In this document: positions 1-11,850 of the stretch, piece by piece
Position numbering within the stretch: the stretch's first letter is position 1
How the letters are laid out: each line of letters begins with the position of its first letter
Virus record (IMG/VR): IMGVR_UViG_2623620491_000015
Location: 1 to 11,850 of that record
Source of the DNA: a virus
Taxonomy: Duplodnaviria > Heunggongvirae > Uroviricota > Caudoviricetes
Reading direction: 5' to 3' (one strand)
Length of the DNA stretch: 11,850 nucleotides
Position numbers and translations under genes: made by a program
Notes under the pieces: generated by a model
Seen by the model: the letters and a program-made list of their open reading frames with translations, nothing else
Databases searched by the model: none
What the model was told of the DNA's origin: nothing

Positions 1-333
1 AAGCTCTAATAGCTCCGCAAATTCGCCTACACGCATCCTGCTGGTTGACTGGCCTATTACCACAAAGCCATTCCCGGAAAGGTTAGGAACAACGTCCTGC
101 TGCTTTAATGCTGCGGTAAACACACACTTCCAGCTTTCTGCATCCAGCCAGCGACCATGCCATTCAACCTGACGAGAGACGTCACCTAAGCAGGCCCATA
201 GCTTCCTGTTTTGGTCTAAGCTGCGGTTGCGTTGCTTAAACTCGACAATGATGTCTAAATCGCATGTCCTAAGGTACTGAATGGCGTTATATCTTATAGA
301 TTCATTGGTAAGGTGATATTTGACACATTTCAT
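1..333 (-). CDS. ninB: NinB (Orf-family recombination mediator), C-terminus runs off the left window edge; N-terminal ~34 aa differ from the lambda-type NinB
   Basis: Minus-strand ATG at 333-331 with GAGG 8 nt upstream. Own translation gives MKCVKYHLTNESIRYNAIQYLRTCDLDIIVEFKQRNRSLDQNRKLWACLGDVSRQVEWHGRWLDAESWKCVFTAALKQQDVVPNLSGNGFVVIGQSTSRMRVGEFAELLEL, open to position 1. From RNRSLDQ onward it matches NinB as I recall it. Not in the ORF track because it is edge-truncated. Confidence 0.75.
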   Translation of the reverse strand, partial: MKCVKYHLTNESIRYNAIQYLRTCDLDIIVEFKQRNRSLDQNRKLWACLGDVSRQVEWHGRWLDAESWKCVFTAALKQQDVVPNLSGNGFVVIGQSTSRMRVGEFAELLEL

Positions 334-826
334 TTTAATACCTCGCAAATTCGCCGAAACATTCATCCGCTTTATTTGCATATACTTTATGAGCTTCCTT
401 TGGGTCATCGTAAAACCCAAGATTAACTTTCCTCTTGTTGATTACGATTTGCGCCCTCCATTTTCTTGATTTCTTATCCCATGAAACGCCTTTATATCCT
501 GATTTGTTATTTGCCTTTTTGTTTACGTTTTGGATGTTTTGAGATCGAGTTGCCAATCTAAGATTTGCTATACGATTGTCATCCCTAACGAGATTTATGT
601 GGTCGATATCACTTTTTGGTAGACTGCCATTCATATAGAGCCACGCCAGCCTGTGTGCCTTATAAAGTTTTCCATCGACTTTTATTACCCAGTAGCCTTC
701 GCTACTCTTATGCCCTGCGATATCCCCAGCATTCATTCTCTGGCATTTCTTTACTTTCCATGTGAATTTCCCTGTTAACTCATCGTAGAGAAGGACTTCT
801 TTTAGTCTCTGCTGAGTTATTTGATT
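232..826 (-). mobile_element. Homing-endonuclease cassette inserted in the 5' part of ninB (HNH-AP2 coding segment plus a replacement ninB 5' end)
   Basis: NinB-like sequence sits on both sides: residues 1-32 at 922..827 and from residue ~35 at 231 downward. The intervening segment is visibly AT-rich compared with flanking DNA and encodes the endonuclease domains plus a new ninB start with its own SD. Boundaries are approximate. Confidence 0.5.
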
Positions 827-922
827 GATTGGTTTGGTTGGGTCTGGAAGGATTTGCTGTACTGCGTGAATAGCGTTCTGCTGATGTGCTGGAGATCGAA
901 TTTCAAAGGTTAGTTTTTTCAT
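335..922 (-). CDS. HNH (HNH_3) + AP2-domain homing endonuclease, fused in frame to the first 32 residues of lambda-type NinB
   Basis: Track ORF 335..940 starts at TTG; the ATG at 922 (MKKLTFEI...) has a purine-rich SD (GGGAGAGGGAAG) just upstream. Motif DIDHINLVRDDNRIANLRLATRSQN is HNH_3-like; SGYKGVSWDKKSRKWRAQIVINKRKVNLGFYDDPKEAHKVYANKA is AP2-like. The first 32 aa read like the NinB N-terminus. Confidence 0.8.
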   Translation of the reverse strand: MKKLTFEIRSPAHQQNAIHAVQQILPDPTKPINQITQQRLKEVLLYDELTGKFTWKVKKCQRMNAGDIAGHKSSEGYWVIKVDGKLYKAHRLAWLYMNGSLPKSDIDHINLVRDDNRIANLRLATRSQNIQNVNKKANNKSGYKGVSWDKKSRKWRAQIVINKRKVNLGFYDDPKEAHKVYANKADECFGEFARY

Positions 923-936
923 GACTTCCCTCTCCC

Positions 937-970
937 CCAAATAAAAAGGCCTGCGATTACCAGCAGGCCT
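937..970 (-). terminator. tR2-like intrinsic terminator between helicase and ninB region
   Basis: Perfect 8-bp inverted repeat aggcctgc / gcaggcct (947-954, 963-970) with an 8-nt loop. On the minus strand it is followed by TTTTATTTGG. Confidence 0.6.
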
Positions 971-995
971 GTTATTAGCTCAGTGATGTAGATGG

Positions 996-2372
996 TCATA
1001 CGTCAGCCCCTTGTGCATATCGTCTGCCACGCGCAGCAGGTGCATTTGATGCTGTGCAAATCTGTCTGGCTTCATCCTGGTCACATGCAACAAAGTGTCC
1101 GTTACAGAACCGCTGGTAAACCGTACCAAGCGAGCCAAAACGGTTTTTCGTCACGATGATTTCAGCAAATGGCGCGGCGCTACTGTTCTCGTCATATACC
1201 GCTTCCCGATAGAGCATGATGATTGAGTCTGCGTCCTGTTCAATGCTTCCTGAATCACGCAAATCTGCGTTTGTCGGGCGTTTGTTTGGTCGCTTCTCAA
1301 CATCGCGCGAAAGCTGACTTAGGGAGATAACAGGCGTTTTCAGGTCTTTCGCCATCGCCTTCAGGCTTCCGGAGATGTGAGCAATTGCTAGGTCGTTGCG
1401 GTCTGCTTTCGGCTTCTCAATCAGGCCAAGATAATCCGCCATGATTAGAGACAGGTTTGGATTTTCCTGTTTATGCCGTTCTGCGATTGAGCGTATTTCT
1501 TCGACCGATAACCGCGAGGCATCGACTACCCATACATCCAAATCTGCAAGCTGACTCATGCCGTTAGCAACACGCGCCCAGCCTTCGTCATCCATCGATG
1601 CAGGATTTCGCAGTACGCTAACCGACATCCTCCCGGCGTTGGCAATGCTTCGCTCTGCAATCTGCAATGCGCTCATTTCCATTGAGAAAATCAATACCCC
1701 GCGCCGGACGTCAGAACCAGGAATAACGCGGCTTGCAACGCCTTCGGCAATCTTCAGCGCCAGTTCGGTTTTCCCCATACCAGGACGAGCAGCGATTATC
1801 ACCAGGTCTTCTGCGTTCATCCCTCCGGTGATGGCATCAAGTTCTTCGATTCCGGTCTTCAGGGTATCGGACTCTTCTCCGTTCCTCAGACGCCTGTCAA
1901 GCGTGTCAGTGTAGTCAGTGATGATTTCCCCTAACCGTACAGGTTTAACCTCGTCACGGGGCTTTCTGATAGCTGAGAGACGTTTTACAAGTTCATCCAT
2001 CGCCTGACTCGATGCGTCGATGGTTCCGCTCTGAATTGGTTCACGCATTTCATCCATGATTTCCAGCACCAGACGGCGGTGATAGTTATCCGCGACCATT
2101 CCGGCATATCCCTTCAGGTTTGCGGCACTCGGGCAGTTTTTGCTGGTCATCAGGATTGACGTGAAATGCTCCTCTCCGCATTCCTCAGCAACCATCAGCG
2201 CGTCGATTAGGTTTCTGTTTCGCGCCTGCTTGCGGATAACCTCGAAGGCTTTCCGGTAGAGCGGAATTGAAAACGCTTCCGGCTCCAGCGTTGCCAGAAC
2301 GTCACTGGCGGTTGGAGTTAATCCACCAATCAGCAAGCCACCGATAACGCTCGCTTCGATATCCTGTCTCAT
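996..2372 (-). CDS. Replicative DNA helicase, DnaB family (P22 gp12-like)
   Basis: 458-aa ORF with Walker A ([15 protein letters not shown]) and DnaB-type RecA-fold motifs ([29 protein letters not shown]). ATG at 2372 overlaps the upstream gene's stop (ATGA). Confidence 0.9.
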
Positions 2373-3316
2373 GCAATCCCCCTGTCTGCAAACTTCCCTT
2401 CCCGTACTCCCGTTAACGAATCTTCCCTCAGCAGGTAATCAAAATCTGCCGTCCAGCCCGTGTCGTTGTCTCCGAAGTAAAACGGCTTGGCCTGATGCAC
2501 AAACGCCCTGACATACGCTCTGAAACCGTCCACGTTTGGCGTTTTCAGTTGCGGAATGATTTTCTTCAGGCGACGTTTGCGTTTCTCGTTGACCGCAACA
2601 GCGTGTGGCAGTCTGTCACCGACTTCGGTGTTGTAGGCATTCAGGAAGGATTCATAGTCGATTCGTTCTGCCTTGCGACGTTCAGGTTTAACCTGCCCAT
2701 CGCCTCCCCCATTGGGGGGTAGGGGGGTATTATTTATATTCTTGTTAATACCTTCTTGTTCATGATGTGCGGTTGTTTGTGCGGCTTCATGTGCGCTTTC
2801 ATGTGCGGCATGTACGCTGAAAGCCGCGCCATTACTGGCTTCGTCATGTGCGGCGTCATGTGCGGTTGTTTGTGCGGCTTCATGTGCGGGTGAATTGTCC
2901 ATTTTTTGAGCATATTCATGGTAATTTGTGATGGTGATCACACGACCTTTTTGCTTCTCTCCATCAATGGTGATCATCCCCTCTTTCACAAAAACCTGAA
3001 GCATCCGCTCAACCTGATCACGGCTTGCCGGCTTGCCATGCCTGTCGCATAACTGAAGACCTAAATCAGCTGCTGTCACAACCAGTTGACCGGGTTGCAG
3101 ATGCCATTCATGACCTTTGAAATTCGCTTTGTATGGCTTTCTGGCGGCATTCAGGAGAAGGTTTTCCCACAGGGTGCGAAGATAAACATCTTTCGCCCAT
3201 GACTGTTTCAGAATGCTCCGGTACAACGGAATGTAACCAGTTTTCTGGTTCTCCATCCTGTTGCTCCTGCGCTCGTGTGCGGCGCTGAAATCGTAGATTT
3301 TTGCTGTGTTGCTCAT
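2369..3316 (-). CDS. Replication initiator protein (lambda O / P22 gp18-like) with a repetitive Ala/His-rich linker
   Basis: 315-aa ORF. The N-terminus [10 protein letters not shown] resembles lambda O (MTNTAKILNF). It sits immediately upstream of, and translationally coupled to, the helicase gene. The internal repeat region coincides with the iteron-like DNA repeats. Confidence 0.8.
2766..2894. repeat. Eight copies of a 12-bp direct repeat TGTGCGGnnnnn in two clusters of four; candidate ori iterons
   Basis: Units at 2766, 2778, 2790, 2802 and 2847, 2859, 2871, 2883 (tgtgcggttgtt, tgtgcggcttca, tgtgcgctttca, ...). A G-rich then AT-rich stretch follows at 2710-2760 (ggggggtaggggggtattatttatattcttgttaata). 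This is the same arrangement as ori-lambda inside O. Confidence 0.55.
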
Positions 3317-3318
3317 AA

Positions 3319-3591
3319 CTACCTGCCTTGACGAAAGACCTTAAGAACATCGTTAAACTGACTTACGGATATGTCTTCTTTGAGCAGCTTTTCCAGAAAT
3401 GCGTTTGGAATGAACGTATATCCATCCTCTTTTGGTAGAGACGGGAGCAACGCCCTCGCCTCAGCCTTCAGAAGCTCAGTTCTGGCAACTTTCACAAAAG
3501 AGATTTGAGTTCTTTCATCAATGGAACGAAGGAAGCGCAAACGCTTAGCTTCTTTGTGTGTATCAGGTGGATTAAAGCCTTTGTTTCGCAT
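3319..3591 (-). CDS. Hypothetical protein (90 aa) between cII and the O-like gene
   Basis: Internal ATG of track ORF 3319..3756 at 3591 with GAGG SD. The upstream part of the track ORF overlaps cII in another frame and is discarded. The stop abuts the O-like start. Confidence 0.55.
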   Translation of the reverse strand: MRNKGFNPPDTHKEAKRLRFLRSIDERTQISFVKVARTELLKAEARALLPSLPKEDGYTFIPNAFLEKLLKEDISVSQFNDVLKVFRQGR

Positions 3592-3602
3592 ATAATTACC
3601 TC

Positions 3603-3669
3603 GTTGGATGTTGTTAAAATTCCATTTGTATTTGATCAGAACGCTCGGTTGCCGCCGGGCGTTTTTTAT
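3603..3669 (+). ncRNA. oop: oop-like antisense RNA overlapping the 3' end of cII
   Basis: Plus-strand TATAAT at 3591-3596. The 3' end CAGAACGCTCGGTTGCCGCCGGGCGTTTTTTATT matches the lambda oop terminator as I recall it. It is antisense to the last ~55 nt of cII. The 5' end is an estimate. Confidence 0.6.
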
Positions 3670-3910
3670 TGGTGAGTCCATCAAGCGCATACTTAAAAGC
3701 CCTGCTAATCGGACTGATATCTGATGCCATTCCGAAAGCACACAAGACCGAGGCAATAAATCTCCAGTCCGTTCTGCTTATCTTCGATTCATGACAGCCA
3801 ATCATCTTTGCCAGACCGCGCTGGGTAAGTGTTGACAGGTTGATGAGTAAATCGGTTTCTGCGCGATCAACATCGCGCTGTGATAGTTTGCTGTAACTTG
3901 TTTGTTCCAT
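3614..3910 (-). CDS. cII: Transcriptional activator CII
   Basis: 98 aa. The C-terminus LTNKKRPAATERSDQIQMEF and the central ...ESKISR... match lambda CII. Position between cro and the replication genes fits. Confidence 0.9.
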   Translation of the reverse strand: MEQTSYSKLSQRDVDRAETDLLINLSTLTQRGLAKMIGCHESKISRTDWRFIASVLCAFGMASDISPISRAFKYALDGLTNKKRPAATERSDQIQMEF

Positions 3911-3925
3911 TTCTTACTATTTCCA
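3888..3925 (+). promoter_or_regulatory. PRE-like promoter with CII-box repeats (TTGC-N6-TTGT) overlapping the cII start
   Basis: ttgc tgtaac ttgt at 3888-3901, immediately beside the cII ATG (complement of 3908-3910). Same geometry as lambda PRE, oriented toward cro and cI. Confidence 0.5.
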
Positions 3926-3974
3926 TAGGTAAATAATCACTAATACTCATCTTTCGATGAGCGATTAATTAGTT

Positions 3975-4010
3975 ACCGCGTTGTCGGCGGTGCAGATTGA
4001 TAAAGAGCGG
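3975..4010 (-). promoter_or_regulatory. nutR (boxA + P22-type boxB)
   Basis: Minus strand reads CCGCTCTTTA (boxA, 4001-4010), then ACCGCCGACAACGCGGT (boxB hairpin, 3975-3991), between cro and cII. Confidence 0.7.
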
Positions 4011-4019
4011 ATCCGCTTA

Positions 4020-4235
4020 TTAAGCGGCTTTGTGTTCCGGCGGGAACACGTCATCAAGACTGACTTTTGCGCCTAACTTGTTTAGGCACGCAACAAGAGC
4101 ACGGCATGTTTTAAGGTCTGGGAAGCGACGACCAGATTCCCAATGTCCGATAGCTCCCTGTGTGCATCCAACCGCCTTAGCAAGTGTTGTTTGAGAGATA
4201 TTCAGTGACTCTCGATATTTTCGTAGGTTGCTCAT
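4020..4235 (-). CDS. cro: Cro-like HTH repressor (71 aa)
   Basis: Internal ATG at 4235 with GGAGGG SD directly upstream. HTH region SQTTLAKAVGCTQGAIGHWESGRR. Divergent from cI across the operator region. The 5' extension of the track ORF is discarded. Confidence 0.8.
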   Translation of the reverse strand: MSNLRKYRESLNISQTTLAKAVGCTQGAIGHWESGRRFPDLKTCRALVACLNKLGAKVSLDDVFPPEHKAA

Positions 4236-4346
4236 ATGCCCTCCATAGTAACCATGAAACAATAATACGATATGTACTTTTGGAATGCAAACAAAAAATA
4301 CATCTTGTGCATGGATGGTTTTAGTACATAGCGTAATAATAAGGAT
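4236..4346. promoter_or_regulatory. OR region: divergent PR/PRM with repeated ~17-bp operator motif
   Basis: Operator-like sites at 4262-4280 and 4321-4339 are inverted copies (AGTACATAnCGTAnTA) and are partly palindromic. PR candidate on the minus strand: -35 TTGCAT (complement of 4285-4290), 17 bp, -10 TATTAT (complement of 4262-4267). cI may be nearly leaderless. Confidence 0.6.
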
Positions 4347-5006
4347 ATGAAAATGAAATGGTATGAACTGGCTAGATCCAGAATGAAAGAGCTCGGCATA
4401 ACTCAAGAGAAGTTAGCTGAAGAGCTTGGTATGACGCAGGGTGGAATTGGTCACTGGTTGCGCGGATCTCGTCATCCATCTCTTGACGAGATTGGTGTGG
4501 TGTTTAAATACCTTGGTATTGATAACGTCTCATTCAACCACGACGGTACATTTTCACCTGCTGGCGAATACTCATCTGCCCCCGTTAAAAAACAATATGA
4601 GTACCCTGTTTTTTCTCATGTTCAGGCCGGGATGTTCTCGCCTGAGCTTAGAACCTTTACCAAAGGTGATGCGGAGAGATGGGTCAGCACAACCAAAAAA
4701 GCCAGTGATTGTGCGTTTTGGCTTGAAGTTGAAGGTAATTCCATGACCGCACCAACAGGATCCAAGCCAAGCTTTCCTGACGGAATGTTAATTCTCGTTG
4801 ACCCTGAGCAGGCTGTTGAGCCAGGAGATTTCTGCATAGCCAGACTTGGCGGTGACGAGTTTACCTTCAAGAAACTGATCAGGGATAGCGGTCAGGTGTT
4901 CCTACAACCACTAAACCCGCAATATCCAATGATCCCATGCAATGATAGCTGTTCCGTAGTAGGGAAAGTTATCGCCAGCCAGTGGCCTGAAGAGACATTT
5001 AGTTAA
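4347..5006 (+). CDS. cI: CI repressor (LexA-like S24 autocleavage domain); lambda-type C-terminal domain with a non-lambda N-terminal HTH domain
   Basis: The C-terminal ~125 aa ([22 protein letters not shown]...[11 protein letters not shown]) are near-identical to lambda CI as I recall it. N-terminal HTH is [25 protein letters not shown]. Alternative start ATG at 4353 with AAGGA SD. Confidence 0.9.
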
Positions 5007-5038
5007 CAGCCTCACCACTCTAAAACACACAACAATAA

Positions 5039-5066
5039 CCCGACCTTAGCGTCGGGTTTTCTTTTT
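5039..5066 (+). terminator. Intrinsic terminator downstream of cI
   Basis: cccgac-cttagc-gtcggg hairpin followed by TTTTCTTTTT. Confidence 0.7.
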
Positions 5067-5085
5067 CCAAAATATAAATCAATAA

Positions 5086-5160
5086 AATACAAAGTGTTAT
5101 AAAAAACCAACCACATTTAGAACATTTTGTATTGACTCAATAAAGTACACATCGTACTAT
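5086..5160 (+). promoter_or_regulatory. OL/PL: leftward early promoter with operator sites
   Basis: -35 TTGACT (5132-5137), 17 bp, -10 TACTAT (5155-5160). Site AGTACACATCGTACTAT (5144-5160) matches the OR motif. Inverted pair aatacaaagtgtt (5086-5098) / aacattttgtatt (5121-5133) lies upstream. Confidence 0.6.
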
Positions 5161-5206
5161 TTAGCCATCAGCAGGAAGCTGGAAGCCAAACGGAACAGAT
5201 TGGCAG

Positions 5207-5240
5207 GCTCTTTAACTTCGATGGGGCGCTGACAAAGCGC
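5207..5240 (+). promoter_or_regulatory. nutL (boxA GCTCTTTAAC + P22-type boxB GCGCTGACAAAGCGC)
   Basis: boxA-like at 5207-5216 and a perfect 5-bp stem / 5-nt loop hairpin at 5226-5240, in the PL leader upstream of N. Confidence 0.75.
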
Positions 5241-5359
5241 AAACAGATACCAAACGAGATGGGTTTGGCGGTGATGTGAATTGCAGCTGCAACGACAGCA
5301 ACCAGAAGATCAGCACCTGGCGCATCACCACCAAAGCCATTTCACATGAGGAAAATATC

Positions 5360-5668
5360 ATGACGGTAATCGTGTACGGAAAATCAACATTTGCAGGAAA
5401 TGCCAAAACTCGCCGTCATGAGCGGCGCAGAAAGCTGGCTATCGAGCGTGATGCTATATGCAACATCATCGATTCGATCTTCGGCACAGACAGTGAGGAA
5501 CCTGTTCAGGAAGCCCCGAGAAAGCGTTTAAGCATTTCTGAAAAAGCAATATCACTCGGCATCATTAGCAAATCAAATACAGATGCGAATAGCGGAAGCG
5601 TTTGTTTGCCTGAAGTTGCACTGTATGCTGCTGGTTACAGAAGGCAAAAACTAATTACAGCGAGGTAA
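5360..5668 (+). CDS. N: Antitermination protein N (P22 gp24-type arginine-rich motif)
   Basis: ATG at 5360 with GAGGA SD. N-terminus MTVIVYGKSTFAGNAKTRRHERRRKLAIER matches the boxB-binding peptide of P22 N. The upstream part of the track ORF is discarded. Confidence 0.85.
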   Translation: MTVIVYGKSTFAGNAKTRRHERRRKLAIERDAICNIIDSIFGTDSEEPVQEAPRKRLSISEKAISLGIISKSNTDANSGSVCLPEVALYAAGYRRQKLITAR

Positions 5669-5670
5669 AA

Positions 5671-5949
5671 ATGAAGCCTAGCATAACAATCAAGCCAGCG
5701 AGAGATAATAGCAGGAACCGCCGCAGAGAGGCCAGGAAGGCAGAAAGAGCAGAGAAGGAAAACAAGAGCCGGGAGGAGAGAAAGGCAGAGATTTTGGAAA
5801 AAGGAGGATTGGCTGCCGTGAGGGGTGAAAAAGCAGCTGAATTAGCAGTAGCTCACGAAAAGACAGAGATTGACAATAATTCTGGTGGAGATGCAATGTT
5901 TAAAGTTGTCAATCACGCCCATCAACGAAACCCCAAAAAGAAATGGTAA
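5671..5949 (+). CDS. Hypothetical highly charged (Arg/Lys/Glu-rich) 92-aa protein
   Basis: ATG 3 nt after the N stop with GAGG SD. The DNA is strongly purine-rich on the coding strand. Ends just before a terminator. Confidence 0.55.
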   Translation: MKPSITIKPARDNSRNRRREARKAERAEKENKSREERKAEILEKGGLAAVRGEKAAELAVAHEKTEIDNNSGGDAMFKVVNHAHQRNPKKKW

Positions 5950-5952
5950 TCA

Positions 5953-5977
5953 ACCCGTCCAAGACGGGTTTTTTATT
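5953..5977 (+). terminator. Intrinsic terminator (tL1-like)
   Basis: cccgtc-caa-gacggg hairpin followed by TTTTTTATT. Confidence 0.7.
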
Positions 5978-6006
5978 GCAAGCAAACCACTTATTTGAGA
6001 TGAGAT

Positions 6007-6372
6007 ATGGAAGAACAAGCAAACAAGATTCTCGTAGAACTACTGCAAAAAGCCAGCAATGGAATAGACGCGGCTGTTTCATTTAGCCAGGCACAGATTC
6101 CTGATGTCATCCATCAGCTTTTGATGTGGCACGCCGTATCATCAGCTGGAATTCAGGCTATCTGTGTATTGGTGATTATAGCGTGTGTTTATCTGATGAT
6201 TTTTGCATGGAATAAAGGAGATGATGCGGATGTTGTTCTTTTATCGCTACTTGTAACATCAGGAATAGCGATTACTTCTATTGTTGTTTTCTTCAATTAT
6301 TTCGACTGGCTGAAAATCTGGCTTGCTCCAAAACTTTACCTTATCGAATATGCAGCATCATTGGTTAAGTAA
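6007..6372 (+). CDS. Hypothetical small membrane protein (two predicted TM helices)
   Basis: 121 aa. Hydrophobic segments IQAICVLVIIACVYLMIFAW and VVLLSLLVTSGIAITSIVVFF. Sits where lambdoid phages carry sieB/ral-type accessory genes. Weak SD. Confidence 0.55.
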   Translation: MEEQANKILVELLQKASNGIDAAVSFSQAQIPDVIHQLLMWHAVSSAGIQAICVLVIIACVYLMIFAWNKGDDADVVLLSLLVTSGIAITSIVVFFNYFDWLKIWLAPKLYLIEYAASLVK

Positions 6373-6376
6373 TTTC

Positions 6377-6402
6377 AGGCCGCATAGTCGGCCTTCATTT
6401 TT
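6377..6402 (+). terminator. Intrinsic terminator
   Basis: aggccg-catagt-cggcct hairpin followed by TCATTTTT. Confidence 0.6.
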
Positions 6403-6404
6403 GG

Positions 6405-6547
6405 CATAAACAACAGAATAAACACTGCACTGTGTATTCATTCCAACGAGTGAATACACGGAGCAATGTCGCTCGTAACTAAACAGGAGCCGACTTGTTC
6501 TGATTATTGGAAATCTTCTTTGCCCTCCAGTGTGAGGGCATTTTTTT
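6405..6547 (+). ncRNA. Candidate structured non-coding RNA or leader bounded by two terminators
   Basis: No ORF. 9-bp perfect inverted repeat gtgtattca / tgaatacac (6432-6440, 6451-6459), additional pairing acgag / ctcgt, and a terminal intrinsic terminator gccctc-cagtgt-gagggc + TTTTTTT (6522-6547). Confidence 0.35.
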
Positions 6548-6559
6548 GACGGAGGAAAT

Positions 6560-6871
6560 ATGAAATTACGTGTCTGGCATATCCCGCAAGTACCTATGAA
6601 GCCGTTCATTGTAGAAGTGGCAAGTGTTGAAGAGGGTGTTCGCCTGATGGACGCACTGGCTGATTATGACGCCTTTCAGTATGACAACAACATCAAGCCT
6701 GATTACTGCAATGCTAACGGCCTTGAGATGTGGGATGAGAGCCTTACCGATGAAGATTTATCAGAGATGGGGCTTACTGATCGCTGGGTGGATTGGTACA
6801 GCGAATGCCAATGTTACGACGACCCACGTAAATATCTCGAAAGCCTGAAAGAAGAAACATCAGCCGCCTAA
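6560..6871 (+). CDS. Hypothetical acidic 103-aa protein
   Basis: ATG with GGAGG SD. Strongly acidic composition (many D/E, Trp-rich). Sits in the ea10/ral-equivalent position. Confidence 0.65.
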   Translation: MKLRVWHIPQVPMKPFIVEVASVEEGVRLMDALADYDAFQYDNNIKPDYCNANGLEMWDESLTDEDLSEMGLTDRWVDWYSECQCYDDPRKYLESLKEETSAA

Positions 6872-6946
6872 GCGCGGCTTTACCGCATACCAATAACGCT
6901 TCACTCGAGGCGTTTTCGTTATGCAATCAAATATAAGGAGTTACCC

Positions 6947-7081
6947 ATGATGCACTTTCAGCTCGCGGGTAGCGGCGTCATGTCCGCTTTCTACCCGCAC
7001 GAATCTGAATTATCACGCCGAGTTAAACAATTAATCAGAGCAGCAAAGAAACAACTGGAGGCGTTATGCGCAATGAAATAG
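6947..7081 (+). CDS. cIII: CIII-like FtsH-inhibitor peptide (44 aa)
   Basis: Not in the track (<60 aa). AAGGAG SD 7 nt upstream. MMHFQLAGSGVMSAFYPHESELSRRVKQLIRAAKKQLEAL resembles the lambda CIII core (AIAGWPVAGCPSESLLERITRKLRDGWKRL). Confidence 0.7.
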   Translation: MMHFQLAGSGVMSAFYPHESELSRRVKQLIRAAKKQLEALCAMK

Positions 7082-7218
7082 CCATTAATCACCAGATGCT
7101 TCGTGCGGCACAAAACAAAGCAGTAATAGCCAGATTTATTGGTGATTCAAAAATGTGGCTTGAAGCAAATAAAGCGATGAAATCAGCTATCAACCTTCCG
7201 TGGTATCGCAGGAAATGA
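7066..7218 (+). CDS. kil: Kil-like peptide (50 aa), putative host cell-division inhibitor
   Basis: Not in the track. GGAGG SD; the start overlaps the cIII-like 3' end. Motif ARFIGDSKMW resembles lambda Kil as I recall it. Synteny cIII then kil. Confidence 0.5.
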   Translation: MRNEIAINHQMLRAAQNKAVIARFIGDSKMWLEANKAMKSAINLPWYRRK

Positions 7219-7293
7219 GTTTTACAGATAACTGGTCAGACGAAGAATTCATTCGTCAGATGAAAGAATTAATCGGTAACGAAGGAGATATTC

Positions 7294-7464
7294 ATGTCAC
7301 TTGCAACCACAGTGAAGGAGAGCAAGTTACAGAGACGCATGTACACGCAGCAGGCGTTAATGTATCGCCAGAAGGGAGATCGTGAAGGTGTTCGCGTATT
7401 TTTAAATGCGGCAAAGACTGAAGTATTAAATCAGCGTTATTTCCTTGGGCCGTGTCCATTCTGA
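7294..7464 (+). CDS. Hypothetical 56-aa protein (Arf-like position upstream of the annealing protein)
   Basis: AAGGAG SD 6 nt upstream of the ATG. Plausible helical sequence MSLATTVKESKLQRRMYTQQALMYRQKGDREGVRVFLNAAKTEVLNQRYFLGPCPF. A competing ORF 7215..7385 in another frame is coupled to kil by ATGA. Confidence 0.5.
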   Translation: MSLATTVKESKLQRRMYTQQALMYRQKGDREGVRVFLNAAKTEVLNQRYFLGPCPF

Positions 7465-7472
7465 GGTGAATT

Positions 7473-8180
7473 ATGGATTTGAATAAATTCGATGAGCCAT
7501 TCAGCCCTGAAGATATCGAATGGCGAATACAGCAAAGCGGTAAAACACGCGATGGCAAAGTGTGGGCTATGGTGCTGGCTTATGTAACGAACCGGGCAAT
7601 CATGAAACGCCTGGACGATGTTTGCGGCAAAGCAGGATGGCGCAATGAATACCGCGATATTCCCAACAACGGCGGCGTTGAATGCGGCATATCAATAAAG
7701 ATTGATTCCGAATGGGTAACCAAATGGGATGCTGCTGAAAACACGCAGGTAGAAGCCGTCAAAGGTGGTCGTTCCGGTGCAATGAAGCGCGCTGCCGTTC
7801 AGTGGGGAATCGGTCGGTATCTGTATAACCTTGAGGAAGGTTTCGCACAAACATCTCTCGATAAAAAGCAGGGATGGCACAGGGCAAAACTCAAGGATGG
7901 AACAGGATTTTACTGGCTCCCTCCATCGCTGCCGGGATGGGCAATACCAGCATCAGATAACAAACCATCACCAGAAAATACCAACCAGAAATCTCCATCG
8001 GTTGACTGCGAACAAATCCTGAAAGACTTCAGCGATTATGCGTCAACAGAAACTGACAAGAAAAAACTCATCGAGCGTTATCAGCGTGACTGGCAATTAA
8101 TGGCTGGCAATGAGGAGGCGCAGGCTAAATGCGTTCAGGTAATGAACATCAGAGTTAACGAACTAAAACAGGCGGCATAA
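7473..8180 (+). CDS. Single-strand annealing protein, Rad52/Sak family
   Basis: 235 aa with Rad52-like motifs (RLDDVCGKAGW ... GAMKRAAVQWGIGRYLY). Directly precedes ssb. Confidence 0.7.
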   Translation: MDLNKFDEPFSPEDIEWRIQQSGKTRDGKVWAMVLAYVTNRAIMKRLDDVCGKAGWRNEYRDIPNNGGVECGISIKIDSEWVTKWDAAENTQVEAVKGGRSGAMKRAAVQWGIGRYLYNLEEGFAQTSLDKKQGWHRAKLKDGTGFYWLPPSLPGWAIPASDNKPSPENTNQKSPSVDCEQILKDFSDYASTETDKKKLIERYQRDWQLMAGNEEAQAKCVQVMNIRVNELKQAA

Positions 8181-8687
8181 ATGGCAAGCAGAGGCGTAAA
8201 TAAGGTGATTATCCTTGGTCGGGTAGGACAAGACCCGGAAGTTCGATACTCACCATCAGGTACAGCGTTCGCTAACCTGACAATAGCCACGTCAGAACAA
8301 TGGCGAGATAAAAATACTGGCGAGCAAAAGGAATTGACTGAATGGCATCGTGTTGCTGTATCCGGGAAACTGGCTGAGGTCGTGGGGCAGTATGTGAAAA
8401 AAGGTGATCAGATTTATTTCGAGGGAATGCTGAGAACCAGAAAGTGGAAAGACCAGTCAGGGCAAGACCGTTACACAACCGAGGTTCATGTCGGAATTAA
8501 TGGCGTGATGCAAATGCTTGGCGGCATTGGCGACAGCAAACAACAAGCAGCCAGCAGGCAATCACAGAAGCCACAGCAGCAATCATCACCAGCACAACAC
8601 AACGAACCTCCGATGGATTTTGACGACGATATACCCTTTGCACCAGTAACTCTCCCCTTCCCTCGTCACGCTATTCACGCAATTTAA
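8181..8687 (+). CDS. ssb: Single-stranded DNA-binding protein with a 15-aa extension after the DDDIPF motif
   Basis: OB-fold N-terminus ([23 protein letters not shown]...), Q/S-rich linker, then MDFDDDIPF followed by [15 protein letters not shown] before the stop. Confidence 0.85.
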
Positions 8688-8700
8688 TCAGGAGAAAATC

Positions 8701-8997
8701 ATGCCAGCGCCTCAGTATGGTGCGGATGACCCGCGCCGCTGTTCCGGCAATTCCGTATCGGAGGTGCTGGATAAATTCAGGAAAAACTACGACCGGATAA
8801 TGTCGCTACCGCAGGAAACGAAAGAGGAAAAGGAATTTCGCCATTGTATATGGCTTGCAGAGAAAGAAGAACGCGAGCGAATTTACCAGACATCAATCCG
8901 ACCATTCCGCAAAGCCACATATACCCACTTCCCTGAATATATCGACCCTCGCCTGCGTAATTACCGCTCACGCTATGGCGCTATCAGTAATGACTGA
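8701..8997 (+). CDS. Hypothetical protein (98 aa)
   Basis: ATG with AGGAG SD. Confidence 0.6.
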
Positions 8998-9007
8998 GGA
9001 ATTTACT

Positions 9008-9172
9008 ATGAGAGGACTTGCATACAATCCCGGCATTCTTCCGGCAGAAATGATTATTCGCCAACGCGTAAAGCCAATGCCATCGAGAGAGGAATTGCTT
9101 AAGAGAAATTCTTTTCAATCAGTAAATCAAAACAAATATCTGAATGCGATGTTGCGGAGTGGGAAGAAATGA
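9008..9172 (+). CDS. Hypothetical protein (54 aa)
   Basis: ATG at 9008 with GAGGA SD. The upstream part of track ORF 8855..9172 overlaps the previous gene and is discarded. Confidence 0.5.
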
Positions 9173-9645
9173 AACAAATGTCACTAATTGAGATGGATGG
9201 ATTCCTGAAAGGTAAATGCATCCCCCGAGATTTAAAGGTTAACGAAACAAACGCTGAATATCTGGTGCGTAAGTTCGGTGAACTTGAATCAAAACTAGAA
9301 ACGGCGTTGCGGGAGTGTCGTTCTGCTGGAATCACGATTGATAACCTTGAGGCCAAGTGCGCGGCGCTGGCTGCTGAAAAAGAGACATTTGCTGTCGAGT
9401 GTGCGGCCGCAAAAATCGCCATTGCATACCTGAAATCAGGACGACAGGATTTTTCGCTTAACACCCCAGCCACTGACGCTTTCCTGGCTGAAGTCCGGGC
9501 TAAGGCGTTTGATGACCTTTGCGCGGCGTTCGTTAAGCACGCGTCGGTGTCCGGGCTGGACGATGGCGACTGCGTTACGGTGAAAGAGGCGACTGACGCC
9601 CTGCTGCATTGTGCGGAACAGCTTCACGAGGGAGTGCATTCATGA
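9169..9645 (+). CDS. Hypothetical protein (158 aa)
   Basis: ATGA overlap with the upstream gene. Predicted helical, Ala-rich. Confidence 0.6.
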
Positions 9646-9875
9646 GCAACCTACTACCATGTCCATTCTGTGGCGGCGCAGCGCACGTTGCCAGCGAAGC
9701 AGATCACCCTGAATATGGCTCTGGCGGTCGATTCTATTTCGTTCGATGCGGTACGTGTCGCGCTCAATCTGGTAGCAAATATGCAGCGCCTGGAAATGAC
9801 TGCGCGATTTTTTATTCAGAGGTTAGAGCAGAGTGGAATCAGCGAGCAAAGGAGGCAACCAGTGAGCCAGATTGA
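9642..9875 (+). CDS. lar: Lar-family restriction alleviation protein (zinc-ribbon)
   Basis: ATGA overlap with the upstream stop. [12 protein letters not shown] ... RCGTCR ... EWNQRA matches the Lar/RalR pattern (CPFCG ... C..C ... WN.R). Confidence 0.65.
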   Translation: MSNLLPCPFCGGAAHVASEADHPEYGSGGRFYFVRCGTCRAQSGSKYAAPGNDCAIFYSEVRAEWNQRAKEATSEPD

Positions 9876-10413
9876 TTATCAGGCACTGCGTGCTAAGGCA
9901 GAAAAAGCAACGTGTGGTGTGTGGTCGCTCGAATATGGAGAGAGCCGATTTGATTGTGATGATGCGCTAATTCATCGTGACGTTGTTGGATATCTTCCCA
10001 TTTGCAGAATTGAAGGAGCGCATCCAGAAAGCGGTTTCGATGAAGATTTCCAAATGGAACAGCAGGCCAATGCTGAATTCATCGCCGCAGCCAATCCGGC
10101 TACTGTGCTGGCATTACTGGATGAACGGGAAAGGAACCAGCAATACATCAAATCCCGCGACCAGGAGAACGAGGAGATTGCGTTAACGGTAGGGAAGTTG
10201 CGCGTTGAGCTTGAGGCAGAAAAACAGCGGGCAAAGGATCTGTTTATGGAAAATGCTCGGCTTAAGTCAGGTATAGCCGGTCTGATACACCTCGGTATTC
10301 GATATGCAGATGTTGAGGTCATGAGAATTGCTGGAGATGCCCAGCTTTCTACCCCATGCACTGACAGCATCATAAACAGCATTGCAACAGGCATTCGCAT
10401 CAAAGGAGAGTGA
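9862..10413 (+). CDS. Ead/Ea22-like protein
   Basis: GTG start with AAGGAGG SD 7 nt upstream. N-terminus SQIDYQALRAKAEKATCGVW is typical of the Ea22-like family. The part of the track ORF upstream of 9862 overlaps lar in another frame and is discarded. Confidence 0.65.
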   Translation: MSQIDYQALRAKAEKATCGVWSLEYGESRFDCDDALIHRDVVGYLPICRIEGAHPESGFDEDFQMEQQANAEFIAAANPATVLALLDERERNQQYIKSRDQENEEIALTVGKLRVELEAEKQRAKDLFMENARLKSGIAGLIHLGIRYADVEVMRIAGDAQLSTPCTDSIINSIATGIRIKGE

Positions 10414-10615
10414 TATGAGCAGGAATATGGGTTTGTAAAAGATAACGCTTGTGAAAATGCTGAATTTCGCGTCGTCTTCACAGCGATGCCAGAGTCTGTA
10501 GTGTCAGATGATGACCGTACTCAAACATCGGGTTGAGTATTATCTTACTGTTTCTTTACATAAACATTGCTGATACCGTTTAGCTGAAACGACATACATT
10601 TCAAGGAGTTTATAA

Positions 10616-10897
10616 ATGCGTATCAATGAGTTAGAGTCTGAGCAAAAAGATTGGGCGTTATCAATGTTGTGCAGATCCGGTGTCTTGTCTCCATGCAGAC
10701 ATCACGAAGGTGTTTATGTAGATGAAGGTATAGATATAGAGTCGGCATACAAATATTCAATGAAGGTTTATAAGTCTAATGAAGACAAATCCCCATTCTG
10801 CAATGTGCGAGAAATGACTGATACCGTGCAAAATTATTATCACGAGTACGGTGGAAACGATACTTGCCCTCTCTGTGCAAAACATATAGATGATTAA
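10616..10897 (+). CDS. Hypothetical Cys-rich 93-aa protein in an AT-rich island (moron-like)
   Basis: AAGGAG SD. Visibly AT-rich compared with flanking DNA. Cysteines include a C-terminal CPLC pair. Followed by an intrinsic terminator. Confidence 0.6.
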   Translation: MRINELESEQKDWALSMLCRSGVLSPCRHHEGVYVDEGIDIESAYKYSMKVYKSNEDKSPFCNVREMTDTVQNYYHEYGGNDTCPLCAKHIDD

Positions 10898-10917
10898 ACC
10901 AAATATTACATAACAAT

Positions 10918-10944
10918 CCTCGCACTCGCGGGGATTTCTTTTAT
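10918..10944 (+). terminator. Intrinsic terminator
   Basis: cctcgc-actc-gcgggg hairpin followed by ATTTCTTTTAT. Confidence 0.6.
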
Positions 10945-10985
10945 CTGAACTCGCTACGGCGGGTTTTGTTTTATGGAGATGATAA

Positions 10986-11153
10986 ATGCACTTCCGAGTC
11001 ACAGGTGAATGGAATGGAGAGCCATTCAACAGGGTTATCGAAGCAGAGAACATCAACGACTGCTATGACCACTGGATGCTATGGGCGCAGATAGCACATG
11101 CAGACGTAACCAATATTCGAATTGAAGAACTGAAAGAACACCAAGCCGCCTGA
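10986..11153 (+). CDS. Hypothetical protein (55 aa)
   Basis: Not in the track. ATG with GGAG upstream. The stop lies inside the terminator hairpin. Confidence 0.45.
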   Translation: MHFRVTGEWNGEPFNRVIEAENINDCYDHWMLWAQIAHADVTNIRIEELKEHQAA

Positions 11154-11168
11154 TGGCGGTTTTTTATT
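11146..11168 (+). terminator. Intrinsic terminator
   Basis: ccgcc-tgat-ggcgg hairpin followed by TTTTTTATT. Confidence 0.6.
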
Positions 11169-11179
11169 GGAGACAAGAA

Positions 11180-11524
11180 ATGTCAGATTTGGCTATGAAG
11201 GTTTTGAAATGGCAATCAACTGGCGATGTTGGCATCAGTAGCGCAACTCTTGCCTCAATCGCATGTGGCCTGAAAAAGAATATCTATGGTCATCACTTCG
11301 GCGCTCCCCATGACGCAGCAGACTTTCGGCGATGCGTTGCACTTGTTGAGCAGATTCCAGAAATCAGAGATTCATTCGACAAGGTTGCAAAGCGCGTTCC
11401 GGTATTCAAAGGCATCCTCAACGAATGGGATTCCCTCGTCGCTCTGTTGAAGTCTGAAATGAAGACGTACGGGAACAAAGCACCAGAGACTTACAGAAGA
11501 ATCAGCGAGCTACGCAAGGACTAA
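11180..11524 (+). CDS. Hypothetical protein (114 aa)
   Basis: ATG at 11180 with GGAGA SD. The 9-codon upstream extension in the track overlaps the terminator and is discarded. Confidence 0.6.
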   Translation: MSDLAMKVLKWQSTGDVGISSATLASIACGLKKNIYGHHFGAPHDAADFRRCVALVEQIPEIRDSFDKVAKRVPVFKGILNEWDSLVALLKSEMKTYGNKAPETYRRISELRKD

Positions 11525-11584
11525 CCACAGCCTCACACTCGATGAGGCCTGTTCATTGCTCAATGATATCCAGACCTACCATCG

Positions 11585-11607
11585 CCGCATCAATGCGGTT
11601 TTTTATT
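11585..11607 (+). terminator. Intrinsic terminator
   Basis: ccgcat-ca-atgcgg dyad followed by TTTTTTATT. Confidence 0.55.
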
Positions 11608-11649
11608 GCCTGATTTACAGGTTCGATTCCCTATTCGGAGATAGCACTC

Positions 11650-11850
11650 ATGCAACACGAACTACAGCCTGATTCACTGGTTGATTTGAAATTCATCATG
11701 GCCGATACTGGCTTCGGTAAGACCTTCATCTATGACCGGATTAAGTCCGGCGACCTGCCTAAAGCCAAAGTTATCCACGGGCGAGCAAGATGGTTATATC
11801 GTGACCATTGTGAATTCAAAAATAAGCTCTTAAGCCGCGCCAATGGGTAA
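11650..11850 (+). CDS. xis: Excisionase / AlpA-family DNA-binding protein
   Basis: 66 aa. FIYDRIKSGDLPKAKVIHGRARW is an AlpA/Xis-type winged-helix motif. The stop codon is the last three bases of the window; an integrase is expected just beyond. Confidence 0.7.
   Translation: MQHELQPDSLVDLKFIMADTGFGKTFIYDRIKSGDLPKAKVIHGRARWLYRDHCEFKNKLLSRANG

Follow-up and report, generated by a model that had tools for sequence, protein, structure and literature searches.

A probable HNH-AP2 homing-endonuclease cassette with a substitute gene end, lodged near the start of lambda-type ninB

Homing endonuclease genes usually spare their host by sitting between genes or in self-splicing introns or inteins. The closest known concept to the arrangement described here is the mORF "gene hybrid" of fungal mitochondria, which combines an endonuclease ORF with a diverged substitute gene terminus and the displaced native remnant (PMC3630166). 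In phages, endonuclease genes within coding sequences include mobE in nrdA of Aeromonas phage Aeh1 (PMC3045599) and the endonuclease gene that splits nrdD in Felix O1-like phages (PMC4837284), while the genome paper of phage epsilon34 describes a gene 31 in which the eaE N-terminus is in frame with an HNH homing endonuclease (PMC2629481). Spare-end insertion in phages was not found in the literature searched, being known from fungal mitochondria.

The ninB locus analysed here lies at the start of a stretch of 11,850 nucleotides from a Caudoviricetes record (the window), and all of its features are on the minus strand. It probably holds an HNH-AP2 homing-endonuclease cassette of the free-standing kind, set into the first part of a lambda-type ninB and spreading by break repair.

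Architecture of the cassette and its reading frames

The empty site is seen in a near-isogenic prophage of E. coli CUWW11 (L043), whose flanks are identical to those of the window and which has 18 ninB bases where the window has 595 AT-rich bases (positions 826-232). The ends of the cassette are also defined by the junction alignment with lambda. Both alignments indicate that the cassette takes the place of lambda ninB codons 33-38 (GTAGTAACCATTCAGGAA), a sequence thereby disrupted, so that the insertion proposed in the original prediction does not hold in its pure form. The AT-richness noted there for the intervening DNA is borne out by a GC content of 33-44% across approximately 232-826, against 50-55% in the flanks. 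The cassette comprises an endonuclease gene lacking a start codon and ribosome binding site of its own, a Shine-Dalgarno sequence and a recoded 34-codon ninB 5' end.

With codons 33-38 displaced by the cassette, native ninB codons 1-32 lead in frame straight into the endonuclease ORF. This native 5' remnant (934-827) consists of the ninB ribosome binding site (934-925) with the lambda ninB Shine-Dalgarno sequence, the ATG (922-920) and codons 1-32 (922-827), which are a 100% match to residues 1-32 of lambda NinB (PDB ID 1PC6). The frame continues into an HNH_3 and AP2 endonuclease core of 163 residues (fusion residues 33-195; 826-335 including the TAA stop at 337-335). The frame had been predicted to open with 32 lambda-type codons and run on into these two domains, and this is what is found; the predicted product of 201 residues is not, since the ORF encodes 195 residues from the ATG and reaches 201 only if counted from an upstream TTG. 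The remnant provides the N-terminal part of the endonuclease ORF and would act as the left homology arm. It tracks the local ninB allele across copies, where its diversity is 11% and no fewer than 7 haplotypes occur.

In the PGAP annotation the fusion appears as two features, a pseudogene fragment and a CDS that begins at a non-canonical codon, which hides the architecture. The internal starts that PGAP uses (ATC and ATA, at codons 32 and 35) have no Shine-Dalgarno sequence before them and are considered model-fitting artefacts.

A complete NinB ORF, here called NinB', is re-created directly after the endonuclease stop. The junction (344-331) carries a GAGG Shine-Dalgarno sequence (344-341), the endonuclease TAA, one base and the NinB' ATG (333-331), which together form a junction, borne on the cassette, with predicted translational coupling. 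All 30 copies of the cassette that we recovered have this junction unchanged, and a diverged lineage (L010) has an equivalent junction, GAGGTTTTGAATG. The substitute 5' end of 34 codons (N'; 333-232; MKCVKYHLTNESIRYNAIQYLRTCDLDIIVEFKQ) is a highly diverged homologue of NinB residues 1-38. It is followed by the lambda-type ninB body from codon 39 (CGCAACCGCAGC, encoding RNRS; 231-1), which would be the right homology arm, has 1 mismatch to the empty-site allele over 231 nt and runs off the window. Residues 1-34 of NinB' differ from lambda, and from RNRSLDQNRKLW onward the protein is lambda-identical, in agreement with the proposal of an ATG at 333 with its own Shine-Dalgarno sequence, about 34 divergent residues and a NinB-like remainder. 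The window end falls inside the ORF after 111 codons, and full-length ORFs of 142 residues are found at related loci.

NinB' matches the Pfam family NinB (PF05772) over residues 5-111 with an E value of 1e-38 and 132 bits (cut-off, 23.8), and phrog_72 with 2e-35. N' falls within the Pfam match and keeps N16, A17 and I18, which are nearly invariant in the NinB family; NinB' also retains RNRSLDQNRKLW, R37, S38, Q41 and N42. The conserved DQNRKLW channel motif is present in the ninB body; Q45, K48 and W50 of lambda Orf are residues that were picked for mutagenesis (PMC4118853). The AlphaFold model of the 111-residue NinB', a truncated monomer of an intertwined dimer, has a pLDDT of 75; Foldseek matches it to 1PC6 at an E value of 2e-12, but the superposition is poor, with a TM score of only 0.40 and an rmsd of 11.5.

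N' is closest to non-lambda NinB clades, with 14 of 34 residues identical. Its DNA is 54% identical to lambda codons 1-38, and its longest exact word in common with the remnant is 6 nt. It is linked to the endonuclease gene in 30/30 copies and never occurs alone. Searches for its source allele gave only lambda-type NinB at 46-48% identity (tblastn against phage records), only the cassette's own fragments (word-indexed protein search), only copies that follow the endonuclease gene (degenerate DNA patterns run on contigs from viruses and metagenomes) and only itself (HMMER scan of the first 40 residues against 1.84 billion representative proteins).

Just upstream of ninB lies a tR2-type intrinsic terminator (970-947), a stem-loop of 8 pairs with a T-run, and the same terminator sequence is found upstream of lambda ninB, which puts the cassette within the nin section of the early-right operon, where expression depends on N. 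The N antiterminator gene is located at 5276-5668 on the plus strand. A search for an internal promoter for NinB' gave one weak consensus match inside the endonuclease gene, below the shuffled expectation and hence no sign of such a promoter.

The endonuclease and its relatives

The Pfam search for the endonuclease identified HNH_3 (PF13392) at residues 87-129 (664-536) with an E value of 9e-17 and 60.8 bits against a cut-off of 24.8, and AP2 at residues 141-181 (502-380) with an E value of 1e-6 and 29.4 bits, which is under the cut-off of 33.3. The endonuclease matches phrog_99 at 1e-74 and is about 50% identical to thousands of free-standing phage HNH endonucleases. Residues D107 and H108 (604-599), N120 (565-563) and N129 (538-536) align to D74, H75, N87 and N96 of I-HmuI (PDB ID 1U3E), its catalytic and metal-binding residues. 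In a family alignment of 56 sequences, D107, H108 and N120 are invariant and N129 is at least 90% conserved. The original prediction had named missing HNH catalytic residues as a ground against itself; on alignment the D-H...N...N set is intact.

The AlphaFold model of the fusion has a pLDDT of 89.5, with the 32-residue NinB part being less confident than the rest (pLDDT 59-79). The top PDB match is I-HmuI (1U3E), with a probability of 1.00 over 96 columns, an rmsd of 3.6 and an E value of 2e-3, the TM score of 0.34-0.38 being low because a single domain aligns. The C-terminal domain of the model superposes on plant AP2/ERF domains (PDB ID 7ET5, rmsd 1.3 over 53 columns; PDB ID 1GCC, rmsd 2.0 over 56 columns). 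Sequence and model together mark the protein as a predicted member of the HNH-AP2 homing endonuclease family of HNH_3/I-HmuI type; proteins that combine HNH with AP2 form a recognised family among homing endonucleases (PMC10448857).

The endonuclease part has no canonical start codon before M63. Free-standing relatives start 1-3 residues ahead of the ITQxRLKELL motif, indicating that the fusion point coincides with the endonuclease's own start.

Distribution, spread and alternative readings

The 30 copies, which all have the same junctions, come from 8 E. coli genomes, 15 viral or metagenome contigs and 7 other assembly contigs, and proteins are found in Salmonella as well. The fusion ORF is intact in 29 of them. 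The insert is rare, being present in 8 of 5426 complete E. coli genomes; 2090 genomes match the ninB query and, among the matches listed, all others are uninterrupted ninB. The intact alleles that were sought are thus the norm, and together with the empty site in L043 they speak against the protein being a widespread native NinB variant with no intact allele, the other ground on which the original prediction might have fallen.

The copies lie in unrelated phage backbones, with varying replication and nin modules around the cassette and unrelated outer flanks. Among 25 copies compared, the diversity of the cassette is 0.5-0.6%, versus 11% for the remnant and 10-13% for the ninB body, and we found at least 7 left and at least 8 right ninB flank haplotypes, starting 24 nt and 13 nt from the junctions. 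The L010 lineage, a 66%-identical relative, has the same remnant::endonuclease fusion, with its fusion point shifted by 2-3 codons, as well as the Shine-Dalgarno sequence and a similar spare N-terminus (MKTIRYHLIDE). Its single contig stops 12 codons into the downstream ORF, and no further copies of this lineage were found in species-representative genomes or metagenome contigs. Between the two endonucleases pN is 0.21 and pS 0.75, synonymous sites being saturated. Chance does not explain the fusion ORF, which has stayed open in 29 of the 30 independent copies as well as in the lineage with just 66% identity.

That a homing cassette took the ninB start and supplied a substitute 5' end, as first proposed, is supported by the junctions, the empty site, the starts of the family members and the linkage of N'. 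During lytic growth, N-antiterminated transcription would pass tR2, and ribosomes beginning at the ninB ATG would make the NinB(1-32)::endonuclease fusion. Re-initiation at the coupled ATG would yield chimeric NinB, by which the phage would presumably keep its recombination mediator. The endonuclease would cut or nick the cassette-free ninB of co-resident lambdoid phages near codons 33-42, a target suggested by the junctions; a double-strand break need not result, since HNH_3 enzymes include nickases, I-HmuI among them. Repair guided by homology to ninB codons 1-32 on the left and to the sequence from codon 39 on the right would copy the donor cassette, regenerating the in-frame fusion each time. 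The DNA divergence of the spare 5' end would destroy the target site, providing immunity to self-cleavage, and would keep the two ninB 5' copies from recombining with each other and so deleting the endonuclease gene. Such a design would account for the expression of the endonuclease, the survival of the host gene and the absence of re-cutting or of loss by duplicated-end recombination.

Less likely, though deserving some weight, is that the cassette arose in this way and is now a passenger with an idle endonuclease, which moves only by ordinary homologous recombination at the flanking ninB. Its rarity, the nonsense mutation in one copy (L005) and the genome of APEC20/16, NZ_CP127297.1, where one of two ninB-query matches carries the cassette and the other does not, fit such a fossil, and the window phage encodes a Rad52-type recombinase and an SSB, which permit relaxed-homology recombination (PMC3945230). 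An idle gene is harder to reconcile with 29 of 30 intact ORFs, invariant catalytic residues and purifying selection over saturated divergence, and the low cassette diversity among many flank haplotypes, with breakpoints 13-24 nt from the junctions, is difficult to explain without site-targeted breaks. T-even free-standing endonucleases mediate marker exclusion, and the nuclease could likewise be kept mainly for harming rivals with an ordinary ninB, its spread being a by-product. The target gene is common to a large fraction of E. coli prophages, and expression downstream of tR2 would be confined to lytic development, as would suit a weapon. Homing and a competitive role are compatible and fit the present data alike. 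A cassette this rare is unlikely to bring much of an advantage, and we regard this explanation as quite improbable.

Two further possibilities concern the fusion itself. Phages of Gram-positive bacteria encode proteins that pair an Orf domain with an HNH motif (PMC4118853), which might suggest that the NinB-N::HNH-AP2 protein is original and lambda ninB a deletion derivative, or that the fusion is an Orf-HNH enzyme like DUF968. The NinB part amounts to just 32 residues and not to an Orf domain, and it is the part modelled with the lower pLDDT; the HNH part comes from a free-standing family starting at the junction, the composition is foreign and the distribution is sporadic within near-identical ninB alleles. 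The empty-site allele together with the family alignment all but refutes this origin, to which we give a very low probability. Many intron ORFs and inteins also typically have their endonuclease frame continuous with the coding sequence upstream; were this one of them, splicing would restore the host function. We rejected this reading and consider it barely credible: no Rfam intron family matched at E values up to 1 (positions 1-1200), no Hint or protein-splicing domain appeared in the Pfam search, and a stop, a Shine-Dalgarno sequence, a new ATG and a complete substitute N-terminus come after the endonuclease.

Parallel cassettes and comparison with known systems

An independent second case of the same design is found at an ssb gene, with a related endonuclease, and the mirror-image layout, with the cassette at the 3' end, is seen in ninB (in Stx phages) and in ninF. 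Three further proteins of the family that are extended at the N-terminus (P0048, P0074 and P0103) were set aside as the extension is unlike the downstream gene, leaving only ssb as a true parallel. In two double-cassette alleles (L026 and L037) a 12-14-nt native ninB island (AACGCAACCGCAGC) lies between two cassette-borne halves, which suggests convergence of two unrelated endonucleases on one site, where a conserved motif is encoded.

We tentatively raise the possibility that phage HNH genes use a general spare-end strategy, in which a recoded replacement end is combined with translation signals borrowed from the remnant, without introns or inteins. Sharp intragenic mosaic joints have long been noted in lambdoid phage genomes, and spare-end cassettes would, if this is true, be a concrete source of them. 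The ninB locus is a defined case of an intragenic mosaic boundary linked to a nuclease and thereby bears on the origin of lambdoid mosaicism. Besides intergenic positions and introns or inteins, it would represent a third route in phage, with a spare recoded gene end and with the displaced start used for the endonuclease's own translation. Lambda ninB (orf) is non-essential and has genetic assays available in the best-developed phage genetic system, so that cleavage-site mapping, homing crosses and complementation would be straightforward.

The free-standing HNH_3(-AP2) endonucleases of Felix O1-like, T1-like and T4 Mob-type phages belong to the same family and have the same domain order and catalytic residues. 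They have their own start codons and lie between genes or split a gene, whereas the ninB endonuclease has lost its start and is predicted to be expressed as a fusion with the N-terminus of its target gene. The mobE/nrdA and nrdD cases resemble it in that a free-standing endonuclease gene lies within a coding sequence of a phage, no intron or intein is involved and host function is retained, as it presumably is for NinB; there, however, the host gene is split into two reassembling polypeptides, whereas ninB is not split and has a complete replacement end.

The epsilon34 gene 31 likewise has the N-terminus of a lambdoid/P22-like gene fused in frame to an HNH endonuclease, but as described it involves another gene and another HNH family, with no substitute N-terminus or population evidence reported. 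The Orf-HNH fusion of Curtis et al., considered as a precedent, belongs to the DUF968 family and is something different (PMC4118853). It also has NinB/Orf-related sequence and an HNH motif in one polypeptide, but comprises an entire Orf DNA-binding domain and, at the C-terminus, an HNH of zinc-finger type, proposed to act as a single enzyme, whereas the ninB fusion has only 32 NinB residues, as a by-product of insertion.

The fungal mitochondrial mORF hybrids (atp6, atp9, cox2 and nad3; Allomyces and Glomus) have all three parts in common with the ninB cassette: the endonuclease ORF lies within a protein gene, brings along a foreign, diverged terminus by which the reading frame is restored, and leaves the native terminus behind as a displaced remnant. 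In the fungal cases the C-terminus is replaced, the endonuclease is of the LAGLIDADG or GIY-YIG type and the setting is an organelle, whereas at ninB the N-terminus is replaced, the endonuclease is HNH-AP2, the setting is a temperate phage and the remnant gives the endonuclease its start codon. The fungal layout has its direct counterpart in phages in the 3' cassettes at ninB and ninF.

Architecture of the ninB cassette

The window holds the immunity, replication, and nin regions of a lambdoid prophage. The early-right operon on the minus strand encodes CII (3614-3910), an O-like replication protein (2369-3316), and a DnaB-type helicase (996-2372), followed by the ninB region, with a cI-type repressor and an N antiterminator on the plus strand. 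Just ahead of the ninB start is a tR2-type terminator (970-947). The genes past it should need N-mediated antitermination to be expressed, which restricts them to lytic development. A single-strand annealing protein of the Rad52 type and an SSB are encoded in the early-left operon on the plus strand (7473-8687); with NinB, they give the phage a complete recombination set, which could aid short-arm repair.

The ATG at 922 on the minus strand is preceded by the lambda ninB ribosome-binding site, and the 32 codons from there to 827 all match lambda NinB and PDB ID 1PC6 exactly. The frame stays open through an HNH_3 domain (Pfam E value 9e-17) and an AP2 domain, whose match (E value 1e-6) falls just under the Pfam cutoff, to a TAA at 337-335. 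This continuation from NinB into an HNH_3-AP2 endonuclease agrees with the original prediction apart from the product length, which is 195 and not 201 residues. A second ATG at 333, 7 bases past a GAGG and 1 base past the endonuclease stop, opens an ORF matching Pfam NinB (1e-38), where residues 1 to 34 (MKCVKYHLTNESIRYNAIQYLRTCDLDIIVEFKQ) are unlike lambda and the sequence from RNRSLDQNRKLW on is lambda-identical up to the window end. A new NinB start with its own Shine-Dalgarno sequence and about 34 divergent residues had likewise been predicted, as had AT-rich intervening DNA, borne out by a GC content of 33 to 44% in 232-826 versus 50 to 55% in the flanks.

Alignment with lambda and related ninB loci, proposed along with that prediction, recovered intact alleles and defined both junctions. 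At the left junction, lambda reads ...CCAACCAAACCAATC/GTAGTA... and the window ...CCAATC/AATCAAATAACT..., and at the right junction, lambda reads ...ATTCAGGAA/CGCAACCGCAGC... and the window ...TTTAAGCAA/CGCAACCGCAGC..., meaning that 18 nt (lambda codons 33 to 38) are exchanged for 595 nt (window 826-232). The empty site is found in a prophage of E. coli CUWW11 (L043), which has an uninterrupted ninB with the same helicase and ninB flanks, showing 0 mismatches to the window over 1773-827 and 1 mismatch over 231-1. The two loci represent a clean insertion polymorphism.

The PGAP annotation of eight RefSeq E. coli loci (L001 to L003 and L005 to L009) gives a 39-codon "HNH endonuclease" pseudogene fragment and an HNH CDS starting at a non-canonical in-frame ATC or ATA at codon 32 or 35, or at M63 in a nonsense allele. 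The in-frame fusion is hidden because the ORF is split in this way.

The endonuclease and the substitute NinB N-terminus

Thousands of free-standing phage HNH endonucleases (Felix O1-like, T1-like, and others) show about 50% identity to residues 33 to 195 of the fusion, and the endonuclease matches phrog_99 (1e-74). When 56 family sequences are aligned, autonomous relatives begin 1 to 3 residues ahead of a conserved (I/L)TQxRLKELL motif, and the NinB remnant ends exactly where they start. The endonuclease part has no canonical start codon or Shine-Dalgarno sequence ahead of M63, so the ninB ATG must supply its translation. The HNH catalytic residues are present: D107, H108, N120, and N129 are invariant or nearly so in the same alignment and align with D74, H75, N87, and N96 of I-HmuI. 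The AlphaFold model of the fusion has a pLDDT of 89.5, with values above 90 over residues 41 to 195 and 59 to 79 in the NinB remnant. I-HmuI is the best PDB match of its first domain, and plant AP2/ERF domains overlay its last domain at 1.3 to 2.0 Å.

The substitute segment aligns over its full length with NinB residues 1 to 38, retains the N16, A17, and I18 that hardly vary in the family, and shares 14 of 34 identities with non-lambda NinB clades versus 8 or 9 of 34 with lambda. Its loop is 4 residues shorter, as in other natural clades. No donor was found in phage records, protein collections, or viral and metagenome contigs. The AlphaFold model of the chimeric NinB, truncated by the window, is of moderate confidence and superposes poorly on 1PC6. 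The substitute 5' DNA is 54% identical to lambda codons 1 to 38, and no exact word longer than 6 nt is common to it and the upstream remnant. From this comparison, we infer that the divergence removes the endonuclease target and keeps the two ninB 5' copies from recombining, an event that would cost the element its endonuclease gene. Homing targets are usually conserved, functionally constrained sequences, and the right junction lies directly before the most conserved NinB motif (RNRSLDQNRKLW). Q45, K48, and W50 within this motif were studied by Curtis et al. (PMC4118853).

Distribution and related cassettes

The cassette is present in 8 of 5426 complete E. coli genomes, once in each, always at ninB and with at least 99% identity, and in none of the phage GenBank collection. 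The flanks match 2090 genomes, and among the matches listed, all besides the cassette carriers have an uninterrupted ninB. Further copies are found on 10 IMG/VR contigs, 5 metagenome contigs, and 6 assembly contigs; the protein cluster at 90% identity has 592 member sequences, and Salmonella NinB proteins bearing the substitute N-terminus exist. The E. coli APEC20/16 genome (NZ_CP127297.1) has two ninB-query matches with the cassette in just one, a cassette-free copy apparently co-residing with a cassette-bearing prophage.

Pairwise diversity among 25 copies is low in the cassette (endonuclease gene, 0.5%; substitute ninB 5' end, 0.6%) and higher in the 96-nt native remnant (11%) and the ninB body (10 to 13%), with unrelated outer flanks. 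The neighboring replication modules vary (DnaB-type, toprim/primase-helicase, DnaC-like ATPase, or lambda P), as do the neighboring nin genes. Thirty copies fall into at least 7 left and at least 8 right flank haplotypes, with the nearest polymorphic site 24 nt from the left junction and 13 nt from the right. In genome, viral, and metagenome contig searches, every substitute 5' end came with the endonuclease gene, and in the searched collections the cassette endonuclease gene never lay away from ninB.

A 66% identical relative (P0004) is encoded on a contig that also carries lambda O and P homologues (L010; ENA ERZ28582696 scaffold_1107, 5001-5614). It has a different N-terminus of the NinB type (MRKQTFEIRTPLVQQNAIRTIQQLYPDLGKE), in frame with the endonuclease. 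Past GAGGTTTTGA, which comes next, an ATG starts an ORF reading MKTIRYHLIDE..., with a clear relationship to the MKCVKYHLTNE... of the window; the contig stops 12 codons into this ORF. The fused architecture has persisted across both lineages. The fusion point is 2 to 3 codons shorter in L010, reflecting either an indel or an independent fusion. Species-representative genomes and metagenome contigs yielded no further copies of this lineage.

A mirror-image cassette occupies the ninB 3' end in Stx phages and 77 of 5426 complete E. coli genomes, for example, in Stx2-converting phage 86 (NC_008464; L027 2411-3422) and phage APC_JM3.2 (L028 2501-3512). Here, ninB codons 1 to 42 are lambda-type and followed by a diverged AT-rich body (41% GC; Pfam NinB 2.5e-40), overlapped by the gene of a 200-residue NUMOD4+HNH_3 endonuclease whose last residues are the native NinB C-terminus, KARWGDRAA*. 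Two loci, L026 (IMGVR_UViG_2751185961_000005, about 5800-7000, reverse strand) and L037, carry both cassettes, which abut on one 12- to 14-nt lambda-type island, AACGCAACCGCAGC, the only part of the NinB ORF that is not cassette-borne. This suggests that both endonucleases act at or beside the island. At ninF (L005 5681-6396 and L014 6073-6727), an AT-rich replacement C-terminus (ERCIYECLNMVEHNEKYKQHRRIKK) is followed by an overlapping HNH_3 gene and a native ninF 3' remnant annotated as "NinF missing N-terminus". The window architecture recurs, as a second and independent instance, at the ssb locus of Logan contig SRR33312801_431319 (L044 365-1328). There, a 26-residue N-terminus of SSB is joined in frame to an HNH-AP2 endonuclease that, in the family alignment, shares 47% identity with its window counterpart. 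The ssb gene that comes next is complete (Pfam SSB 8e-35), and its N-terminus is a variant one.

Endonuclease genes appear to have a hotspot in the nin region. The NinB protein P0178 (L040 to L042) is a chimeric allele with its first 52 or so residues diverged, the rest lambda-identical, and no fused endonuclease; L041 has an autonomous 34%-GC HNH-AP2 gene (1628-2239) upstream of tR2, and L040 and L042 have a 175-residue HNH_3 gene between ninB and dam. The lambda-like phages Lambda_ev058 (LR597651.1) and PhiR63_2 (PV340574.1) have a transposase or "mobile element protein" gene annotated inside the ninB-query match, which is an insertion of another, unrelated type close to this locus. The 48,361-bp record "Campylobacter phage CJLB-4" (MW057783.1) matches lambda ren-ninB at 98.5% with lambda-like coordinates and is probably lambda contamination or mislabelled.

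Proposed homing, alternatives, and known systems

The demonstrated architecture, polymorphism, linkage, selection on the endonuclease, and intact active site can be placed in a proposed homing cycle. Once transcription passes tR2, ribosomes would begin the fusion at the ninB ATG, with translation of the chimeric NinB being coupled. The endonuclease would nick or cut a cassette-free ninB near codons 33 to 42, and repair with a left arm of codons 1 to 32 and a right arm running from codon 39 would re-create the in-frame fusion at every transfer. The phage Rad52-type recombinase, SSB, and NinB would favor repair on such short arms; PMC3945230 deals with the relaxed need for homology in Rad52-like phage recombinases. 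The 3' ninB, double-cassette, ninF, and ssb arrangements support a general strategy.

The main alternative is an inactive passenger, spread by general recombination only, which would fit the rarity of the cassette (8 of 5426 genomes), the one nonsense allele, and the one genome with a second, cassette-free ninB-query match. The fusion ORF is intact in 29 of 30 copies, the other having a TGC-to-TGA nonsense change, and between the window and the L010 lineage, pN is 0.21 versus a pS of 0.75, at which synonymous sites are saturated, indicating purifying selection on the endonuclease throughout. The endonuclease might also serve as a weapon against rival phages, a role which the present data do not separate from homing. 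The reading as an ancestral protein fails against the empty-site allele and the family alignment, and intron and intein readings fail direct Rfam and Pfam tests.

HNH-AP2 proteins are a homing-endonuclease family (PMC10448857). Phage endonuclease genes are known to split nrdA (PMC3045599) or nrdD (PMC4837284), and an in-frame eaE::HNH fusion was noted in phage epsilon34 (PMC2629481). Full-text literature searches yielded no description of a homing endonuclease inserted in ninB or of a substitute N-terminus in phages. The same concept is seen in the "gene hybrids" of fungal mitochondrial mobile ORFs, where the endonuclease ORF brings a foreign C-terminus and the native one is displaced (PMC3630166). 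The ninB cassette is a real, well-supported, and experimentally tractable case of this known concept in a new form, in a phage and at the N-terminus.

Follow-up and report, generated by a model that had tools for sequence, protein, structure and literature searches.

We propose that a lambdoid, P22-like prophage has its replication origin at positions 2703-2890 of the 11,850-nucleotide stretch of viral DNA analysed here (the window), within the linker-coding part of its own initiator gene. We put the probability of this reading at about 85%, and comparative and population evidence, all of it drawn from sequence, supports it well. Judged by its initiator family, its position, its AT tract and the co-inheritance of its modules, the candidate origin belongs to the ori-lambda kind, and it also matches the short-repeat layout of the phage L type. 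Its layout, with short, one-directional repeats in two clusters, is unusual; the arrangement itself is textbook.

The whole window is the immunity and replication region of a lambdoid, P22-like prophage. Genes resembling cII, cro, cI (S24) and N lie upstream of the initiator gene, and a gene for a DnaB-like helicase, the predicted partner of the initiator C-terminal domain, lies downstream, in the gene order also found in P22 (18-12) and HK97 (O-P). The initiator matches the Pfam family Phage_rep_O (PF04492) over aa 20-132 with an E-value of 3.6e-15 and 56.7 bits, against a cut-off of 28.7. Its true start is the ATG at 3316, and the N-terminal extension (...RSNRMENQK) is kept in all relatives and aligns with MTNTAKILNF of lambda O. 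The initiator gene is 98-99% identical to those of CUS-3, HF4s, JEP4 and many Stx2a-converting phages, and functional phages carrying the module include CUS-3, HF4s, JEP4 and Kapi1. The 311 bp around the array (2650-2960) are 100% identical to E. coli PEC408, and at least 80% of this region is matched in 271 of 5426 complete E. coli genomes (~5%).

Features of the candidate origin and its surroundings, in positions of the window
Feature	Position	Strand	Description
DnaB-like replicative helicase gene	996..2372	minus	Pfam DnaB_C (9.3e-78) and DnaB (1.8e-13)
O-like replication initiator gene	2369..3316	minus	ORF list and translation; 315 aa
N-terminal winged-helix (wHTH) domain	2894..3316	minus	aa 1-141; predicted origin-binding domain
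Iteron cluster 1: CCCGCACATGAA, GCCGCACAAACA, ACCGCACATGAC, GCCGCACATGAC	2843..2890	minus	four 12-bp direct repeats
Codon-aligned units of cluster 1	2879-2890, 2867-2878, 2855-2866, 2843-2854	minus	
Spacer GAAGCCAGTAATGGCGCGGCTTTCAGCGTACAT	2810..2842	minus	33 bp; codes for 11 aa
Iteron cluster 2: GCCGCACATGAA, AGCGCACATGAA, GCCGCACAAACA, ACCGCACATCAT	2762..2809	minus	four 12-bp direct repeats
Codon-aligned units of cluster 2	2798-2809, 2786-2797, 2774-2785, 2762-2773	minus	
AT-rich tract GAACAAGAAGGTATTAACAAGAATATAAATAATA	2728..2761	minus	candidate DNA-unwinding element; 34 bp, 79% A+T
C-rich element CCCCCCTACCCCCCAATGGGGGAGG	2703..2727	minus	homologous to the right end of the P22/HK97 origin regions

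The array lies inside the initiator reading frame, just past the N-domain codons, and consists of eight units at an exact spacing of 12 bp in two clusters of four. The initial annotation had this number and grouping right, but not the identity of the units: on the plus strand seven read TGTGCGG (at 2766, 2778, 2802, 2847, 2859, 2871 and 2883) and one, at 2790, reads TGTGCGC. Exact TGTGCGG occurs 10 times in the whole window, against 1.50 +/- 1.17 expected from 200 dinucleotide shuffles, none of which reaches 10 (maximum 5), and seven of the ten copies sit inside 124 bp. Shifted by 93 bp, units 1-3 match units 6-8 with 89% identity. The units run head-to-tail and are without dyad symmetry, the best inverted arm (4 nt) being at the level of shuffles. 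As the initial annotation had read, the repeats code for an Ala/His-rich linker, about aa 142-185 of the 315, in (A/T/P)-A-H-x repeats. It had also placed a G-rich and then an AT-rich stretch beside the repeats. The G-rich stretch is 2703-2727, the C-rich element of the coding strand, and along the gene cluster 1 is followed by the 33-bp spacer, cluster 2, the 34-bp AT tract and only then this element.

Within the replication module we found no other comparable structure of repeats plus AT tract, and the array contains no credible internal promoter or terminator; a terminator-like match at 2779-2796 is merely two adjacent units. DnaA boxes (TTWTNCACA with one mismatch) number 30 in the window against 25 expected, and none falls within 2700-2900. 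A ninth TGTGCGG at 3276-3282, outside the array, was considered as an autoregulatory site and rejected, the core being present there in none of 16 relatives.

What stands beside and between the repeats is as regular as the repeats themselves. The spacer is exactly 33 nt in all 17 diverse sequences compared (the window and 16 relatives), and its motif is kept in phage L and in two further relatives (L004 and L005) despite the other iterons there. We rejected the idea that GGCGCGG in the spacer is an inverted copy of the core; it is unchanged in the lineage in which the core has changed from A to G. The AT tract, immediately promoter-distal to the repeats, is asymmetric between the strands: its coding strand has 20 A but only 7 T. 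The 31-mer 2727-2757, which roughly coincides with it, is the least stable in the gene and the second least stable in the window (nearest-neighbour dG −30.9, against a window mean of −41.5, sd 3.3). The tract also holds a mosaic junction: the homology of the E. coli genomes to HK97-type sequence stops at ~2745. As for the C-rich element, its P22 counterpart falls by alignment within the annotated rep_origin. A hairpin in this element scores no better than shuffles (z-scores −0.3 and −0.7), and we claim no structural role for it.

An AlphaFold2 model of aa 1-141, with pLDDT of about 85-90 for aa 31-135, contains a helix at 44-58, a three-stranded sheet, helices at 82-88 and 99-111 and a beta-hairpin wing at 115-129; the helix at aa 99-111 is the predicted recognition helix of the N-domain. 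The alignment behind this model is shallow, and the homologous proteins found are mostly truncated or frameshifted fragments. In a Foldseek search of the PDB the top matches are all winged-helix regulators (MarR, CRP, CodY and ArsR/RosR), with E-values that are weak, at least 7e-3, so that we take winged-helix as a fold-class assignment only. A PDB sequence search with the whole initiator protein gave no match at E<=1. The initiator is probably a dimer.

Is it the DNA of the array or the peptide that is under constraint? To describe the units we used 112 of them from 17 genomes, and codon choice was taken from 14 non-redundant genomes. Each position of the core nCCGCRCAT contributes 1.0-2.0 bits; along the codon-aligned 12-mer the values are 0.14, 1.48, 1.93 / 1.93, 1.48, 1.03 / 2.0, 1.82, 1.26 / 0.66, 0.83, 0.09. 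In codon 1 the first base carries 0.14 bits and the residue may be Pro, Ala, Thr, Ser, Gly or Cys, and the third base carries 1.93 bits and reads C in 111 of the 112 units, the opposite of a protein-coding pattern. For example, Pro at codon 1 is CCC in 30 of 30 cases, where the background in the same genes is 21%; Ala is GCC in 28 of 28 (background 35%), and Thr is ACC in 17 of 17 (background 39%). Likewise, Ala at codon 2 is GCA or GCG in 85 of 85 cases, against a background in which GCC and GCT make up 58%, and His at codon 3 is CAT 73 times and CAC three times, against 52 : 48 in the same genes. Where the amino acid is shared, codon identity rises from 0.52 in the N-domain through 0.80 in the spacer to 0.92 in the AT tract.

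Variation among close relatives points the same way. From 77 relatives in IMG/VR (98-100% identical) we obtained 64 distinct genes, among which the mean minor-allele frequency is 0.0046 in the core and 0.033, or ~7-fold more, at the non-core positions of the same units. None of the 36 sites of the AT tract (2726-2761) is polymorphic in these 64 variants; in the N-domain 28 of 363 are. No part of the gene is more polymorphic at the protein level than the linker, and the length and copy number of the array do not change across the 77 loci. The array is a hypervariable linker at the protein level that contains a protected 8-bp word at the DNA level. As read from codon choice and polymorphism, these patterns show that in the core and the AT tract selection acts on the DNA and not on the peptide. 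Some of the homogeneity of the core within a genome could come from concerted evolution of the repeats, which would not account for the divergence at non-core positions of these units.

Comparison of relatives divides the initiator in two. In tblastn searches aa 3-143 and aa 190-315 recur in different phages: the former in Klebsiella and Yersinia phages, joined to a lambda-O-like C-terminal half that is followed by a lambda-P-like gene, and the latter in phages of the HK97 and P22 types. A genome scan added 14 prophages with N-domain identities of 69-83% from many Enterobacterales genera, including Superficieibacter, Trabulsiella, Brenneria, Sodalis, Buttiauxella and Cedecea. All 17 diverse sequences have 12-bp units, 3+3 or 4+4 of them, with the core CCGC(A/G)CA, the 33-nt spacer and the tract CATCATGAACAAGAAGGTAATAACAAGAATA; beyond this tract they diverge into at least three unrelated types of C-domain, each followed by one of two kinds of partner gene, lambda-P-like after a C-domain of the lambda O type and DnaB-like after one of the HK97/P22 type. 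Since the layout is common to all 17 and divergence begins only past the AT tract, the alignments indicate that the N-domain, the repeats and the AT tract are one inherited module and the C-domain and its partner gene another. The repeats change whenever the N-domain changes and stay when only the C-domain changes. In L004 and L005, for example, whose N-domains have ~46% identity, the layout matches and the 12-bp units are others, beginning GTCGAAGG and CGATGAAC. On the question raised by the initial annotation, whether related phages lack the repeats while keeping the initiator, we found them kept in 17 diverse and 77 close N-domain relatives, and relatives with this C-domain but another N-domain carry other repeats.

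A finer correspondence is seen in the lineage with the core CCGCGCA, in which residue 100 is His rather than Asp (D100H) and residue 82 is Ser or Thr rather than Ala. Residue 100 lies in the first turn of the predicted recognition helix, and the covariation of D100H with the change of the core from A to G is suggestive of a bearing on specificity. In a tree the genomes of the G type form one clade, so that the covariation amounts to a single evolutionary event, and we accordingly downgraded it as independent evidence.

How far does this plan extend? Searching 1.84 billion representative proteins in full by phmmer, with the N-domain and linker as query, we found 470 relatives at E<=1e-3, counted as representatives at the 50%-identity clustering level. 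We examined 50 diverse full-length representatives, of which 49 were analysable. A linker with a period of 4, 8 or 12 aa occurs in 42 of these 49 (binomial p = 6e-19), and a lag between clusters of 4n+11 aa, which implies a 33-nt spacer, in 34 (p = 6e-13). The repeated peptides are wholly different among the distant representatives (AHxx, PSDx, GTLN, VTxE, EQxN, DYxA and others), and the number of units per cluster ranges from 2 to 5. Given periodic linkers and the 33-nt lag in such distant proteins, we conclude that the window belongs to a large family whose origins are built to one plan. Our literature search returned no description of this exact iteron type beyond phage L.

We tentatively put forward a wider reading of this family, which, taken jointly with all its parts, we hold to be possible and on balance doubtful. 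There would be a large and essentially undescribed subfamily of O-like initiators, whose origins would consist of n head-to-tail sites of 12 bp, an invariant 33-bp motif spacer, n further sites and an AT tract. The sites would be occupied by a head-to-tail array of single winged-helix domains and not by dimers on palindromes. The spacer would be a separate functional element, for instance a host-factor site, a bend or a peptide motif, and would arrange two half-complexes around the unwinding element. The peptides encoded by the iterons would be true 'passenger' sequences, their diversity recording changes of origin specificity.

We infer binding, unwinding, helicase loading, stoichiometry and the geometry of the complex from lambda O at ori-lambda and from P22 gp18 and gp12. 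On these analogies, the initiator would be made from the early-right operon, and its N-terminal winged-helix domain (aa ~30-135) would read the ~8-bp core CCGCRCAT of the eight sites. The resulting multi-protein complex (an 'O-some') would stress the adjacent 34-bp A-rich tract until it melts. The C-terminal domain (aa ~190-315, of the P22 gp18/HK97 O type) would then bring the DnaB-like helicase to the opened DNA, and host primase and polymerase III would act once the helicase is loaded. The Ala/His-rich peptide would largely be a passenger of the DNA repeats.

Could the repeats matter only as protein? They might encode nothing but a low-complexity Ala/His-rich linker, flexible or metal-binding perhaps, produced by duplication in frame, and the DNA would have no function of its own. 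In favour of this, the reading frame runs through the array as (A/T/P)-A-H-x repeats, and the high polymorphism of the linker at the protein level is what a tolerant spacer would display. We nevertheless consider this explanation very improbable: synonymous third positions of the core are fixed while the amino acid of the same codon changes, the core is ~7-fold less polymorphic than the rest of the same units, distant members keep the 12-nt period and the two clusters with completely different peptides, and in phage L the unit, of 11 nt, is read in three frames. The variation in unit number, 3+3 or 4+4 in relatives from other genera and 2 to 5 per cluster in distant representatives, could instead suggest a slippage-prone contingency locus whose copy number modulates the initiator. 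With zero length change in 77 close relatives, with all 15 full-coverage matches among the E. coli matches listed being single ungapped 311-bp pieces, and with units too imperfect for efficient slippage, this idea has next to nothing left to recommend it.

A different pair of explanations accepts the repeats as binding sites and disputes either their use or their ligand. The array might bind the initiator as a control element, acting in titration, handcuffing, autoregulation of O at the level of translation or transcription, or incompatibility, with initiation elsewhere. Plasmid iteron arrays serve both initiation and copy control, ectopic copies of the lambda origin inhibit the cognate phage (PMC4488673, PMC3349717), strong binding occurs at only 4 of 6 iterons in Stx phages (PMC7466680), and one of two separate clusters might suffice for initiation. 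Against this stand the position of the array, exactly that of the lambda, P22 and HK97 origins, its abutting the least stable DNA of the gene in a tract that is invariant in the population, and the lack of a comparable repeat-plus-AT-tract structure elsewhere in the replication module; we regard a purely regulatory array as unlikely. We consider it highly unlikely that some protein of the host or the phage other than the O-like initiator binds the repeats in its place: the sequence of the repeats tracks the N-domain and not the C-domain, and DnaA boxes are not enriched. The spacer motif, kept independently of the iteron type, does hint at a second factor. The reading that we prefer remains that of an origin recognised by the initiator in whose gene it lies.

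If this origin reading is right, the likely origin is fixed for the module in CUS-3, HF4s, JEP4, Kapi1 and many Stx2a phages that have no annotated origin. Because replication of Stx phages drives toxin production, the origin and its specificity determinant matter to that field. The module could also be used in building compatible phage-derived replicons. More generally, the family offers a clean natural case of an array of binding sites written through a coding sequence, in which selection on the binding sites would shape a protein linker. Origin specificity (the N-domain and its sites) and helicase recruitment (the C-domain and its partner) appear to be shuffled separately, with the AT tract as the point of exchange. 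None of these results overturns the lambda paradigm.

How does the candidate origin compare with known systems? Plasmid iterons are ~17-22 bp long, lie ~two helical turns apart and outside the rep gene, and go with Rep monomers that have two winged-helix domains. In the window, by comparison, the sites are 12 bp apart and inside the gene, and the initiator has no Rep_3 match, matching only Phage_rep_O. In general plan, theta plasmid iteron origins (pSC101, R6K, F and P1) likewise have direct, non-palindromic repeats beside an AT-rich unwinding element, bound by winged-helix initiators of the Rep_3 type (PMC4980987). The cluster of DnaA boxes beside an unwinding element that characterises DnaA-dependent origins is absent from the window.

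The initial annotation had recognised the arrangement of ori-lambda in an O-like gene, and the Phage_rep_O match, the DnaB-like neighbour, the position of the P22/HK97 iterons and the constraint at the DNA level bear this out. The lambda annotation puts four O-binding iterons midway through gene O, with an A-rich tract and an inverted repeat after them. The lambda origin model has been described (PMC7466680), and origin binding resides in the N-terminal 162 aa of lambda O (PMC2629481). The window shares with lambda an N-domain of the Phage_rep_O family, repeats in mid-gene followed by a promoter-distal A-rich tract, and two pairings, N-domain to repeats and C-domain to a partner for helicase delivery. 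The differences lie in the details. The protein aligns only weakly with lambda O (E 0.004), and the partner gene encodes a DnaB-like helicase where lambda has the P loader. Lambda has four iterons of 18-19 bp with internal dyad symmetry at a spacing of 20-24 bp; in the window there are eight 12-bp units in two clusters with a fixed 33-bp spacer, and the feature of about four 18-20 bp iterons with internal dyad symmetry is missing. The initial annotation had noted a unit of 12 bp in place of 19 bp, to which we add that it is also without dyad symmetry of the lambda type: the inverted arm is 4 nt in the window units and 7-8 nt in lambda, P22 and HK97. The binding mode of lambda O, a dimer on a palindrome, is therefore not simply transferable. 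Since the 12-bp spacing is about the distance between the half-sites of one lambda-type iteron, eight such units and four palindromic iterons may present equal numbers of protein contacts.

P22 and HK97 resemble the window in the other half of the initiator. The C-domain is homologous, with 58-60% identity to P22 gp18, and identity to HK97 O reaches 97.6% over the last 126 aa; a DnaB-like helicase gene follows downstream. The array takes the position of their iterons, the AT tract aligns with theirs, and the C-rich element CCCCC(T)TACCCCC.AA.GGGGG stands after the AT tract in each. The N-domain sequences are unrelated, and the AT tract differs in sequence. The iterons of P22 and HK97 are four repeats of ~20 bp with dyad symmetry (TTACC..GGTAA and TTAGCC..GGCTAA), spaced by 20, 24 and 23 bp and followed by ACACAAAAGACAATATACAAAAGACAATAAATACAAATA and CCCCCTTACCCCCTAA.GGGGG. 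The rep_origin in P22 gene 18 is annotated 'by similarity'.

Finally, a counterpart in layout is phage L (of the ST64T type), whose gene 18 has a rep_origin annotated in MW013503. Its repeats have been proposed as a putative origin and reported as 'six imprecise repeats' (PMC8022706); that paper makes no mention of the two-cluster layout or of conservation across a family. Phage L has three copies of TGTCCAACGGA, a spacer of ~33 nt with CCAGTAATGACGCGGCT, three more units and then AAACAATAATATAAATAATA, and a DnaB-like helicase gene follows the initiator. It thus shares the two-cluster, short-repeat layout of the window, and both have the spacer CCAGTAATG(G/A)CGCGGCT and, after the array, AACAA.AATATAAATAATA. 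The initiator and phage L gp18 are distant, with 22% identity in BLASTP, collinear over the full length (E 4e-10), and gp18 falls below the Pfam threshold for Phage_rep_O. The units differ as well: the window has 4+4 units of 12 bp (CCGCACATGAAG-like) in one frame, whereas phage L has 3+3 units of 11 bp. Because it has 11 nt, the phage L unit is read in three frames, and what repeats there is therefore the DNA.

What might the segment between the two iteron clusters contribute? Its core, CCAGYAATGRCGCGGCT, encodes the peptide S-N-G/D-A-A and is retained also in initiators that carry unrelated iterons, namely those of phage L and of the relatives L004 and L005. Among the 64 close variants the spacer is also the most polymorphic of all segments, varying at 15 of its 33 sites. 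The spacer could serve as a host-factor site, as a bend or as a peptide motif. In P0103, a distant representative of the protein family, there are apparently three repeat clusters with two copies of an EPSAGAA spacer motif between them, a layout which suggests that the cluster-plus-spacer unit may itself be open to duplication.

Core-like sequences also occur outside the eight units. At the spacer end, positions 2810-2818 read AGCGTACAT in the window and AGCGCACAT instead in 16 of the 64 close variants. The latter is a near-core copy, and because it lies 9 bp away from unit 5, the first unit of the second cluster, it is out of phase with the array; in other genera the near-core copy at this position is not conserved. 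A ninth exact TGTGCGG is found at 3276-3282, inside the 5'-terminal part of the initiator coding sequence and within the codons for S-A-A-H-E. Since the core is present at this site in none of the 16 diverse relatives, we propose that its occurrence there is probably due to chance.

The initiator in the JEP4 record is annotated from an internal Met (MENQK), giving a protein of 295 aa; the part of the window concerned is 3256-3316. All relatives retain the extension upstream of MENQK, which ends in RSNR, and this extension is similar to the N-terminus of lambda O; on both grounds the sequence comparison indicates that 3316 is likely the true start. For the initiator, many database entries are "partial" proteins: they are 146-211 aa long and terminate in or shortly past the array (P0001-P0012 and others). 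The mosaic junction is probably where short-read assemblies are interrupted, because the C-domain is common to other prophages of the same genome. The 2.7-kb L005 record (OR850084.1, UNVERIFIED_ORG) is titled "Staphylococcus phage SA 1298 Kay". It encodes an enterobacterial-type O-like initiator, with a C-domain nearly identical to that of the window initiator, and a DnaB-like helicase, and its origin contains units of the CGATGAAC type in a 3+3 arrangement. This title almost certainly reflects mislabelling or contamination.

Spacer and other features of the window
Feature	Position	Strand	Remarks
Spacer between iteron clusters	2810-2842		33 nt; length invariant family-wide
Strong terminator-like hairpin with T-run	3638-3665	+	Antisense to 3' end of cII-like gene
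cII-like gene	3614-3910	minus	
201-aa ORF, homing-endonuclease-like protein	335-940	minus	HNH_3 and AP2 domains
Imperfect 21-bp tandem repeat	8548-8596		2.3 copies; in 3' part of SSB gene
SSB gene	8181-8687		

Elsewhere in the window, the HNH_3/AP2 ORF lies directly downstream of the helicase gene, a place held by ninB in JEP4. Finally, the hairpin matches in position the annotated terminator of the oop antisense RNA in P22.

What the first reader, a model, noticed from the sequence alone, without database searches (positions are those of the whole stretch)
3319..3591. Extra 90-aa gene between cII/oop and the replication initiator
In lambda, O starts a few dozen bp after cII. Here a 90-aa ORF with its own SD fills the gap, and its start region overlaps the oop-like promoter TATAAT. 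I recognise no family. It is a possible moron or a regulator of the lysis-lysogeny decision.
Basis: seen in the sequence. Interest (0 to 1): 0.45.

Follow-up and report, generated by a model that had tools for sequence, protein, structure and literature searches.

The report
Small conserved gene preceding phage initiator
The 90-codon reading frame is a real, conserved phage gene of unknown function that always sits directly in front of the replication-initiator gene; it appears to be built partly from a copy of that initiator's own beginning, so it belongs with DNA replication and is not an imported cargo gene.

Summary
Window 3319-3591 (minus strand) is a 90-aa ORF with a GAGG Shine-Dalgarno. 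Its ATG abuts the -10 (TATAAT) of an oop-type antisense promoter. Its stop lies 2 nt before the ATG of the O-like initiator.

It is a genuine gene. It is the only open frame in all homologues, dN/dS is 0.05-0.23, and it matches PHROG 2519 (function unknown) over its full length. It is identical in phage Kapi1 and 99% identical in Stx2a phages. It occurs in 279 of 5426 complete E. coli genomes, always annotated 'hypothetical protein'.

In about 100 loci from Escherichia to Proteus it always directly precedes, or overlaps, a Phage_rep_O gene. This holds whatever cII, cro or helicase surrounds it.

The family core aligns from Met1 with the first ~56 residues of lambda/P22-type O proteins (hhalign P=2.4e-5). 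The N-terminal third weakly resembles P22 orf48, a small gene already described in the same slot. No known fold matches.

The best reading is an initiator-derived accessory protein of the replication module, translationally coupled to O. The mechanism is unproven. The moron and lysis-lysogeny readings are not supported. It is a new member of a known, uncharacterised kind, of modest interest.

The parts
3319..3591 (-). ORF90 coding sequence (90 codons + TAG), member of PHROG 2519
   Evidence: Only frame open in all homologues; dN/dS 0.05-0.23. 100% identical to Kapi1_024.
3493..3591 (-). Basic N-terminal third of ORF90 (aa 1-33), weakly similar to P22 orf48 (PHROG 1913)
   Evidence: hhalign P=0.002 and P=2.7e-4. 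Reciprocal HMM searches rank each family near the top of the other's non-family hits, but E is 0.1-1. Lead only.
3322..3492 (-). Conserved core of ORF90 (aa 34-90). It corresponds to the stand-alone 59-62-aa short forms and is collinear with the first ~56 residues of lambda/P22/HK97-type O. The Pfam Phage_rep_O hit covers aa 55-88 (nt 3328-3429).
   Evidence: 17 of 20 members hit PF04492 below threshold, best 5e-5; P=9e-4; mEp213 O E=4.6e-5; P=2.4e-5, 53 columns from Met1.
3599..3602 (-). Shine-Dalgarno GAGG of ORF90, 7 nt before the ATG
   Evidence: GAGG is present in 6 of the 8 loci; L004 has TAGG and L009 GGGG.
3591..3596 (+). -10 hexamer TATAAT of the oop-type promoter pO, touching the ORF90 start codon
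   Evidence: Same layout as lambda, where CATAAT covers the O ATG. The conserved pO box is described in PMC3349717.
3603..3669 (+). oop-like antisense RNA (predicted, ~67 nt). It begins GTTGGATG, overlaps the last ~55 nt of cII, and ends at an intrinsic terminator (3638-3665 plus T-run).
   Evidence: Alignment to the lambda cII 3' end and oop region; terminator scan. No Rfam family matched.
3614..3910 (-). cII-like activator gene, upstream neighbour
   Evidence: Pfam Phage_CII E=2.4e-34.
3322..3329 (-). Ribosome-binding site of O (AAGGCAGG), inside the last codons of ORF90 (QGR). It is followed by TAG, 2 nt, then the ATG of O.
   Evidence: The junction has the same layout in 8 diverged loci. 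The gap is identical in 79 of 80 IMG/VR loci. Distant homologues overlap O by 4 or 8 nt instead.
2369..3316 (-). O-like replication initiator (315 aa), downstream neighbour and constant partner
   Evidence: Pfam Phage_rep_O E=3.6e-15; PHROG 345.
2759..2889 (.). Iteron-like array (12-bp period, TCATGTGCGG) inside the O gene; presumed origin
   Evidence: Its position is analogous to the lambda iterons annotated inside O.
996..2372 (-). DnaB-like replicative helicase, third gene of the module
   Evidence: Pfam DnaB_C E=9e-78, DnaB E=2e-13.

Best explanation
ORF90 is a genuine early gene and the first cistron of the phage replication module (oop promoter - ORF90 - O - helicase).

Shown: it is transcribed in the rightward early direction with cII and O. 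It has its own SD. Its stop codon lies on top of O's ribosome-binding site, 2 nt before O's ATG, so ribosomes finishing ORF90 are delivered to O (translational coupling).

Shown at modest statistical strength: the conserved core (aa ~34-90) is a stand-alone, diverged copy of the first ~56 residues of a lambda/P22-type O protein. That stretch covers the N-terminal leader, the first strand and the first two helices of the O winged helix. The copy ends before the recognition helix and wing.

Lead only: the basic N-terminal third resembles P22 orf48, another small gene in the same slot. This suggests ORF90 arose by fusion of two small genes that are still separate in a Proteus prophage.

Inferred: the protein is an accessory modulator of replication initiation, not a sequence-specific DNA binder. 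Its core is 44-60% identical between prophages whose O domains and helicases are unrelated or at most ~30% identical. Its partner is therefore most likely something common to all these systems, either a host replication or proteostasis factor or a generic feature of O-origin complexes, and not a co-adapted surface of its own O. It is dispensable for O-type replication in general, since lambda lacks it.
For: Coding and selection.

Family: PHROG 2519 full-length E=3e-57. About 75 proteins in 5.8 billion, all Enterobacterales, 59-93 aa.

Synteny: the gene lies immediately upstream of a Phage_rep_O gene in Kapi1, TL-2011a and a Salmonella phage; in Scandinavium, metagenomic and Salmonella loci; in Serratia, Klebsiella, Providencia and Proteus; in 6 of 6 GTDB species loci; and in 80 of 80 IMG/VR loci with this O allele.

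Linkage to O and not cII: the mosaic joint lies at the oop terminator; no cII gene called in that locus. In the phage collection, 57 records hold the ORF and 57 hold the full-length O allele.

Homology to the O N-terminus.

Core more conserved than O or the helicase.

Structure: a confident helical model, pLDDT 84.6, with a long helix, a short strand pair and two helices, and no recognition helix or wing.

Context: pO is itself part of lambda replication control (PMC3985674).
Against: The homology to O rests on P-values of 1e-3 to 2e-5 over 35-55 residues. All Pfam hits are below the gathering score. The similarity to orf48 is not significant by HMM E-value (0.1-1).

The same O N-domain type works with other occupants of the slot: a ParB-HTH protein in a Klebsiella phage, gp53 in HK97/mEp213, and nothing in lambda. 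A replication role is therefore not obligatory.

Constant adjacency to O could be historical only, if the gene was born there.
Confidence: 0.5

Rival explanations
1. Lysis-lysogeny regulator. The protein acts on cII, its stability or the oop/pO circuit, and so biases the decision.
For: It lies next to cII. Its start sits in pO and its RBS abuts the 5' end of oop. In E. coli prophages the oop-pO segment is co-inherited with ORF90.
Against: ORF90 stays at least 95% identical while cII is swapped for a 42-44% identical allele. A Providencia homologue lies between a cro-like gene and O with no cII gene called. The one invariant neighbour across genera is O. The core is homologous to O, not to any regulator family.
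Confidence: 0.12
2. Translational-coupling leader or evolutionary relic. The frame matters only because its translation delivers ribosomes to O, or because it is a leftover 5' piece of a replaced O gene. The peptide itself has no function.
For: Stop and start are 2 nt apart or overlap in every locus. The core does look like the 5' end of an O gene. Truncated or chimeric copies are common in databases.
Against: Purifying selection on the amino-acid sequence is strong (dN/dS 0.05-0.23) across lineages with saturated synonymous change. Length and motifs (G57, I61-P62-N63, L83, F86) are conserved from Escherichia to Proteus. The core is better conserved than O itself. A mere leader would not keep 55-90 specific residues.
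Confidence: 0.12
3. Moron or accessory cargo: a lysogenic-conversion, defence or anti-defence gene dropped into a permissive slot and unrelated to replication.
For: The slot between pO and O holds different genes in different phages: orf48, gp53, a ParB-HTH protein, or nothing (PMC3349717). The family is narrow and patchy: 5% of E. coli genomes and 6 GTDB species.
Against: No promoter-like site or terminator flanks it. Composition is like its neighbours. No meaningful PADLOC hit (best E=0.02) and no NCBIfam hit. It is never found away from an O-type gene. It is derived from O itself.
Confidence: 0.08
4. Initiator-fragment inhibitor. As a truncated copy of the O N-terminus without the DNA-reading part, it forms mixed, inactive complexes with O-type initiators. 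It either throttles its own replication or interferes with superinfecting lambdoid phages.
For: Collinear homology to O residues 1-56 and absence of the recognition helix and wing. Co-expression with O in a fixed ratio through coupling.
Against: The resident O in this window has a diverged N-domain (GYIPLYRS...) that ORF90 matches only weakly (hhalign P=9e-4). The ORF90 core is conserved across loci with at least three different O N-domain types. This argues against a specific O-O' interface with its own initiator. Nothing tests interference with other phages.
Confidence: 0.15

Closest known systems
P22 orf48 / HK620 hkaW (PHROG 1913) and HK97 gp53 (PHROG 1331): the 'orf' between oop and the O-like gene of lambdoid phages (Hayes et al. 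2012, PMC3349717)
   Same: Same slot. Each is the first gene after the conserved pO/oop box, with its ATG at the end of that box. Each is small and basic, lies immediately upstream of and overlapping or abutting the initiator gene, and has unknown function. The ORF90 N-terminal third shows weak collinear similarity to orf48. A Proteus prophage carries an orf48-like gene and a short PHROG 2519 gene side by side.
   Different: ORF90 is about twice as long and falls in a different PHROG. Most of it (aa 34-90) has no counterpart in orf48 or gp53 and instead resembles the start of O. The window ORF90 does not reach any threshold against PHROG 1913.
N-terminal winged-helix domain of lambda O-type initiators (Pfam PF04492 Phage_rep_O)
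   Same: The family core aligns from Met1 through the first strand and two helices of lambda/P22/HK97-type O: MSN..., (E/D)DG(Y/F), x-x-x-N, then L(S/T)xxQF...L.I.
   Different: Only about the first 40 of 95 profile positions are present. The recognition helix, wing and everything after them (iteron linker, C-terminal helicase-recruiting domain) are missing. Scores are below Pfam's gathering cut-off (16.8 vs 28.7 bits). It is a separate gene next to a complete O.
Small proteins encoded just upstream of plasmid initiator genes alongside an antisense RNA (IncFII/R1 copB - copA - tap - repA). This comparison comes from general knowledge and was not tested here.
   Same: The layout is analogous: a small ORF or ORFs precede an initiator, an antisense RNA promoter lies in the leader, and translation is coupled into the initiator gene.
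   Different: No sequence or fold relation was detected. CopB is a transcriptional repressor and tap is a leader peptide. Neither role is shown here. oop targets cII, not the initiator.

Membership tests
PHROG 2519 (phage protein family, function unknown) | Full-length match to the family profile | tested here: met
   E=3.4e-57, residues 1-90 on profile 1-90 of 90. The short forms match profile positions 34-88 at E~1e-16. Kapi1_024 carries the same PHROG note in GenBank.
Pfam PF04492 Phage_rep_O (initiator winged-helix domain) | Score at or above the gathering threshold (28.7 bits) over the domain | tested here: not met
   16.8 bits, E=0.01, only profile positions 6-39 of 95. 17 of 20 family members hit, all below threshold, best E=5e-5. 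This is partial homology, not domain membership.
Pfam PF04492 Phage_rep_O (initiator winged-helix domain) | Presence of the recognition helix and wing that read the iterons | tested here: not met
   The protein ends at the position equivalent to the end of helix 2. The AF2 model has only H63-71 and H76-86 after the strand pair.
[quoted passage not shown] | First ORF after the conserved pO/oop 5' box, with its ATG at the end of the box, immediately upstream of the O-like gene | tested here: met
   The window sequence ...ATCCAACGAGGTAATTATATG compares with the published box ...ATCcACAGGAGTaATTATG. O starts 2 nt after the stop.
P22 orf48 family (PHROG 1913) | Significant match to the family profile | tested here: inconclusive
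   No hit at E<=0.01 for the window protein; P0039 scores E=0.21. hhalign gives P=0.002 (19 columns) and P=2.7e-4 (33 columns). Reciprocal HMM hits rank high but at E=0.1-1 in a database of 5605 ORFs.
Moron (independently expressed cargo gene) | Own promoter and terminator, and composition different from its neighbours | tested here: not met
   No promoter-like site was found between cII and the ORF, and there is no terminator before O. GC is 44%, against 45.5% for cII and 46.5% for the window. The gene is translationally coupled to O.
Known anti-phage defence proteins (PADLOC) | Match to a defence-system profile | tested here: not met
   The only hit is E=0.02 to JetB for the window protein. 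Two other family members give nothing.
Replication accessory protein acting with O | Physical or genetic interaction with O, the helicase or the origin; a replication phenotype | not testable with these tools
   Only synteny and descent support it.

The most novel reading that the evidence does not exclude
ORF90 is a domesticated fragment of the replication initiator: a free-standing copy of the O N-terminus, fused to an orf48-like basic arm. It works in trans as a regulator of initiation. It might do so by occupying a host factor that normally engages that part of O, by tuning assembly of the O-origin complex, or by poisoning the initiators of competing lambdoid phages. If so, the small 'orf' genes long seen between oop and O (orf48, gp53, ORF90) would together be an unrecognised layer of lambdoid replication control.
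Probability: 0.2. Interest if true: 0.55.

Novelty: new member of a known kind. Interest (0 to 1): 0.3.

Why it matters
Lambdoid replication control is a textbook system, but the small genes between the oop promoter and the initiator gene (P22 orf48, HK97 gp53, and this 90-aa family) have never been given a function. This one is carried by about 5% of complete E. coli genomes, including UTI89, and by a large group of Stx2a-converting phages, where phage replication drives toxin output.

Three results make a specific hypothesis cheap to test in Kapi1 or in a mini-replicon: the gene belongs to the replication module, it is coupled to O, and it is partly a copy of O's own N-terminus. If it has no phenotype, it is still a clean example of a new gene born from the 5' end of an essential neighbour. 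Either way the finding is incremental.

Tried and rejected
- Sequence search against PDB chains: nothing at E<=10.
- NCBIfam: nothing. PADLOC: nothing meaningful. Rfam at gathering scores found no family in the window, oop included.
- An exhaustive profile search of 1.84 billion representatives found only 15 hits and no full-length initiator bearing this N-terminus. The family is therefore not simply a mis-called 5' end of a longer gene.
- A recent pseudogene or relic was rejected on dN/dS and on conserved length.
- A longer 145-aa version starting at the upstream TTG was rejected. It would overlap cII, the ATG and its ribosome-binding site are conserved, and L004 has an in-frame stop 12 nt upstream.
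- A programmed -1 frameshift fusing ORF90 to O was considered. O's frame is open for only 8 codons before its ATG and I saw no slippery heptamer by eye, so I did not pursue it.
- Plasmid hits looked like possible lambda-dv-type mini-replicons. They turned out to be 5.5-5.9 kb Salmonella records with cI-cro-cII-ORF90 and only ~590-620 bp left where O should be, and no annotated O or helicase. They are probably assembly artefacts.
- Literature searches for PHROG 2519 and for a gene 'between cII and O' found nothing. The Kapi1 transcriptome paper does not discuss the gene; it is simply not among the genes listed as undetected.

Full report
**What is there.**
The window is the early region of a P22-like/lambdoid prophage. 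Reading the minus strand, the order is:
- cro-like HTH gene (4020-4238);
- cII (3614-3910);
- the 90-codon ORF (3319-3591);
- an O-type initiator (2369-3316);
- a DnaB-type helicase (996-2372).

The cI repressor (4347-5006) is on the plus strand.

The ORF reads MRNKGF...FRQGR*. A GAGG lies 7 nt before its ATG. On the other strand TATAAT (3591-3596) touches the start codon. It is followed by a sequence that aligns with the lambda oop region and by the lambda-type oop terminator (3638-3665 plus T-run).

In lambda the equivalent -10 (CATAAT) covers the ATG of O itself, and cII and O are 32 bp apart. So the ORF occupies exactly the place where O begins in lambda.

**It is a real gene.**
Seven diverged copies were compared, with 67-74% nucleotide identity between the diverged groups. 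Only this frame is open in all of them. Variable alignment columns fall 37/27/77 on codon positions 1/2/3. Pairwise dN/dS is 0.05-0.23 with synonymous sites near saturation.

The ATG and a purine-rich Shine-Dalgarno are present in all eight loci compared (GAGG in six of them). In one locus an in-frame TAG 12 nt upstream excludes a longer protein.

The protein matches PHROG 2519 (no known function) end to end, E=3e-57. It is 100% identical to Kapi1_024 ('hypothetical protein') and 99% identical in TL-2011a, in 48 Stx2a-converting phages and in several other E. coli phages; the CUS-3 and Gally matches cover the C-terminal 42 residues. It is present in 279 of 5426 complete E. coli genomes and is labelled 'hypothetical protein' in every listed row with an annotated feature.

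The family is small. It has about 75 clusters among 5.8 billion proteins and 15 representatives at 50% identity. Members named by a source organism are all Enterobacterales, and lengths are 59-93 aa. It occurs in only 6 loci among 185,579 GTDB species representatives.

**It belongs to the replication module.**
The stop codon is followed by 2 nt and then the ATG of O. O's ribosome-binding site (AAGGCAGG) is formed by the last ORF90 codons. This junction has the same layout in all eight diverged loci.

More distant homologues overlap the O start by 4 or 8 nt instead. These come from Serratia, Klebsiella, Providencia, Proteus and Xenorhabdus.

In every locus examined the next gene is a Phage_rep_O-type initiator. 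That covers about 100 loci:
- 80 IMG/VR contigs;
- annotated phages;
- metagenomic contigs;
- 6 GTDB genomes.

What lies around the pair varies:
- cII alleles that are only 42-44% identical to the window's (58 of the 80 IMG/VR loci, where ORF90 stays at least 95% identical);
- no cII gene called at all (Providencia, where a cro-like gene abuts the small gene);
- helicases of DnaB type, DnaB with an intein, or Toprim-AAA type.

In E. coli prophages with different cII alleles the mosaic joint lies at the oop terminator inside the cII 3' end. So oop, pO, ORF90 and O are inherited together.

In the phage collection the number of records with the ORF (57) equals the number with the full-length O allele (57). 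Many more phages share only O's C-terminal domain and lack the ORF.

No promoter-like site precedes the ORF and no terminator follows it. Its GC content matches its neighbours. This is not what a moron looks like, and nothing ties the gene to cII.

**What the protein is made of.**
AlphaFold gives a confident model (pLDDT 84.6 with 48 sequences). It has helices at 13-23 and 26-51, a short strand pair around 53-58, and helices at 63-71 and 76-86. No solved or viral predicted structure resembles it, and no PDB sequence matches it.

Several independent comparisons relate the C-terminal part to the very beginning of O-type initiators:
- Pfam Phage_rep_O, profile positions 6-39, below threshold, hit by 17 of 20 members with a best E of 5e-5.
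- PHROG 678 'replication initiation O-like'.
- hhalign against O N-termini, P=9e-4.
- A local HMM search of 5605 ORFs, in which most of the next-best hits after the family itself are O N-termini (mEp213 O at E=4.6e-5).

The clearest result uses the 59-62-aa short forms from Providencia, Proteus and Xenorhabdus. These begin MSNV..., like P22 gp18 (MSNL...) and this window's O (MSNT...). They align from Met1 over 53 columns with the first 56 residues of lambda/P22/HK97-type O proteins (P=2.4e-5, probability 76%).

The core of the family is therefore a free-standing copy of the 5' end of an initiator gene. It keeps the leader, the first strand and two helices of the winged helix, and it stops before the recognition helix and wing.

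The long forms, including this one, carry a basic N-terminal extension with weak, collinear, reciprocal similarity to P22 orf48. The hhalign values are P=0.002 and 2.7e-4; the HMM E-values of 0.1-1 are not significant.

A Proteus prophage has an orf48-like gene (PHROG 1913, E=9e-8) and a short PHROG 2519 gene as two overlapping genes in front of O. A fusion origin for the 90-aa form is plausible but unproven.

**How it most likely works.**
The gene's position, the coupling and its descent are shown. The function is inferred.

The core is 44-60% identical between prophages whose O N-domains, O C-domains and helicases are unalignable or at most ~30% identical. It accompanies at least three different O DNA-binding domain types.

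That pattern argues against a co-adapted contact with its own O. It favours a partner common to all these systems, either a host factor or a generic property of O-origin complexes.

The same O N-domain type also functions with other slot occupants: a ParB-HTH protein in a Klebsiella phage, gp53 in HK97/mEp213, or nothing in lambda. The protein is therefore an accessory, not a core initiation factor.

I commit to 'initiator-derived accessory modulator of replication initiation, made in fixed proportion to O by translational coupling'. Confidence is about 0.5 for the whole statement: high for gene, module and origin, and roughly 0.3 for the mechanism.

The rivals are a lysis-lysogeny regulator, a coupling leader or relic, a cargo gene, and an initiator-fragment inhibitor. 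Each is listed in the report with its refuting experiment.

**Relation to what is known.**
Hayes et al. [quoted passage not shown] The window has a variant of that box.

An extra small gene here is therefore a known arrangement. This family is a further, larger occupant, and none of the occupants has a known function.

Olszewski et al. (PMC3985674) showed that pO is part of lambda replication control. They also showed that insertions of 6-500 bp between pO and ori cripple lambda plasmids. Here the natural pO-to-iteron distance is about 700 bp, against about 350 bp in lambda. These modules must therefore be organised differently in that respect.

**Verdict.**
The moron and lysis-lysogeny readings are not supported. 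This is a catalogued but uncharacterised small gene of the replication module, and its partial derivation from the initiator's own N-terminus is the one new point. It is a new member of a known kind, with interest of about 0.3.

Noticed in passing
window 2759-2889: About eight copies of a 12-bp-period repeat (TCATGTGCGG) lie inside the O gene. They encode a His/Ala-rich linker ([16 protein letters not shown]...). This is presumably the iteron array of the origin, as in lambda, but about 700 bp from pO instead of about 350 bp.
   Followed up: partly
window 335-940 (-): A 201-aa HNH endonuclease with an AP2 DNA-binding domain (HNH_3 E=1e-16, AP2 E=1e-6) sits just downstream of the helicase gene. 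It looks like a free-standing homing endonuclease in the nin region.
   Followed up: partly
L002 5220-7613 (phage TL-2011a; same in the Stx2a phages): The helicase that follows the same ORF90-O pair is 797 aa. It is a DnaB-type helicase interrupted by an intein with a LAGLIDADG homing endonuclease.
   Followed up: partly
PHROG 1913 (P22 orf48; L100 1612-1758): PHROG 1913 is labelled 'tail protein', but its member P22 orf48 lies between c1 and gene 18 in the early-right operon. The label looks like an annotation error.
   Followed up: no
L099 3832-4180 (Proteus prophage): Two overlapping small genes precede O: an orf48-like gene (58 aa, PHROG 1913) and a short PHROG 2519 gene (59 aa). This may be the unfused state of the two halves of ORF90.
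   Followed up: partly
L187, L188 (NZ_CP148796.1, NZ_CP148879.1 and about 20 similar Salmonella records): Circular 'plasmids' of 5.5-5.9 kb consist of a prophage immunity region (cI, cro, cII, an ORF90 homologue) plus unrelated genes. Only ~590-620 bp remain where O should be, with no O or helicase annotated. They are probably assembly artefacts, not lambda-dv-like replicons.
   Followed up: partly
OR850084.1 (hits H69, H83): A 2.7-kb record named 'Staphylococcus phage SA 1298 Kay' carries an enterobacterial-type O gene and an ORF90 homologue with the same identity (74.1% over aa 10-90) as a Salmonella phage from the same submission series. It is likely a mislabelled or contaminated record.
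   Followed up: no
L093 2204-3001 (Klebsiella phage 2 LV-2017): Here the slot between cII and an O gene with a closely related N-terminal domain (79% identical over aa 3-143) holds a 265-aa ParB-HTH protein whose stop overlaps the O start (ATGA). The pO-O junction accepts very different genes.
   Followed up: partly
window 6560-6871 (+): A homologue of P22 superinfection-exclusion gene 17 (Pfam GP17, E=7e-56) lies in the early-left operon. Further along the plus strand are a Rad52/22-type recombinase (7473-8180) and an SSB (8181-8687).
   Followed up: no

What the first reader, a model, noticed from the sequence alone, without database searches (positions are those of the whole stretch)
4236..5160. 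Hybrid immunity region: lambda CI C-terminal domain with a different N-terminal HTH and a shared operator motif at OR and OL
The CI C-terminal domain is near-identical to lambda, but the DNA-binding domain and Cro are different. A ~17-bp motif AGTACAnAnCGTAnTA recurs twice at OR in opposite orientation and once over the PL -10 region. This is the pattern expected for repressor operators of a non-lambda immunity type.
Basis: partly seen in the sequence, partly recalled or inferred. Interest (0 to 1): 0.5.

Follow-up and report, generated by a model that had tools for sequence, protein, structure and literature searches.

The report
Known VT2-Sakai-type phage immunity region

Summary
The pattern AGTACANANCGTANTA occurs exactly three times in the window (4263-4278 on the minus strand, 4323-4338 and 5144-5159 on the plus strand), against none in 200 shuffles. 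The CI C-terminal domain is 133/136 identical to lambda CI. DNA identity jumps from background to about 94% at 4593-4596. The N-terminal HTH domain (27/74 identical) and Cro are not lambda's.

There are six 17-bp, partly palindromic operators with consensus WARTACR-N3-YGTAYTW: OR1 4263-4279, OR2 4296-4312, OR3 4322-4338, OL1 5143-5159, OL2 5118-5134 and OL3 5085-5101.

The type is already described. The cro-OR-cI(N-terminal) module is 94% identical in DNA to VT2-Sakai, the Stx1 and Stx2-II phages of strain Morioka V526, Nil2, 2851 and the PA phages; Cro was compared directly only with the Stx1 phage and is 100% identical. GenBank AP005153 already annotates six "putative operators" at exactly the homologous positions. 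The CI with a lambda-like C-terminus and a divergent N-terminus was reported for VT2-Sa in 2000. The module is in 776 of 5426 complete E. coli genomes. I found no report of the cognate repressor binding these sites.

The parts
4020..4235 (-). cro (71 aa, HTH_3 fold)
   Evidence: ORF. Pfam HTH_3, E=4e-12. 100% identical to the 'putative cro' of the Stx1 phage AP005153. 35% identical to the CI N-terminal domain, with a near-identical recognition helix, TQGAIGHW versus TQGGIGHW.
4262..4291 (-). PR promoter: -35 TTTGCA (4291-4286), 18-nt spacer, -10 TATTAT (4267-4262)
   Evidence: Consensus scan. It lies at the same place as the 'putative major rightward promoter' of AP005153. Predicted, not measured.
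4263..4279 (.). OR1, TAATACGATATGTACTT; overlaps the PR -10
   Evidence: Exact motif hit. Leave-one-out PWM score of 19.2 bits, above all 11,792 non-operator positions. Homologous to the annotated 'putative operator' at AP005153 43515-43531.
4296..4312 (.). OR2, AAATACATCTTGTGCAT; the weakest site. Its centre is 43 bp upstream of ATG 4347.
Evidence: 13.2 bits in the full PWM. The leave-one-out score is only 3.0 bits, and 2 of 11,792 other positions score as high. Homologous to the annotated operator at AP005153 43483-43499.
4322..4338 (.). OR3, TAGTACATAGCGTAATA; overlaps the predicted PRM -10 TAATAA (4334-4339)
   Evidence: Exact motif hit. Leave-one-out score of 16.5 bits, rank 1. Homologous to the annotated operator at AP005153 43457-43473. 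The PRM assignment is an inference from register and geometry.
4347..5006 (+). cI repressor (219 aa from ATG 4347, or 217 aa from ATG 4353, which follows the Shine-Dalgarno AAGGA at 4341-4345)
   Evidence: ORF. Pfam HTH_3 plus Peptidase_S24. Matches full-length lambda repressor 3bdn at E=3e-96. An in-frame TAG at 4329-4331 rules out the upstream start that some GenBank records use.
4353..4595 (+). cI N-terminal HTH domain plus linker, non-lambda (VT2-Sakai type)
   Evidence: 27/74 identical to lambda. 94-99% identical to CI of VT2-Sakai, the Stx1 and Stx2-II phages, 2851-like phages, Dewey and phi458. The next relatives are only about 50% identical (Salmonella P22-like phages).
4596..5006 (+). 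cI C-terminal (S24 protease, dimerisation and cooperativity) domain, lambda type
   Evidence: 94.3% nucleotide identity to lambda 37233-37637. 133/136 aa identical. The Ala-Gly cleavage site (A92-G93) and the Ser130/Lys173 dyad align with lambda A111-G112 and S149/K192.
5037..5058 (+). Intrinsic terminator after cI
   Evidence: 8-bp GC-rich hairpin followed by a T-run. Window 5029-5064 is 89% identical to the lambda sequence just downstream of rexB. So rexA and rexB are absent here.
5085..5101 (.). OL3, AAATACAAAGTGTTATA
Evidence: Leave-one-out score of 15.2 bits, rank 1. Homologous to the annotated operator at AP005153 41286-41302.
5118..5134 (.). OL2, TAGAACATTTTGTATTG; overlaps the PL -35
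Evidence: Leave-one-out score of 13.2 bits, rank 1. Homologous to the annotated operator at AP005153 41253-41269.
5143..5159 (.). OL1, AAGTACACATCGTACTA; overlaps the PL -10
   Evidence: Exact motif hit. Leave-one-out score of 19.1 bits, rank 1. Homologous to the annotated operator at AP005153 41228-41244.
5132..5160 (+). PL promoter: TTGACT, 17-nt spacer, TACTAT
   Evidence: Consensus scan. Conserved in Dewey, VT2-Sakai and the Stx1 phage.
5207..5240 (+). nutL (boxA GCTCTTTA 5207-5214; boxB hairpin GCGCTGACAAAGCGC 5226-5240)
   Evidence: Read directly from the sequence. The assignment as P22-type nut rests on my own knowledge of the P22 boxB sequence.
5360..5668 (+). N antiterminator
   Evidence: Pfam N_peptide, E=2e-38.
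3614..3910 (-). cII activator; a possible PRE box, TTGCTGTAACTTGT, lies at 3888-3901 (+)
   Evidence: Pfam Phage_CII, E=2e-34. The TTGC-N6-TTGY match lies at the lambda-like position over the start of cII, but it is not significant on its own.

Best explanation
The region is the immunity (lysis/lysogeny switch) module of a P22-like E. coli prophage, of the already described VT2-Sakai / Stx2-II immunity type. cI and cro are transcribed divergently from PRM and PR across a tripartite right operator (OR1-OR3). A second tripartite operator (OL1-OL3) covers PL, upstream of N. All six sites are 17-bp partial palindromes with consensus WARTACR-N3-YGTAYTW. They are presumably read by the near-identical recognition helices of CI (TQGGIGHW) and Cro (TQGAIGHW). 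By analogy with lambda, CI dimers at OR1/OR2 and OL1/OL2 would block PR and PL. CI at OR2, centred about -42/-43 from the predicted PRM start, could activate PRM. OR3 would give negative autoregulation and would be the preferred Cro target. RecA-stimulated self-cleavage at Ala92-Gly93 by the Ser130/Lys173 dyad would induce the prophage. The repressor is a mosaic: everything from the hinge onward (4596-5006) is lambda's C-terminal domain at 94% DNA identity, joined to an unrelated DNA-binding domain. This fits the usual modular exchange among lambdoid phages. Shown here: the sequence anatomy, the homology, the site statistics and the conservation. Inferred: binding, the order of occupancy, PRM activation, and leaderless cI translation.
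For: The motif is non-random. Six sites stand out in a PWM scan, and five of them outrank every other position in the window when left out of the model. The consensus with up to 2 mismatches finds only these six sites plus one weak extra in 11.85 kb. Half-site positions are invariant in 67/72 alignment columns, against 73/111 spacer columns, across window, Dewey, 2B8, Nil2, Stx1 phage and VT2-Sakai (Fisher p about 1e-5; the lineages are few and not independent). OR1, OR3 and OL1 overlap -10-like hexamers (TATTAT, TAATAA, TACTAT) in one identical register. For domains and catalytic residues, and for the mosaic junction. The module is the same in VT2-Sakai, the Stx1 and Stx2-II phages, Nil2, 2851, PA phages, Dewey and Louie. 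AP005153 annotates six 'putative operators' and the PR, PRM and PL elements at exactly the homologous coordinates. The literature covers the rest: VT2-Sa CI has a lambda-like C-terminus and a divergent N-terminus (Fattah et al. 2000, as summarised in PMC10742460); predicted OR1-3 and OL1-3 are reported in Sakai-type Stx2a phages (PMC4587872); Stx-phage CI clade I is the closest clade to lambda CI (PMC8951638).
Against: I found no report of the cognate repressor or Cro binding these sites. The only EMSAs located used lambda CI on VT2-Sa operators, with micromolar Kd. OR2 is a weak match: its leave-one-out score is 3.0 bits and 2 non-operator positions score as high. The operator spacings are 33 and 26 bp at OR and 25 and 33 bp at OL. 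They differ from lambda's 24/23 and 24/20, which I computed from the operator coordinates in the lambda record. Lambda-style pairwise cooperativity therefore cannot simply be assumed. PRM and its start site are predictions only.
Confidence: 0.9

Rival explanations
1. The three motif copies are similar only because they are promoter cores (-10 hexamer plus upstream spacer) of PR, PRM and PL, and are not repressor-binding sites.
For: All three exact copies overlap a -10-like hexamer in the same register.
Against: The sites have dyad symmetry. Three more sites with the same half-site (OR2, OL2, OL3) do not overlap a -10 hexamer, and OL2, OL3 rank first in leave-one-out scans while OR2 is weak. 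Conservation is concentrated in both half-sites, not only in the hexamer. The layout matches the lambda-type tripartite operator pattern.
Confidence: 0.04
2. The switch is functionally lambda-immune. Lambda CI and this CI recognise each other's operators, or form mixed oligomers through the shared C-terminal domain, so the region behaves as a variant of imm-lambda rather than as a separate immunity type.
For: Fattah et al. [quoted passage not shown] Lambda CI binds VT2-Sa operators in EMSA at 3.7-6.4 uM. The C-terminal domain is 98% identical to lambda's.
Against: No lambda consensus operator is present, even with 3 mismatches allowed. The recognition helix and N-terminal domain differ (27/74 identical). 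Lambda CI affinity for VT2-Sa sites is 10-30 times weaker than for lambda OR1 and OL1, and close to the level expected for nonspecific binding. I could not read the primary paper.
Confidence: 0.08
3. The module is a decaying remnant in a defective prophage, and the repressor/operator system is no longer functional.
For: The window comes from a bacterial chromosome-type context: there are 100% matches in E. coli genomes. Whether the whole prophage is intact was not examined.
Against: cI, cro, cII and N are intact ORFs with full-length family matches. The catalytic and cleavage residues are intact. The same module, 98% identical, is carried by phages isolated as viable particles, namely Dewey, Louie, vB_EcoP-683R2 and phi458. 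It is present in 776 genomes.
Confidence: 0.05

Closest known systems
Immunity region of Stx2 phage VT2-Sakai (Sp5), and of the Stx1 and Stx2-II phages of E. coli O157:H7 Morioka V526, Nil2, 2851, 1717 and the PA-series Stx2a phages
   Same: Cro is 100% identical to that of the Stx1 phage, the only member of this group whose Cro was aligned here. The CI N-terminal domain is 94-95% identical with an identical recognition helix. There are six operators at homologous positions with the same half-site, the same PR and PL elements, and a lambda-type CI C-terminal domain.
   Different: About 6% DNA divergence, mostly in the inter-operator spacers and the central operator bases. OR1-OR2 spacing is 33 bp rather than 32 bp. 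There is no ~1.3-kb insert between cI and OL, so OL lies 880 bp from OR. The flanking N/nut module and the replication module come from a P22-like phage rather than from an Stx phage.
Escherichia phages Dewey, Louie, vB_EcoP-683R2, vB_EcoP-720R6 and phi458 (P22-like or other temperate coliphages)
   Same: 97.4-98.5% DNA identity over the matched stretch; for Dewey, Louie and the two vB_EcoP phages that stretch runs through cro, OR, cI and OL/PL. This is the same sub-variant as the window.
   Different: A few substitutions, for example G instead of T at 4328, which reopens the upstream reading frame in Dewey. cII and the replication genes also differ.
Bacteriophage lambda immunity region (cI, cro, OR, OL)
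   Same: Overall switch architecture: divergent cI and cro, three operators at OR and three at OL, and OR1 and OL1 about 16-17 bp upstream of the predicted starts of PR and PL. The CI C-terminal domain is 133/136 identical and includes the cleavage site and the catalytic dyad. The terminator downstream is homologous.
   Different: The DNA-binding domain, Cro fold family, operator sequence and operator spacings all differ, and rexA/rexB are absent.
Salmonella P22-like phage repressors (SPN9CC, g341c, epsilon34, ST64T and L c2)
   Same: Nearest relatives of the N-terminal domain outside the VT2-Sakai group, at 49-54% identity. They have the same HTH_3 plus S24 architecture.
   Different: Too divergent to share specificity. 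No P22-type operator consensus is present.

Membership tests
LexA / lambda-CI type autocleaving (S24) phage repressors | [quoted passage not shown] | tested here: met
   Pfam HTH_3, E=8e-11, residues 9-56.
LexA / lambda-CI type autocleaving (S24) phage repressors | C-terminal Peptidase_S24 domain with a Ser/Lys dyad and an Ala-Gly cleavage site | tested here: met
   Pfam Peptidase_S24, E=9e-29. A92-G93, S130 and K173 align with lambda A111-G112, S149 and K192.
LexA / lambda-CI type autocleaving (S24) phage repressors | RecA-stimulated self-cleavage | not testable with these tools
   This needs biochemistry or an induction assay.
VT2-Sakai / Stx2-II immunity type | Same Cro protein | tested here: met
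   100% identity to the Cro of the Stx1 phage AP005153, and 99% to that of Dewey.
VT2-Sakai / Stx2-II immunity type | Same CI DNA-binding domain, including the recognition helix | tested here: met
   95% identity over residues 1-81 to the Stx1, Stx2-II and PA phages, and 94% to VT2-Sakai. In the Stx1 phage the substitutions lie outside the [11 protein letters not shown] helix.
VT2-Sakai / Stx2-II immunity type | Same operator set (three sites at OR and three at OL, same half-site) | tested here: met
   The six window sites map base-for-base onto the six 'putative operator' features of AP005153. Half-site positions are 67/72 invariant.
VT2-Sakai / Stx2-II immunity type | Homoimmunity in vivo (a lysogen excludes phages of the type) | not testable with these tools
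   This needs plating tests.
Lambda immunity (imm-lambda) | Lambda CI N-terminal domain and lambda Cro | tested here: not met
   The N-terminal domain is 27/74 identical. There is no nucleotide similarity upstream of 4596. Cro is an HTH_3 protein that aligns only weakly with lambda Cro.
Lambda immunity (imm-lambda) | Operators matching TATCACCGCCGGTGATA | tested here: not met
   No match with up to 3 mismatches in OR or OL.
Lambdoid tripartite OR/OL genetic switch | Divergent repressor and cro genes flanking three operators that overlap PR and PRM, plus a second operator cluster over PL | tested here: met
   Gene order and strands. Operator positions. Promoter-like hexamers for PR and PL. PRM is predicted only.
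Lambdoid tripartite OR/OL genetic switch | Cooperative CI binding and OL-OR looping | not testable with these tools
   The C-terminal domain is lambda's, but the site spacings differ: 33/26 bp and 25/33 bp. This needs binding experiments.

The most novel reading that the evidence does not exclude
The C-terminal dimerisation and cooperativity domain is essentially lambda's. That domain type occurs in 1207 of 5426 complete E. coli genomes, with up to 3 places per genome, and it is joined to more than one kind of DNA-binding domain. This repressor could therefore form mixed dimers, tetramers or octamers with the CI of co-resident, nominally heteroimmune lambda-CTD prophages. That would couple their repression and induction, and it might explain the reported VT2-Sa/lambda cross-immunity. 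The unusual operator spacings (33/26 bp at OR and 25/33 bp at OL) might also mean that this lambda C-terminal domain is used in a different cooperativity geometry than in lambda.
Probability: 0.15. Interest if true: 0.45.

Novelty: already known. Interest (0 to 1): 0.1.

Why it matters
It matters little as a discovery. This is one more copy of a common immunity module, present in about 14% of complete E. coli genomes, including O157:H7 Stx prophages and E. coli W. The practical value is in annotation. It gives exact coordinates for six operators and three promoters in this prophage. It shows that the longer 231-aa CI start used in several GenBank records is probably wrong. It is also a reminder that the cognate repressor-operator interaction of this clinically relevant Stx-phage immunity type seems never to have been measured directly.

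Tried and rejected
- I could not read the primary papers that first described this type. Fattah et al. 2000 and Sato et al. 2003 are not held, so their content is cited second-hand from PMC10742460 and from the GenBank annotation.
- The supplement of PMC4587872 with the predicted operator sequences is not held as text.
- I looked for lambda, 434 and P22 operator consensus sequences in OR and OL. There were none for lambda or P22. The short 434 pattern matches only at relaxed thresholds and has no meaning here.
- A seventh operator-like site at 3617-3633 scores 8.3 bits, against 13-21 bits for the six real sites. I treat it as chance.
- The TTGC-N6-TTGY cII-box match at 3888-3901 is not significant statistically (2 found, 1.7 expected). 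It is kept only as a positional analogy.
- I did not run structure prediction or the large protein searches, because sequence identity to lambda CI (PDB 3bdn) and to described phages already settles the identity.

Full report
**What is in the window.** The window is the early region of a temperate lambdoid phage, drawn in the reverse of the lambda map.
- On the minus strand lie a DnaB-type helicase (996-2372), an O-type initiator (2369-3316), cII (3614-3910) and cro (4020-4235).
- On the plus strand lie cI (4347 or 4353 to 5006), a terminator (5037-5058), PL (5132-5160), nutL, and an N gene (5360-5668).
- After N come a Rad52-family recombinase, SSB and accessory genes.
- The best whole-window relatives are P22-like coliphages (HF4s, Gally, CUS-3, Kapi1), matched in pieces.
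- The central 1.5 kb is 100% identical to prophages in E. coli chromosomes.

**Checking the observation.** None were found in 200 dinucleotide-preserving shuffles. Two matches lie in the 111-bp gap between cro and cI. The third overlaps the -10 hexamer of a TTGACT-17-TACTAT promoter that points at N.

CI carries HTH_3 and Peptidase_S24 domains and matches full-length lambda repressor (PDB 3bdn) at E=3e-96. Residues 82-217 are 133/136 identical to lambda. The three differences correspond to lambda precursor S140C, E218D and G237S. The cleavage site (A92-G93) and the Ser130/Lys173 dyad align with lambda A111-G112 and S149/K192. Residues 1-81 are only 27/74 identical.

At the DNA level, identity to lambda is at background up to about 4593 and then 87-100% per 30-nt bin; BLAST gives 94.3% over 4596-5000. 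This is a sharp mosaic junction in the hinge, just before the YEYPVF motif. Cro is an all-helical HTH_3 protein, not a lambda-type Cro.

The three copies are half of a six-operator set. The sites are:

| Site | Coordinates | Sequence |
|---|---|---|
| OR1 | 4263-4279 | TAATACGATATGTACTT |
| OR2 | 4296-4312 | AAATACATCTTGTGCAT |
| OR3 | 4322-4338 | TAGTACATAGCGTAATA |
| OL1 | 5143-5159 | AAGTACACATCGTACTA |
| OL2 | 5118-5134 | TAGAACATTTTGTATTG |
| OL3 | 5085-5101 | AAATACAAAGTGTTATA |

- All twelve half-sites have A-C at positions 5-6. The consensus is WARTACR-N3-YGTAYTW.
- In a symmetrised PWM scan of the whole window, the six sites score 13.2-20.7 bits and the next best position scores 8.3.
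- When each site is left out of the model in turn, five still outrank all 11,792 non-operator positions. OR2 is weak, at 3.0 bits with two other positions scoring as high.
- That overlap is also why OR2, OL2 and OL3, which carry no -10, escaped the pattern. The 'opposite orientation' at OR only reflects the two divergent promoters.

**Conservation.** I aligned OR from the window, Dewey, 2B8, Nil2, the Stx1 phage and VT2-Sakai, and OL from the window, Dewey, VT2-Sakai and the Stx1 phage. Half-site positions are invariant in 67/72 columns, against 73/111 spacer columns (Fisher p about 1e-5). The lineages are few and related, so this is a descriptive footprint and not a formal test.

**Likely mechanism (inferred by analogy with lambda).**
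- CI and Cro are paralogous HTH_3 domains (35% identity, E=6e-13) with almost the same recognition helix, TQGGIGHW versus TQGAIGHW. This fits two proteins competing for one operator set.
- OR1 and OL1 are centred about 16 bp upstream of the predicted PR and PL starts.
- OR2 is centred 43 bp upstream of ATG 4347. With a -10 at 4334-4339, PRM would start at about 4346-4347. OR2 would then sit at about -42/-43, as in lambda, and cI could be leaderless from PRM. The AAGGA at 4341-4345 would serve ATG 4353 on the longer PRE transcript.
- SOS-induced self-cleavage at A92-G93 would inactivate the repressor.
- None of these steps was measured here.

**Unexplained spacing.** Centre-to-centre distances are 33 bp (OR1-OR2), 26 bp (OR2-OR3), 25 bp (OL1-OL2) and 33 bp (OL2-OL3). 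The lambda record gives 24/23 and 24/20. The cooperativity domain is nevertheless lambda's. A 1-bp indel makes the OR1-OR2 distance 32 bp in the Stx phages.

**Comparison with what is known.**
- The cro-OR-cI(N-terminal) module is 94% identical in DNA to VT2-Sakai, the Stx1 and Stx2-II phages of O157:H7 Morioka V526, Nil2, 2851, 1717 and the PA-series Stx2a phages. It is 98-99% identical to the non-Stx coliphages Dewey, Louie and vB_EcoP-683R2; phi458 and vB_EcoP-720R6 match at about 98% over the longer stretch.
- Cro is 100% identical to that of the Stx1 phage. The CI N-terminal domain is 95% identical, and the substitutions lie outside the recognition helix.
- The next nearest N-terminal domains are only about 50% identical (Salmonella P22-like phages).
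- GenBank AP005153 (Sato et al. 2003) annotates three 'putative operators' in OR and three in OL, together with PR, PRM and PL. They map base-for-base onto my six sites.
- Fattah et al. 2000, as summarised in PMC10742460, had noted that VT2-Sa CI has high C-terminal and low N-terminal homology to lambda CI. They also reported cross-immunity with lambda.
- Yin et al. 2015 list predicted OR1-3 and OL1-3 for the Sakai-type Stx2a phages (PMC4587872).
- Fagerlund et al. 2022 place Stx-phage CI 'clade I' closest to lambda CI (PMC8951638).
- Smith et al. 2012 call this Cro variant 'cro4' (PMC3430580).
- The only binding data I found are EMSAs of lambda CI, not the cognate repressor, on the VT2-Sa sites. 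The Kd values were 3.7-6.4 uM, against 0.2-0.35 uM for lambda OR1 and OL1.

**Distribution.** The cro-OR-cI(N-terminal) module is in 776 of 5426 complete E. coli genomes, including E. coli W. The lambda-type C-terminal segment is in 1207 genomes, with up to three places per genome. The C-terminal domain therefore circulates joined to several DNA-binding domains, which is ordinary lambdoid mosaicism.

**Verdict.** It is incomplete, with three of six operators found. It also describes a module that is already in the databases and the literature. Novelty: already known. Interest is low. The residual open points are three: the cognate CI-operator interaction appears unmeasured, the odd operator spacing with a lambda cooperativity domain is unexplained, and possible mixed oligomers with other lambda-CTD repressors remain untested.

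Noticed in passing
window 335-940 (-): A 201-aa ORF begins with about 31 residues that I recall as the N-terminus of lambda NinB. It then continues into HNH_3 and AP2 domains (Pfam). It looks like a homing-type HNH endonuclease fused into or replacing ninB.
   Followed up: partly
window 4311-4331: The upstream ATG at 4311 is the start used for a 231-aa CI in the GenBank records of the Stx1 phage, Dewey and 2B8. In the window it is closed by an in-frame TAG at 4329-4331, inside OR3. The two downstream ATGs (4347, 4353) are conserved across the family. The long annotated CI start is probably wrong.
   Followed up: partly
window 5207-5240 (+) and 4009-3976 (-): There are nutL and nutR elements. 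nutL has boxA GCTCTTTA and boxB GCGCTGACAAAGCGC. nutR has boxA CGCTCTTTA and boxB CCGCCGACAACGCGG. The N protein carries the arginine-rich motif GNAKTRRHERRRKLAIER. From memory these look P22-type, so a VT2-Sakai-type immunity module is combined with a P22-type N/nut module.
   Followed up: no
window 5029-5064: The terminator region after cI is 89% identical to the lambda sequence just downstream of rexB. So rexA and rexB are simply absent here. The ~1.3-kb insert between cI and OL in the Stx phages is also absent. This leaves OL only 880 bp from OR.
   Followed up: partly
L007 (Klebsiella phage phiKp_30) 701-1088: This phage keeps cro, OR and about the first 20 codons of cI at 96% identity and then diverges, and no repressor gene is annotated there. 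It looks like a cI-deleted, probably virulent, derivative of the same immunity module in a Klebsiella phage.
   Followed up: no
window 3617-3633: A weak seventh operator-like sequence, AAATTCCATTTGTATTT, lies at the 3' end of cII. It scores 8.3 bits, against 13-21 bits for the six operators. It is probably chance.
   Followed up: no
window 4263-4338 and 5085-5159: Operator centre spacings are 33/26 bp at OR and 25/33 bp at OL, against 24/23 and 24/20 in lambda. The CI cooperativity domain is nevertheless 98% lambda. OR1-OR2 is 32 bp in the Stx phages because of a 1-bp indel.
   Followed up: partly
E. coli genome NZ_CP026085.1 (labelled strain DH5alpha), 1448639-1450139: An assembly labelled DH5alpha, 4.83 Mb long, carries this prophage immunity region at 99.8-100% identity. 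That is unexpected for a K-12 laboratory strain. It suggests a mislabelled strain or a lysogenised stock.
   Followed up: no
PDB 28tn_A versus window 4023-4235 (-): A solved 82-aa 'lambda repressor-like protein' (28tn) matches this Cro over its full length, by eye about 50% identical, at E=4.5e-17. It could serve as a template for modelling Cro on the operator.
   Followed up: no

Follow-up and report, generated by a model that had tools for sequence, protein, structure and literature searches.

The Nun protein of phage HK022 has a single known function, the exclusion of phage lambda, and its specificity has been called unique (PMC4496710; PMC5386594). Residues N97, H98, H100, Q101, R102, K106, K107 and W108 of Nun contact polymerase, RNA or DNA or are needed in vivo (PMC5386594). 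On the transcripts of a rival phage, HK022 Nun stalls the host RNA polymerase. The aromatic residues Y39 of Nun and W18 of lambda N stack on the boxB loop, and K35 and Y39 take part in the recognition of lambda boxB by Nun. Henthorn and Friedman reportedly constructed hybrid nun-N genes in the laboratory in 1996. The protein described here as ORF92 shares with such hybrids the modular build of an RNA-targeting N-terminus and an effector C-terminus; the Nun-family genes are natural. A second relative of ORF92 is the HK620-type N, the N protein of phages HK620, HK140, mEp213, HK630 and CUS-3, to which its N-terminal approximately 45 residues are similar. For the second protein, ORF121, gene 34 of phage Sf6 is a full-length homologue (PHROG 3054), and in P22-like and lambdoid phages it likewise stands 3' of N. 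A literature search on both families and on hkaQ, largely in journals outside subscription, turned up no paper describing either family.

The analysed stretch of 11,850 nt, called the window in the following, contains ORF92 (5671..5949, plus strand, 92 aa, ATG start) and ORF121 (6007..6372, plus strand, 121 aa, ATG start). Both belong to the pL operon of a lambdoid prophage of E. coli and lie 3' of a P22-type N gene. A first-pass annotation had drawn both open reading frames correctly. A pL-like early-left promoter (TTGACT-17-TACTAT, consensus scan) is located at 5132..5160 on the plus strand and had the top score within 4900-6600, 13.3 bits in a position-weight scan. It is followed on the same strand by nutL. 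The boxA element GCTCTTTAAC (5207..5216) was read from the sequence, and the annotated nutL of HK620 has the same element 5' of its boxB. The boxB GCGCTGACAAAGCGC (5226..5240, exact match at a single site) consists of a 5-bp stem and a GACAA loop with a predicted fold of -8.5 kcal/mol; by comparison with the nutL sequence of P22 it is taken to be of the P22 type. On the minus strand, nutR (3975..4009, read from the sequence) is situated downstream of cro with boxA CGCTCTTTA at 4009-4001 and a P22-type boxB ACCGCCGACAACGCGGT at 3991-3975, predicted fold -6.7 kcal/mol. A boxB of the HK620 type was absent throughout the window in a search at up to three mismatches. The gene at 5360..5668 (plus strand) encodes an antiterminator with the P22-type arginine-rich motif (ARM) GNAKTRRHERRRKLAIERD and matches Pfam PF25694 N_peptide (E 1.9e-38) and phrog_271 (E 2e-35), hence the upstream neighbour of ORF92 is N, as had been annotated.

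Directly 3' of ORF92 follows a tL1-like intrinsic terminator (5952..5977, plus strand; 8-bp stem with five GC pairs, then TTTTTTATT; predicted fold -13.3 kcal/mol), and equivalent terminators stand 3' of the Nun-like genes in loci L003, L007 and L018. Another intrinsic terminator lies 3' of ORF121 (6377..6402, plus strand, predicted fold -9.7 kcal/mol). No promoter above background was detected in 5400-5700 upstream of ORF92 by consensus and position-weight scans; the best score was 8.0 bits against a null 90th percentile of 9.4, in a scan that also scores the HK022 P_Nun region poorly and has low power for P_Nun-like promoters. Between the terminator at 5952-5977 and the ATG of ORF121 the promoter scan detected no promoter either. 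Thus both genes look pL-driven, with ORF92 apparently produced along with N at a spacing that suits translational coupling. Low-level expression of ORF92 in the lysogen may occur. The position had been regarded as an accessory hotspot, and indeed this is the variable slot of the early-left operon directly 3' of N: at least five different genes occupy the place 3' of the terminator in prophages with 100 %-identical ORF92, and a homologue of the P22 gp17 exclusion protein is encoded downstream of ORF121 (6560-6871). Identical copies of ORF92 are present in E. coli W and UMNK88.

ORF92 is highly charged (11 R, 13 K, 12 E and 3 D, 42 % of all residues and 56 % of the first 45). The purine fraction is 0.69 across the gene and 0.79 across 5700-5830, compared with a median of 0.52 and a 99th percentile of 0.685 for 279-nt stretches of the window. 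The charge and the purine-rich strand bias pointed out by the first-pass annotation are therefore real, the latter as a consequence of AGA/AAG/GAA/GAG-type codons. The frame is very probably translated, judging from three features. A GAGG Shine-Dalgarno sequence is present 5 nt before the ORF92 ATG, 2 nt after the N stop codon. Homologues at 45-86 % identity keep the 92-aa length and the frame. In the tail segment VVNHAHQR, the window and the related genes of L003 and L007 differ mainly in synonymous third positions, with the codon sets GTT/GTA/GTG, GTC/GTG/GTA, GCC/GCT/GCC, CAT/CAT/CAC, CAA/CAA/CAG and CGA/CGA/AGA, respectively.

Both proteins had been thought to lack a recognisable family, which did not hold: each has a full-length family match. 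For ORF92 this is phrog_5632, "Nun-like transcription termination factor", with E 1.5e-29 and residues 1-92 covering profile positions 4-111 of 112. BLASTP aligned it to HK022 Nun with 33 % identity over 85 aa (E 1e-10), and chain N of PDB 6ALG, Nun in an elongation complex, was matched with E 5.4e-5. ORF92 had no match in Pfam, NCBIfam and PADLOC; HK022 Nun itself has none in NCBIfam and PADLOC, thus the absence from these two libraries is uninformative. A word-indexed protein search yielded 11 close relatives and an exhaustive profile search 23 representatives. Two parts can be distinguished in the protein, the ARM at about residues 11-32 (RDNSRNRRREARKAERAEKENK) and an arrest tail at 74-92 (DAMFKVVNHAHQRNPKKKW), which BLASTP aligned with DVMHRVVNHAHQRNPNKKW of HK022 Nun. 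This tail is nearly identical to that of Nun. All arrest residues of Nun are kept in ORF92 as N81, H82, H84, Q85, R86, K90, K91 and W92, and V80, N81, H82, A83, H84, R86, K91 and W92 (ORF92 numbering) are invariant in 17 family representatives. Differences in the tail are few: Phe77 stands in place of Nun H93, Lys in place of R94, and the terminal Ser109 is absent. The placement of the gene is similar too: like nun, ORF92 is part of the first transcription unit behind pL and has a terminator after it. ORF92 differs from Nun in the N gene that stands between pL and ORF92, with which it is apparently co-transcribed, no P_Nun-like promoter having been detected, and in its length of 92 aa versus 109-112 aa with a linker shorter by 17 residues. 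On this sequence evidence, ORF92 is an uncharacterised member of the Nun family of transcription-arrest factors, with predicted arrest activity. That it is instead a second, N-type antiterminator, a paralogue of N, is very improbable. Such a protein would also have an ARM, and phrog_271 (N-like) matches ORF92 weakly (E 7.3e-5) at residues 5-67 only; however, the Pfam N_peptide match is missing, and its C-terminal third consists of the Nun arrest tail rather than an N-type polymerase-binding region.

In the ARM, BLASTP paired SRNRRREARKAERAEK of ORF92 with SRDRRRIARWEKRIAY of Nun, and the register SRNRRREARK to SRDRRRIARW was supported by an alignment of 17 sequences; this register was used. 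A MAFFT alignment of the close relatives with HK022 Nun alone misplaced it. The ORF92 motif (DNSRNRRRE...) is of another class and has no stacking aromatic residue. The position of Nun Y39 and lambda N W18 is occupied by Lys29, and that of Nun K35 by Glu25. RNA recognition is thus not simply transferable from the Nun or lambda N complexes. The lack of the lambda-boxB recognition set weakens an exclusion of lambda by ORF92, not its assignment to Nun.

In Smith-Waterman alignments of the first 45 aa of ORF92 with 14 N N-termini, with the maximum over composition-preserving shuffles as null, the best match was the HK620-type N with a score of 67 (shuffle maximum mean 36.8, sd 5.1). The resident P22-type N scored 33, i.e. 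at the null level, and gave no BLASTP alignment with ORF92. The subfamily members in L003 and L007 behaved likewise: they scored 76 and 84 against the HK620-type N, and their own N proteins, a third type, gave 33 and 35. The similarity extends over DNSRNRRREARKAERAEK in ORF92 and DDNARNRRRARRQAQREQ in N, followed by RKAEILEKGG and RKIALKLSGC, respectively; the C-terminal half of ORF92 is unrelated to this N, and the predicted activities are opposite, arrest versus antitermination. A profile of the ORF92 subfamily retrieved the N-terminal fragment of an HK620-type N (P0148, E 3.4e-4) from a library of 1.84e9 proteins. When composition was corrected for, pairwise BLASTP was non-significant for ORF92 against the HK620-type N (E 11), and P0132 of the same subfamily reached E 0.10 at 46 % identity over 63 aa, so the link is carried by the shuffle-controlled scores and the profile match. 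The likely targets are therefore phages with the HK620-type boxB CCCGCCGAAAUGCGGG rather than lambda boxB, and ORF92 most likely would arrest RNA polymerase on phages with such nut sites. The nut sites of its own phage, being P22-type, would be spared. Of 5426 complete E. coli genomes, 778 contained HK620-type nutL/N DNA.

The co-transcription with N at a coupling distance could also be read as regulation of the phage itself: ORF92 would then rival the resident N at the nut sites of its own phage and stop part of the pL and pR transcripts. In this way it would adjust the N-dependent cascade or shift the lysis-lysogeny decision. We consider this unlikely. The N-terminus of ORF92 relates to the resident N only at the level of the null, and HK022 is unimpaired in growth and lysogenisation when nun is mutated (PMC4496710). 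Moreover, the subfamily ARM RDNSRNRRRE stays constant while the neighbouring N and boxB switch between the P22 type and a GAAA-tetraloop type, GGCUGAAAAGCC. The recurrence of N/Nun-like tandems in many lambdoid lineages would be expected of a regulatory pair. Own-transcript arrest would find some support in L032, with an ARM moderately similar to the neighbouring N (score 46, null mean 27.8), and in L003 and L007, where the N ARMs are of the RRRERRA type and share an RRRE core with the Nun-like ARMs, so that some self-binding may occur there. The sole neighbour with the same ARM, in L091, is however not N-like by PHROG.

Twelve Nun-like genes outside the HK022 arrangement have an upstream open reading frame, in 10 cases within 8 nt; they represent nine distinct tandems because the window, L003 and L007 share a single subfamily, and L015 and L035 recur as L036/L037 and in the Hafnia phage Pocitis76. 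The upstream frame is N-like in 11 of the 12 (eight distinct tandems including the window), as confirmed by PF25694 for the window, L003 (weakly) and L007 and by phrog_271 for eight of the other nine. In none of these 11 cases did the Nun-like ARM match the neighbouring N best.

The usual arrangement in the examined loci is a Nun-like gene directly 3' of an N of a different class. Among 65 loci with the HK022-type, lambda-specific Nun, 50 have it after a phage-21-type N, one after an HK620-type N, 14 are without N, and in none does it follow a lambda-type N. Overall, at least eight visibly distinct ARMs occur together with the arrest tail, and several of them correspond to N classes already known (lambda, P22, phage 21 and HK620 types). 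Phage Pocitis76 carries an N and two Nun-like genes with differing ARMs; in one of them, ORF43, a lambda-N-type ARM is joined to the Nun tail.

We consider it probable that ORF92 is a Nun-family arrest factor with phages of the HK620 type as likely targets, and that ORF121 is an independent member of a widespread family. By analogy to HK022 Nun, the conserved C-terminal tail VVNHAHQRNPKKKW would enter the cleft of E. coli RNA polymerase during transcription and block translocation, and the early transcription of the rival would stop. The ARM would direct this arrest to HK620-type boxB nut sites and leave the own P22-type sites untouched. Expressed from pL with N, ORF92 would act early after infection or induction.

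A less specific action is an unlikely alternative reading of the same early expression. ORF92 would be a general host-takeover factor that arrests host and rival polymerases independently of nut, with protection of its own N-modified complexes. At high concentration HK022 Nun indeed arrests complexes without nut, with a Kd of about 300 nM (PMC5386594), and its over-expression is toxic (PMC4496710). ORF92 lies in the immediate-early transcript of a strong promoter, 5' of the first terminator, a position from which levels far above the approximately 100 nM reported for HK022 lysogens are predicted. The strong conservation of the subfamily ARM, with R11-R19 invariant in seven sequences, argues instead for a specific RNA target, and tandem Nun-like proteins with differing ARMs in one phage fit specific weapons better. 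The protection of N-modified complexes from Nun is, in addition, something we infer. As a tentative wider view, Nun may be no peculiarity of HK022 but the founder of a family of retargetable arrest weapons made of the conserved tail and an ARM taken from the N of a rival. ORF92 would be its anti-HK620-type member, fired from pL within the first minutes of infection or SOS induction against co-infecting or co-induced lambdoid competitors and, at high dose, against the host, with its own N-modified polymerases spared. Members of such a family would normally stand in an N-Nun operon and sometimes be paired.

ORF121 was matched by phrog_3054 over its full length (E 6.2e-47, with residues 1-121 spanning profile positions 1-137 of 137) and is 52.5 % identical to Sf6 gene 34. 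Its relatives form 574 clusters, and genes of the family occur in 181 phage records. Among these are virulent phages (Schitoviridae, Justusliebigvirus, Vibrio and Pseudomonas phages), in which the homologues are located in early regions and not beside lysis genes. HkaQ, encoded by the gene after N in HK620, is not homologous. The two transmembrane helices noticed earlier were confirmed by two hydrophobic segments centred on residues 47-63 and 83-90 (Kyte-Doolittle, 19-residue window > 1.6) and by an AlphaFold2 model of a helical hairpin (H2-70, H74-97, H100-120) with a pLDDT of 82-92 across the transmembrane part. The family alignment shows conservation in the soluble helices at the N-terminus (1-45) and the C-terminus (99-121) and variation in the transmembrane hairpin. 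The positive-inside rule gave conflicting topologies between subfamilies.

Functional leads for ORF121 were sparse. Pfam, NCBIfam and PADLOC returned noise only (PADLOC 2TM effectors, E 0.065-0.078), Foldseek against viral structures found uncharacterised family members only, and a PDB profile search together with Pfam scans of 33 family members gave no functional lead. T4 Imm, P22 SieA and SieB and lambda SieB resemble ORF121 in position and size only: ORF121 is a small, early inner-membrane protein, and lambdoid phages encode it at the sieB/ral slot. No similarity in sequence, profile or fold was detected to SieA, SieB, Imm and RexB, membrane proteins of exclusion or abortive infection. A class II holin or pinholin was rejected since the gene is placed in the early-left operon after N, not in a lysis cassette. 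We infer a delayed-early, N-dependent inner-membrane protein. That no promoter was found ahead of its ATG, 3' of the terminator, suggests an early lytic role, not one expressed by the prophage. One might guess, with low confidence, at an action at the membrane of the infected cell, e.g. a block of secondary DNA entry like that by T4 Imm and P22 SieA, in which the conserved soluble helices would be the acting part. Of the earlier suggestion of exclusion or defence genes, the part on ORF92 is supported by the founder of its family, a superinfection-exclusion protein; for ORF121 a defence role is at most conceivable.

The two genes had further been proposed to act together as an exclusion or defence module. 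The window, E. coli W (L002) and L021 have them side by side, in L024 a 149-aa variant of the ORF121 family stands 3' of ORF92, and L026 has an ORF121 homologue near a Nun-like gene. Against these cases, the strong terminator at 5952-5977 separates the genes, and the similarity to sequenced phages begins only at window positions 5982-6001, 3' of the terminator, which fits separate mosaic units. None of the 181 phage records with the ORF121 family holds ORF92-like DNA or a close ORF92 relative. Identical (100 %) copies of ORF92 are followed by at least four other genes instead, and the Nun-like genes of L003 and L007 have unrelated genes downstream. The distribution of the genes largely refutes the joint module, which we regard as very improbable; ORF121 is a separate mosaic unit and not a partner of ORF92.

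By sequence, ORF92 is a further member of the known Nun kind, and the family of ORF121 is already known as PHROG 3054. Each Nun-like variant leads to a testable prediction on the boxB that is bound and the phages that are excluded, and the family offers natural, specific peptide-RNA pairs attached to a polymerase-arrest module. ORF121 belongs to the more widespread phage membrane proteins without an assigned function and is a reasonable target for a screen. Carriers of Stx phages are among the E. coli with an HK620-type N. In polylysogenic E. coli, factors such as ORF92 could decide which prophage wins after induction.

The window corresponds to the immunity and early region of an Escherichia coli lambdoid prophage, with a prophage of E. 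coli BS15R-A as best whole-window match (80 % coverage, 98.5 % identity). On the plus strand, the gene of a LexA-like repressor (4347-5006) and a terminator precede a pL-like promoter (5132-5160) with nutL next downstream, the antiterminator gene N (5360-5668; PF25694, E 1.9e-38), ORF92 (5671-5949), ORF121 (6007-6372), a homologue of the P22 exclusion protein gp17 (6560-6871) and homologues of a Rad52-type recombinase, SSB, Abc2, Ea22 and Ea8.5. Cro, nutR, cII, an O-type replication gene and a DnaB-type helicase are located on the minus strand. The O-like protein (PF04492; 2369-3316, minus strand) has an unusual repetitive His/Ala-rich linker at about residues 130-185. A 201-aa ORF (335-940, minus strand) starts with MKKLTFEIRSPAHQQNAIHAVQQILPDPTKPI, which we take to be the NinB N-terminus, followed by an HNH_3 and AP2 endonuclease (PF13392, E 9.8e-17; PF00847, E 1.1e-6); the arrangement suggests a homing endonuclease that was inserted in ninB or fused to it, and in E. 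coli W the equivalent position is taken by an intact NinB. Intrinsic terminators at 6377-6402 and 6521-6547 separate ORF121 from the gp17 homologue, with no plus-strand ORF called between them (6403-6520, about 150 nt); together with the terminator at 5952-5977, three are present in 600 nt.

ORF calling confirmed the coordinates of both ORFs in the first-pass annotation, which had also correctly described ORF92 as highly charged (42 % of residues, 56 % over the first 45) and its DNA as purine-rich (69 %, top 1 % among the 279-nt stretches of the window). ORF92 starts 2 nt past the N stop codon with a GAGG Shine-Dalgarno sequence ahead, its frame and 92-aa length are conserved in relatives of as low as 45 % identity, and between-locus differences in its conserved tail are mostly synonymous. 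For these reasons we regard ORF92 as a genuine protein-coding gene.

Neither ORF had been assigned to a family. Three lines of evidence place ORF92 in the family of Nun, the transcription-arrest factor of phage HK022: a whole-length match to PHROG 5632 'Nun-like transcription termination factor' (E 1.5e-29), an alignment to HK022 Nun (E 1e-10) and a hit on Nun as resolved by cryo-EM in 6ALG (E 5.4e-5). The two aligned blocks are the arginine-rich motif (ARM) and the final 19 residues. The Nun residues N97, H98, H100, Q101, R102, K106, K107 and W108 touch the polymerase rudder, RNA or DNA or are needed in vivo (PMC5386594), and all eight are identical in ORF92. Eight tail positions were invariant in an alignment of 17 family representatives. 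Both predicted specificity and genomic arrangement differ from those of HK022 Nun. No model in Pfam, NCBIfam or PADLOC detected ORF92, and HK022 Nun was likewise without match in NCBIfam and PADLOC; hence RefSeq names ORF92, present in 33 of 5426 complete E. coli genomes including E. coli W, 'hypothetical protein'. Judged by sequence comparison, ORF92 is a new, uncharacterised member of the Nun family.

A joint exclusion or defence module of ORF92 and ORF121, as initially proposed, was not borne out by gene distribution and by the break of similarity at the terminator. Similarity to sequenced phages starts only at 5982-6001, past the terminator. The gene next downstream of identical ORF92 copies is ORF121, its 149-aa variant or one of three unrelated genes, more distant Nun-like genes have other neighbours, and none of the phage records with ORF121 relatives contained an ORF92-like sequence. 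Between the post-Nun terminator and whichever gene comes next stands a conserved junction, gcaagc..ccacttat.tgag.tgagatATG (window 5982-6006; locus L003 5300-5335). Recombination probably joined the parts of the mosaic here; the matching stretch in Sf6 is annotated 'bsq4; boundary sequence'.

ORF121 is a full-length match to PHROG 3054 (E 6.2e-47), with relatives in at least 574 clusters, named only 'hypothetical', 'phage transmembrane protein' or 'Gene 34 protein' (Sf6). By tblastn the family occurs in 181 phage records, including virulent Schitoviridae, Justusliebigvirus and many Vibrio and Pseudomonas phages, where it takes an early-region position. The two TM helices noted earlier were recovered as two hydrophobic segments, and the structure model is a helical hairpin with a long N-terminal and a C-terminal helix; the positive-inside analysis of topology gave conflicting results across the family. 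From E. coli to Vibrio phages, the soluble N-terminal 45 and C-terminal 22 residues show strong conservation, whereas the TM hairpin and loop vary freely, which suggests a membrane-anchored module touching a conserved partner. Family, structure and fold searches yielded no functional lead, and an early exclusion role at the membrane is a low-confidence guess that draws on size, timing and position. Since a strong terminator lies 5' of ORF121 and a promoter scan between them found none, its expression should need N.

Searched exhaustively with a profile, 1.84 billion representatives yielded only 23 hits, all with the common tail D[AVI]M..VVNHAHQR.P.KKW(S). Their N-termini vary, with motifs like P22 N (P0141) or phage 21 (P0149) or resembling HK022 Nun (P0142, P0150), and a natural protein, ORF43 of Hafnia phage Pocitis76, carries the lambda-N-like motif MDAQARRREKRKAKQEEWKK. 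In this cultured phage (OL512804; L102 620-1560, also L035 2120-3060) N is followed by two tandem Nun-like genes with different motifs, both annotated 'transcriptional regulator': ORF43 combines MDAQARRREKRKAKQEEWKK with the Nun tail, ORF42 another motif with a slightly altered tail, VVNHASQRNPKLKW. By its N-terminal motif and N-type middle 'ERAAILFANEF', P0145 (124 aa) resembles an N protein, with the Nun arrest tail at its end. Locus L029 (2550-3270) contains three small ARM- or Nun-related ORFs in succession, possibly a frameshifted Nun-like gene; these and P0145 may be N/Nun recombination intermediates. On the metagenomic contig L026 (1647-2318), N is followed by a Nun-like gene, another short N-like ORF of 80 aa with a P22-type C-terminus and an ORF121 homologue, in this order.

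About 85 loci were fetched by the tail motif and their neighbouring genes were read. Outside the HK022 arrangement, 12 Nun-like genes had another small ORF just 5' of them, in 10 cases within 8 nt. These amount to nine distinct tandems, as the window, L003 and L007 form one subfamily, while L015 and L035 turn up again as L036/L037 and Pocitis76. The upstream ORF was N-like in 11 of the 12, by Pfam in the window, by precomputed Pfam matches in L003 (weak) and L007, and by phrog_271 for eight of the remaining nine. For each Nun-like protein, residues 1-45 were scored against all N N-termini, with shuffled sequences as null. In none of the 11 confirmed pairs was the neighbouring N the best match; most neighbours scored at null level, while several Nun-like proteins strongly matched an N from another class of phage (L015, 112 versus 16 with its own neighbour; L035, 72 against lambda N versus 26). 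Only in L091 did the neighbour share the motif, and this neighbour was not N-like by PHROG. Canonical lambda-specific Nun obeys the same rule: among 65 loci it stood behind a phage-21-type N in 50, behind an HK620-type N in one, without N (HK022 arrangement) in 14 and never behind a lambda-type N. The phage-21-type N carries MVTIVWKESKGTAKSRYKARRAELIAER, with HK022-type Nun directly 3' in L016 and 49 other IMG/VR loci (L043-L098). The simplest reading is that Nun-like proteins would target the nut RNAs of other phages, not their own.

Within the ORF92 subfamily R11-D-N-S-R-N-R-R-R19 is invariant, while the adjacent N changes class, from P22-type in the window to an RRRERRA type in L003 and L007, where boxB is GGCUGAAAAGCC. 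The best N match is HK620-type N (MTVVITYLADDNARNRRRARRQAQREQ...), with scores of 67, 76 and 84 in the three subfamily members (null about 35 ± 5), a similarity not significant by composition-corrected BLASTP; the subfamily profile also retrieved a fragment of this N (E 3.4e-4). HK620-type N, paired with the boxB CCCGCCGAAAUGCGGG, occurs in HK620, HK140, mEp213, HK630, CUS-3, N7 and several Stx1a and Stx2c phages; 778 of the 5426 E. coli genomes contain it. Its boxB was absent from the window in a search at up to 3 mismatches; both window nut sites, nutL and nutR, are P22-type, and the boxB beside N is GCGCUGACAAAGCGC. On the grounds of this motif match and of the missing boxB, we propose that ORF92 would arrest transcription in phages with HK620-type nut sites. 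One caveat on this target is that ORF92 has a lysine where Nun and lambda N have their stacking aromatic residue.

King et al. 2000 are said to have found HK022 nun driven by its own constitutive promoter. Promoter scans upstream of ORF92 found none. Located ahead of the first pL-operon terminator, at a spacing to N that fits coupling, ORF92 may act mainly as an immediate-early gene, directed against co-infecting or co-induced rivals. In HK022 lysogens Nun is low, about 100 nM (PMC5386594, citing King et al. 2000); over-expressed, it is toxic and arrests polymerases without nut (PMC4496710, PMC5386594), so a contribution of ORF92 to host shut-off is a live alternative. Another is a brake on the transcription of its own phage. 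Both rank well below heterotypic exclusion.

Across the family, arrest tails are combined with N-class motifs, and in no N-Nun tandem does the ARM of the Nun-like protein match the N beside it. Database curators already use the label 'Nun-like', and in the literature searched, with incomplete coverage, no paper describing the pattern was found. A specialist would hardly be astonished, but what was known from one case becomes open to a series of sharply defined, inexpensive experiments.

Follow-up and report, generated by a model that had tools for sequence, protein, structure and literature searches.

A putative prophage copy of the lambda small RNA PreS and the conserved hairpin that precedes it

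Gene order and structure of the locus

The stretch of DNA analysed here, called the window, is 11,850 nucleotides long and originates from the IMG/VR virus record IMGVR_UViG_2623620491_000015. Judged by the order of the genes with PHROG matches, its + strand is the early leftward (pL) operon of a lambdoid prophage, the order being cI-like, N-like, Nun-like, membrane protein, PreS, gp17-like and cIII. The cI-like repressor gene was located by its PHROG match at 4347-5006 and the N-like antiterminator gene at 5276-5668 (phrog_271). A gene for a Nun-like protein of 92 aa follows (5671-5949, phrog_5632); these two N-family ORFs stand in tandem and are succeeded by a terminator at 5952-5970. The next gene encodes a membrane protein of unknown function (6007-6372, 121 aa, phrog_3054). 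Beyond the interval studied here lies, in the position of ea10, a gene for a gp17-like acidic protein of 103 aa (6560-6871, phrog_1510, E 5.7e-58). Its product is homologous to P22 gp17, of the superinfection-exclusion family, and it is context outside the element itself. P22 gene 17 holds the same position, 3′ of the PreS-like RNA of P22, and a gp17-like gene as at 6560-6871 was found in only 5 of 131 related loci. The cIII gene (6947-7081, also a PHROG match) is immediately preceded by a conserved block at 6885-6946 with a terminator-like hairpin at 6895-6914. This block directly follows PreS in many phages, and the gp17-like gene looks inserted between them. The Rfam family Lambda_thermo, the cIII thermoregulator, gave a match in ES18 and none in the window.

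In the first-pass annotation, positions 6405-6547 were described as a structured non-coding stretch flanked by two intrinsic terminators, and both the terminator scan and the fold bear this out. The scan returned 7 terminator-like sites over 1.8 kb, where 1.8 would be expected, and two of them, at 6377-6402 and 6521-6547, have the form by which intrinsic terminators are recognised, a G+C-rich hairpin followed by a T-run on the transcribed strand. The first is the terminator of the upstream 121-aa gene, with the stem AGGCCG/CGGCCT (6377-6394) and the tail TCATTTTT. It is common to N7, HK633 and Sf6 gene 34 and missing from most other contexts, and is part of the upstream mosaic module, not of the PreS block. 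The second is the interval's own terminator, as had been proposed, with its stem at 6521-6540 followed by T7.

Three inverted repeats were found between 6373 and 6560: a G+C-rich 6-bp stem, a long A+U-rich repeat centred on 6445 and a 7-bp stem. The perfect 9-bp inverted repeat with 10 nt between its arms that had been noticed from the letters was recovered (GTGTATTCA at 6432-6440 against TGAATACAC at 6451-6459), and the additional pairing potential was also confirmed, as in RNA the repeat grows to 14 contiguous pairs plus 3 outer pairs. The fold of 6400-6548 reached −49.4 kcal/mol compared to −30.6 ± 3.8 kcal/mol for shuffled sequences (z −5.0; 0 of 200 shuffles as good), and the z-scores of the + strand region ranged from −5.0 to −5.6 across the folds run. 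The absence of an ORF holds for the + strand and fails for the minus strand, where an 83-aa ORF spans 6358-6609. This ORF matched no PHROG family and starts in the downstream gene of such restricted occurrence (5 of 131 loci), and was treated as spurious.

According to sequence listings and an alignment, the block that the phages have in common begins on the left at the GAATAA of 6414-6419 (+ strand). The TAA in it is the stop codon of the upstream gene, whichever gene that is, in many other contexts; the CDS ends of mEp043 c-1, P22 and ES18 fall on GAATAA or its variant GAGTGA.

Correspondence with lambda PreS

A BLAST search showed the interval to be approximately 98.7% identical to positions 33926-34076 of lambda, the ral-ea10 intergenic region, and among phage genomes it was detected in 331 records at 95-99% identity, lambda included. 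The lambda region has recently been reported to encode the small RNA LPR1, renamed PreS, which sits 'between ea10 and ral' (Silverman, Nashef, Bruner, Noy and Melamed, bioRxiv 10.1101/2024.10.31.621285; hereafter Silverman et al.). A literature search for a journal version found the preprint and a review (PMC12197685) only. On sequence grounds the interval is thus a prophage copy of PreS, an RNA that is already known. The small RNA that had been suggested as one possible product corresponds to the 3′ two-thirds of the interval (6461-6547), which match this published Hfq-dependent RNA of lambda.

The extent of PreS in the window, 87 nt at 6461-6547 on the + strand, was derived from the lambda alignment and from primers P810, P1103, P1104, P968 and P969 (Table S5 of the preprint). 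Mapping of the oligonucleotide table onto the window puts the cloned start used by Silverman et al. at 6461 (GAGCAATGTCGCTCGTAACT...), whereas the 3′ end at 6547 is given by the T-run after GAGGGC, the U-tract of tL2a. In the alignment to lambda (NC_001416) the sequences are identical from 6461 to the end of the terminator stem (~6539-6540). In total, 85 of the 87 positions are the same, and the two differing bases both lie in the tail after the stem, which reads GGGCATTTTTTT in the window and GGGCGATTTTTT in lambda. With this identity the element falls within the definition of LPR1 used in the preprint, at least 92% identity to lambda LPR1 and no more than 3 gaps. Because the two sequences agree at every position from +1 through the terminator stem, properties reported for lambda PreS may be transferred to the copy in the window. 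One of these is size: a transcript of about 100-150 nt had been predicted for the interval, whereas northern blots of lambda-infected cells and induced lysogens display an RNA of ~88 nt and a processed form of ~68 nt (bioRxiv 10.1101/2024.10.31.621285).

The window and lambda share the pL locus between ral-side and ea10-position genes, the seed and tL2a. They differ in the flanks, with the phrog_3054 membrane protein in place of ral and the P22 gp17-like gene in place of ea10, and in the extra strong terminator directly 5′ of the element in the window. PreS is accordingly found here unchanged between a different pair of neighbour genes. At the gathering threshold, Rfam gave 0 matches in the whole window. 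With E≤10 on 6300-6650, sub-threshold terminator-like matches only were obtained (RyhB, STnc280), the best being RyhB on the terminator with 20.9 bits against a threshold of 55. PreS is missing from Rfam 15.

Seed region and host targets

Two stem-loops precede the terminator in PreS. Stem-loop 1 (GAGC-AAUGUC-GCUC, 6461-6474, + strand) has 4 invariant pairs in the RNAalifold consensus, with variation in the loop only. Stem-loop 2 (AACAGG-AGCCGA-CUUGUU, 6482-6499, + strand) displays compensatory changes, and its 3′ arm runs into the seed; between the lambda type and the Salmonella-phage type, two of its pairs are exchanged by compensatory GC to AU and AU to GC or GU replacements. The seed itself is the 18 nt TGTTCTGATTATTGGAAA at 6496-6513 (+ strand), located with primers P970/P971, P838/839 and P888/889. 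The published lpr1-delta-seed mutant lacks exactly this 18-nt stretch, which is intact in the window. The triplets mutated in M1 (CTG, 6500-6502) and M2 (GAA, 6510-6512) are both unchanged.

An antisense alignment revealed complementarity to the 3′ end of dnaA and the dnaN leader in two blocks of 11 and 12 pairs, at 6496-6506 and 6511-6522. The target sequence of the E. coli dnaA-dnaN junction was rebuilt from the primers of the preprint, and the dnaN target sequence was confirmed in 5425 of 5426 complete E. coli genomes. The duplex of this junction with the PreS RNA of the window was calculated at −43.8 kcal/mol (z −4.9), and 0 of 300 shuffles were as good.

In lambda, both forms of PreS bind Hfq, end at tL2a and belong to the lytic cycle only, these observations being made for lambda only; the RNA is absent in lysogens and is seen only after induction or infection (bioRxiv 10.1101/2024.10.31.621285). 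It is strongly enriched with Hfq, with Hfq RIL-seq among the evidence, and it activates the translation of dnaN and represses alaS (Silverman et al.). According to the same authors, the M1 mutation abolishes the regulation of dnaN and M2 that of alaS, a 3-nt mutation in the seed abolishes the rise of DnaN and a compensatory mutation in the target restores it, and opening of the dnaN ribosome-binding site is seen by structure probing. Compensatory mutations are reported for alaS as well. When the seed or all of PreS was deleted, the spontaneous yield of phage fell 2- to 4-fold, an effect that depended on Hfq, and less phage DNA was present after UV induction; plaque phenotypes are also part of the published evidence (bioRxiv 10.1101/2024.10.31.621285). 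Few phage sRNAs have a demonstrated mechanism, and PreS, which hijacks the host replication clamp, is among them.

Applied to the window, the mechanism would proceed as follows. PreS would accumulate after induction or infection and be bound by Hfq through its terminator and U-tail (tL2a). The single-stranded seed UGUUCUGAUUAUUGGAAA would pair with the end of dnaA and the dnaN leader and thereby open the dnaN ribosome-binding site. More beta-clamp would then be made and phage DNA replication supported, and alaS would also be repressed.

The 3′ module of the RNA is the intrinsic terminator tL2a (6521-6547, + strand), with the stem TGCCCTC/GAGGGCA of 7 bp, 5 of them G-C pairs, the loop CAGTGT and U7. 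The Sf6 and O276 records label the homologous terminator tL2A, with the wording 'terminator, homology to lambda tL2A' in Sf6. As a member of the tL2 cluster of the pL operon, lambda tL2a is the homologue of 6521-6547 and does not differ from it in kind, except that it is classically described as a terminator only. The terminator role of tL2a in lambda is established textbook knowledge, and is compatible with an sRNA role. The suggestion that the interval could be a regulated leader for the downstream acidic protein is partly borne out in the classical sense, as its 3′ terminator is the N-suppressible tL2a of the pL operon, upstream of the ea10-position gene.

One might go further and regard the interval as punctuation only, with tL2a and the upstream terminator making the gp17-like gene, cIII and the recombination genes dependent on N and the RNA fragment left without a function of its own in this phage. 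Two terminator-like sites in the scan, the tL2A annotations in Sf6 and O276 and the location downstream of an N-like gene are all in line with this. In lambda, however, termination yields an RNA that is abundant, bound to Hfq and linked to a phage phenotype, and its targets have been validated by compensatory mutations. Mutations of the seed that do not disturb termination have already been reported there to reduce phage DNA replication or yield. The seed, although irrelevant to termination, is moreover invariant in hundreds of copies with different flanks and stays complementary to dnaN in a diverged branch. We thus regard punctuation alone as very improbable, and tL2a as the end of a functional PreS. 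Silverman et al. also equated the 3′ end of LPR1 with tL2a, citing the terminator as their reference 47 (bioRxiv 10.1101/2024.10.31.621285). The site would remain a terminator for polymerases without N modification. N-modified polymerase should read through it, which is at odds with the accumulation of an RNA with a terminator-defined 3′ end in lytic growth.

A conserved hairpin directly upstream of PreS

The A+U-rich inverted repeat forms a conserved hairpin directly 5′ of PreS (6426-6465, + strand), characterised by folds, by its four sequence types and by pair counts. In its core, 6430-6443 is joined to 6448-6461 by 14 contiguous pairs, two of them G.U, around the loop CAAC (6444-6447). Beyond an A.A mismatch (6429/6462), an outer clamp of 3 pairs connects 6426-6428 with 6463-6465. 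A repeat search described the same structure as 22-nt arms that are 82% complementary. The conspicuous 9-bp inverted repeat is real, and it lies 5′ of mature PreS instead of inside it. The 3′ base of the hairpin nevertheless holds positions +1 to +4 or +5 of PreS, with GCAC (6427-6430) paired to GAGC (6461-6464), and stem-loop 1 and the base of the hairpin compete for the GAGC at +1 to +4. The published deletion of full PreS leaves the hairpin in place, as primer P969 ends in ...GAGTGAATACACG.

Searches of IMG/VR anchored on the seed, the hairpin and a variant hairpin yielded 321 loci of the PreS family. The hairpin was present at the exact position in 320 of the 321, in four unrelated stem sequences (types A-D), so that conservation of the hairpin in related sequences, proposed earlier as a check, was found. 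Covariation across homologues was likewise detected: 8 of 16 pairs were changed on both sides, and the score of 0.55 compares with 0.149 for shuffles, 0 of 500 of which reached it, these pair counts coming from 12 aligned sequences that by chance are in register. The cells of the hairpin were paired in 93% of cases, compared to 26-45% with the partner slid. No variation is seen in the outer clamp (G-C, C-G, A.A, C-G) or in three apical pairs (A-U, U.G, U-A).

The sole exception among the 321 loci is O276, where an IS903 insertion ends inside the hairpin's left arm and has removed it, while PreS is retained (L148, 1400-1520). Given O276, the hairpin may be dispensable, and this locus offers a natural test case for its function. 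The distance from the upstream stop codon to the start of the hairpin is 0-5 nt in many contexts. At its left foot, the motif CACTG is tandemly duplicated in the lambda-type context (CACTGCACTG, 6423-6432), and occurs as a single copy (GAATAAGCACTG) where the upstream stop codon abuts the hairpin.

As a DNA element, the inverted repeat could be the operator of a dimeric protein or part of a promoter for PreS. With its perfect 9-bp arms spaced by 10 bp, the palindrome is built like an operator, and the operators of lambdoid phages likewise come in sequence types. The T.G extensions of the repeat, however, are conserved as U.G in all four types (alignment columns 26-35 and 17-44); such positions are asymmetric in a DNA palindrome and give C.A mismatches on the other strand, and the conserved U.G pairs are valid only in + strand RNA. 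The sigma-70 promoter scan found no + strand site near 6400-6460, upstream of 6461. Nor is a −10 or −35 element conserved across the hairpin types, the alignment placing the variable stem in the stretch where these would be expected. In lambda, PreS is silent in lysogens and follows pL. The type of the hairpin is independent of any particular neighbour gene, and types A and B occur with both branches of the sRNA. Together, these observations make a DNA-level element very improbable and point to a hairpin that acts as RNA.

Two further candidates were dismissed. A LexA box (CTGT-N8-ACAG) at 6430 gave no fit when checked by eye. The N-binding hairpin boxB has a 5-bp stem and a GNRA-like pentaloop, and the stems of 11-14 bp with variable loops seen here are unlike it.

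Proposed release of PreS from the pL transcript

We infer that PreS has no promoter of its own and is cut from the pL transcript, because of the lack of a promoter-like site, the variable stem in the place of a −10 and −35, and the silence in lysogens; the hairpin would then be a module for maturation and/or insulation. The 5′ end of PreS would lie in the base of the conserved hairpin at 6426-6465, itself right after the upstream stop codon, and the hairpin would set the release of PreS either through an RNase III cut in the lower stem or through an RNase E cut at its foot. Release would leave a protective hairpin at the 3′ end of the upstream mRNA, and the freed GAGC (+1 to +4) would re-pair with GCUC into stem-loop 1. 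The hairpin is hence plausible as a putative processing site, the assignment of its base to +1 of PreS being based on the cloning boundary of the authors. Measured by the yardstick of about two turns (~20 bp) of largely continuous double-stranded RNA for RNase III, with the ends of the products inside the helix, type A offers 17 pairs, or 22 nt at 82% complementarity, with the cloned +1 inside the base of the helix, and its length would suffice. Types B-D have 11-12 pairs and the 3-pair clamp, which is short for a canonical substrate of RNase III and makes them marginal. Neither 'RNase E' nor 'RNase III' nor 'transcription start' occurs in the text of the preprint (bioRxiv 10.1101/2024.10.31.621285). 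A literature search on pL processing sites, tL2a, and RNase III with tL1/tL2 found nothing relevant.

The hairpin may instead be unrelated to maturation and serve the upstream gene, as a 3′ stabiliser or a structure coupled to translation termination, while RNase E sets the 5′ end of PreS. Its start 0-5 nt after the upstream stop codon would suit such a role, O276 keeps PreS without an intact hairpin, and the ~68-nt form must come from a cut in single-stranded RNA near 6480. Yet the clamp pairs the invariant GCAC with +1 to +4 of PreS (GAGC) in every type, which ties the base of the helix to the 5′ end of the sRNA, and the hairpin travels with the sRNA and not with any one upstream gene. A role confined to the upstream gene is accordingly a minority reading, though one that deserves consideration. 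Taken together with the correspondence to lambda, the reading we hold to be very probable is that 6461-6547 encodes PreS, an Hfq-dependent trans-acting sRNA in the pL operon; it would be cut from the pL transcript, most likely with the hairpin as its maturation or insulation module.

A comparable arrangement is known from DicF of the Qin prophage. DicF is an Hfq-dependent sRNA processed by RNase III and RNase E from the transcript of the dicB operon, ends at an intrinsic terminator and targets ftsZ. It resembles PreS as an sRNA of an immunity-proximal early operon that is released by processing, ends at a terminator and targets an essential host gene. It differs in its operon position and in lacking any sequence relationship, as Rfam, which holds DicF, gave no match; the PreS target dnaN is, furthermore, activated.

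PreS-like RNAs of Salmonella phages

A diverged PreS-like RNA of ~103 nt was detected at the same pL position in the Salmonella phages epsilon34, ES18, g341c, BTP1, ST64T and P22. In ES18 (L350) it lies at 1201-1303 and in P22 (L348) at ~1201-1303, in the latter between ORF87 and gene 17 with 87% identity, and further copies were found in IMG/VR loci such as L193, L150 and L161. The type-B hairpin also precedes the ~103-nt RNA, which has the first 20 nt and the core GUUCUGRUUA in common with PreS. The Salmonella-phage RNAs are thus like PreS in position, in the 5′ 20 nt, in the kind of upstream hairpin, in the GUUCUGRUUA seed core and in ending at a terminator. They are unlike it in length (~103 nt), in an extra small stem-loop, in a different terminator and in an identity of 80-87% or lower, which falls below the 92% cut-off used in the PreS preprint (bioRxiv 10.1101/2024.10.31.621285). 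A literature search found no name for the PreS-like RNAs of P22, ES18, epsilon34, BTP1 and ST64T.

All variants are strongly complementary to the E. coli dnaA-3′/dnaN leader (z −2.9 to −5.2). For several of them, an alignment to antisense dnaA extends over 45-57 nt, and over ~55 nt for the P22-type and L196-type. The seed region (6496-6522) resembles the antisense of the last ~30-55 nt of dnaA, and many of the differences are A-to-G, with G.U pairing kept. These likenesses are hints that the family may have originated by inverted capture of host sequence, or else by strong convergent selection for pairing.

A more far-reaching proposal, which we put forward as speculative and rather doubtful, has two parts. 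The hairpin would be an exchangeable cassette dedicated to maturation, with the first four nucleotides of PreS in its helix base, and would direct the freeing of the sRNA from the antiterminated pL transcript. The PreS family, for its part, would go back to the 3′ end of dnaA, captured in inverted orientation, and would later have divided into E. coli-phage and Salmonella-phage versions, each tracking the dnaN leader of its host. Neither the maturation cassette nor the dnaA capture was found in the accessible portion of the preprint (bioRxiv 10.1101/2024.10.31.621285). What is added here to published PreS is modest: the covariation of the hairpin, whose probable role is to govern maturation, and the Salmonella-phage branch, with which the dnaN-targeting model could be tested by comparison.

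Mosaic flanks and distribution of the PreS block

Complete flanks were available for 131 loci. Their blocks, running from GAATAA through the terminator stem, are bordered by 15 families of upstream flank and 8 of downstream flank, which are joined in 37 combinations, that of the window occurring once only. The PreS block behaves as an independent module. The mosaic flanks explain an old annotation: in the Sf6 record (AF547987), 113 bp corresponding to approximately 6427-6539 of the window, that is, the hairpin and PreS, are listed as 'bsq4; boundary sequence'. The bsq4 of Sf6 and HK620 is the same block and its mosaic flanks were confirmed here, but the annotation implies a recombination joint without product instead of a functional sRNA with its hairpin.

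Read as a boundary sequence, the block would be a joint for homologous recombination between modules, conserved through recent exchange and not through function. The bsq4 annotation and the 37 combinations in 131 loci fit with this, as does the clustering of homology breakpoints at the edges of the block. Neutral drift of the seed and stems in phage lineages without recombination was looked at as a criterion, and the opposite was observed. The compensatory evolution in the hairpin and in stem-loop 2 indicates selection on RNA structure beyond shared ancestry, and the PreS RNA has an experimentally established function in lambda. As a full account of the block, recombination is therefore very unlikely, although a recombination joint and a selected sRNA can be compatible views of the same sequence.

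The hairpin and PreS were found in 2239 of 5426 complete E. coli genomes, in up to 6 places per genome. Among the matches listed, no feature was annotated over the hairpin and PreS in the RefSeq E. coli genomes. Some phage records carry CDSs or wrong product names over the block, namely ON470589 (a CDS, L349 806-1039), LT714109, PV340539 (labelled 'TolA'), and NC_019709 and NC_018279 (labelled 'CIII anti-termination'). The practical value of the present assignment is thus in annotation, as several phage records place hypothetical CDSs or 'TolA' and 'CIII' labels over PreS.

Matches to the seed were also obtained in assemblies of Shewanella, Pseudomonas, Chromatium, Bradyrhizobium, Paenibacillus, Kitasatospora, Arthrobacter and others. 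The loci concerned (L122-L126, L129, L130, L132-L137, L139, L140 and L143) are 99.9-100% identical to reference lambda, with 100% in all but L122, and some of the contigs are ~48.4-48.5 kb long or of low coverage. These matches are lambda DNA contamination and not real hosts, which bears on the published counts of 'bacterial species carrying PreS'.

Follow-up and report, generated by a model that had tools for sequence, protein, structure and literature searches.

A strongly acidic early protein of an E. coli lambdoid phage belongs to the P22 gp17 family and probably counteracts exclusion by a prophage

Here we examined a short open reading frame (ORF) in 11,850 nucleotides of phage DNA (IMG/VR record IMGVR_UViG_2623620491_000015, positions 1 to 11,850; hereafter the window) and identify it, from its sequence, as an ortholog of gene 17 of Salmonella phage P22, carried by an E. 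coli lambdoid phage or prophage of the mosaic, H-19B/Stx1-like kind. Its product, gp17, counteracts exclusion according to the cited P22 genetics, so that "superinfection exclusion protein", the name under which it is catalogued, is a misnomer. We think it probable, short of confident, that gp17 binds and neutralises an abortive-infection or exclusion protein encoded by a prophage. The gene, its family and the P22 phenotype are already known, and this is an ordinary catalogued accessory gene of the lambdoid early operon; the residual interest lies in the mechanism of a large phage family whose fold is confidently modelled but unmatched.

Results and discussion

An ortholog of P22 gene 17

The ORF at 6560-6871 on the plus strand runs from ATG to TAA and encodes 103 amino acids (ORF list and direct reading of the sequence). 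The product contains 23 Asp and Glu against nine Lys and Arg residues, together with one His, four Trp, six Tyr and three Cys, as the earlier note on this DNA had described in calling it strongly acidic, with an excess of Asp/Glu and several Trp and Tyr. The isoelectric point, which that note had proposed to compute, is indeed acidic at 4.14, with a calculated net charge of -14.4 at pH 7, and the ORF ranks first in acidity among the plus-strand, ATG-started ORFs of at least 60 amino acids in the window.

Compared with the Pfam profile GP17 (PF17420, "Superinfection exclusion gene product 17"), the product scored 186.8 bits, the cut-off being 25 (E = 7.3e-56), with residues 1-98 aligned on positions 1-98 of the 98 in the profile, and PHROG 1510 was matched at E = 5.7e-58. 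Nothing besides GP17 was returned by the Pfam scan at E values up to 0.1, with no match to a Ral or Lar profile, and the NCBIfam and PADLOC scans of gp17 gave no match. Alignment with P22 gp17 (UniProt P14109), a protein of the same family and length, showed 92 of the 103 residues to be identical without any insertion or deletion (88.3% identity by tblastn against gene 17 of P22-pbi), and the dN/dS of 0.125 between the two genes therefore indicates purifying selection on the gp17 reading frame. The protein of the Stx1a-converting phage EH2115 is 100% identical to the product, and that of the Stx1 phage H-19B (AF034975), annotated "protein gp17, similar to P22 gp17", shares 100 of 103 residues (97%). 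The exact sequence is also the NCBI entry [quoted passage not shown], found on at least 1000 contigs, and gene 17 occurs in 135 of 5426 complete E. coli genomes. The "Gp17" of mEp021 was rejected as a relative, being an unrelated N-like protein.

Homologues are numerous: a word-indexed search recovered 246 clusters, and an exhaustive profile search covering 1.84 billion representatives recovered 1174 clusters (at 50% identity) at E ≤ 1e-3, including 764 at E ≤ 1e-10. Because of these homologues, the full-length GP17 match and the dN/dS against P22, the ORF is by all sequence measures a real, selected gene and no chance reading frame. Two ORFs that overlap it, 6666-6848 on the plus strand and 6774-6926 on the minus strand, were discarded as by-products, since it is the gp17 frame that matches the family over its full length and is under purifying selection.

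A cargo slot in the pL operon

The window comprises the immunity and early region of a lambdoid phage. Its minus strand carries genes for a DnaB-type helicase, an O-like replication protein, cII and a Cro-like HTH protein, and its plus strand carries, in order, cI, a pL-like promoter, N, a Nun-like ORF, an ORF for a membrane protein of 121 amino acids, gene 17, cIII and kil, followed by two arf-like ORFs, an Erf/Rad52-type annealase, SSB (so labelled from reading its translation), Abc2, a Lar-like ORF, Ead/Ea22 and ea8.5. The best phage record covers at most 44% of the window, the top matches being coliphages of the P22-like and lambdoid kinds (HF4s, Gally and CUS-3 among them), and the window is therefore a typical mosaic. 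H-19B DNA is about 99% identical from position 6427 onward and differs upstream, which places a mosaic joint there. The features on which the argument draws are collected in Table 1.

Table 1. Features of the window and of the Fels-2 cargo interval
Feature	Position	Strand	Source or remark
cI	4347-5006	+	
pL-like sigma-70 promoter, TTGACT-17-TACTAT, should drive the operon	5132..5160	+	promoter scan; between cI and N as in lambda/P22; function inferred
N-type antiterminator gene; start uncertain, 5276 GTG or 5360 ATG	5276..5668	+	Pfam N_peptide PF25694, E = 3.9e-38
Terminator-like site between N and gene 17	5952-5970	+	terminator scan
Conserved structured intergenic element, corresponding to the lambda ral-ea10 intergenic region (tL2 cluster)	6377..6546	+	alignment, RNA fold, terminator scan
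First terminator-like hairpin of the intergenic element	6377-6394	+	terminator scan
Intrinsic-terminator-like hairpin with T7 run, last terminator of the tL2-type element	6521..6547 (hairpin 6521-6540)	+	terminator scan
Shine-Dalgarno sequence GGAGG, 4 nt 5' of the ATG	6551..6555	+	direct sequence reading
Gene 17 ortholog (GP17 family, PF17420), acidic cytoplasmic protein, 103 aa	6560..6871	+	Pfam, PHROG, P22 alignment, AlphaFold
Two hairpins 3' of gene 17: 6862-6879 across the stop codon (P22 tL2 position) and 6895-6914, terminator-like with T-rich tail	6862..6914	+	terminator scan
cIII, 3' border of the cargo slot	6947..7081	+	Pfam cIII PF08134, E = 2e-30
STM2723.1, 565 aa, AbiU/AIPR	Fels-2 22639-24336	-	PADLOC AbiU, E = 2.7e-112; Pfam AIPR; PHROG 1841 "abortive infection"
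STM2726, 243 aa, PHROG 1353 (function not assigned)	Fels-2 24604-25335	-	

The roughly 170 nucleotides 5' of gene 17 align nearly base for base with lambda 33905-34086, the ral-ea10 intergenic region, which we take to be the classical tL2 terminator cluster. This element folds with an energy of -52 kcal/mol (z = -4.6) and contains two further strong hairpins between its terminator-like ones, and positions 6420-6559 are matched by 387 phage records, mostly at 95-99% identity. Its last hairpin, the T7 run of which stops four bases short of the Shine-Dalgarno sequence, is nearly identical in lambda and in mEp234, where it is annotated as a rho-independent terminator, and P22 keeps a hairpin and T-run at the same place with a different stem sequence. 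The homology to lambda ends at the T-run and Shine-Dalgarno sequence; beyond it follow ea10 in lambda, an ORF of 322 amino acids in mEp234, and gene 17 here, in H-19B and in P22. Since the homology stops exactly at the T-run, gene 17 is the occupant of a variable cargo slot (the "ea10 slot") between the tL2 element and cIII. The earlier note had assigned the ORF to the early-left operon with a strong Shine-Dalgarno sequence and to the ral/ea10 position, and both placements stand: the gene follows a GGAGG, lies on the same strand as the pL-like promoter and N and downstream of them, upstream of cIII and kil, and has the ral-ea10 intergenic DNA before it. Lambda ea10 resembles gene 17 in position, directly after the same terminator element and before cIII; homology between gp17 and Ea10 was rejected (BLASTP E = 0.19), the two proteins being unrelated and Ea10 a positional analogue only.

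The order N ... 17 - terminator - cIII - kil - arf-like - erf - abc2 is common to the window and P22, with 17 - c3/cIII - kil also in H-19B, and the position of GP17 genes between N and cIII with a terminator after them was found both in the P22-pbi map and in H-19B. In the P22-pbi record the terminator tL2 is annotated as overlapping the 3' end of gene 17, and the block GGAGGAAATATG, which spans the Shine-Dalgarno sequence and the start of the gene, has the same letters in P22 and H-19B. The likeness to P22 thus extends from the protein to the pL slot after N and accessory genes and before c3 and kil, the 3' terminator and the ribosome-binding and start block, whereas the host (Salmonella for P22, E. 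coli for the lambdoid mosaic) and the upstream genes differ, P22 having sieB/esc, ral, orf78 and orf87 in place of the Nun-like ORF and the 121-residue membrane protein.

The promoter scan found no promoter-like site between pL and gene 17, and the stretch from N to gene 17 contains three terminator-like hairpins. Because of this arrangement, as judged by consensus promoter and terminator scans, expression of gene 17 should require N antitermination and be off in the lysogen, and gp17 would be a cytoplasmic protein of the delayed-early class, its synthesis from the pL transcript having to await N-mediated antitermination. Rfam searches of the whole window at gathering thresholds and of positions 5900-7000 at E values up to 1 returned only sub-threshold chance matches, none of them credible.

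Two of the genes upstream of gene 17 are worth recording. The ORF directly after N (5671-5949, plus strand, 92 amino acids) matches PHROG 5632, "Nun-like transcription termination factor", at E = 1.5e-29. An arginine-rich motif lies close to the N-terminus of its product, and the C-terminal part is rich in His and closes with KKKW, which recalls HK022 Nun. This phage thus has both N and a Nun-like gene, the latter followed by the terminator-like hairpin at 5952-5970. The next ORF (6007-6372, plus strand) encodes the predicted membrane protein of 121 amino acids (PHROG 3054), has weak PADLOC matches to a "2TM effector" (E about 0.07), and occupies, after N and before gene 17, the place of sieB in P22 and lambda; it is a possible candidate for a prophage-encoded exclusion or abortive-infection gene.

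Phenotype, name and a candidate target

In the GenBank record of P22-pbi, gene 17 carries the remark "allows growth on phage Fels2 lysogen". According to two later papers (PMC6486243, PMC9409062), which cite Semerjian, Malloy and Poteete (J Mol Biol 1989), gp17 is needed against superinfection exclusion by the Fels-2 prophage. This phenotype belongs to the P22 protein in Salmonella and is extended to the E. coli copy by orthology. Our literature searches found no work on the mechanism or molecular target of gp17. Pfam, PHROGs and NCBI all carry the name "superinfection exclusion protein", even for the copies in virulent Kuttervirus and N4-like phages, and this label states the opposite of the reported genetics and can mislead surveys of defence and anti-defence genes.

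GP17 genes occur in temperate P22-like and lambdoid phages and also in strictly virulent ones, namely Kuttervirus/Ackermannviridae, N4-like Schitoviridae, myophages of Pectobacterium, Serratia and Erwinia, and the Bacillus phages SP-10 and 2S-4. The presence of homologues in virulent phages points to a function that serves the infecting phage, and argues against an exclusion function expressed from a prophage. Given the therapeutic interest in Kuttervirus and N4-like phages, how the family works would be relevant to the prediction of host range. Distant metagenomic members lie in early-region arrays of small ORFs beside repressor-like and RecT genes, and the neighbourhoods of three distant homologues contained small ORFs of no assigned function, with no known anti-defence Pfam family adjoining. 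Longer GP17 members are heterogeneous fusions (RNAP alpha-CTD-like, N4 gp49/Sf6 gp66, DUF6166), possibly gene-calling artefacts, and gave no functional lead.

The role that we propose is counter-defence, gp17 permitting phage growth despite the exclusion or abortive-infection function of another prophage, which for P22 would be the P2-like prophage Fels-2. Most likely it would do so by binding and neutralising, stoichiometrically, either the excluding protein or the signal that this protein senses. We looked for the protein concerned in Fels-2 (NC_010463), which has two cargo genes, STM2723.1 and STM2726, in the interval bounded by the portal gene Q and the replication gene A, the hotspot where P2 carries old and tin. 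Five accessory Fels-2 ORFs were scanned, and none except STM2723.1 matched a defence model. Because it is the only recognisable defence gene among the Fels-2 ORFs scanned, the AbiU/AIPR protein STM2723.1 would by elimination be the best candidate target, and we infer that this AbiU protein, alone or with STM2726, is the simplest explanation of the Fels-2 exclusion that gp17 overcomes; STM2726 or an unrecognised Fels-2 gene could instead be responsible. P2-like phages widely carry AbiU (PMC13586616). Its presence in Fels-2 turns an old genetic observation into a simple and cheap experiment.

A bolder version, which strikes us as possible and on the whole doubtful, is that gp17 is the founder of a very large family of direct AbiU/AIPR inhibitors acting through a hitherto undescribed fold that is ERH-like and strongly acidic, and perhaps imitating the nucleic acid sensed by AbiU. 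If true, the 35-year-old "Fels-2 exclusion" would be AbiU, and a first way into the mechanism of both proteins would open. One anti-AbiU protein, Surt, which looks unrelated to gp17, has been reported from Vibrio phages (bioRxiv 10.1101/2024.06.14.598830); it would be a functional analogue of gp17 if the target of gp17 is the Fels-2 AbiU. The signature motifs of gp17 were not found in those parts of the Surt paper's supplements that were searched.

Fold, conservation and alternative explanations

The structure prediction suggested in the earlier note gave a confident AlphaFold2 model from an alignment of 36 sequences (mean pLDDT 92.7, pTM 0.81), with the element order b(3-8) b(16-20) a(23-42) b(52-58) a(64-70) b(76-78) a(89-102), and with no confident structural match. 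The structure search of BFVD returned family members only, searches of the PDB by sequence and by family profile returned only noise, and the best structural neighbours that recurred, weakly, were ERH proteins, at a TM score of about 0.45 and 5-11% identity. In the model, then, the fold of gp17 is a small alpha+beta sandwich, weakly ERH-like and without a characterised relative; ERH itself differs in being a eukaryotic nuclear adaptor, its scores with gp17 lie in the twilight zone, and there is no sign of common descent or function.

Across the 36 aligned sequences the invariant positions are P9, Q10, F16, L33, Y36, D37, F39, Q40, K46, D48, Y49, N51, W76 and W79, mostly aromatic or polar residues that fall in the loops W-x-I-P-Q-V-P and N-x-I-K-P-D-Y-C-N and in the strand W-V-D-W, motifs that persist in very distant GP17 members. 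The most acidic stretch, residues 59-75 (DESLTDEDLSEMGLTDR), varies in length and is missing in about half of the aligned homologues. This pattern is easier to reconcile with a specific binding site carried by an acidic scaffold than with a purely electrostatic DNA decoy, the site being putative and suggested by the fact that the invariant residues make up aromatic and polar loop motifs. The surface with which gp17 would neutralise an excluding protein may accordingly be imagined as a conserved patch formed by these loop motifs on a compact, strongly acidic alpha+beta domain.

The alternative that survives best, which we nevertheless regard as unlikely, is that of a DNA mimic, in which the acidic surface would imitate the phosphate backbone and block a type I restriction enzyme, RecBCD or another nuclease. 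The acidic excess is large and family-wide, the median net charge of 120 homologues being about -14 and their median pI 4.1, with acidic residues frequent at positions 24, 25, 31, 35, 42, 59, 60, 82, 87 and 88, and from helical periodicity positions 24, 31, 35 and 42 would lie on one face of the long helix 23-42. The size of gp17 and its fraction of Asp and Glu (22%) are within the range of small known DNA mimics, and T7 Ocr and ArdA resemble it as small, early, strongly acidic proteins with a counter-defence role, as do the restriction alleviators Ral of lambda and P22 and Lar of Rac, which are small and early as well. None of these, however, matches gp17 in sequence or fold, no classical DNA mimic was named among the structural matches listed, and the reported phenotype concerns a prophage and not restriction-modification. 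P22, moreover, has ral and 17 side by side (P22-pbi map), and in the window Abc2 and a Lar-like protein are encoded by separate genes of the same pL operon, so that the anti-RecBCD and anti-restriction roles proposed for gp17 are already covered elsewhere. The earlier note had made gp17 a candidate DNA mimic or anti-restriction factor; its counter-defence part gains support from orthology to the genetically characterised P22 gene 17, and its part concerning mimicry, restriction and RecBCD finds none. A variant of the mimic, in which gp17 occludes the site where the excluding Abi protein binds nucleic acid, would merge with the neutralisation of an excluding protein that we favour.

We give less weight again, and consider it quite improbable, to the explanation that gp17 is a sponge for a small immune signal or nucleotide, as are Tad1, Tad2 and Acb2, or serves as an ERH-like adaptor for a short peptide of some conserved host protein, the Fels-2 phenotype then being indirect. 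The small size, the many invariant aromatic residues clustered in loops, the very wide host range including Bacillus phages and the weak but repeated appearance as structural neighbours of ERH proteins, which are peptide-binding adaptors, speak for it, and the reach of the family into Bacillus phages could indeed mean a conserved host target instead of a prophage protein. The weakest is the literal reading of the name, that a prophage makes gp17 to bar other phages, which has three databases behind it and which we regard as very improbable, since the underlying genetics, as far as the citing papers give it, is the opposite, the gene lies in a repressed operon behind three terminator-like hairpins without a promoter-like site of its own, the protein is modelled as a compact soluble alpha+beta domain with no hydrophobic membrane or signal segment seen in its sequence and no PADLOC match, and its homologues are common in virulent phages, which are never lysogenic. 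Exclusion proteins of the SieA, SieB and Imm type, by contrast, are made by the prophage and usually sit in the membrane.

Other genes of the window

Several further genes of the window deserve mention in their own right. The Abc2 anti-RecBCD protein of the pL operon is encoded at 8701-8997 on the plus strand (PF11043, E = 3.5e-61), and the Lar-like restriction-alleviation protein at 9609-9875 on the same strand (PF14354, E = 1.9e-9), where it overlaps the start of the Ead/Ea22 ORF (9670-10413). At the position that arf has in P22, between kil and the Erf/Rad52-type annealase, two small plus-strand ORFs in different frames overlap partially (7200-7385 and 7294-7464), and they match "recombinase" PHROGs (PHROG 2123, E = 5e-40; PHROG 1723, E = 4.5e-34). 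On the minus strand an ORF of 201 amino acids (335-940), downstream of the DnaB-type helicase gene, has HNH_3 and AP2 domains of the homing-endonuclease type and probably represents a mobile endonuclease that has entered the replication module.

Follow-up and report, generated by a model that had tools for sequence, protein, structure and literature searches.

The window, by which we mean the whole stretch of 11,850 nucleotides analysed here (positions 1 to 11,850 of IMG/VR record IMGVR_UViG_2623620491_000015), comes from a lambdoid phage or prophage, and all of its genes listed below lie on the + strand. Between the kil gene and the gene for a Rad52-type single-strand annealing protein, it carries two small overlapping open reading frames (ORFs), termed ORF A and ORF B, which encode 56 amino acids each. 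The features of the locus are the following.

4347-5006, + strand: cI
5276-5668, + strand: N
6560-6871, + strand: gp17-type exclusion gene
6947-7081, + strand: cIII (Pfam cIII, E=2e-30)
7066-7218, + strand: kil, lambda-type FtsZ inhibitor peptide, upstream neighbour of ORF A (Pfam Lambda_Kil, E=1.7e-20; phrog_2055)
7216-7218, + strand: TGA stop codon of kil
7215-7218, + strand: ATGA junction at which the start of ORF A (ATG, 7215-7217) overlaps the kil stop
7215-7385, + strand: ORF A, 56 amino acids, MSFTDNWSDEEFIRQMKELIGNEGDIHVTCNHSEGEQVTETHVHAAGVNVSPEGRS (phrog_2123, E=4e-40)
7215-7293, + strand: N-terminal part of ORF A, codons 1-26, MSFTDNWSDEEFIRQMKELIGNEGDI, apparently constrained (variant pattern, pN/pS and in-frame indels)
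7282-7287, + strand: AAGGAG Shine-Dalgarno (SD) sequence of ORF B, inside A codons 23-25, with a 6-nt spacer to the ATG
7294-7464, + strand: ORF B, 56 amino acids, HkaM family, MSLATTVKESKLQRRMYTQQALMYRQKGDREGVRVFLNAAKTEVLNQRYFLGPCPF (phrog_1723, E=4.5e-34)
7294-7385, + strand: A/B overlap, 92 nt, covering B codons 1-31 and A codons 27-56 plus stop
7473-8180, + strand: Rad52-type single-strand annealing protein gene (Pfam Rad52_Rad22, E=5e-26), starting 8 nt past the stop of ORF B
8181-8687, + strand: SSB gene of the recombination module (Pfam SSB, E=1.6e-36)
8701-8997, + strand: Abc2 anti-RecBCD gene (Pfam Anti-RecBCD_p2, E=3.5e-61)

The Abc2 gene completes an HK75-type Rec module; the classes of such modules are set out in PMC12315714. 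Within this layout, the elements named by the original prediction, namely the joining of frame A to the kil stop by ATGA, the consensus AAGGAG in front of frame B and an overlap of about 90 nt, are all present in the sequence. ORF A has only a poor SD of its own (AGGA, 1 nt before the ATG), and a second SD-like AAGGAG occurs in the region at 7317-7322. No significant RNA fold was found around the ribosome-binding site of ORF B (z=-1.1). At the stop codon of ORF A, the window-type allele carries a terminator-like hairpin that is confined to this allele and is not conserved. Peptides derived from the translations include SFTDNWSDEEFIR and ELIGNEGDIHVTCNHSEGEQVTETHVHAAGVNVSPEGR for ORF A, and MYTQQALMYR, VFLNAAK and TEVLNQR for ORF B.

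Both ORFs are already known at the annotation level. Over 701 nt around the site, the window is 98.6% identical to phage mEp235, and HK022, HK97, Sf6, H-19B and many Stx phages carry the sequence of the locus as well. The annotations of mEp235, HK022, Sf6 and HK97 include both ORFs, with gp30 and gp29 of Sf6 corresponding to A and B, respectively. Each falls into a PHROG family, ORF A matching phrog_2123 (HK97 gp42.1 / Sf6 gp30) over residues 1-52 and ORF B matching phrog_1723 (HK97 gp42, Sf6 gp29, HK620 HkaM) over residues 1-56, i.e., its full length. The unit is also abundant: the 250 nt comprising A and B are present in 1112 of 5426 complete Escherichia coli genomes (~20%). Searches of the literature on gp42.1 of HK97, on hkaM and on overlaps among kil/erf genes found no functional work on the two ORFs other than the HK620 Sak4 paper, and no experimental basis was found for the label 'recombinase' that PHROG and RefSeq attach to the HkaM family. 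HkaM-family protein is a better name than 'recombinase' for the product of ORF B.

The window contains 134 ORFs of at least 30 amino acids, and ORFs of such length are therefore common by chance; their presence alone proves nothing, so the reality of A and B rests on comparison with other loci. Such comparison is very discriminating here, because ORF B lies in the +1 frame relative to ORF A, with codon position 3 of B coinciding with position 1 of A and position 3 of A with position 2 of B, and a substitution silent in both frames is consequently almost impossible.

Selection in the two reading frames

Sequence comparison marks ORF B as a genuine and widely conserved gene. A profile search recovered homologues in 96 protein clusters, with identity down to ~32%, from Escherichia, Salmonella, Enterobacter, Citrobacter, Serratia, Pantoea, Yersinia, Erwinia and Kosakonia. 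An alignment of 32 homologues shows nine invariant columns (S10, A21, R25, E43, N46, F50, L51, P55 and F56), the C-terminus is conserved as NQRYFLGxCPF, and both the motif E-x-(L/I)-N-x-x-x-F-L...P-F and the length of 56-62 amino acids are those of the HkaM family; HkaM of HK620 itself aligns with the B-family profile at an hhalign probability of 99.65% (E=4.5e-25). Variation points in the same direction, with 22 of the 41 variants in the B-only stretch being synonymous (P=3e-5). The SD and ATG of ORF B are kept in all lineages, with GAAGGAGG, GAGGA or CAGGAG as the SD-like motif in diverged ones, and this includes lineages in which no ORF A stands in front of B (S9-5, Erwinia EhrS_59, Yersinia L020, L227/L228 and HK620). 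In every case, B lies 7-14 nt upstream of an ERF, Rad52_Rad22 or AAA_24/Sak4 gene, the window representing the Rad52-type case.

The plausible helical product that had been expected of frame B finds a counterpart in the AlphaFold model, in which a two-helix hairpin (residues 7-27 and 30-51) is predicted confidently, with a pLDDT of 91.8. A fold search of this model against the PDB yielded nothing but generic helical hairpins, with E>=1 in every case.

The main sample for the analysis of variation comprised 113 IMG/VR loci, chosen by exact match to a 20-mer from the A-only part without use of the overlap and containing 54 unique A+B modules. It replaced an earlier IMG/VR scan with a B profile, which had yielded only loci with 100% identical B and was biased toward B; that scan serves here only to document variation of the A tail and a nonsense allele.

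Upstream of the B start, ORF A bears the marks of a coding sequence. In the A-only stretch of the 20-mer sample, 16 of 19 variants fall on codon position 3 of A (P=7e-6), and between the window, Pseudocitrobacter (L019) and Enterobacter (L221) loci the N-terminal part of A shows a pN/pS of 0.20-0.49 at saturated synonymous sites. Indels in this part preserve the frame, as exemplified by a 15-nt deletion in phiKp_30 and by tandem duplications of 21 and 42 nt. Furthermore, the TGA of the upstream gene overlaps the start of A in 113 of 113 loci, irrespective of whether kil, a c3-like gene or some other gene stands there; a c3-like gene, not kil, directly precedes A in about half of the sampled loci, and in L019 the junction reads GTGA instead of ATGA. 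The poor SD of A implies that its translation depends on presumed coupling to the upstream stop, most likely by ribosomes that terminate on kil and reinitiate at the ATGA.

A different pattern prevails in the overlap. Among 17 overlap variants in the 20-mer sample, 12 alter A and are silent in B, one alters B and is silent in A, and four alter both, compared with about 20%, 23% and 48% expected for the same three classes under random mutation (P=7e-6 for the excess of B-silent variants). Between lineages, frame B has a pN/pS of 0.22-0.57 over the overlap and frame A one of 1.2-5.9, and the stop codon of A moves among alleles, giving products of 52, 53, 56 or 60 amino acids. ORF A is also interrupted in nature: one allele (L068) carries Q37* (CAA>TAA, 7323), which is silent in B, and in an Enterobacter prophage (L222) the loss of 1 nt terminates A at codon 13 and leaves B intact. 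Purifying selection in both frames, as expected of dual coding, was not observed over the overlap; the substitution pattern indicates that only B is under protein-level selection there and that the 30-codon tail of A is unconstrained. As judged from these comparisons, ORF A would be genuine only in its first ~26 codons.

These results bear on several statements of the original prediction. Its impression that the second half of A is not protein-like is matched by the substitution pattern of frame A. It had named homologous loci with a single open, coding-type frame as the finding that would count against it, and for the overlap such loci exist, with only B open and evolving as coding sequence. 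The description of the two ORFs as mutually exclusive, in turn, does not hold as a property of the sequence, because different ribosomes can read two frames of one mRNA. Of the outcomes it had listed, translation of both ORFs appears to fit best, with a coding signature in A upstream of the B start and none in its overlapping tail; that one of the ORFs is spurious does not apply to B or to the 26 N-terminal codons of A, and applies in effect to the 30 C-terminal codons of A.

Mosaic organization and fused alleles

ORFs A and B behave as a single exchangeable unit. Many loci match the window only over 7215-7464, which is exactly the interval from the start of A to the stop of B, and all combinations were found of an upstream kil or c3-like gene, a B allele of window or Sf6 type, and a downstream gene of P22-type Erf or Rad52 type. 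There is another junction within A itself, at about codon 17-20, from which point a 35-amino-acid type differs from the A+B type. The N-terminus of A (MSFTDNWSDEEFIRQM...) recurs behind kil or behind a c3 gene like that of P22, in each case with the stop/start overlap, and it also heads the stand-alone 35-amino-acid ORF MSFTDNWSDEEFIRQMNKMLNQHKEQEKDDDSDSE, which in Gally, HK140 and SEN22 is followed by another gene and RecT. Diverged forms of the A N-terminus stand before B in SPN9CC, Pseudocitrobacter L019 and Enterobacter L221. A 49-amino-acid ORF before B in Erwinia/Pantoea phages was considered as a further homologue of A (DFDFIRAL vs DEEFIRQM) and rejected at an hhalign probability of 1%. 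The overlap is best read, from these sequence comparisons, as a probable scar of the joining of a B cistron, together with its ribosome-binding site, to a short A gene.

In a minority of loci the two ORFs are fused. In HK97 as deposited, 2 extra nt join the first 43 residues of A to the last 40 of B (gp42.1, 83 amino acids), and the same 2 nt put the ATG of B out of frame. At least nine other natural A-B fusion variants occur in public assemblies, mostly as singletons, with one of them (P0031) on 36 contigs; in the 20-mer sample, 1 of 73 B-type loci is fused, namely HK97 itself. The fusion junctions differ in each variant, and shifts of A into the third frame are similar in number (about 7 vs 9-10), a pattern expected of random indels in prophages or assemblies. 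In an AlphaFold model of one fusion (P0051), the A part reaches a pLDDT of only 52-63, and no confident packing of the A helix on B was seen.

Interpretation of the locus and alternative readings

Taken together, the locus most probably holds two distinct, real cistrons that belong to the early-left (pL) recombination module of lambdoid phages, with no programmed frameshift and with the overlapping tail of A as a by-product, a reading to which we assign a probability of roughly 0.8. Ribosomes that end at the kil stop would restart at the overlapping ATGA and translate A, whose selected product would be a short acidic peptide of the first ~26 residues (MSFTDNWSDEEFIRQMKELIG...) at the position occupied by Arf in P22. 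Translation of ORF B would start separately, from a strong SD and an ATG of its own in the +1 frame, giving the predicted 56-residue helical hairpin from a gene directly upstream of an Erf, Rad52-type or Sak4 gene. Because the ribosome-binding site of B lies inside A, the A frame runs over the first 31 codons of B until it meets a stop, and its 30-residue tail would be a translated by-product that is not selected as protein, while A and B would travel as one mosaic unit bounded by the start of A and the stop of B. The analysis shows the layout of the locus, its homologies, the patterns of selection and the limits of the mosaic unit; translation of both ORFs and the coupling between kil and A are what we infer from the sequence. 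Their position suggests that A and B may serve as accessories to phage recombination.

The first alternative is true dual coding, in which the tail of A or its open length would be functional and selected, for instance by linking expression of B to translation of kil and A. B always lies in the +1 frame relative to A, and in all A-bearing lineages examined (window, Sf6, phiKp_30, SPN9CC, L019 and L221) A remains open for 26-31 codons past the B start, compared with closure of the equivalent frame after 4-22 codons in the seven lineages that lack A (P=0.005 by a Mann-Whitney test that makes no correction for phylogeny). The lineages compared are, however, not phylogenetically independent: Sf6 and phiKp_30 share the 5' part of B with the window, which leaves the window, SPN9CC, L019 and L221 as a quasi-independent set (28-31 codons). 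Moreover, synonymous resampling of B did not find the open length of the A tail unusual (P=0.15-0.42 per lineage; Fisher combined P=0.22), placing it within chance for the protein sequence of B. With a tail sequence that is not conserved, overlap variants that mostly alter A and not B, a shifting A stop and natural nonsense and frameshift alleles of A also against it, dual coding appears unlikely. The difference in open length could hint at weak selection for ribosome transit across the B start; the data do not require such selection.

In a second alternative, ORF A would be wholly spurious, its conserved first ~50 nt being a recombination boundary or linker between modules, or an untranslated leader that contains the ribosome-binding site of B. 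The near-identity of the first ~50-57 nt across otherwise different modules, the mosaic junction at about codon 17-20, the poor SD of A and the frequency with which gene callers skip A would all be in keeping with such an origin. A linker or leader does not, however, account for the concentration of variation at A codon position 3, the low pN/pS in L019 and L221 at saturated synonymous divergence, the ATGA or GTGA overlap with the upstream stop in every locus irrespective of the upstream gene, or indels in multiples of three, and this alternative must be considered distinctly improbable.

Of similarly low probability is the proposal that the run of A over the ribosome-binding site and first helix of B is kept open so that ribosomes from kil and cIII cross the B start, thereby setting B expression or slipping +1. 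If it were true, B expression would be set by occlusion or by unfolding of the mRNA, or an Arf-like-HkaM fusion would arise as an occasional third product, and the fused alleles of HK97 and of the P0031 lineage would represent a genetic 'hard-wiring' of that fusion product.

The weakest alternative is that the internal AAGGAG promotes a programmed +1 (or -2) frameshift by which ribosomes would pass out of A and into B, as the original prediction had suggested, and which would yield a fusion of ~82 amino acids besides A and B: HK97 encodes exactly such a fusion, the other natural variants indicate that fusion is tolerated, and AAGGAG occurs twice in the region, but the junctions are scattered with third-frame shifts about equally common, HK97 is the only fused locus among those sampled, five diverged A-bearing lineages share no invariant run of at least 5 nt over the overlap, the A stops (UCG UGA for the window, CCA UAA for Sf6, in a sequence that varies among alleles) allow no +1 tRNA re-pairing, Rfam gave no match in the window, and the SD and ATG of B persist throughout the lineages and B occurs without A, so that programmed shifting is very improbable.

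With two separate cistrons as the preferred reading, the arrangement is an ordinary one of overlapping cistrons left by the joining of mosaic modules. It carries little weight as a discovery, both ORFs being annotated in near-identical phages and the overlap behaving as a by-product of module joining, and its value lies more in how the annotations should be read: ORF A as a short peptide at the Arf position, the meaningful part of which is the first ~26 residues, and HK97 gp42.1 as an indel-generated fusion and not a typical gene product. In addition, the abundance of the A+B pair and its constant adjacency to a phage annealing-protein gene make it a reasonable and cheap target in the search for unrecognized accessory factors of recombination or recombineering by Erf, Rad52 or Sak4.

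Comparison with known systems

The closest relatives of ORF A are, within phrog_2123, HK97 gp42.1, Sf6 gp30 and the HK022 gp38 homologue, which share with it the ATGA coupling to kil and the overlap with the gp42/gp29 gene; HK97 differs in being fused, and the window has the common unfused arrangement. For ORF B, HkaM of HK620 (NP_112046) offers the nearest known counterpart, with the same position in the pL operon directly upstream of the annealing-protein gene. In contrast to B, it belongs to a 62-amino-acid subtype and directly follows kil through an ATGA overlap, with no ORF A before it. HkaM was first called 'arf' purely by position and was later renamed and described as an orphan (PMC5928155). 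HkaM was dispensable for oligonucleotide recombineering by Sak4 and SSB (PMC5928155), so that a recombination role of B is a putative one.

The Arf protein of P22 (PF17585, phrog_2445), which helps Erf-mediated recombination and is non-essential (PMC12315714), resembles ORF A in being small and acidic and in having its gene between those of kil and the annealing protein, and it shares with A an N-terminal (F/W)SDEEFI followed by an acidic stretch. By hhalign, residues 6-27 of A align with residues 4-25 of Arf at a probability of 53-55% and a pairwise E of ~1e-4, over only 21-22 N-terminal columns, and the match to the PHROG Arf family is marginal (E=0.04). The Pfam model Phage_Arf (gathering score 27 bits) gives P22 Arf itself 121 bits and leaves A unreported even at E<=1. 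Unlike A, Arf possesses a conserved C-terminal half (NLAAERQNP..W.EFAGYYS), and P22, unlike the window, has no B gene. One public source labels an A protein 'accessory recombination function protein'; on present evidence, A may be described as Arf-like in position and motif, a weak resemblance at the sequence level, and is not filed here as a member of the Arf family.

Programmed frameshifts stimulated by an SD-like sequence, such as those of prfB (+1) and dnaX (-1), together with the -1 shift of lambda G/GT, provide a further comparison set. Like these, the A/B pair has an SD-like sequence inside the first ORF and a second frame that is open downstream; unlike them, it has no conserved shift site or spacing, and B exists independently with a conserved initiation site of its own (AAGGAG, 6 nt, ATG), such that its frame does not depend on a shift. 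The direction required from A to B is +1, which rules out a mechanism of the dnaX or G/GT type.

A final parallel is found in Rz/Rz1 of lambda, out-of-frame overlapping genes in which both frames are functional and conserved across the overlap. As with A and B, two cistrons in different frames occupy the same lambdoid DNA, and the downstream one starts in the +1 frame; the difference is that both frames are conserved in Rz/Rz1, whereas in the overlap of A and B only B appears to be constrained.

Allelic variation in the overlapping frames

The deposited HK97 sequence shows a fusion of ORF A, the upstream small frame, with ORF B, the HkaM-family frame that overlaps it.

L002 1816-2067: A/B locus of HK97 (AF069529), identical in sequence to locus L160

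Relative to all other alleles, the HK97 record contains two additional bases, a C and a G spaced 7 nt apart, through which the first 43 residues of A are joined to the last 40 of B in the 83-aa gp42.1, and which also place the ATG of B out of frame. This insertion represents either a genuine mutant allele or a sequencing error dating from about 2000.

In three lineages that lack A (L005, L020 and L227), the frame that A would occupy across the start of B stops just 4 codons past that start; this is the minimum found in synonymous resampling of B, for which medians ranged from 7 to 16 codons.

Within the constrained N-terminal part of A (equivalent to window 7242-7268), proteins P0004 and P0011, from prophages of E. 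coli and Salmonella Chester, carry in-frame 21-nt tandem duplications giving two or three copies of EFIRQMK. In phiKp_30 this region has lost 15 nt (DNWSD), likewise in frame.

Phages of Erwinia, Pantoea and relatives carry a different ORF ahead of B, 49 aa long and ATGA-coupled to B.

L007 1055-1204: 49-aa ORF
L223 1055-1204: 49-aa ORF
L225 1055-1204: 49-aa ORF

Its C-terminal DFDFIRAL(Y/F)EM resembles DEEFIRQMKEL of A; despite this likeness, homology between the two is unsupported (hhalign probability 1%).

Annotation of A, B and other window genes

In RefSeq (phage records NC_019708, NC_005344, NC_002167 and NC_002730) and in PHROG, ORFs of this type, 52-62 aa long, are named 'recombinase', A and B alike and hkaM of HK620 included. 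No support for this label on A/B-type ORFs was found; it seems to be an annotation artefact that has been passed from record to record.

335-940, minus strand: HNH_3 and AP2-domain endonuclease gene, 201 aa
996-2372: DnaB-like replication gene
2369-3316: O-like replication gene
8855-9172, plus strand: listed ORF with TTG start and DUF2737 match

The endonuclease gene adjoins the replication genes, and similar HNH genes occur here and there in Rec modules at the related loci L225, L226, L227 and S9-5, which suggests mobile homing endonucleases. The TTG ORF overlaps abc2 by about 140 nt; its DUF2737 match is limited to residues 52-104, and the true gene, the homologue of HK97 gp38 and HK620 hkaI, probably begins near 9008.

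Hairpin at the stop of A

7375-7403, plus strand: terminator-like hairpin (stem 7381-7396, then TATTTTT; -9.1 kcal/mol, z = -3.0)

This hairpin falls exactly at the stop codon of A, internal to B. Sf6-type, L019 and L221 alleles lack it. In HK620, a putative terminator, tL2D, is annotated at a similar place within hkaM.

Follow-up and report, generated by a model that had tools for sequence, protein, structure and literature searches.

The ssb gene of a tailed-phage prophage (Caudoviricetes) encodes an SSB whose C-terminal tip matches that of the E. coli protein, with 15 further residues beyond the DDDIPF end. This extension is not peculiar to the gene in which it was noticed: it is a widespread, selected and portable motif found in hundreds of phages, predicted to be disordered, under purifying selection at the protein level, carried on several unrelated scaffolds and specific to host clades. 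The gene lies in a stretch of 11,850 nucleotides (IMG/VR record IMGVR_UViG_2623620491_000015, positions 1 to 11,850), hereafter called the window. We propose, giving the idea slightly less than an even chance, that the product is a functional phage SSB with a disordered tail, in which a host-identical SSB-Ct tip is capped by a selected 15-residue linear motif dedicated to a specific partner.

Three contiguous genes, all on the + strand, make up the recombination module of the window. The first (7473..8180, +) encodes a Sak/Rad52-family single-strand annealing protein of 235 aa, with a Rad52_Rad22 domain at its N-terminus (Pfam PF04098, E 5e-26, residues 4-136) and about 100 C-terminal residues devoid of domain match. 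It is followed by ssb (8181..8687, +; 168 codons plus stop; PF00436), encoding an SSB of the classical bacterial type whose C-terminus is extended, and by abc2 (8701..8997, +), encoding an anti-RecBCD protein of 98 aa (PF11043 Anti-RecBCD_p2, E 3.5e-61). The three co-oriented genes belong to the early-left operon, downstream of a CI-type repressor gene (4347-5006) and a gp17 homologue, and the Sak-SSB-Abc2 order is the same in Sf6, CP-1639 and Huey. An earlier note, made from the sequence alone, had proposed that Sak and SSB stand in place of the Red module; this was confirmed, gam, bet and exo being absent and the anti-RecBCD role falling to Abc2 according to Pfam. The combination of Sak, SSB and Abc2 is not new. 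A module made of SSB-1, an annealing protein and an anti-RecBCD protein is among the Rec module types catalogued for lambdoid phages (Genome Res 2025, PMC12315714), where the Sf6, ES18 and epsilon34 types have a Rad52-like annealing protein, a bacterial-type SSB and Abc2 in the same order as the window. In Sf6, unlike the window, an HNH gene separates the tip from the tail; ES18 has no tail, its SSB tip being canonical, and carries an HNH gene of an unrelated kind. What is new is the extension, which goes unmentioned in the searched passages of that catalogue on lambdoid Rec modules and of which no description was found in the searchable literature.

Translation of ssb gives a product of 168 aa, in which the F153 codon (TTT) occupies positions 8637-8639 and the stop codon (TAA) positions 8685-8687. 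The SSB domain (PF00436, E 1.6e-36) covers residues 6-104, and the protein matched the solved structures 7F2N (E 2e-59) and 1EQQ, the 178 aa E. coli SSB (E 6.6e-58). As the alignment to 1EQQ stops at residue 153 of the query and residue 178 of the chain, the last 15 residues lie past the canonical end. Residues 1-114 (8181..8522, +) form the OB-fold DNA-binding and oligomerisation domain, delimited with AlphaFold2 and by alignment to the E. coli SSB core; the model has the expected OB strands and one helix, with pLDDT of 71-85 in 10-residue blocks over residues 11-100, and Pfam, AlphaFold2 and the 1EQQ match agree on the N-terminal OB fold of a bacterial-type SSB. A short Gln/Pro-rich linker follows (residues 115-141; 8523..8603, +), predicted to be disordered (pLDDT about 30-47) and marked by gaps in the alignment to 1EQQ. 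It leads to an acidic DDDIPF-type SSB-Ct tip of 12 residues (142-153; 8604..8639, +) that agrees at every position with the final 12 residues of E. coli SSB and is kept in all tail carriers. The tip is internal: Phe153 is not the last residue, and the extension (residues 154-168; 8640..8684, +) runs from there to the TAA stop. In the AlphaFold2 monomer, computed from an alignment of 109 sequences, pLDDT is about 30 over residues 114-168. Docking of the tail onto the OB fold of its own chain was considered and rejected, the modelled tail being disordered and making no such contact; both features are as expected of a linear motif that binds a partner.

The window protein therefore shares with E. 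coli SSB the PF00436 OB-fold family, the disordered linker and the 12 tip residues, whereas its tip lacks a free Phe alpha-carboxylate, 15 conserved residues are added, the linker is shorter and the gene is phage-borne within a recombination module. The SSB of phage P1 is likewise a phage-encoded bacterial-type SSB with a 12-residue tip of the same type, but it is canonical and ends at the Phe of DDDIPF. P1 SSB is the phage SSB reported able to replace E. coli ssb; as it stops at DDDIPF, it was rejected as an experimental precedent for the extended form.

The 15 residues after DDDIPF pointed out in the earlier note are real, as established by translation, by the alignment to 1EQQ and by the same tail in related phages. 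Chance, and a sequencing error that had removed a stop after DIPF, are ruled out by the recurrence of the tail in relatives: the comparison with related ssb genes called for in that note found it kept in mEp235, HK75, mEpX2, epsilon34 and g341c. The genes of the first three are 99.6-99.8% identical in nucleotides to that of the window and have the same tail; those of the Salmonella phages epsilon34 and g341c are 89% identical in nucleotides, with identical tail amino acids. A programmed frameshift leading to a canonical end was rejected, the +1 frame reading F-H-Q-stop and the -1 frame having no nearby stop. A derivation of the tail from the 3' terminus of abc1 in P22, or from an abc2-tied sequence, was likewise rejected, given that P22 Abc1 ends in SRLSRLRKK and that the abc1-abc2 spacer differs.

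To gauge how far the extension has spread, several collections were searched. The tail was found in 412 of 5426 complete E. coli genomes (about 5-8%) and in 112 of the 120 best-scoring SSB clusters at 90% identity. Retrieval of the IMG/VR loci used patterns that forced DDIPFAP or part of the tail, so prevalence drawn from those scans is not unbiased; the survey of 90%-identity clusters and the phmmer and tblastn matches were not motif-forced. An exhaustive phmmer search of 1.84 billion representatives with a tail query of 33 aa gave 14 matches at E<=0.001 from diverse carriers, a small number that reflects the brevity of the query and the pooling of capped with uncapped SSBs in clusters at 50%. 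A word-indexed protein search with a 40-aa tail returned 14 fragments only and was uninformative. The scan of genome_contigs produced many chance DDIPFAP matches in unrelated ORFs, and only C-terminal matches of SSB-like ORFs were kept. On plasmids, few matches run to the end of the tail, in listed records of about 20-95 kb, and many records of conjugative plasmids probably match the tip only.

The form of the extension present in the window, termed class 1, follows the consensus AP[IV][GT]L[PQ][FY]x[RK]xx[ILM][HY]x[ILM]-COOH and is 15 aa long in 54 of 61 loci, the stop falling at the same place. Position +5 is Leu without exception, written with 5 different codons, and 34 of 37 sequences have Ile at +12. 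Over codons +6 to +15, pS is 0.715 and pN 0.313, which corresponds to a JC-corrected dN/dS of about 0.18 with synonymous sites saturated; the pN/pS ratio of the SSB frame is 0.44, and the other frames give 1.19 and 1.25. By these substitution patterns, the extension is under purifying selection in the SSB reading frame only. Tail C-termini are always small-then-aliphatic (AI, VI, AL, SL, CI) and preceded by Arg, Lys or His. Such an end could signal a C-terminal degron that limits SSB levels, or a pro-peptide trimmed to expose DIPF-COOH, and it recalls RRKKAI, the C-terminus of MuA recognised by ClpX; the ssrA class ends in LAA. The window tail, however, ends in RHAIHAI, with basic residues 6-7 positions from the end and no LAA, its N-terminal half (AP.GL.[FY]) is conserved as much as its end, processive proteases would not halt at Phe153, and no cleavage motif is known at that point; we regard a degron or pro-peptide as rather improbable. 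The same conserved positions bear on a resemblance to the beta-sliding-clamp binding hexapeptide, through which the tail would bring clamps of the host to phage ssDNA. The clamp-binding consensus is QLxLxL/F or QL[SD]LF, as in QLSLPL of Hda, and the segment P[VI][TG]L[PQ][FY] resembles it: P-V-T-L-P-F fits positions 2, 4 and 6, and the Leu and the aromatic residue that would enter the pocket are the most conserved of all. Position 1 is nevertheless an invariant Pro instead of Gln, and eight more conserved residues are left unaccounted for. Moreover, clamp-binding motifs are alike across bacteria, and the extensions found in phages of Pseudomonas (APLHHLAGA) and Rhizobiales (APEWR) are unlike any of them, so that little probability attaches to clamp binding.

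The junction between tip and extension (F153|A154-P155; 8637..8645, +) is a recurrent insertion point for homing endonucleases in related phages. In Sf6 (gp26) and Huey, an HNH gene is inserted exactly at DIPF/AP and the SSB ends at DIPF with a stop; two further nuclease cassettes occupy the same point (L255, and L283/L253), which brings the different cassettes at DIPF|AP to three. In rV5 the start codon of an HNH gene falls within the stretch that encodes the tail, and Bas52 lacks both tail and HNH gene. The Sf6-type arrangement was seen in 16 of 137 tail-bearing loci; 118 have no nearby nuclease, and no nuclease ORF adjoins ssb in the window. Alignment delimited a block of about 75 nt (8642..8715, +), made of tail codons 155-168, the stop, an RBS (AGGAG) and the start of abc2, that is 100% identical between the window and Sf6 and has one mismatch in Huey, while the sequence upstream diverges. 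The insertions restore a canonical DIPF stop, so phages of this background can live with a canonical-tipped SSB. As Sf6, Huey, IME10 and N7, in which tip and tail are split, are viable, the cap is not essential, which counts against the capped-tip model. Nuclease traffic at the 3' end of ssb could by itself have left the tail as a neutral footprint, either read-through or a remnant, spread by co-conversion; the three cassettes, the rV5 and Bas52 configurations and the presence of one tip-plus-tail segment on unrelated scaffolds would all fit such a history. A scar would decay, and the tail has not: most loci are nuclease-free, its length is fixed, and its dN/dS is well below 1, with selection specific to the SSB frame. 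Endonuclease traffic may thus explain how the tail spread and not how it is maintained, and a purely neutral origin appears highly improbable.

Class-1 tails are carried by four PHROG scaffolds and one protein without assignment; the carriers include phrog_44 (the classical SSB and OB-fold proteins from Vibrio), phrog_743, phrog_4477 (the Vequintavirinae protein with two OB folds) and, as the unassigned one, a protein of 155 aa. Other extensions starting with AP occur on phrog_9002, on the gp2.5-like phrog_112 and on phrog_378, and extensions of any class were found on six SSB-type families in all. The hosts of class 1 include Providencia, Proteus, Sodalis, Xenorhabdus, Trabulsiella, Tatumella, Escherichia and Rheinheimera; APLHHLAGA-type tails come from eight Pseudomonas genomes, and APEWR and APETRG tails from Rhizobium, Devosia and Pseudohoeflea. 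The class of extension tracks the host clade, and neither the scaffold that bears it nor the phage genes around it. Among the Vequintavirinae, Bas52_0087 and rV5 ORF214 are two-OB SSB-like proteins that resemble the window SSB in having a disordered C-terminus with an FDDDIPF-type tip, and differ from it in their DNA-binding scaffold (phrog_4477); this type of protein is the trigger of DRT10 (bioRxiv 10.64898/2026.04.29.721553). The orthologues of Bas52_0087 in rV5 and Klebsiella BIS47 carry a class-1 extension (APVGLQYGKSRIHAL and APIGLPYGRNFIHCI), and Bas52_0087 itself stops at DIPF. Presence in rV5 and absence in Bas52, within one genus, also count against the capped-tip model.

The genes surrounding tail-bearing SSBs bear on whether the partner is a phage protein. 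The same 235-aa Rad52/Sak protein lies directly upstream in 9 of 28 SSB groups; other upstream genes look, by inspection, Sak4-like, RecT-like or exonuclease-like, and many have no assigned identity. No annealing-protein gene was seen beside SSB in the lytic 140-kb myoviruses that have the tail. Clustering of ORF neighbourhoods at 59 class-1 loci returned only ordinary temperate-phage genes as co-occurring families, and hence no phage partner emerged. The earlier note had suggested that the tail could change or block the docking of partners or redirect SSB to a phage protein, and the adjacent Sak or Abc2 would be the natural candidates. In HK620, the phage SSB (HkaK, 'SSB-2') is likewise encoded beside its annealing protein, Sak4, and its last six residues are required to stimulate this cognate protein (Hutinet et al. 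2018, PMC5928155); unlike the window protein, it belongs to an unrelated SSB family, has its functional motif, NDYPPF, at the extreme C-terminus and carries no extension. The near-identity of the block joining tail and abc2 start in the window, Huey and Sf6 also speaks for a phage partner. Redirection to Sak is nonetheless unlikely, with the tail also found beside Sak4-like and RecT-like genes and in lytic myoviruses; more generally, tail-bearing SSBs lie beside at least three or four types of annealing protein, or none, P22 has abc2 without such a tail, and the rV5-like and Mydovirus phages have the tail and no evident module in common with lambdoids. Docking to any phage partner, Sak or Abc2 included, accordingly seems of low probability. 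As the class of extension follows the host clade instead of scaffold or phage neighbours, the partner is probably a host protein.

Three features recur in the sites that bind SSB-Ct: the terminal Phe enters a hydrophobic pocket, its alpha-carboxyl group meets a basic lip, and the Asp residues face a basic ridge; a tip that has lost its final Phe no longer binds (PMC10164576). The extension internalises Phe153, whose alpha-carboxyl group would be a pocket contact; since Phe153 is no longer last and the carboxylate for the basic lip is gone, canonical docking should weaken or change. Under the capped-tip model, the OB fold would coat ssDNA arising from phage recombination and replication, and docking to the host SSB interactome (ExoI, RecQ, RecG, PriA, chi and others) would be weakened or altered. 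New hydrophobic anchors might be provided by the invariant Leu158, the aromatic residue 160, Ile165 and the aliphatic C-terminus with its own free carboxylate, and tip and extension would together form a bipartite peptide selecting one or few partners, most likely of the host. As a net effect, ssDNA coated by the phage SSB would have a client list unlike that of ssDNA coated by host SSB, a difference that in this module would operate alongside Sak for annealing and Abc2 for control of RecBCD. From the position of Phe153 and the conservation of the tail we infer the loss of canonical docking, the gain of a specific partner and the nature of this partner.

The extension might instead act by masking, simply hiding the tip from host nucleases and helicases (ExoI, RecJ, RecQ) and avoiding titration of essential partners, with no new partner gained. 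The requirement for the alpha-carboxylate is general (PMC10164576), the position of ssb between annealing-protein and anti-RecBCD genes would fit a role in protecting ssDNA ends, and a preprint on DRT10 connects ExoI biology with a related SSB-like protein of a phage (bioRxiv 10.64898/2026.04.29.721553). For masking any extension would do, yet length and sequence are tightly conserved and the motif is kept on unrelated scaffolds; the host-identical tip is moreover left unexplained. Pure masking is in our opinion unlikely. The strict conservation of the tip, which argues for its continued use and is awkward for a simple block, also counts against the capped-tip model. A broader version of the capped-tip model, which we put forward as a doubtful possibility, is a general phage strategy in which a host-mimicking DDDIPF joined to a host-clade-specific extension would turn the universal SSB hub peptide into a highly specific adaptor or inhibitor of one host genome-maintenance protein, for example ExoI, and would have spread by homing-endonuclease co-conversion at DIPF|AP. 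The clade split on which it would rest is class 1 in phages of Enterobacterales and Vibrio, APLHHLAGA in those of Pseudomonas and APEWR in those of Rhizobiales.

Recruitment in bacterial genome maintenance centres on the peptide at the SSB tip, and the free carboxylate of its last Phe is treated as a defining contact. The set of capped proteins includes those of HK75, mEp235, epsilon34 and rV5 as well as prophages of about 5-8% of complete E. coli genomes, in genes now labelled just 'ssb', which bears on annotation. Natural pairs with and without the cap exist, the window phage versus Huey and rV5 versus Bas52. The finding also bears on recombineering, where the annealing protein must suit the SSB tail, and on the defence systems that phage SSBs set off (DRT10, Retron-Eco8, Hna and AbpAB). 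Capped tips point to an unrecognised route by which phages may rewire the SSB interactome of the host, evade it or turn it to their own use.

Three contiguous genes on the + strand, set within the lambdoid early region, encode the recombination functions of the window: a Rad52/Sak-family annealing protein of 235 aa (7473-8180; PF04098, E 5e-26), a bacterial-type SSB of 168 aa (8181-8687; PF00436, E 1.6e-36) and Abc2, the P22-type anti-RecBCD protein (8701-8997; PF11043, E 3.5e-61). The Pfam matches bear out the Sak plus SSB module proposed in the earlier note, and a Rec module of this type is already described (PMC12315714). The alignment with E. coli SSB (1EQQ) ends at query residue Phe153, opposite Phe178 of the 1EQQ chain, and the SSB was thus correctly read as continuing for 15 residues (the tail) past its DDDIPF docking peptide (the tip). 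The window also carries, on the - strand, a 201-aa endonuclease with HNH_3 and AP2 domains (335-940), which adjoins the gene of a DnaB-like helicase (996-2372, likewise - strand) and is probably a free-standing homing endonuclease of the replication module, and an O-like replication protein (2369-3316); a CI-type repressor (4347-5006) and a P22 gp17 homologue (6560-6871) are present, and Ead/Ea22 and ea8.5 homologues lie downstream. In another locus (L033) an ORF similar to the endonuclease immediately precedes an ssb with a tail. Positions 7200-7464, just 5' of sak, hold a pair of short ORFs (61 and 56 aa) that overlap each other; a Pfam search with the 56-aa ORF gave no match, and Sf6 and Huey have short genes at a similar position with the annotation 'recombinase' (HK97 gp42-like).

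The extension is neither an error nor a one-off, as it recurs in the ssb of related phages, in E. coli genomes and in protein clusters. Three sequenced phages, mEp235, HK75 and mEpX2, have an ssb that is 99.6-99.8% identical to the window gene, and the Salmonella phages epsilon34 and g341c encode an identical tail in a gene of 89% identity. Of 5426 complete E. coli genomes, 412 contain a match to the window gene (273 of them to most of it), and among the matches listed every E. coli row covering the gene is annotated 'ssb'. In a survey that did not force the ending, the extension was terminal in 112 of the 120 best-scoring protein clusters and 7 stopped at DIPF; the surveyed clusters represent E. 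coli, Klebsiella, Salmonella, Citrobacter and Enterobacter, and some have up to about 1000 members. Tail-like endings were also noted in ssb genes of plasmid records (H181-H205, about 20-95 kb) from Salmonella, E. coli, Enterobacter, Vibrio and Pantoea; their sizes suggest phage-plasmids, and most conjugative-plasmid records appear to match the tip only.

The same kind of ending was found on very different proteins when the last 40 residues of the SSB were used in tblastn and the last 33 in an exhaustive phmmer search. It was recovered on a protein of Cronobacter phage JK004, on the 406-aa gp17 of Klebsiella phage BIS47 (ending APIGLPYGRNFIHCI), on an OB-fold protein of Vibrio phage 1.149.O (APVGLQFGKKFMHVI) and on ORF214 of E. 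coli phage rV5 (APVGLQYGKSRIHAL). DDIPF followed by AP ends members of at least six SSB-type PHROG families. The class related to the window tail (class 1, AP[IV][GT]L[PQ][FY]x[RK]xx[ILM][HY]x[ILM]-COOH) is carried by phrog_44 (classical SSBs and the Vibrio OB-fold type), phrog_743, phrog_4477 (the two-OB Vequintavirinae protein) and a 155-aa protein without PHROG assignment; other AP extensions occur in phrog_9002, the gp2.5-like phrog_112 and phrog_378. In an AlphaFold2 model built on a 109-sequence alignment the OB fold was confident, while residues 114-168 had a pLDDT of about 30 and showed no contact with it. The extension is a portable, disordered module.

IMG/VR was scanned for DNA encoding DDIPFAP, and the following figures hold among the matches listed. 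The extension measures 15 residues in 54 of 61 loci starting AP-x-[GTSC]-[LK]; counting from the first residue after Phe, Leu+5 is invariant although encoded by five different codons, and 34 of the 37 distinct extension sequences have Ile+12. Over codons +6 to +15, the stretch free of constraint from the search pattern and filter, pS was 0.715 and pN 0.313, giving a Jukes-Cantor-corrected dN/dS of about 0.18. The other two frames gave pN/pS of 1.19 and 1.25 and were often closed by stops; what is selected is therefore the peptide read in the SSB frame. The same frame specificity rules out a nucleic-acid element or an overlapping gene as the selected unit.

The class of extension tracks the host, not the scaffold or the neighbouring genes. 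In bacterial-genome scans, which required Ala-Pro after Phe, class-1 tails came from Providencia, Proteus, Sodalis, Xenorhabdus, Trabulsiella, Tatumella, Escherichia and Rheinheimera; a 9-residue class (APLHHLAGA, APMHHLAGV, APHHHLNGA) came from prophages of eight Pseudomonas genomes (L128, L131, L178, L179, L196, L215, L217, L235), and a class of 4-6 residues (APEWR, APEWRG, APETRG) from the Rhizobiales Rhizobium, Devosia and Pseudohoeflea (L139, L165, L187, L198). Unforced matches from tblastn, phmmer and the cluster survey nearly always have [AS]-P after Phe. Further variants after DIPF are APLLARCEYVI (Paenalcaligenes) and APISRLLLNII (Pseudomonas floridensis), and there is a loose likeness between PRHAIHAI (class 1) and PLHHLAGA (the Pseudomonas class). 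Rad52/Sak lies directly upstream in 9 of 28 class-1 SSB groups; on inspection, other upstream genes look Sak4-like, RecT-like, RdgC-like or YqaJ-exonuclease-like, many have no identification, and in large lytic phages no annealing-protein gene adjoins the tail-bearing SSB gene. Together with the host-tracking classes, this diversity makes a dedicated phage partner, for instance Sak, unlikely and favours a host protein as partner, a different one in each host clade; the earlier interpretation, in which a phage partner was one option, is thus supported in part. A functional coupling of SSB tail and annealing protein does exist in HK620, but in an SSB of an unrelated family whose motif is terminal (PMC5928155). 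The extension could alternatively be a clamp-binding motif. Such motifs are generally alike across bacteria, and the host-clade-specific extensions thus speak against a universal role for the beta clamp as partner.

The junction of tip and tail is also a site of endonuclease insertion. Sf6 (L004 2081-3043) and Huey (L247 1201-2145) have divergent HNH genes, each inserted precisely after the Phe codon and before the tail, at the equivalent of window junction 8639/8640; there the SSB stops at DIPF and the tail is fused in frame to the HNH C-terminus. When the HNH sequence PDEE is aligned with FDDD of the tip, 12 nt (IPFA) are absent, as if the target site had been duplicated and altered. About 75 nt (window 8642-8715), comprising the tail from codon 155, the stop, the RBS and the first abc2 codons, are 100% identical in Sf6 and have one mismatch in Huey while the ssb bodies differ; this segment looks like a mosaic joint common to lambdoid phages. 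In one IMG/VR contig (L255) an Sf6-like HNH gene reads the tail DNA out of frame, and in two others (L283, L253) the inserted ORF is unrelated, about 190 aa long and, by its position, probably a nuclease; its own stop comes directly before an untranslated tail remnant, IGLPYPRH[AT]IYVI. In rV5 (L250/L334, ORF214/ORF213) the HNH gene starts inside the tail codons and its 3' end (YEYF, stop) aligns with the original SSB 3' end; the orthologue Bas52_0087 (L333 3982-5208) ends at SFDDDIPF, with neither tail nor HNH. ES18 (L006 2501-3892) offers a third state of the locus: a canonical SSB ending NFDDEIPF, followed by an unrelated T7 gene 7.7-like HNH and a longer abc2 (105 aa), with no tail in the two translated ORFs. 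As endonuclease cassettes recur at the junction, homing with co-conversion is a plausible vehicle for moving tip and tail between unrelated ssb genes. It cannot explain maintenance of the tail: among the matches listed, 118 of 137 tail-bearing loci had no nuclease nearby, 16 had the Sf6 arrangement and 2 that of rV5. A neutral endonuclease scar is excluded as a complete explanation. It is also clear from the endonuclease-split alleles that a phage can be viable with a canonical-tipped SSB.

Docking sites for the SSB C-terminus share one architecture, in which the terminal Phe enters a hydrophobic pocket, its alpha-carboxyl meets a basic lip and the Asp residues face a basic ridge; removal of the terminal Phe abolishes binding (PMC10164576). 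Capping of Phe153 would take away the carboxylate contact. Pure masking of the tip is one rival explanation, a degron or pro-peptide another. The extension would then present a Leu that never varies, an aromatic side chain and, after basic or His residues, a new C-terminus of aliphatic character. We tentatively read tip and extension, with slightly less than even confidence, as a bipartite linear motif that would make docking in general weaker and select for a single partner or a small number of them, which are probably host proteins; phage SSB-coated ssDNA may thereby gain a different client list during Sak annealing and the action of Abc2-modified RecBCD.

Capped genes are already present in public phage records, annotated as SSB, and neither junction nor tail strings were found in the searchable literature. 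The Sf6 record states that gp26 has 14 contiguous residues in common with an 'E. coli SSB', presumably the tail. A 2026 preprint identified Bas52_0087, an SSB-like protein of Vequintavirinae, as the DRT10 trigger and noted its FDDDIPF motif (bioRxiv 10.64898/2026.04.29.721553); this protein is uncapped, as is phage P1 SSB, whereas the rV5 and Mydovirus orthologues of Bas52_0087 are capped. SSBs with a capped, extended tip are much more widespread than a single sequence reveals.

Follow-up and report, generated by a model that had tools for sequence, protein, structure and literature searches.

The ea8.5 gene of phage λ

In phage λ the ea8.5 gene (lambdap36, NP_040611, λ 29374–29655) belongs to the cI-repressed pL operon and comes on early upon infection or induction (PMC7093339, PMC9239242, PMC4195576); it is dispensable for plaque formation (PMC10695390). 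The exo-xis region that contains it impairs lysogenisation as a whole, and blocked initiation of host replication has also been tied to this region. According to Los et al. 2008, in the summary given by PMC7093339, the CII-dependent promoter paQ is repressed when ea8.5 is over-dosed, and pI weakly so; the functional evidence for λ ea8.5 comes from multicopy-plasmid experiments of this kind and is weak. Yeast two-hybrid partners of the protein include Int, Q, Ren, MinE and tail-fibre proteins, and that work flagged Ea8.5 as promiscuous, with at least 10 partners, and hence less reliable. Binding of MinE, cell-cycle synchrony and a replication block have been proposed as alternative roles. Three terminators, t3, t4 and t5, have been predicted for this part of the λ genome (Bloch et al. 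2014, PMC4195576, Table 4), and two structures of Ea8.5 homologues, 2M7A and 2M7B (Kwan et al. 2013), have a homeodomain/zinc-finger hybrid fold according to the passages of PMC8614690 and PMC3824215 that cite them.

An ea8.5 cassette in a mosaic lambdoid prophage

The window analyzed here, the 11,850 nucleotides at positions 1 to 11,850 of IMG/VR virus record IMGVR_UViG_2623620491_000015, is the early region of a mosaic lambdoid prophage. An AT-rich island near its right end (10414–10944) is very probably the ea8.5 cassette of phage λ, a passenger of the pL operon that has been exchanged by recombination. The gene, the terminators, the fold and the operon have all been described for λ already, and the feature is not new. 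The protein encoded in the island is identical to λ Ea8.5 at 91 of 93 amino acids (tblastn, 50,697 phage records), S2R and T88A being the sole differences in a direct BLASTP comparison. The tblastn matches in those records are λ, its laboratory derivatives and hybrids, and no more distant ea8.5 relatives were found among them. The similarity extends well beyond the gene: window positions 10390–11169 are 96.7% identical to λ 29870–29102 (reverse strand), a block that spans the last eight codons of ea22, the leader, ea8.5, t3/t4, orf55 and t5. In the leader there is one mismatch across 187 aligned nt (10429–10615). The protein matches Pfam family PF20735 (Lambda_ea8_5) at 162.3 bits against a gathering cut-off of 27, with residues 8–93 covering profile positions 1–90 of 90, and it aligns end to end with PHROG 6325 (1–93/93).

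The original prediction, made from the letters of the sequence, had described the island as a moron with a visible drop in base composition, a non-coding leader of ∼200 bp, a gene with a strong Shine-Dalgarno sequence and a Cys-rich 93-aa product, and a dedicated terminator. The descriptive parts of this account hold up well; the gene was not recognized there as λ ea8.5. The G+C content of 10414–10944 is 38.8% versus 46.6% for the whole window (sd 3.9%, sliding 531-bp windows), ∼2 sd below the window mean, and in the windowed analysis that had been proposed as a check just 0.9% of 531-bp windows were as low, which places the island within the lowest 1%. The dip is real, though it is not unique within the window, where sliding windows found one further locus (∼157–858) that is equally low in G+C. 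The ea8.5 coding region itself has a G+C content of 39.0% and a GC3 of 37.2%, while GC3 is 44–53% in neighboring genes; the unit that appears to be exchanged (leader plus ea8.5, ∼10421–10909) is 38.4% G+C, so that values of 38.4–38.8% stand against ∼47–49% in the flanks. The upstream Ea22-like gene stops at 10413, and the 202 nt that follow (10414–10615) contain no plus-strand ORF of at least 40 aa, only one of 7 and one of 21 codons, both without a ribosome-binding site. The Shine-Dalgarno sequence and the gene are where they had been placed (Table 1), and the product has five cysteines (C19, C27, C62, C84 and C87), with CPLC at residues 84–87. Two minus-strand ORFs in this area, 10757–11056 (99 aa) and 9972–10481 (169 aa), were rejected as spurious; they have no Pfam match and overlap well-supported plus-strand genes.

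Table 1 Features of the ea8.5 locus and of the start of the putative pL operon
Feature	Position	Strand	Basis
cI	4347–5006	+	
pL-like promoter, TTGACT-17-TACTAT	5132–5160	+	Promoter-like site
boxA-like sequence, GCTCTTTAA	5207–5215	+	
boxB hairpin, GCGCTGACAAAGCGC	5226–5240	+	
N antiterminator gene	5276–5668	+	Pfam N_peptide PF25694, 130 bits
Left conserved junction: last 8 Ea22-like codons and stop (GGCATTCGCATCAAAGGAGAGTGA) plus tATGAG	10390–10420	+	blastn boundaries and alignment; common to λ and phage N7
Mini-ORF, 7 codons (ATGAGCAGGAATATGGGTTTGTAA)	10416–10439	+	Alignments to λ and N7
ea8.5 leader, AT-rich, untranslated, 38% G+C	10421–10615	+	Alignment to λ, composition
Shine-Dalgarno sequence AAGGAG, 7 nt before ATG	10603–10608	+	Direct reading of sequence
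ea8.5 coding sequence, 93 aa	10616–10897	+	Homology searches, family alignment, model
Right conserved junction block: t3, t4 and ribosome-binding site of next gene	10910–10985	+	Hairpin scan, comparison with other phages
orf55 (lambdap35 homologue), PHROG 676	10986–11153	+	54/55 identical to λ
Terminator t5, stem 11143–11162 plus T-run	11143–11169	+	Hairpin scan; λ homology stops at 11169

The early left operon

The minus-strand genes of the window are cII, a Cro-like HTH gene, O-type and DnaB-type replication genes and an HNH/AP2 endonuclease gene. Every annotated gene from N through xis lies on the plus strand: N is followed by a superinfection-exclusion-like gene, a Rad52-type recombinase gene, SSB, Abc2 and two Ea22-related genes, and then by ea8.5, orf55, a 114-aa ORF and a TorI-type excisionase gene. 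The boxA and boxB sequences upstream of N (5207–5240) are, we take it, nut sites of the P22 type. N and nutL thus lie downstream of a repressor-adjacent promoter with ea8.5 co-directional downstream of them, as is usual in pL operons under N antitermination. The cassette occupies the equivalent of the λ exo-xis accessory region, which here runs from the recombination genes to xis.

Several other features of this operon deserve mention. A bidirectional terminator-like hairpin (5037–5058) lies directly past cI. Between N and the recombination genes, 6560–6871 encodes the 103-aa superinfection-exclusion-like protein (PHROG 1510 “superinfection exclusion,” E = 5.7e-58), and its gene is flanked by terminator-like hairpins at 6521–6540 and 6895–6914. 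The mechanical ORF call at 11153–11524 begins at an ATG inside t5; the true start of this 114-aa gene is probably the ATG at 11180, which has GGAGA upstream, a reading that agrees with PHROG 1229 and with the RefSeq call in the near-identical prophage of Escherichia coli BS15R-A. The gene lies between orf55 and xis and is absent from λ. The last ORF (11650–11850, 66 aa) matches excisionase/regulator PHROG 66, and its counterpart in the BS15R-A prophage is annotated as response-regulator inhibitor TorI (KplE1/HK620-type Xis). No integrase follows TorI in BS15R-A; the next annotated gene there is on the other strand and encodes an oligosaccharide MFS transporter.

The Ea8.5 protein

Searched exhaustively with HMMER, 1.84 billion representatives yielded 76 relatives of the protein, nearly all of 90–100 residues; a word-indexed protein search had returned close relatives and fragments only, and the diverse members came from the exhaustive search. 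In an alignment of 51 relatives that are 26–97% identical to the query, the sole invariant columns are M1, C27, H30, C84 and C87, and C19 and C62 are not conserved. The predicted zinc ligands are therefore C27, H30, C84 and C87, and the CPLC pair, noted originally as a possible metal-binding site, appears from this invariance to be half of a Cys-His-Cys-Cys site. A sequence search of the PDB found 2M7A over its full length (E = 8.5e-18) and also 2M7B. These two proteins are ∼40% and 28% identical to the window's Ea8.5, respectively, and neither is λ Ea8.5 itself; the Cys/His/Cys/Cys positions are conserved in both, in agreement with their zinc-finger hybrid structures.

The structure prediction that had been suggested as a further check of the metal site points the same way. 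An AlphaFold2 model built from the 51-sequence alignment has a mean pLDDT of 85.6 (a single-sequence model, at pLDDT 41.6, was not used), and its sole significant PDB matches in a Foldseek search are the two hybrid-fold homologues 2M7A and 2M7B (probability 1.0, TM 0.59–0.69). Ea8.5 should thus be a 93-residue helical protein: C27, H30, C84 and C87 would bind one zinc ion, which fastens a homeodomain-like bundle to a C-terminal CxxC knuckle. None of Ea8.5, orf55, the 114-aa ORF and Xis matched an NCBIfam model.

Members of the family also occur in other places. Other lambdoid phages carry relatives of 41–60% identity in their nin region (pR operon); those with 53–60% identity have a different strong terminator downstream, and the 41%-identical copy showed no terminator-like site after it. 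A 32%-identical relative (P0036) lies beside HNH endonuclease genes on the strand opposite to its neighbors, and so should need a promoter of its own. In every context sampled, the ea8.5-family gene is 4–11 G+C points under its flanks. The second low-G+C locus of the window (∼157–858) contains, at 335–940 on the minus strand and just downstream of the DnaB-type helicase gene, a gene for a 200-aa HNH_3 plus AP2-domain protein of the homing-endonuclease type (Pfam). Distant Ea8.5 homologues (L009–L011) likewise adjoin HNH_3 or HNH_3/AP2 genes, a parallel that is probably a coincidence.

The leader and the mini-ORF

The leader was never seen without a λ-type ea8.5. It has no Rfam match (9600–11850, E ≤ 1), and a fold z score of −0.10 gives no indication of a structured RNA. 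A scan of 9600–11850 found no σ70 promoter-like sites where 4.0 were expected; the best relaxed match in the leader agrees at 8/12 positions and none has the canonical 17-nt spacer, and such consensus scans may miss weak, non-canonical or activator-dependent promoters. A reading of the leader as a Rho-utilisation site was dropped, as it contains more G than C (42 versus 33). In a λ-type prophage of E. coli FDAARGOS_1249 an IS3-family element lies inside the ea8.5 leader; ea22 is truncated there and the first ∼117 nt of the island (10414–10530) are gone, with ea8.5 intact.

An 11-nt stretch within the mini-ORF (MSRNMGL) at the left end of the island has no λ counterpart, and the E. coli BS15R-A prophage has the same sequence. 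Its ATGAGC is common to the start of ORF25 of phage N7, a translationally coupled cargo gene, and the mini-ORF is probably the recombination scar of such a coupled start.

In all contexts sampled, Ea8.5-family genes have an untranslated leader of 110–200 nt upstream, which is AT-rich except before divergently oriented copies, and no shared motif or sequence was found among the leaders of the homologues. In early operons, with their tight packing, a recurrent leader of this kind is out of the ordinary and hints at a regulatory role outside the operon-passenger explanation. Nevertheless, we consider it improbable that the leader is a functional regulatory element, be it a repressor-independent or stress-responsive promoter or the target of a silencer, that would make ea8.5 conditionally expressed in the lysogen.

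Terminators and cassette exchange

Terminator t3 has a 9-bp G+C-rich stem at 10915–10936 followed by the T-run TCTTTTATCT, and a second tandem hairpin, t4 (10947–10966), had been missed originally. For the two together the folding energy is −26.4 kcal/mol (z = −3.86), a stability that 0 of 200 shuffled sequences reached. With the third hairpin, t5, these are the terminators predicted for λ. Terminator-like hairpins are abundant throughout this operon, with 9 in 9600–11850 versus 2.0 expected and 13 in 4000–9700 versus 5.3 expected (both strands); they lie behind many genes of the same strand, and a terminator is therefore not peculiar to ea8.5. The claim that the island has a dedicated terminator stands as to the strong hairpin at 10915–10936 and fails as to its dedication: the junction block 10910–10985 is ∼98% conserved behind the ASCH-domain gene of O157 prophages, behind N7 ORF25 and behind a 40%-identical ea8.5 relative, and since the same block follows different cargo, t3 and t4 belong to the backbone junction and not to the cargo. 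Blocks 10910–10985 and 11102–11168 are both ∼98% conserved across phages with unrelated adjacent genes (comparisons with L003, L004 and L051), and in O157 the gene between these two blocks is likewise replaced. Mosaic exchange in this part of the genome thus seems to use the terminator blocks as common junctions.

The same comparisons place both edges of the exchanged unit. Phage N7 and O157:H7 prophages have both flanks of the window in common with it, up to ∼10420 and from 10910; N7 has a 241-aa ORF between them; in the O157:H7 prophages the ASCH-domain gene ends exactly at the 10910 junction; and one prophage (L051) carries the 40%-identical Ea8.5 relative in the same slot, followed by a near-identical t3/t4/orf55 block. 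The L051 prophage is integrated beside a pectinesterase-family gene resembling ybhC, which borders a λ-type prophage. A search of 2.9 million viral contigs for an empty site, with the flanks joined within 0–30 nt, gave no match; because of this, and because relatives have other genes in the slot, exchange here looks like replacement rather than insertion. The alignments support leader and gene as a swappable AT-rich cassette (∼10421–10909), which would have been brought in by recombination at the ea22-type 3′ end and the terminator block. That this block is a conserved recombination junction for varied cargo, lying outside the cassette, is a modest useful point of the analysis.

The cassette was detected in 235 of 5426 complete E. 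coli genomes, and ∼900 more have the terminator block only. That the λ ea8.5 cassette is present in ∼4% of complete E. coli genomes is a second modest useful point; among sequenced phages it is confined to λ and its hybrids and derivatives, and the window shows that it can sit in a P22-like early region. Assemblies named as Shewanella, Pseudomonas, Bradyrhizobium, Streptomyces, Helicobacter, Oceanobacillus and others (L016–L050) also contain ea8.5 at ∼98% identity, as do the records MW057783.1 and OQ055246.1, which are named Campylobacter phage CJLB-4 and Xanthomonas phage vB_XooS_NR08. These occurrences were not accepted as natural distribution; several are low-coverage contigs of ∼48.5 kb, suggesting contamination with λ control DNA, and the assemblies and both phage records look like λ contamination or chimeric records and not like natural hosts.

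Expression and function

Most likely, as in λ, ea8.5 has no promoter of its own and is carried along on leftward early transcripts from pL after repressor is lost; N acting at nutL would let RNA polymerase pass the hairpin terminators, t3/t4 included, and reach xis, and translation of ea8.5 would be driven by its own strong ribosome-binding site. A true moron would instead be an autonomous unit, with a promoter in the AT-rich leader and a terminator belonging to it; it would be transcribed while the prophage is repressed and confer a fitness trait on the lysogen. In favor of a moron are the real composition shift, the joint movement of leader and gene, the terminator behind the gene here and the different one behind the nin-region homologues, the low G+C of the family relative to its flanks in all sampled contexts, the homologue transcribed divergently from its neighbors, and an omics study in which ea8.5 was up in BL21(DE3) under co-culture stress, an increase that partial prophage induction explains equally well. 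We nonetheless regard a true moron as highly improbable, as standard and relaxed scans found no promoter-like site in the leader, the terminator is part of the shared flank and not of the cassette, the 2.9 million viral contigs yielded no empty site, ea8.5 is co-directional with its neighbors inside an N-antiterminated operon, and the λ literature assigns the gene to pL, early after induction (PMC7093339, PMC9239242, PMC4195576). Thus the part of the original moron claim that survives is a distinct composition and an exchangeable cassette, while autonomy, ownership of the terminator and expression in the lysogen are unsupported. It was also considered that the ORF might be a chance frame in AT-rich spacer DNA, with the hairpins simply terminating the ea22-like gene. 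Small size is all that speaks for this, and the match to a curated Pfam family at 162 bits, the 76 relatives of conserved length with invariant ligands found by exhaustive search, the solved structures of homologues and the strong ribosome-binding site refute it, leaving it a vanishingly small probability.

As to what a pL-expressed Ea8.5 might do, transfer from λ suggests a dispensable early modulator that would damp CII-dependent promoters, paQ strongly and pI weakly, and so tilt development away from lysogeny; it may also add to the block of host replication caused by the exo-xis region. By homology the protein most likely acts as a small regulatory binder. The same pL-driven gene could have its main role not at CII-dependent promoters but on the host cell-cycle machinery, through sequestration of MinE or the “bin” block of replication initiation. 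MinE is indeed among the two-hybrid partners, and early work tied both inhibited host replication and cell-cycle synchrony to the exo-xis region (orf73, ea22, ea8.5 and orf55); against this, the protein's promiscuity in the two-hybrid work bears on the MinE interaction too, and the sole gene-specific phenotype reported is repression of paQ and pI (PMC7093339). Nothing in the sequence separates the two roles, and we judge a mainly cell-cycle role unlikely without being negligible. For the modulator role favored here, as for the other, the window adds nothing that makes the biochemistry of Ea8.5 more testable than λ does.

Comparison with known systems

The morons of lambdoid phages (Juhala/Hendrix; for example λ lom and bor, and HK97 gp15) resemble the island in being single accessory genes of low G+C with non-coding DNA around them and an intrinsic terminator, and in being present in some relatives and absent from others. 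Unlike them, the island has no detectable promoter, its terminator is shared backbone, and its slot always holds some gene, which speaks of replacement and not of addition; ea8.5 moreover is an early-operon gene, not a late one, and in published λ work its expression starts at pL upon induction instead of occurring in the repressed prophage.

The closest match is λ itself, which has the same leader, ribosome-binding site, tandem terminators and downstream orf55, and in which ea8.5 is likewise a pL-operon gene placed after one of the Ea22 family and ahead of xis. There are differences besides the substitutions S2R and T88A. The 11-nt stretch just past the ea22 stop, which makes the 7-codon mini-ORF, is missing from λ, and the surrounding phage is not λ: N and nutL are of the P22 type; Rad52-like recombinase, SSB and Abc2 replace exo/bet/gam; the body of Ea22 differs, a 70-aa stretch alone aligning (60% identity) although its last 8 codons are identical; and an extra 114-aa gene and a TorI-type excisionase gene follow orf55.
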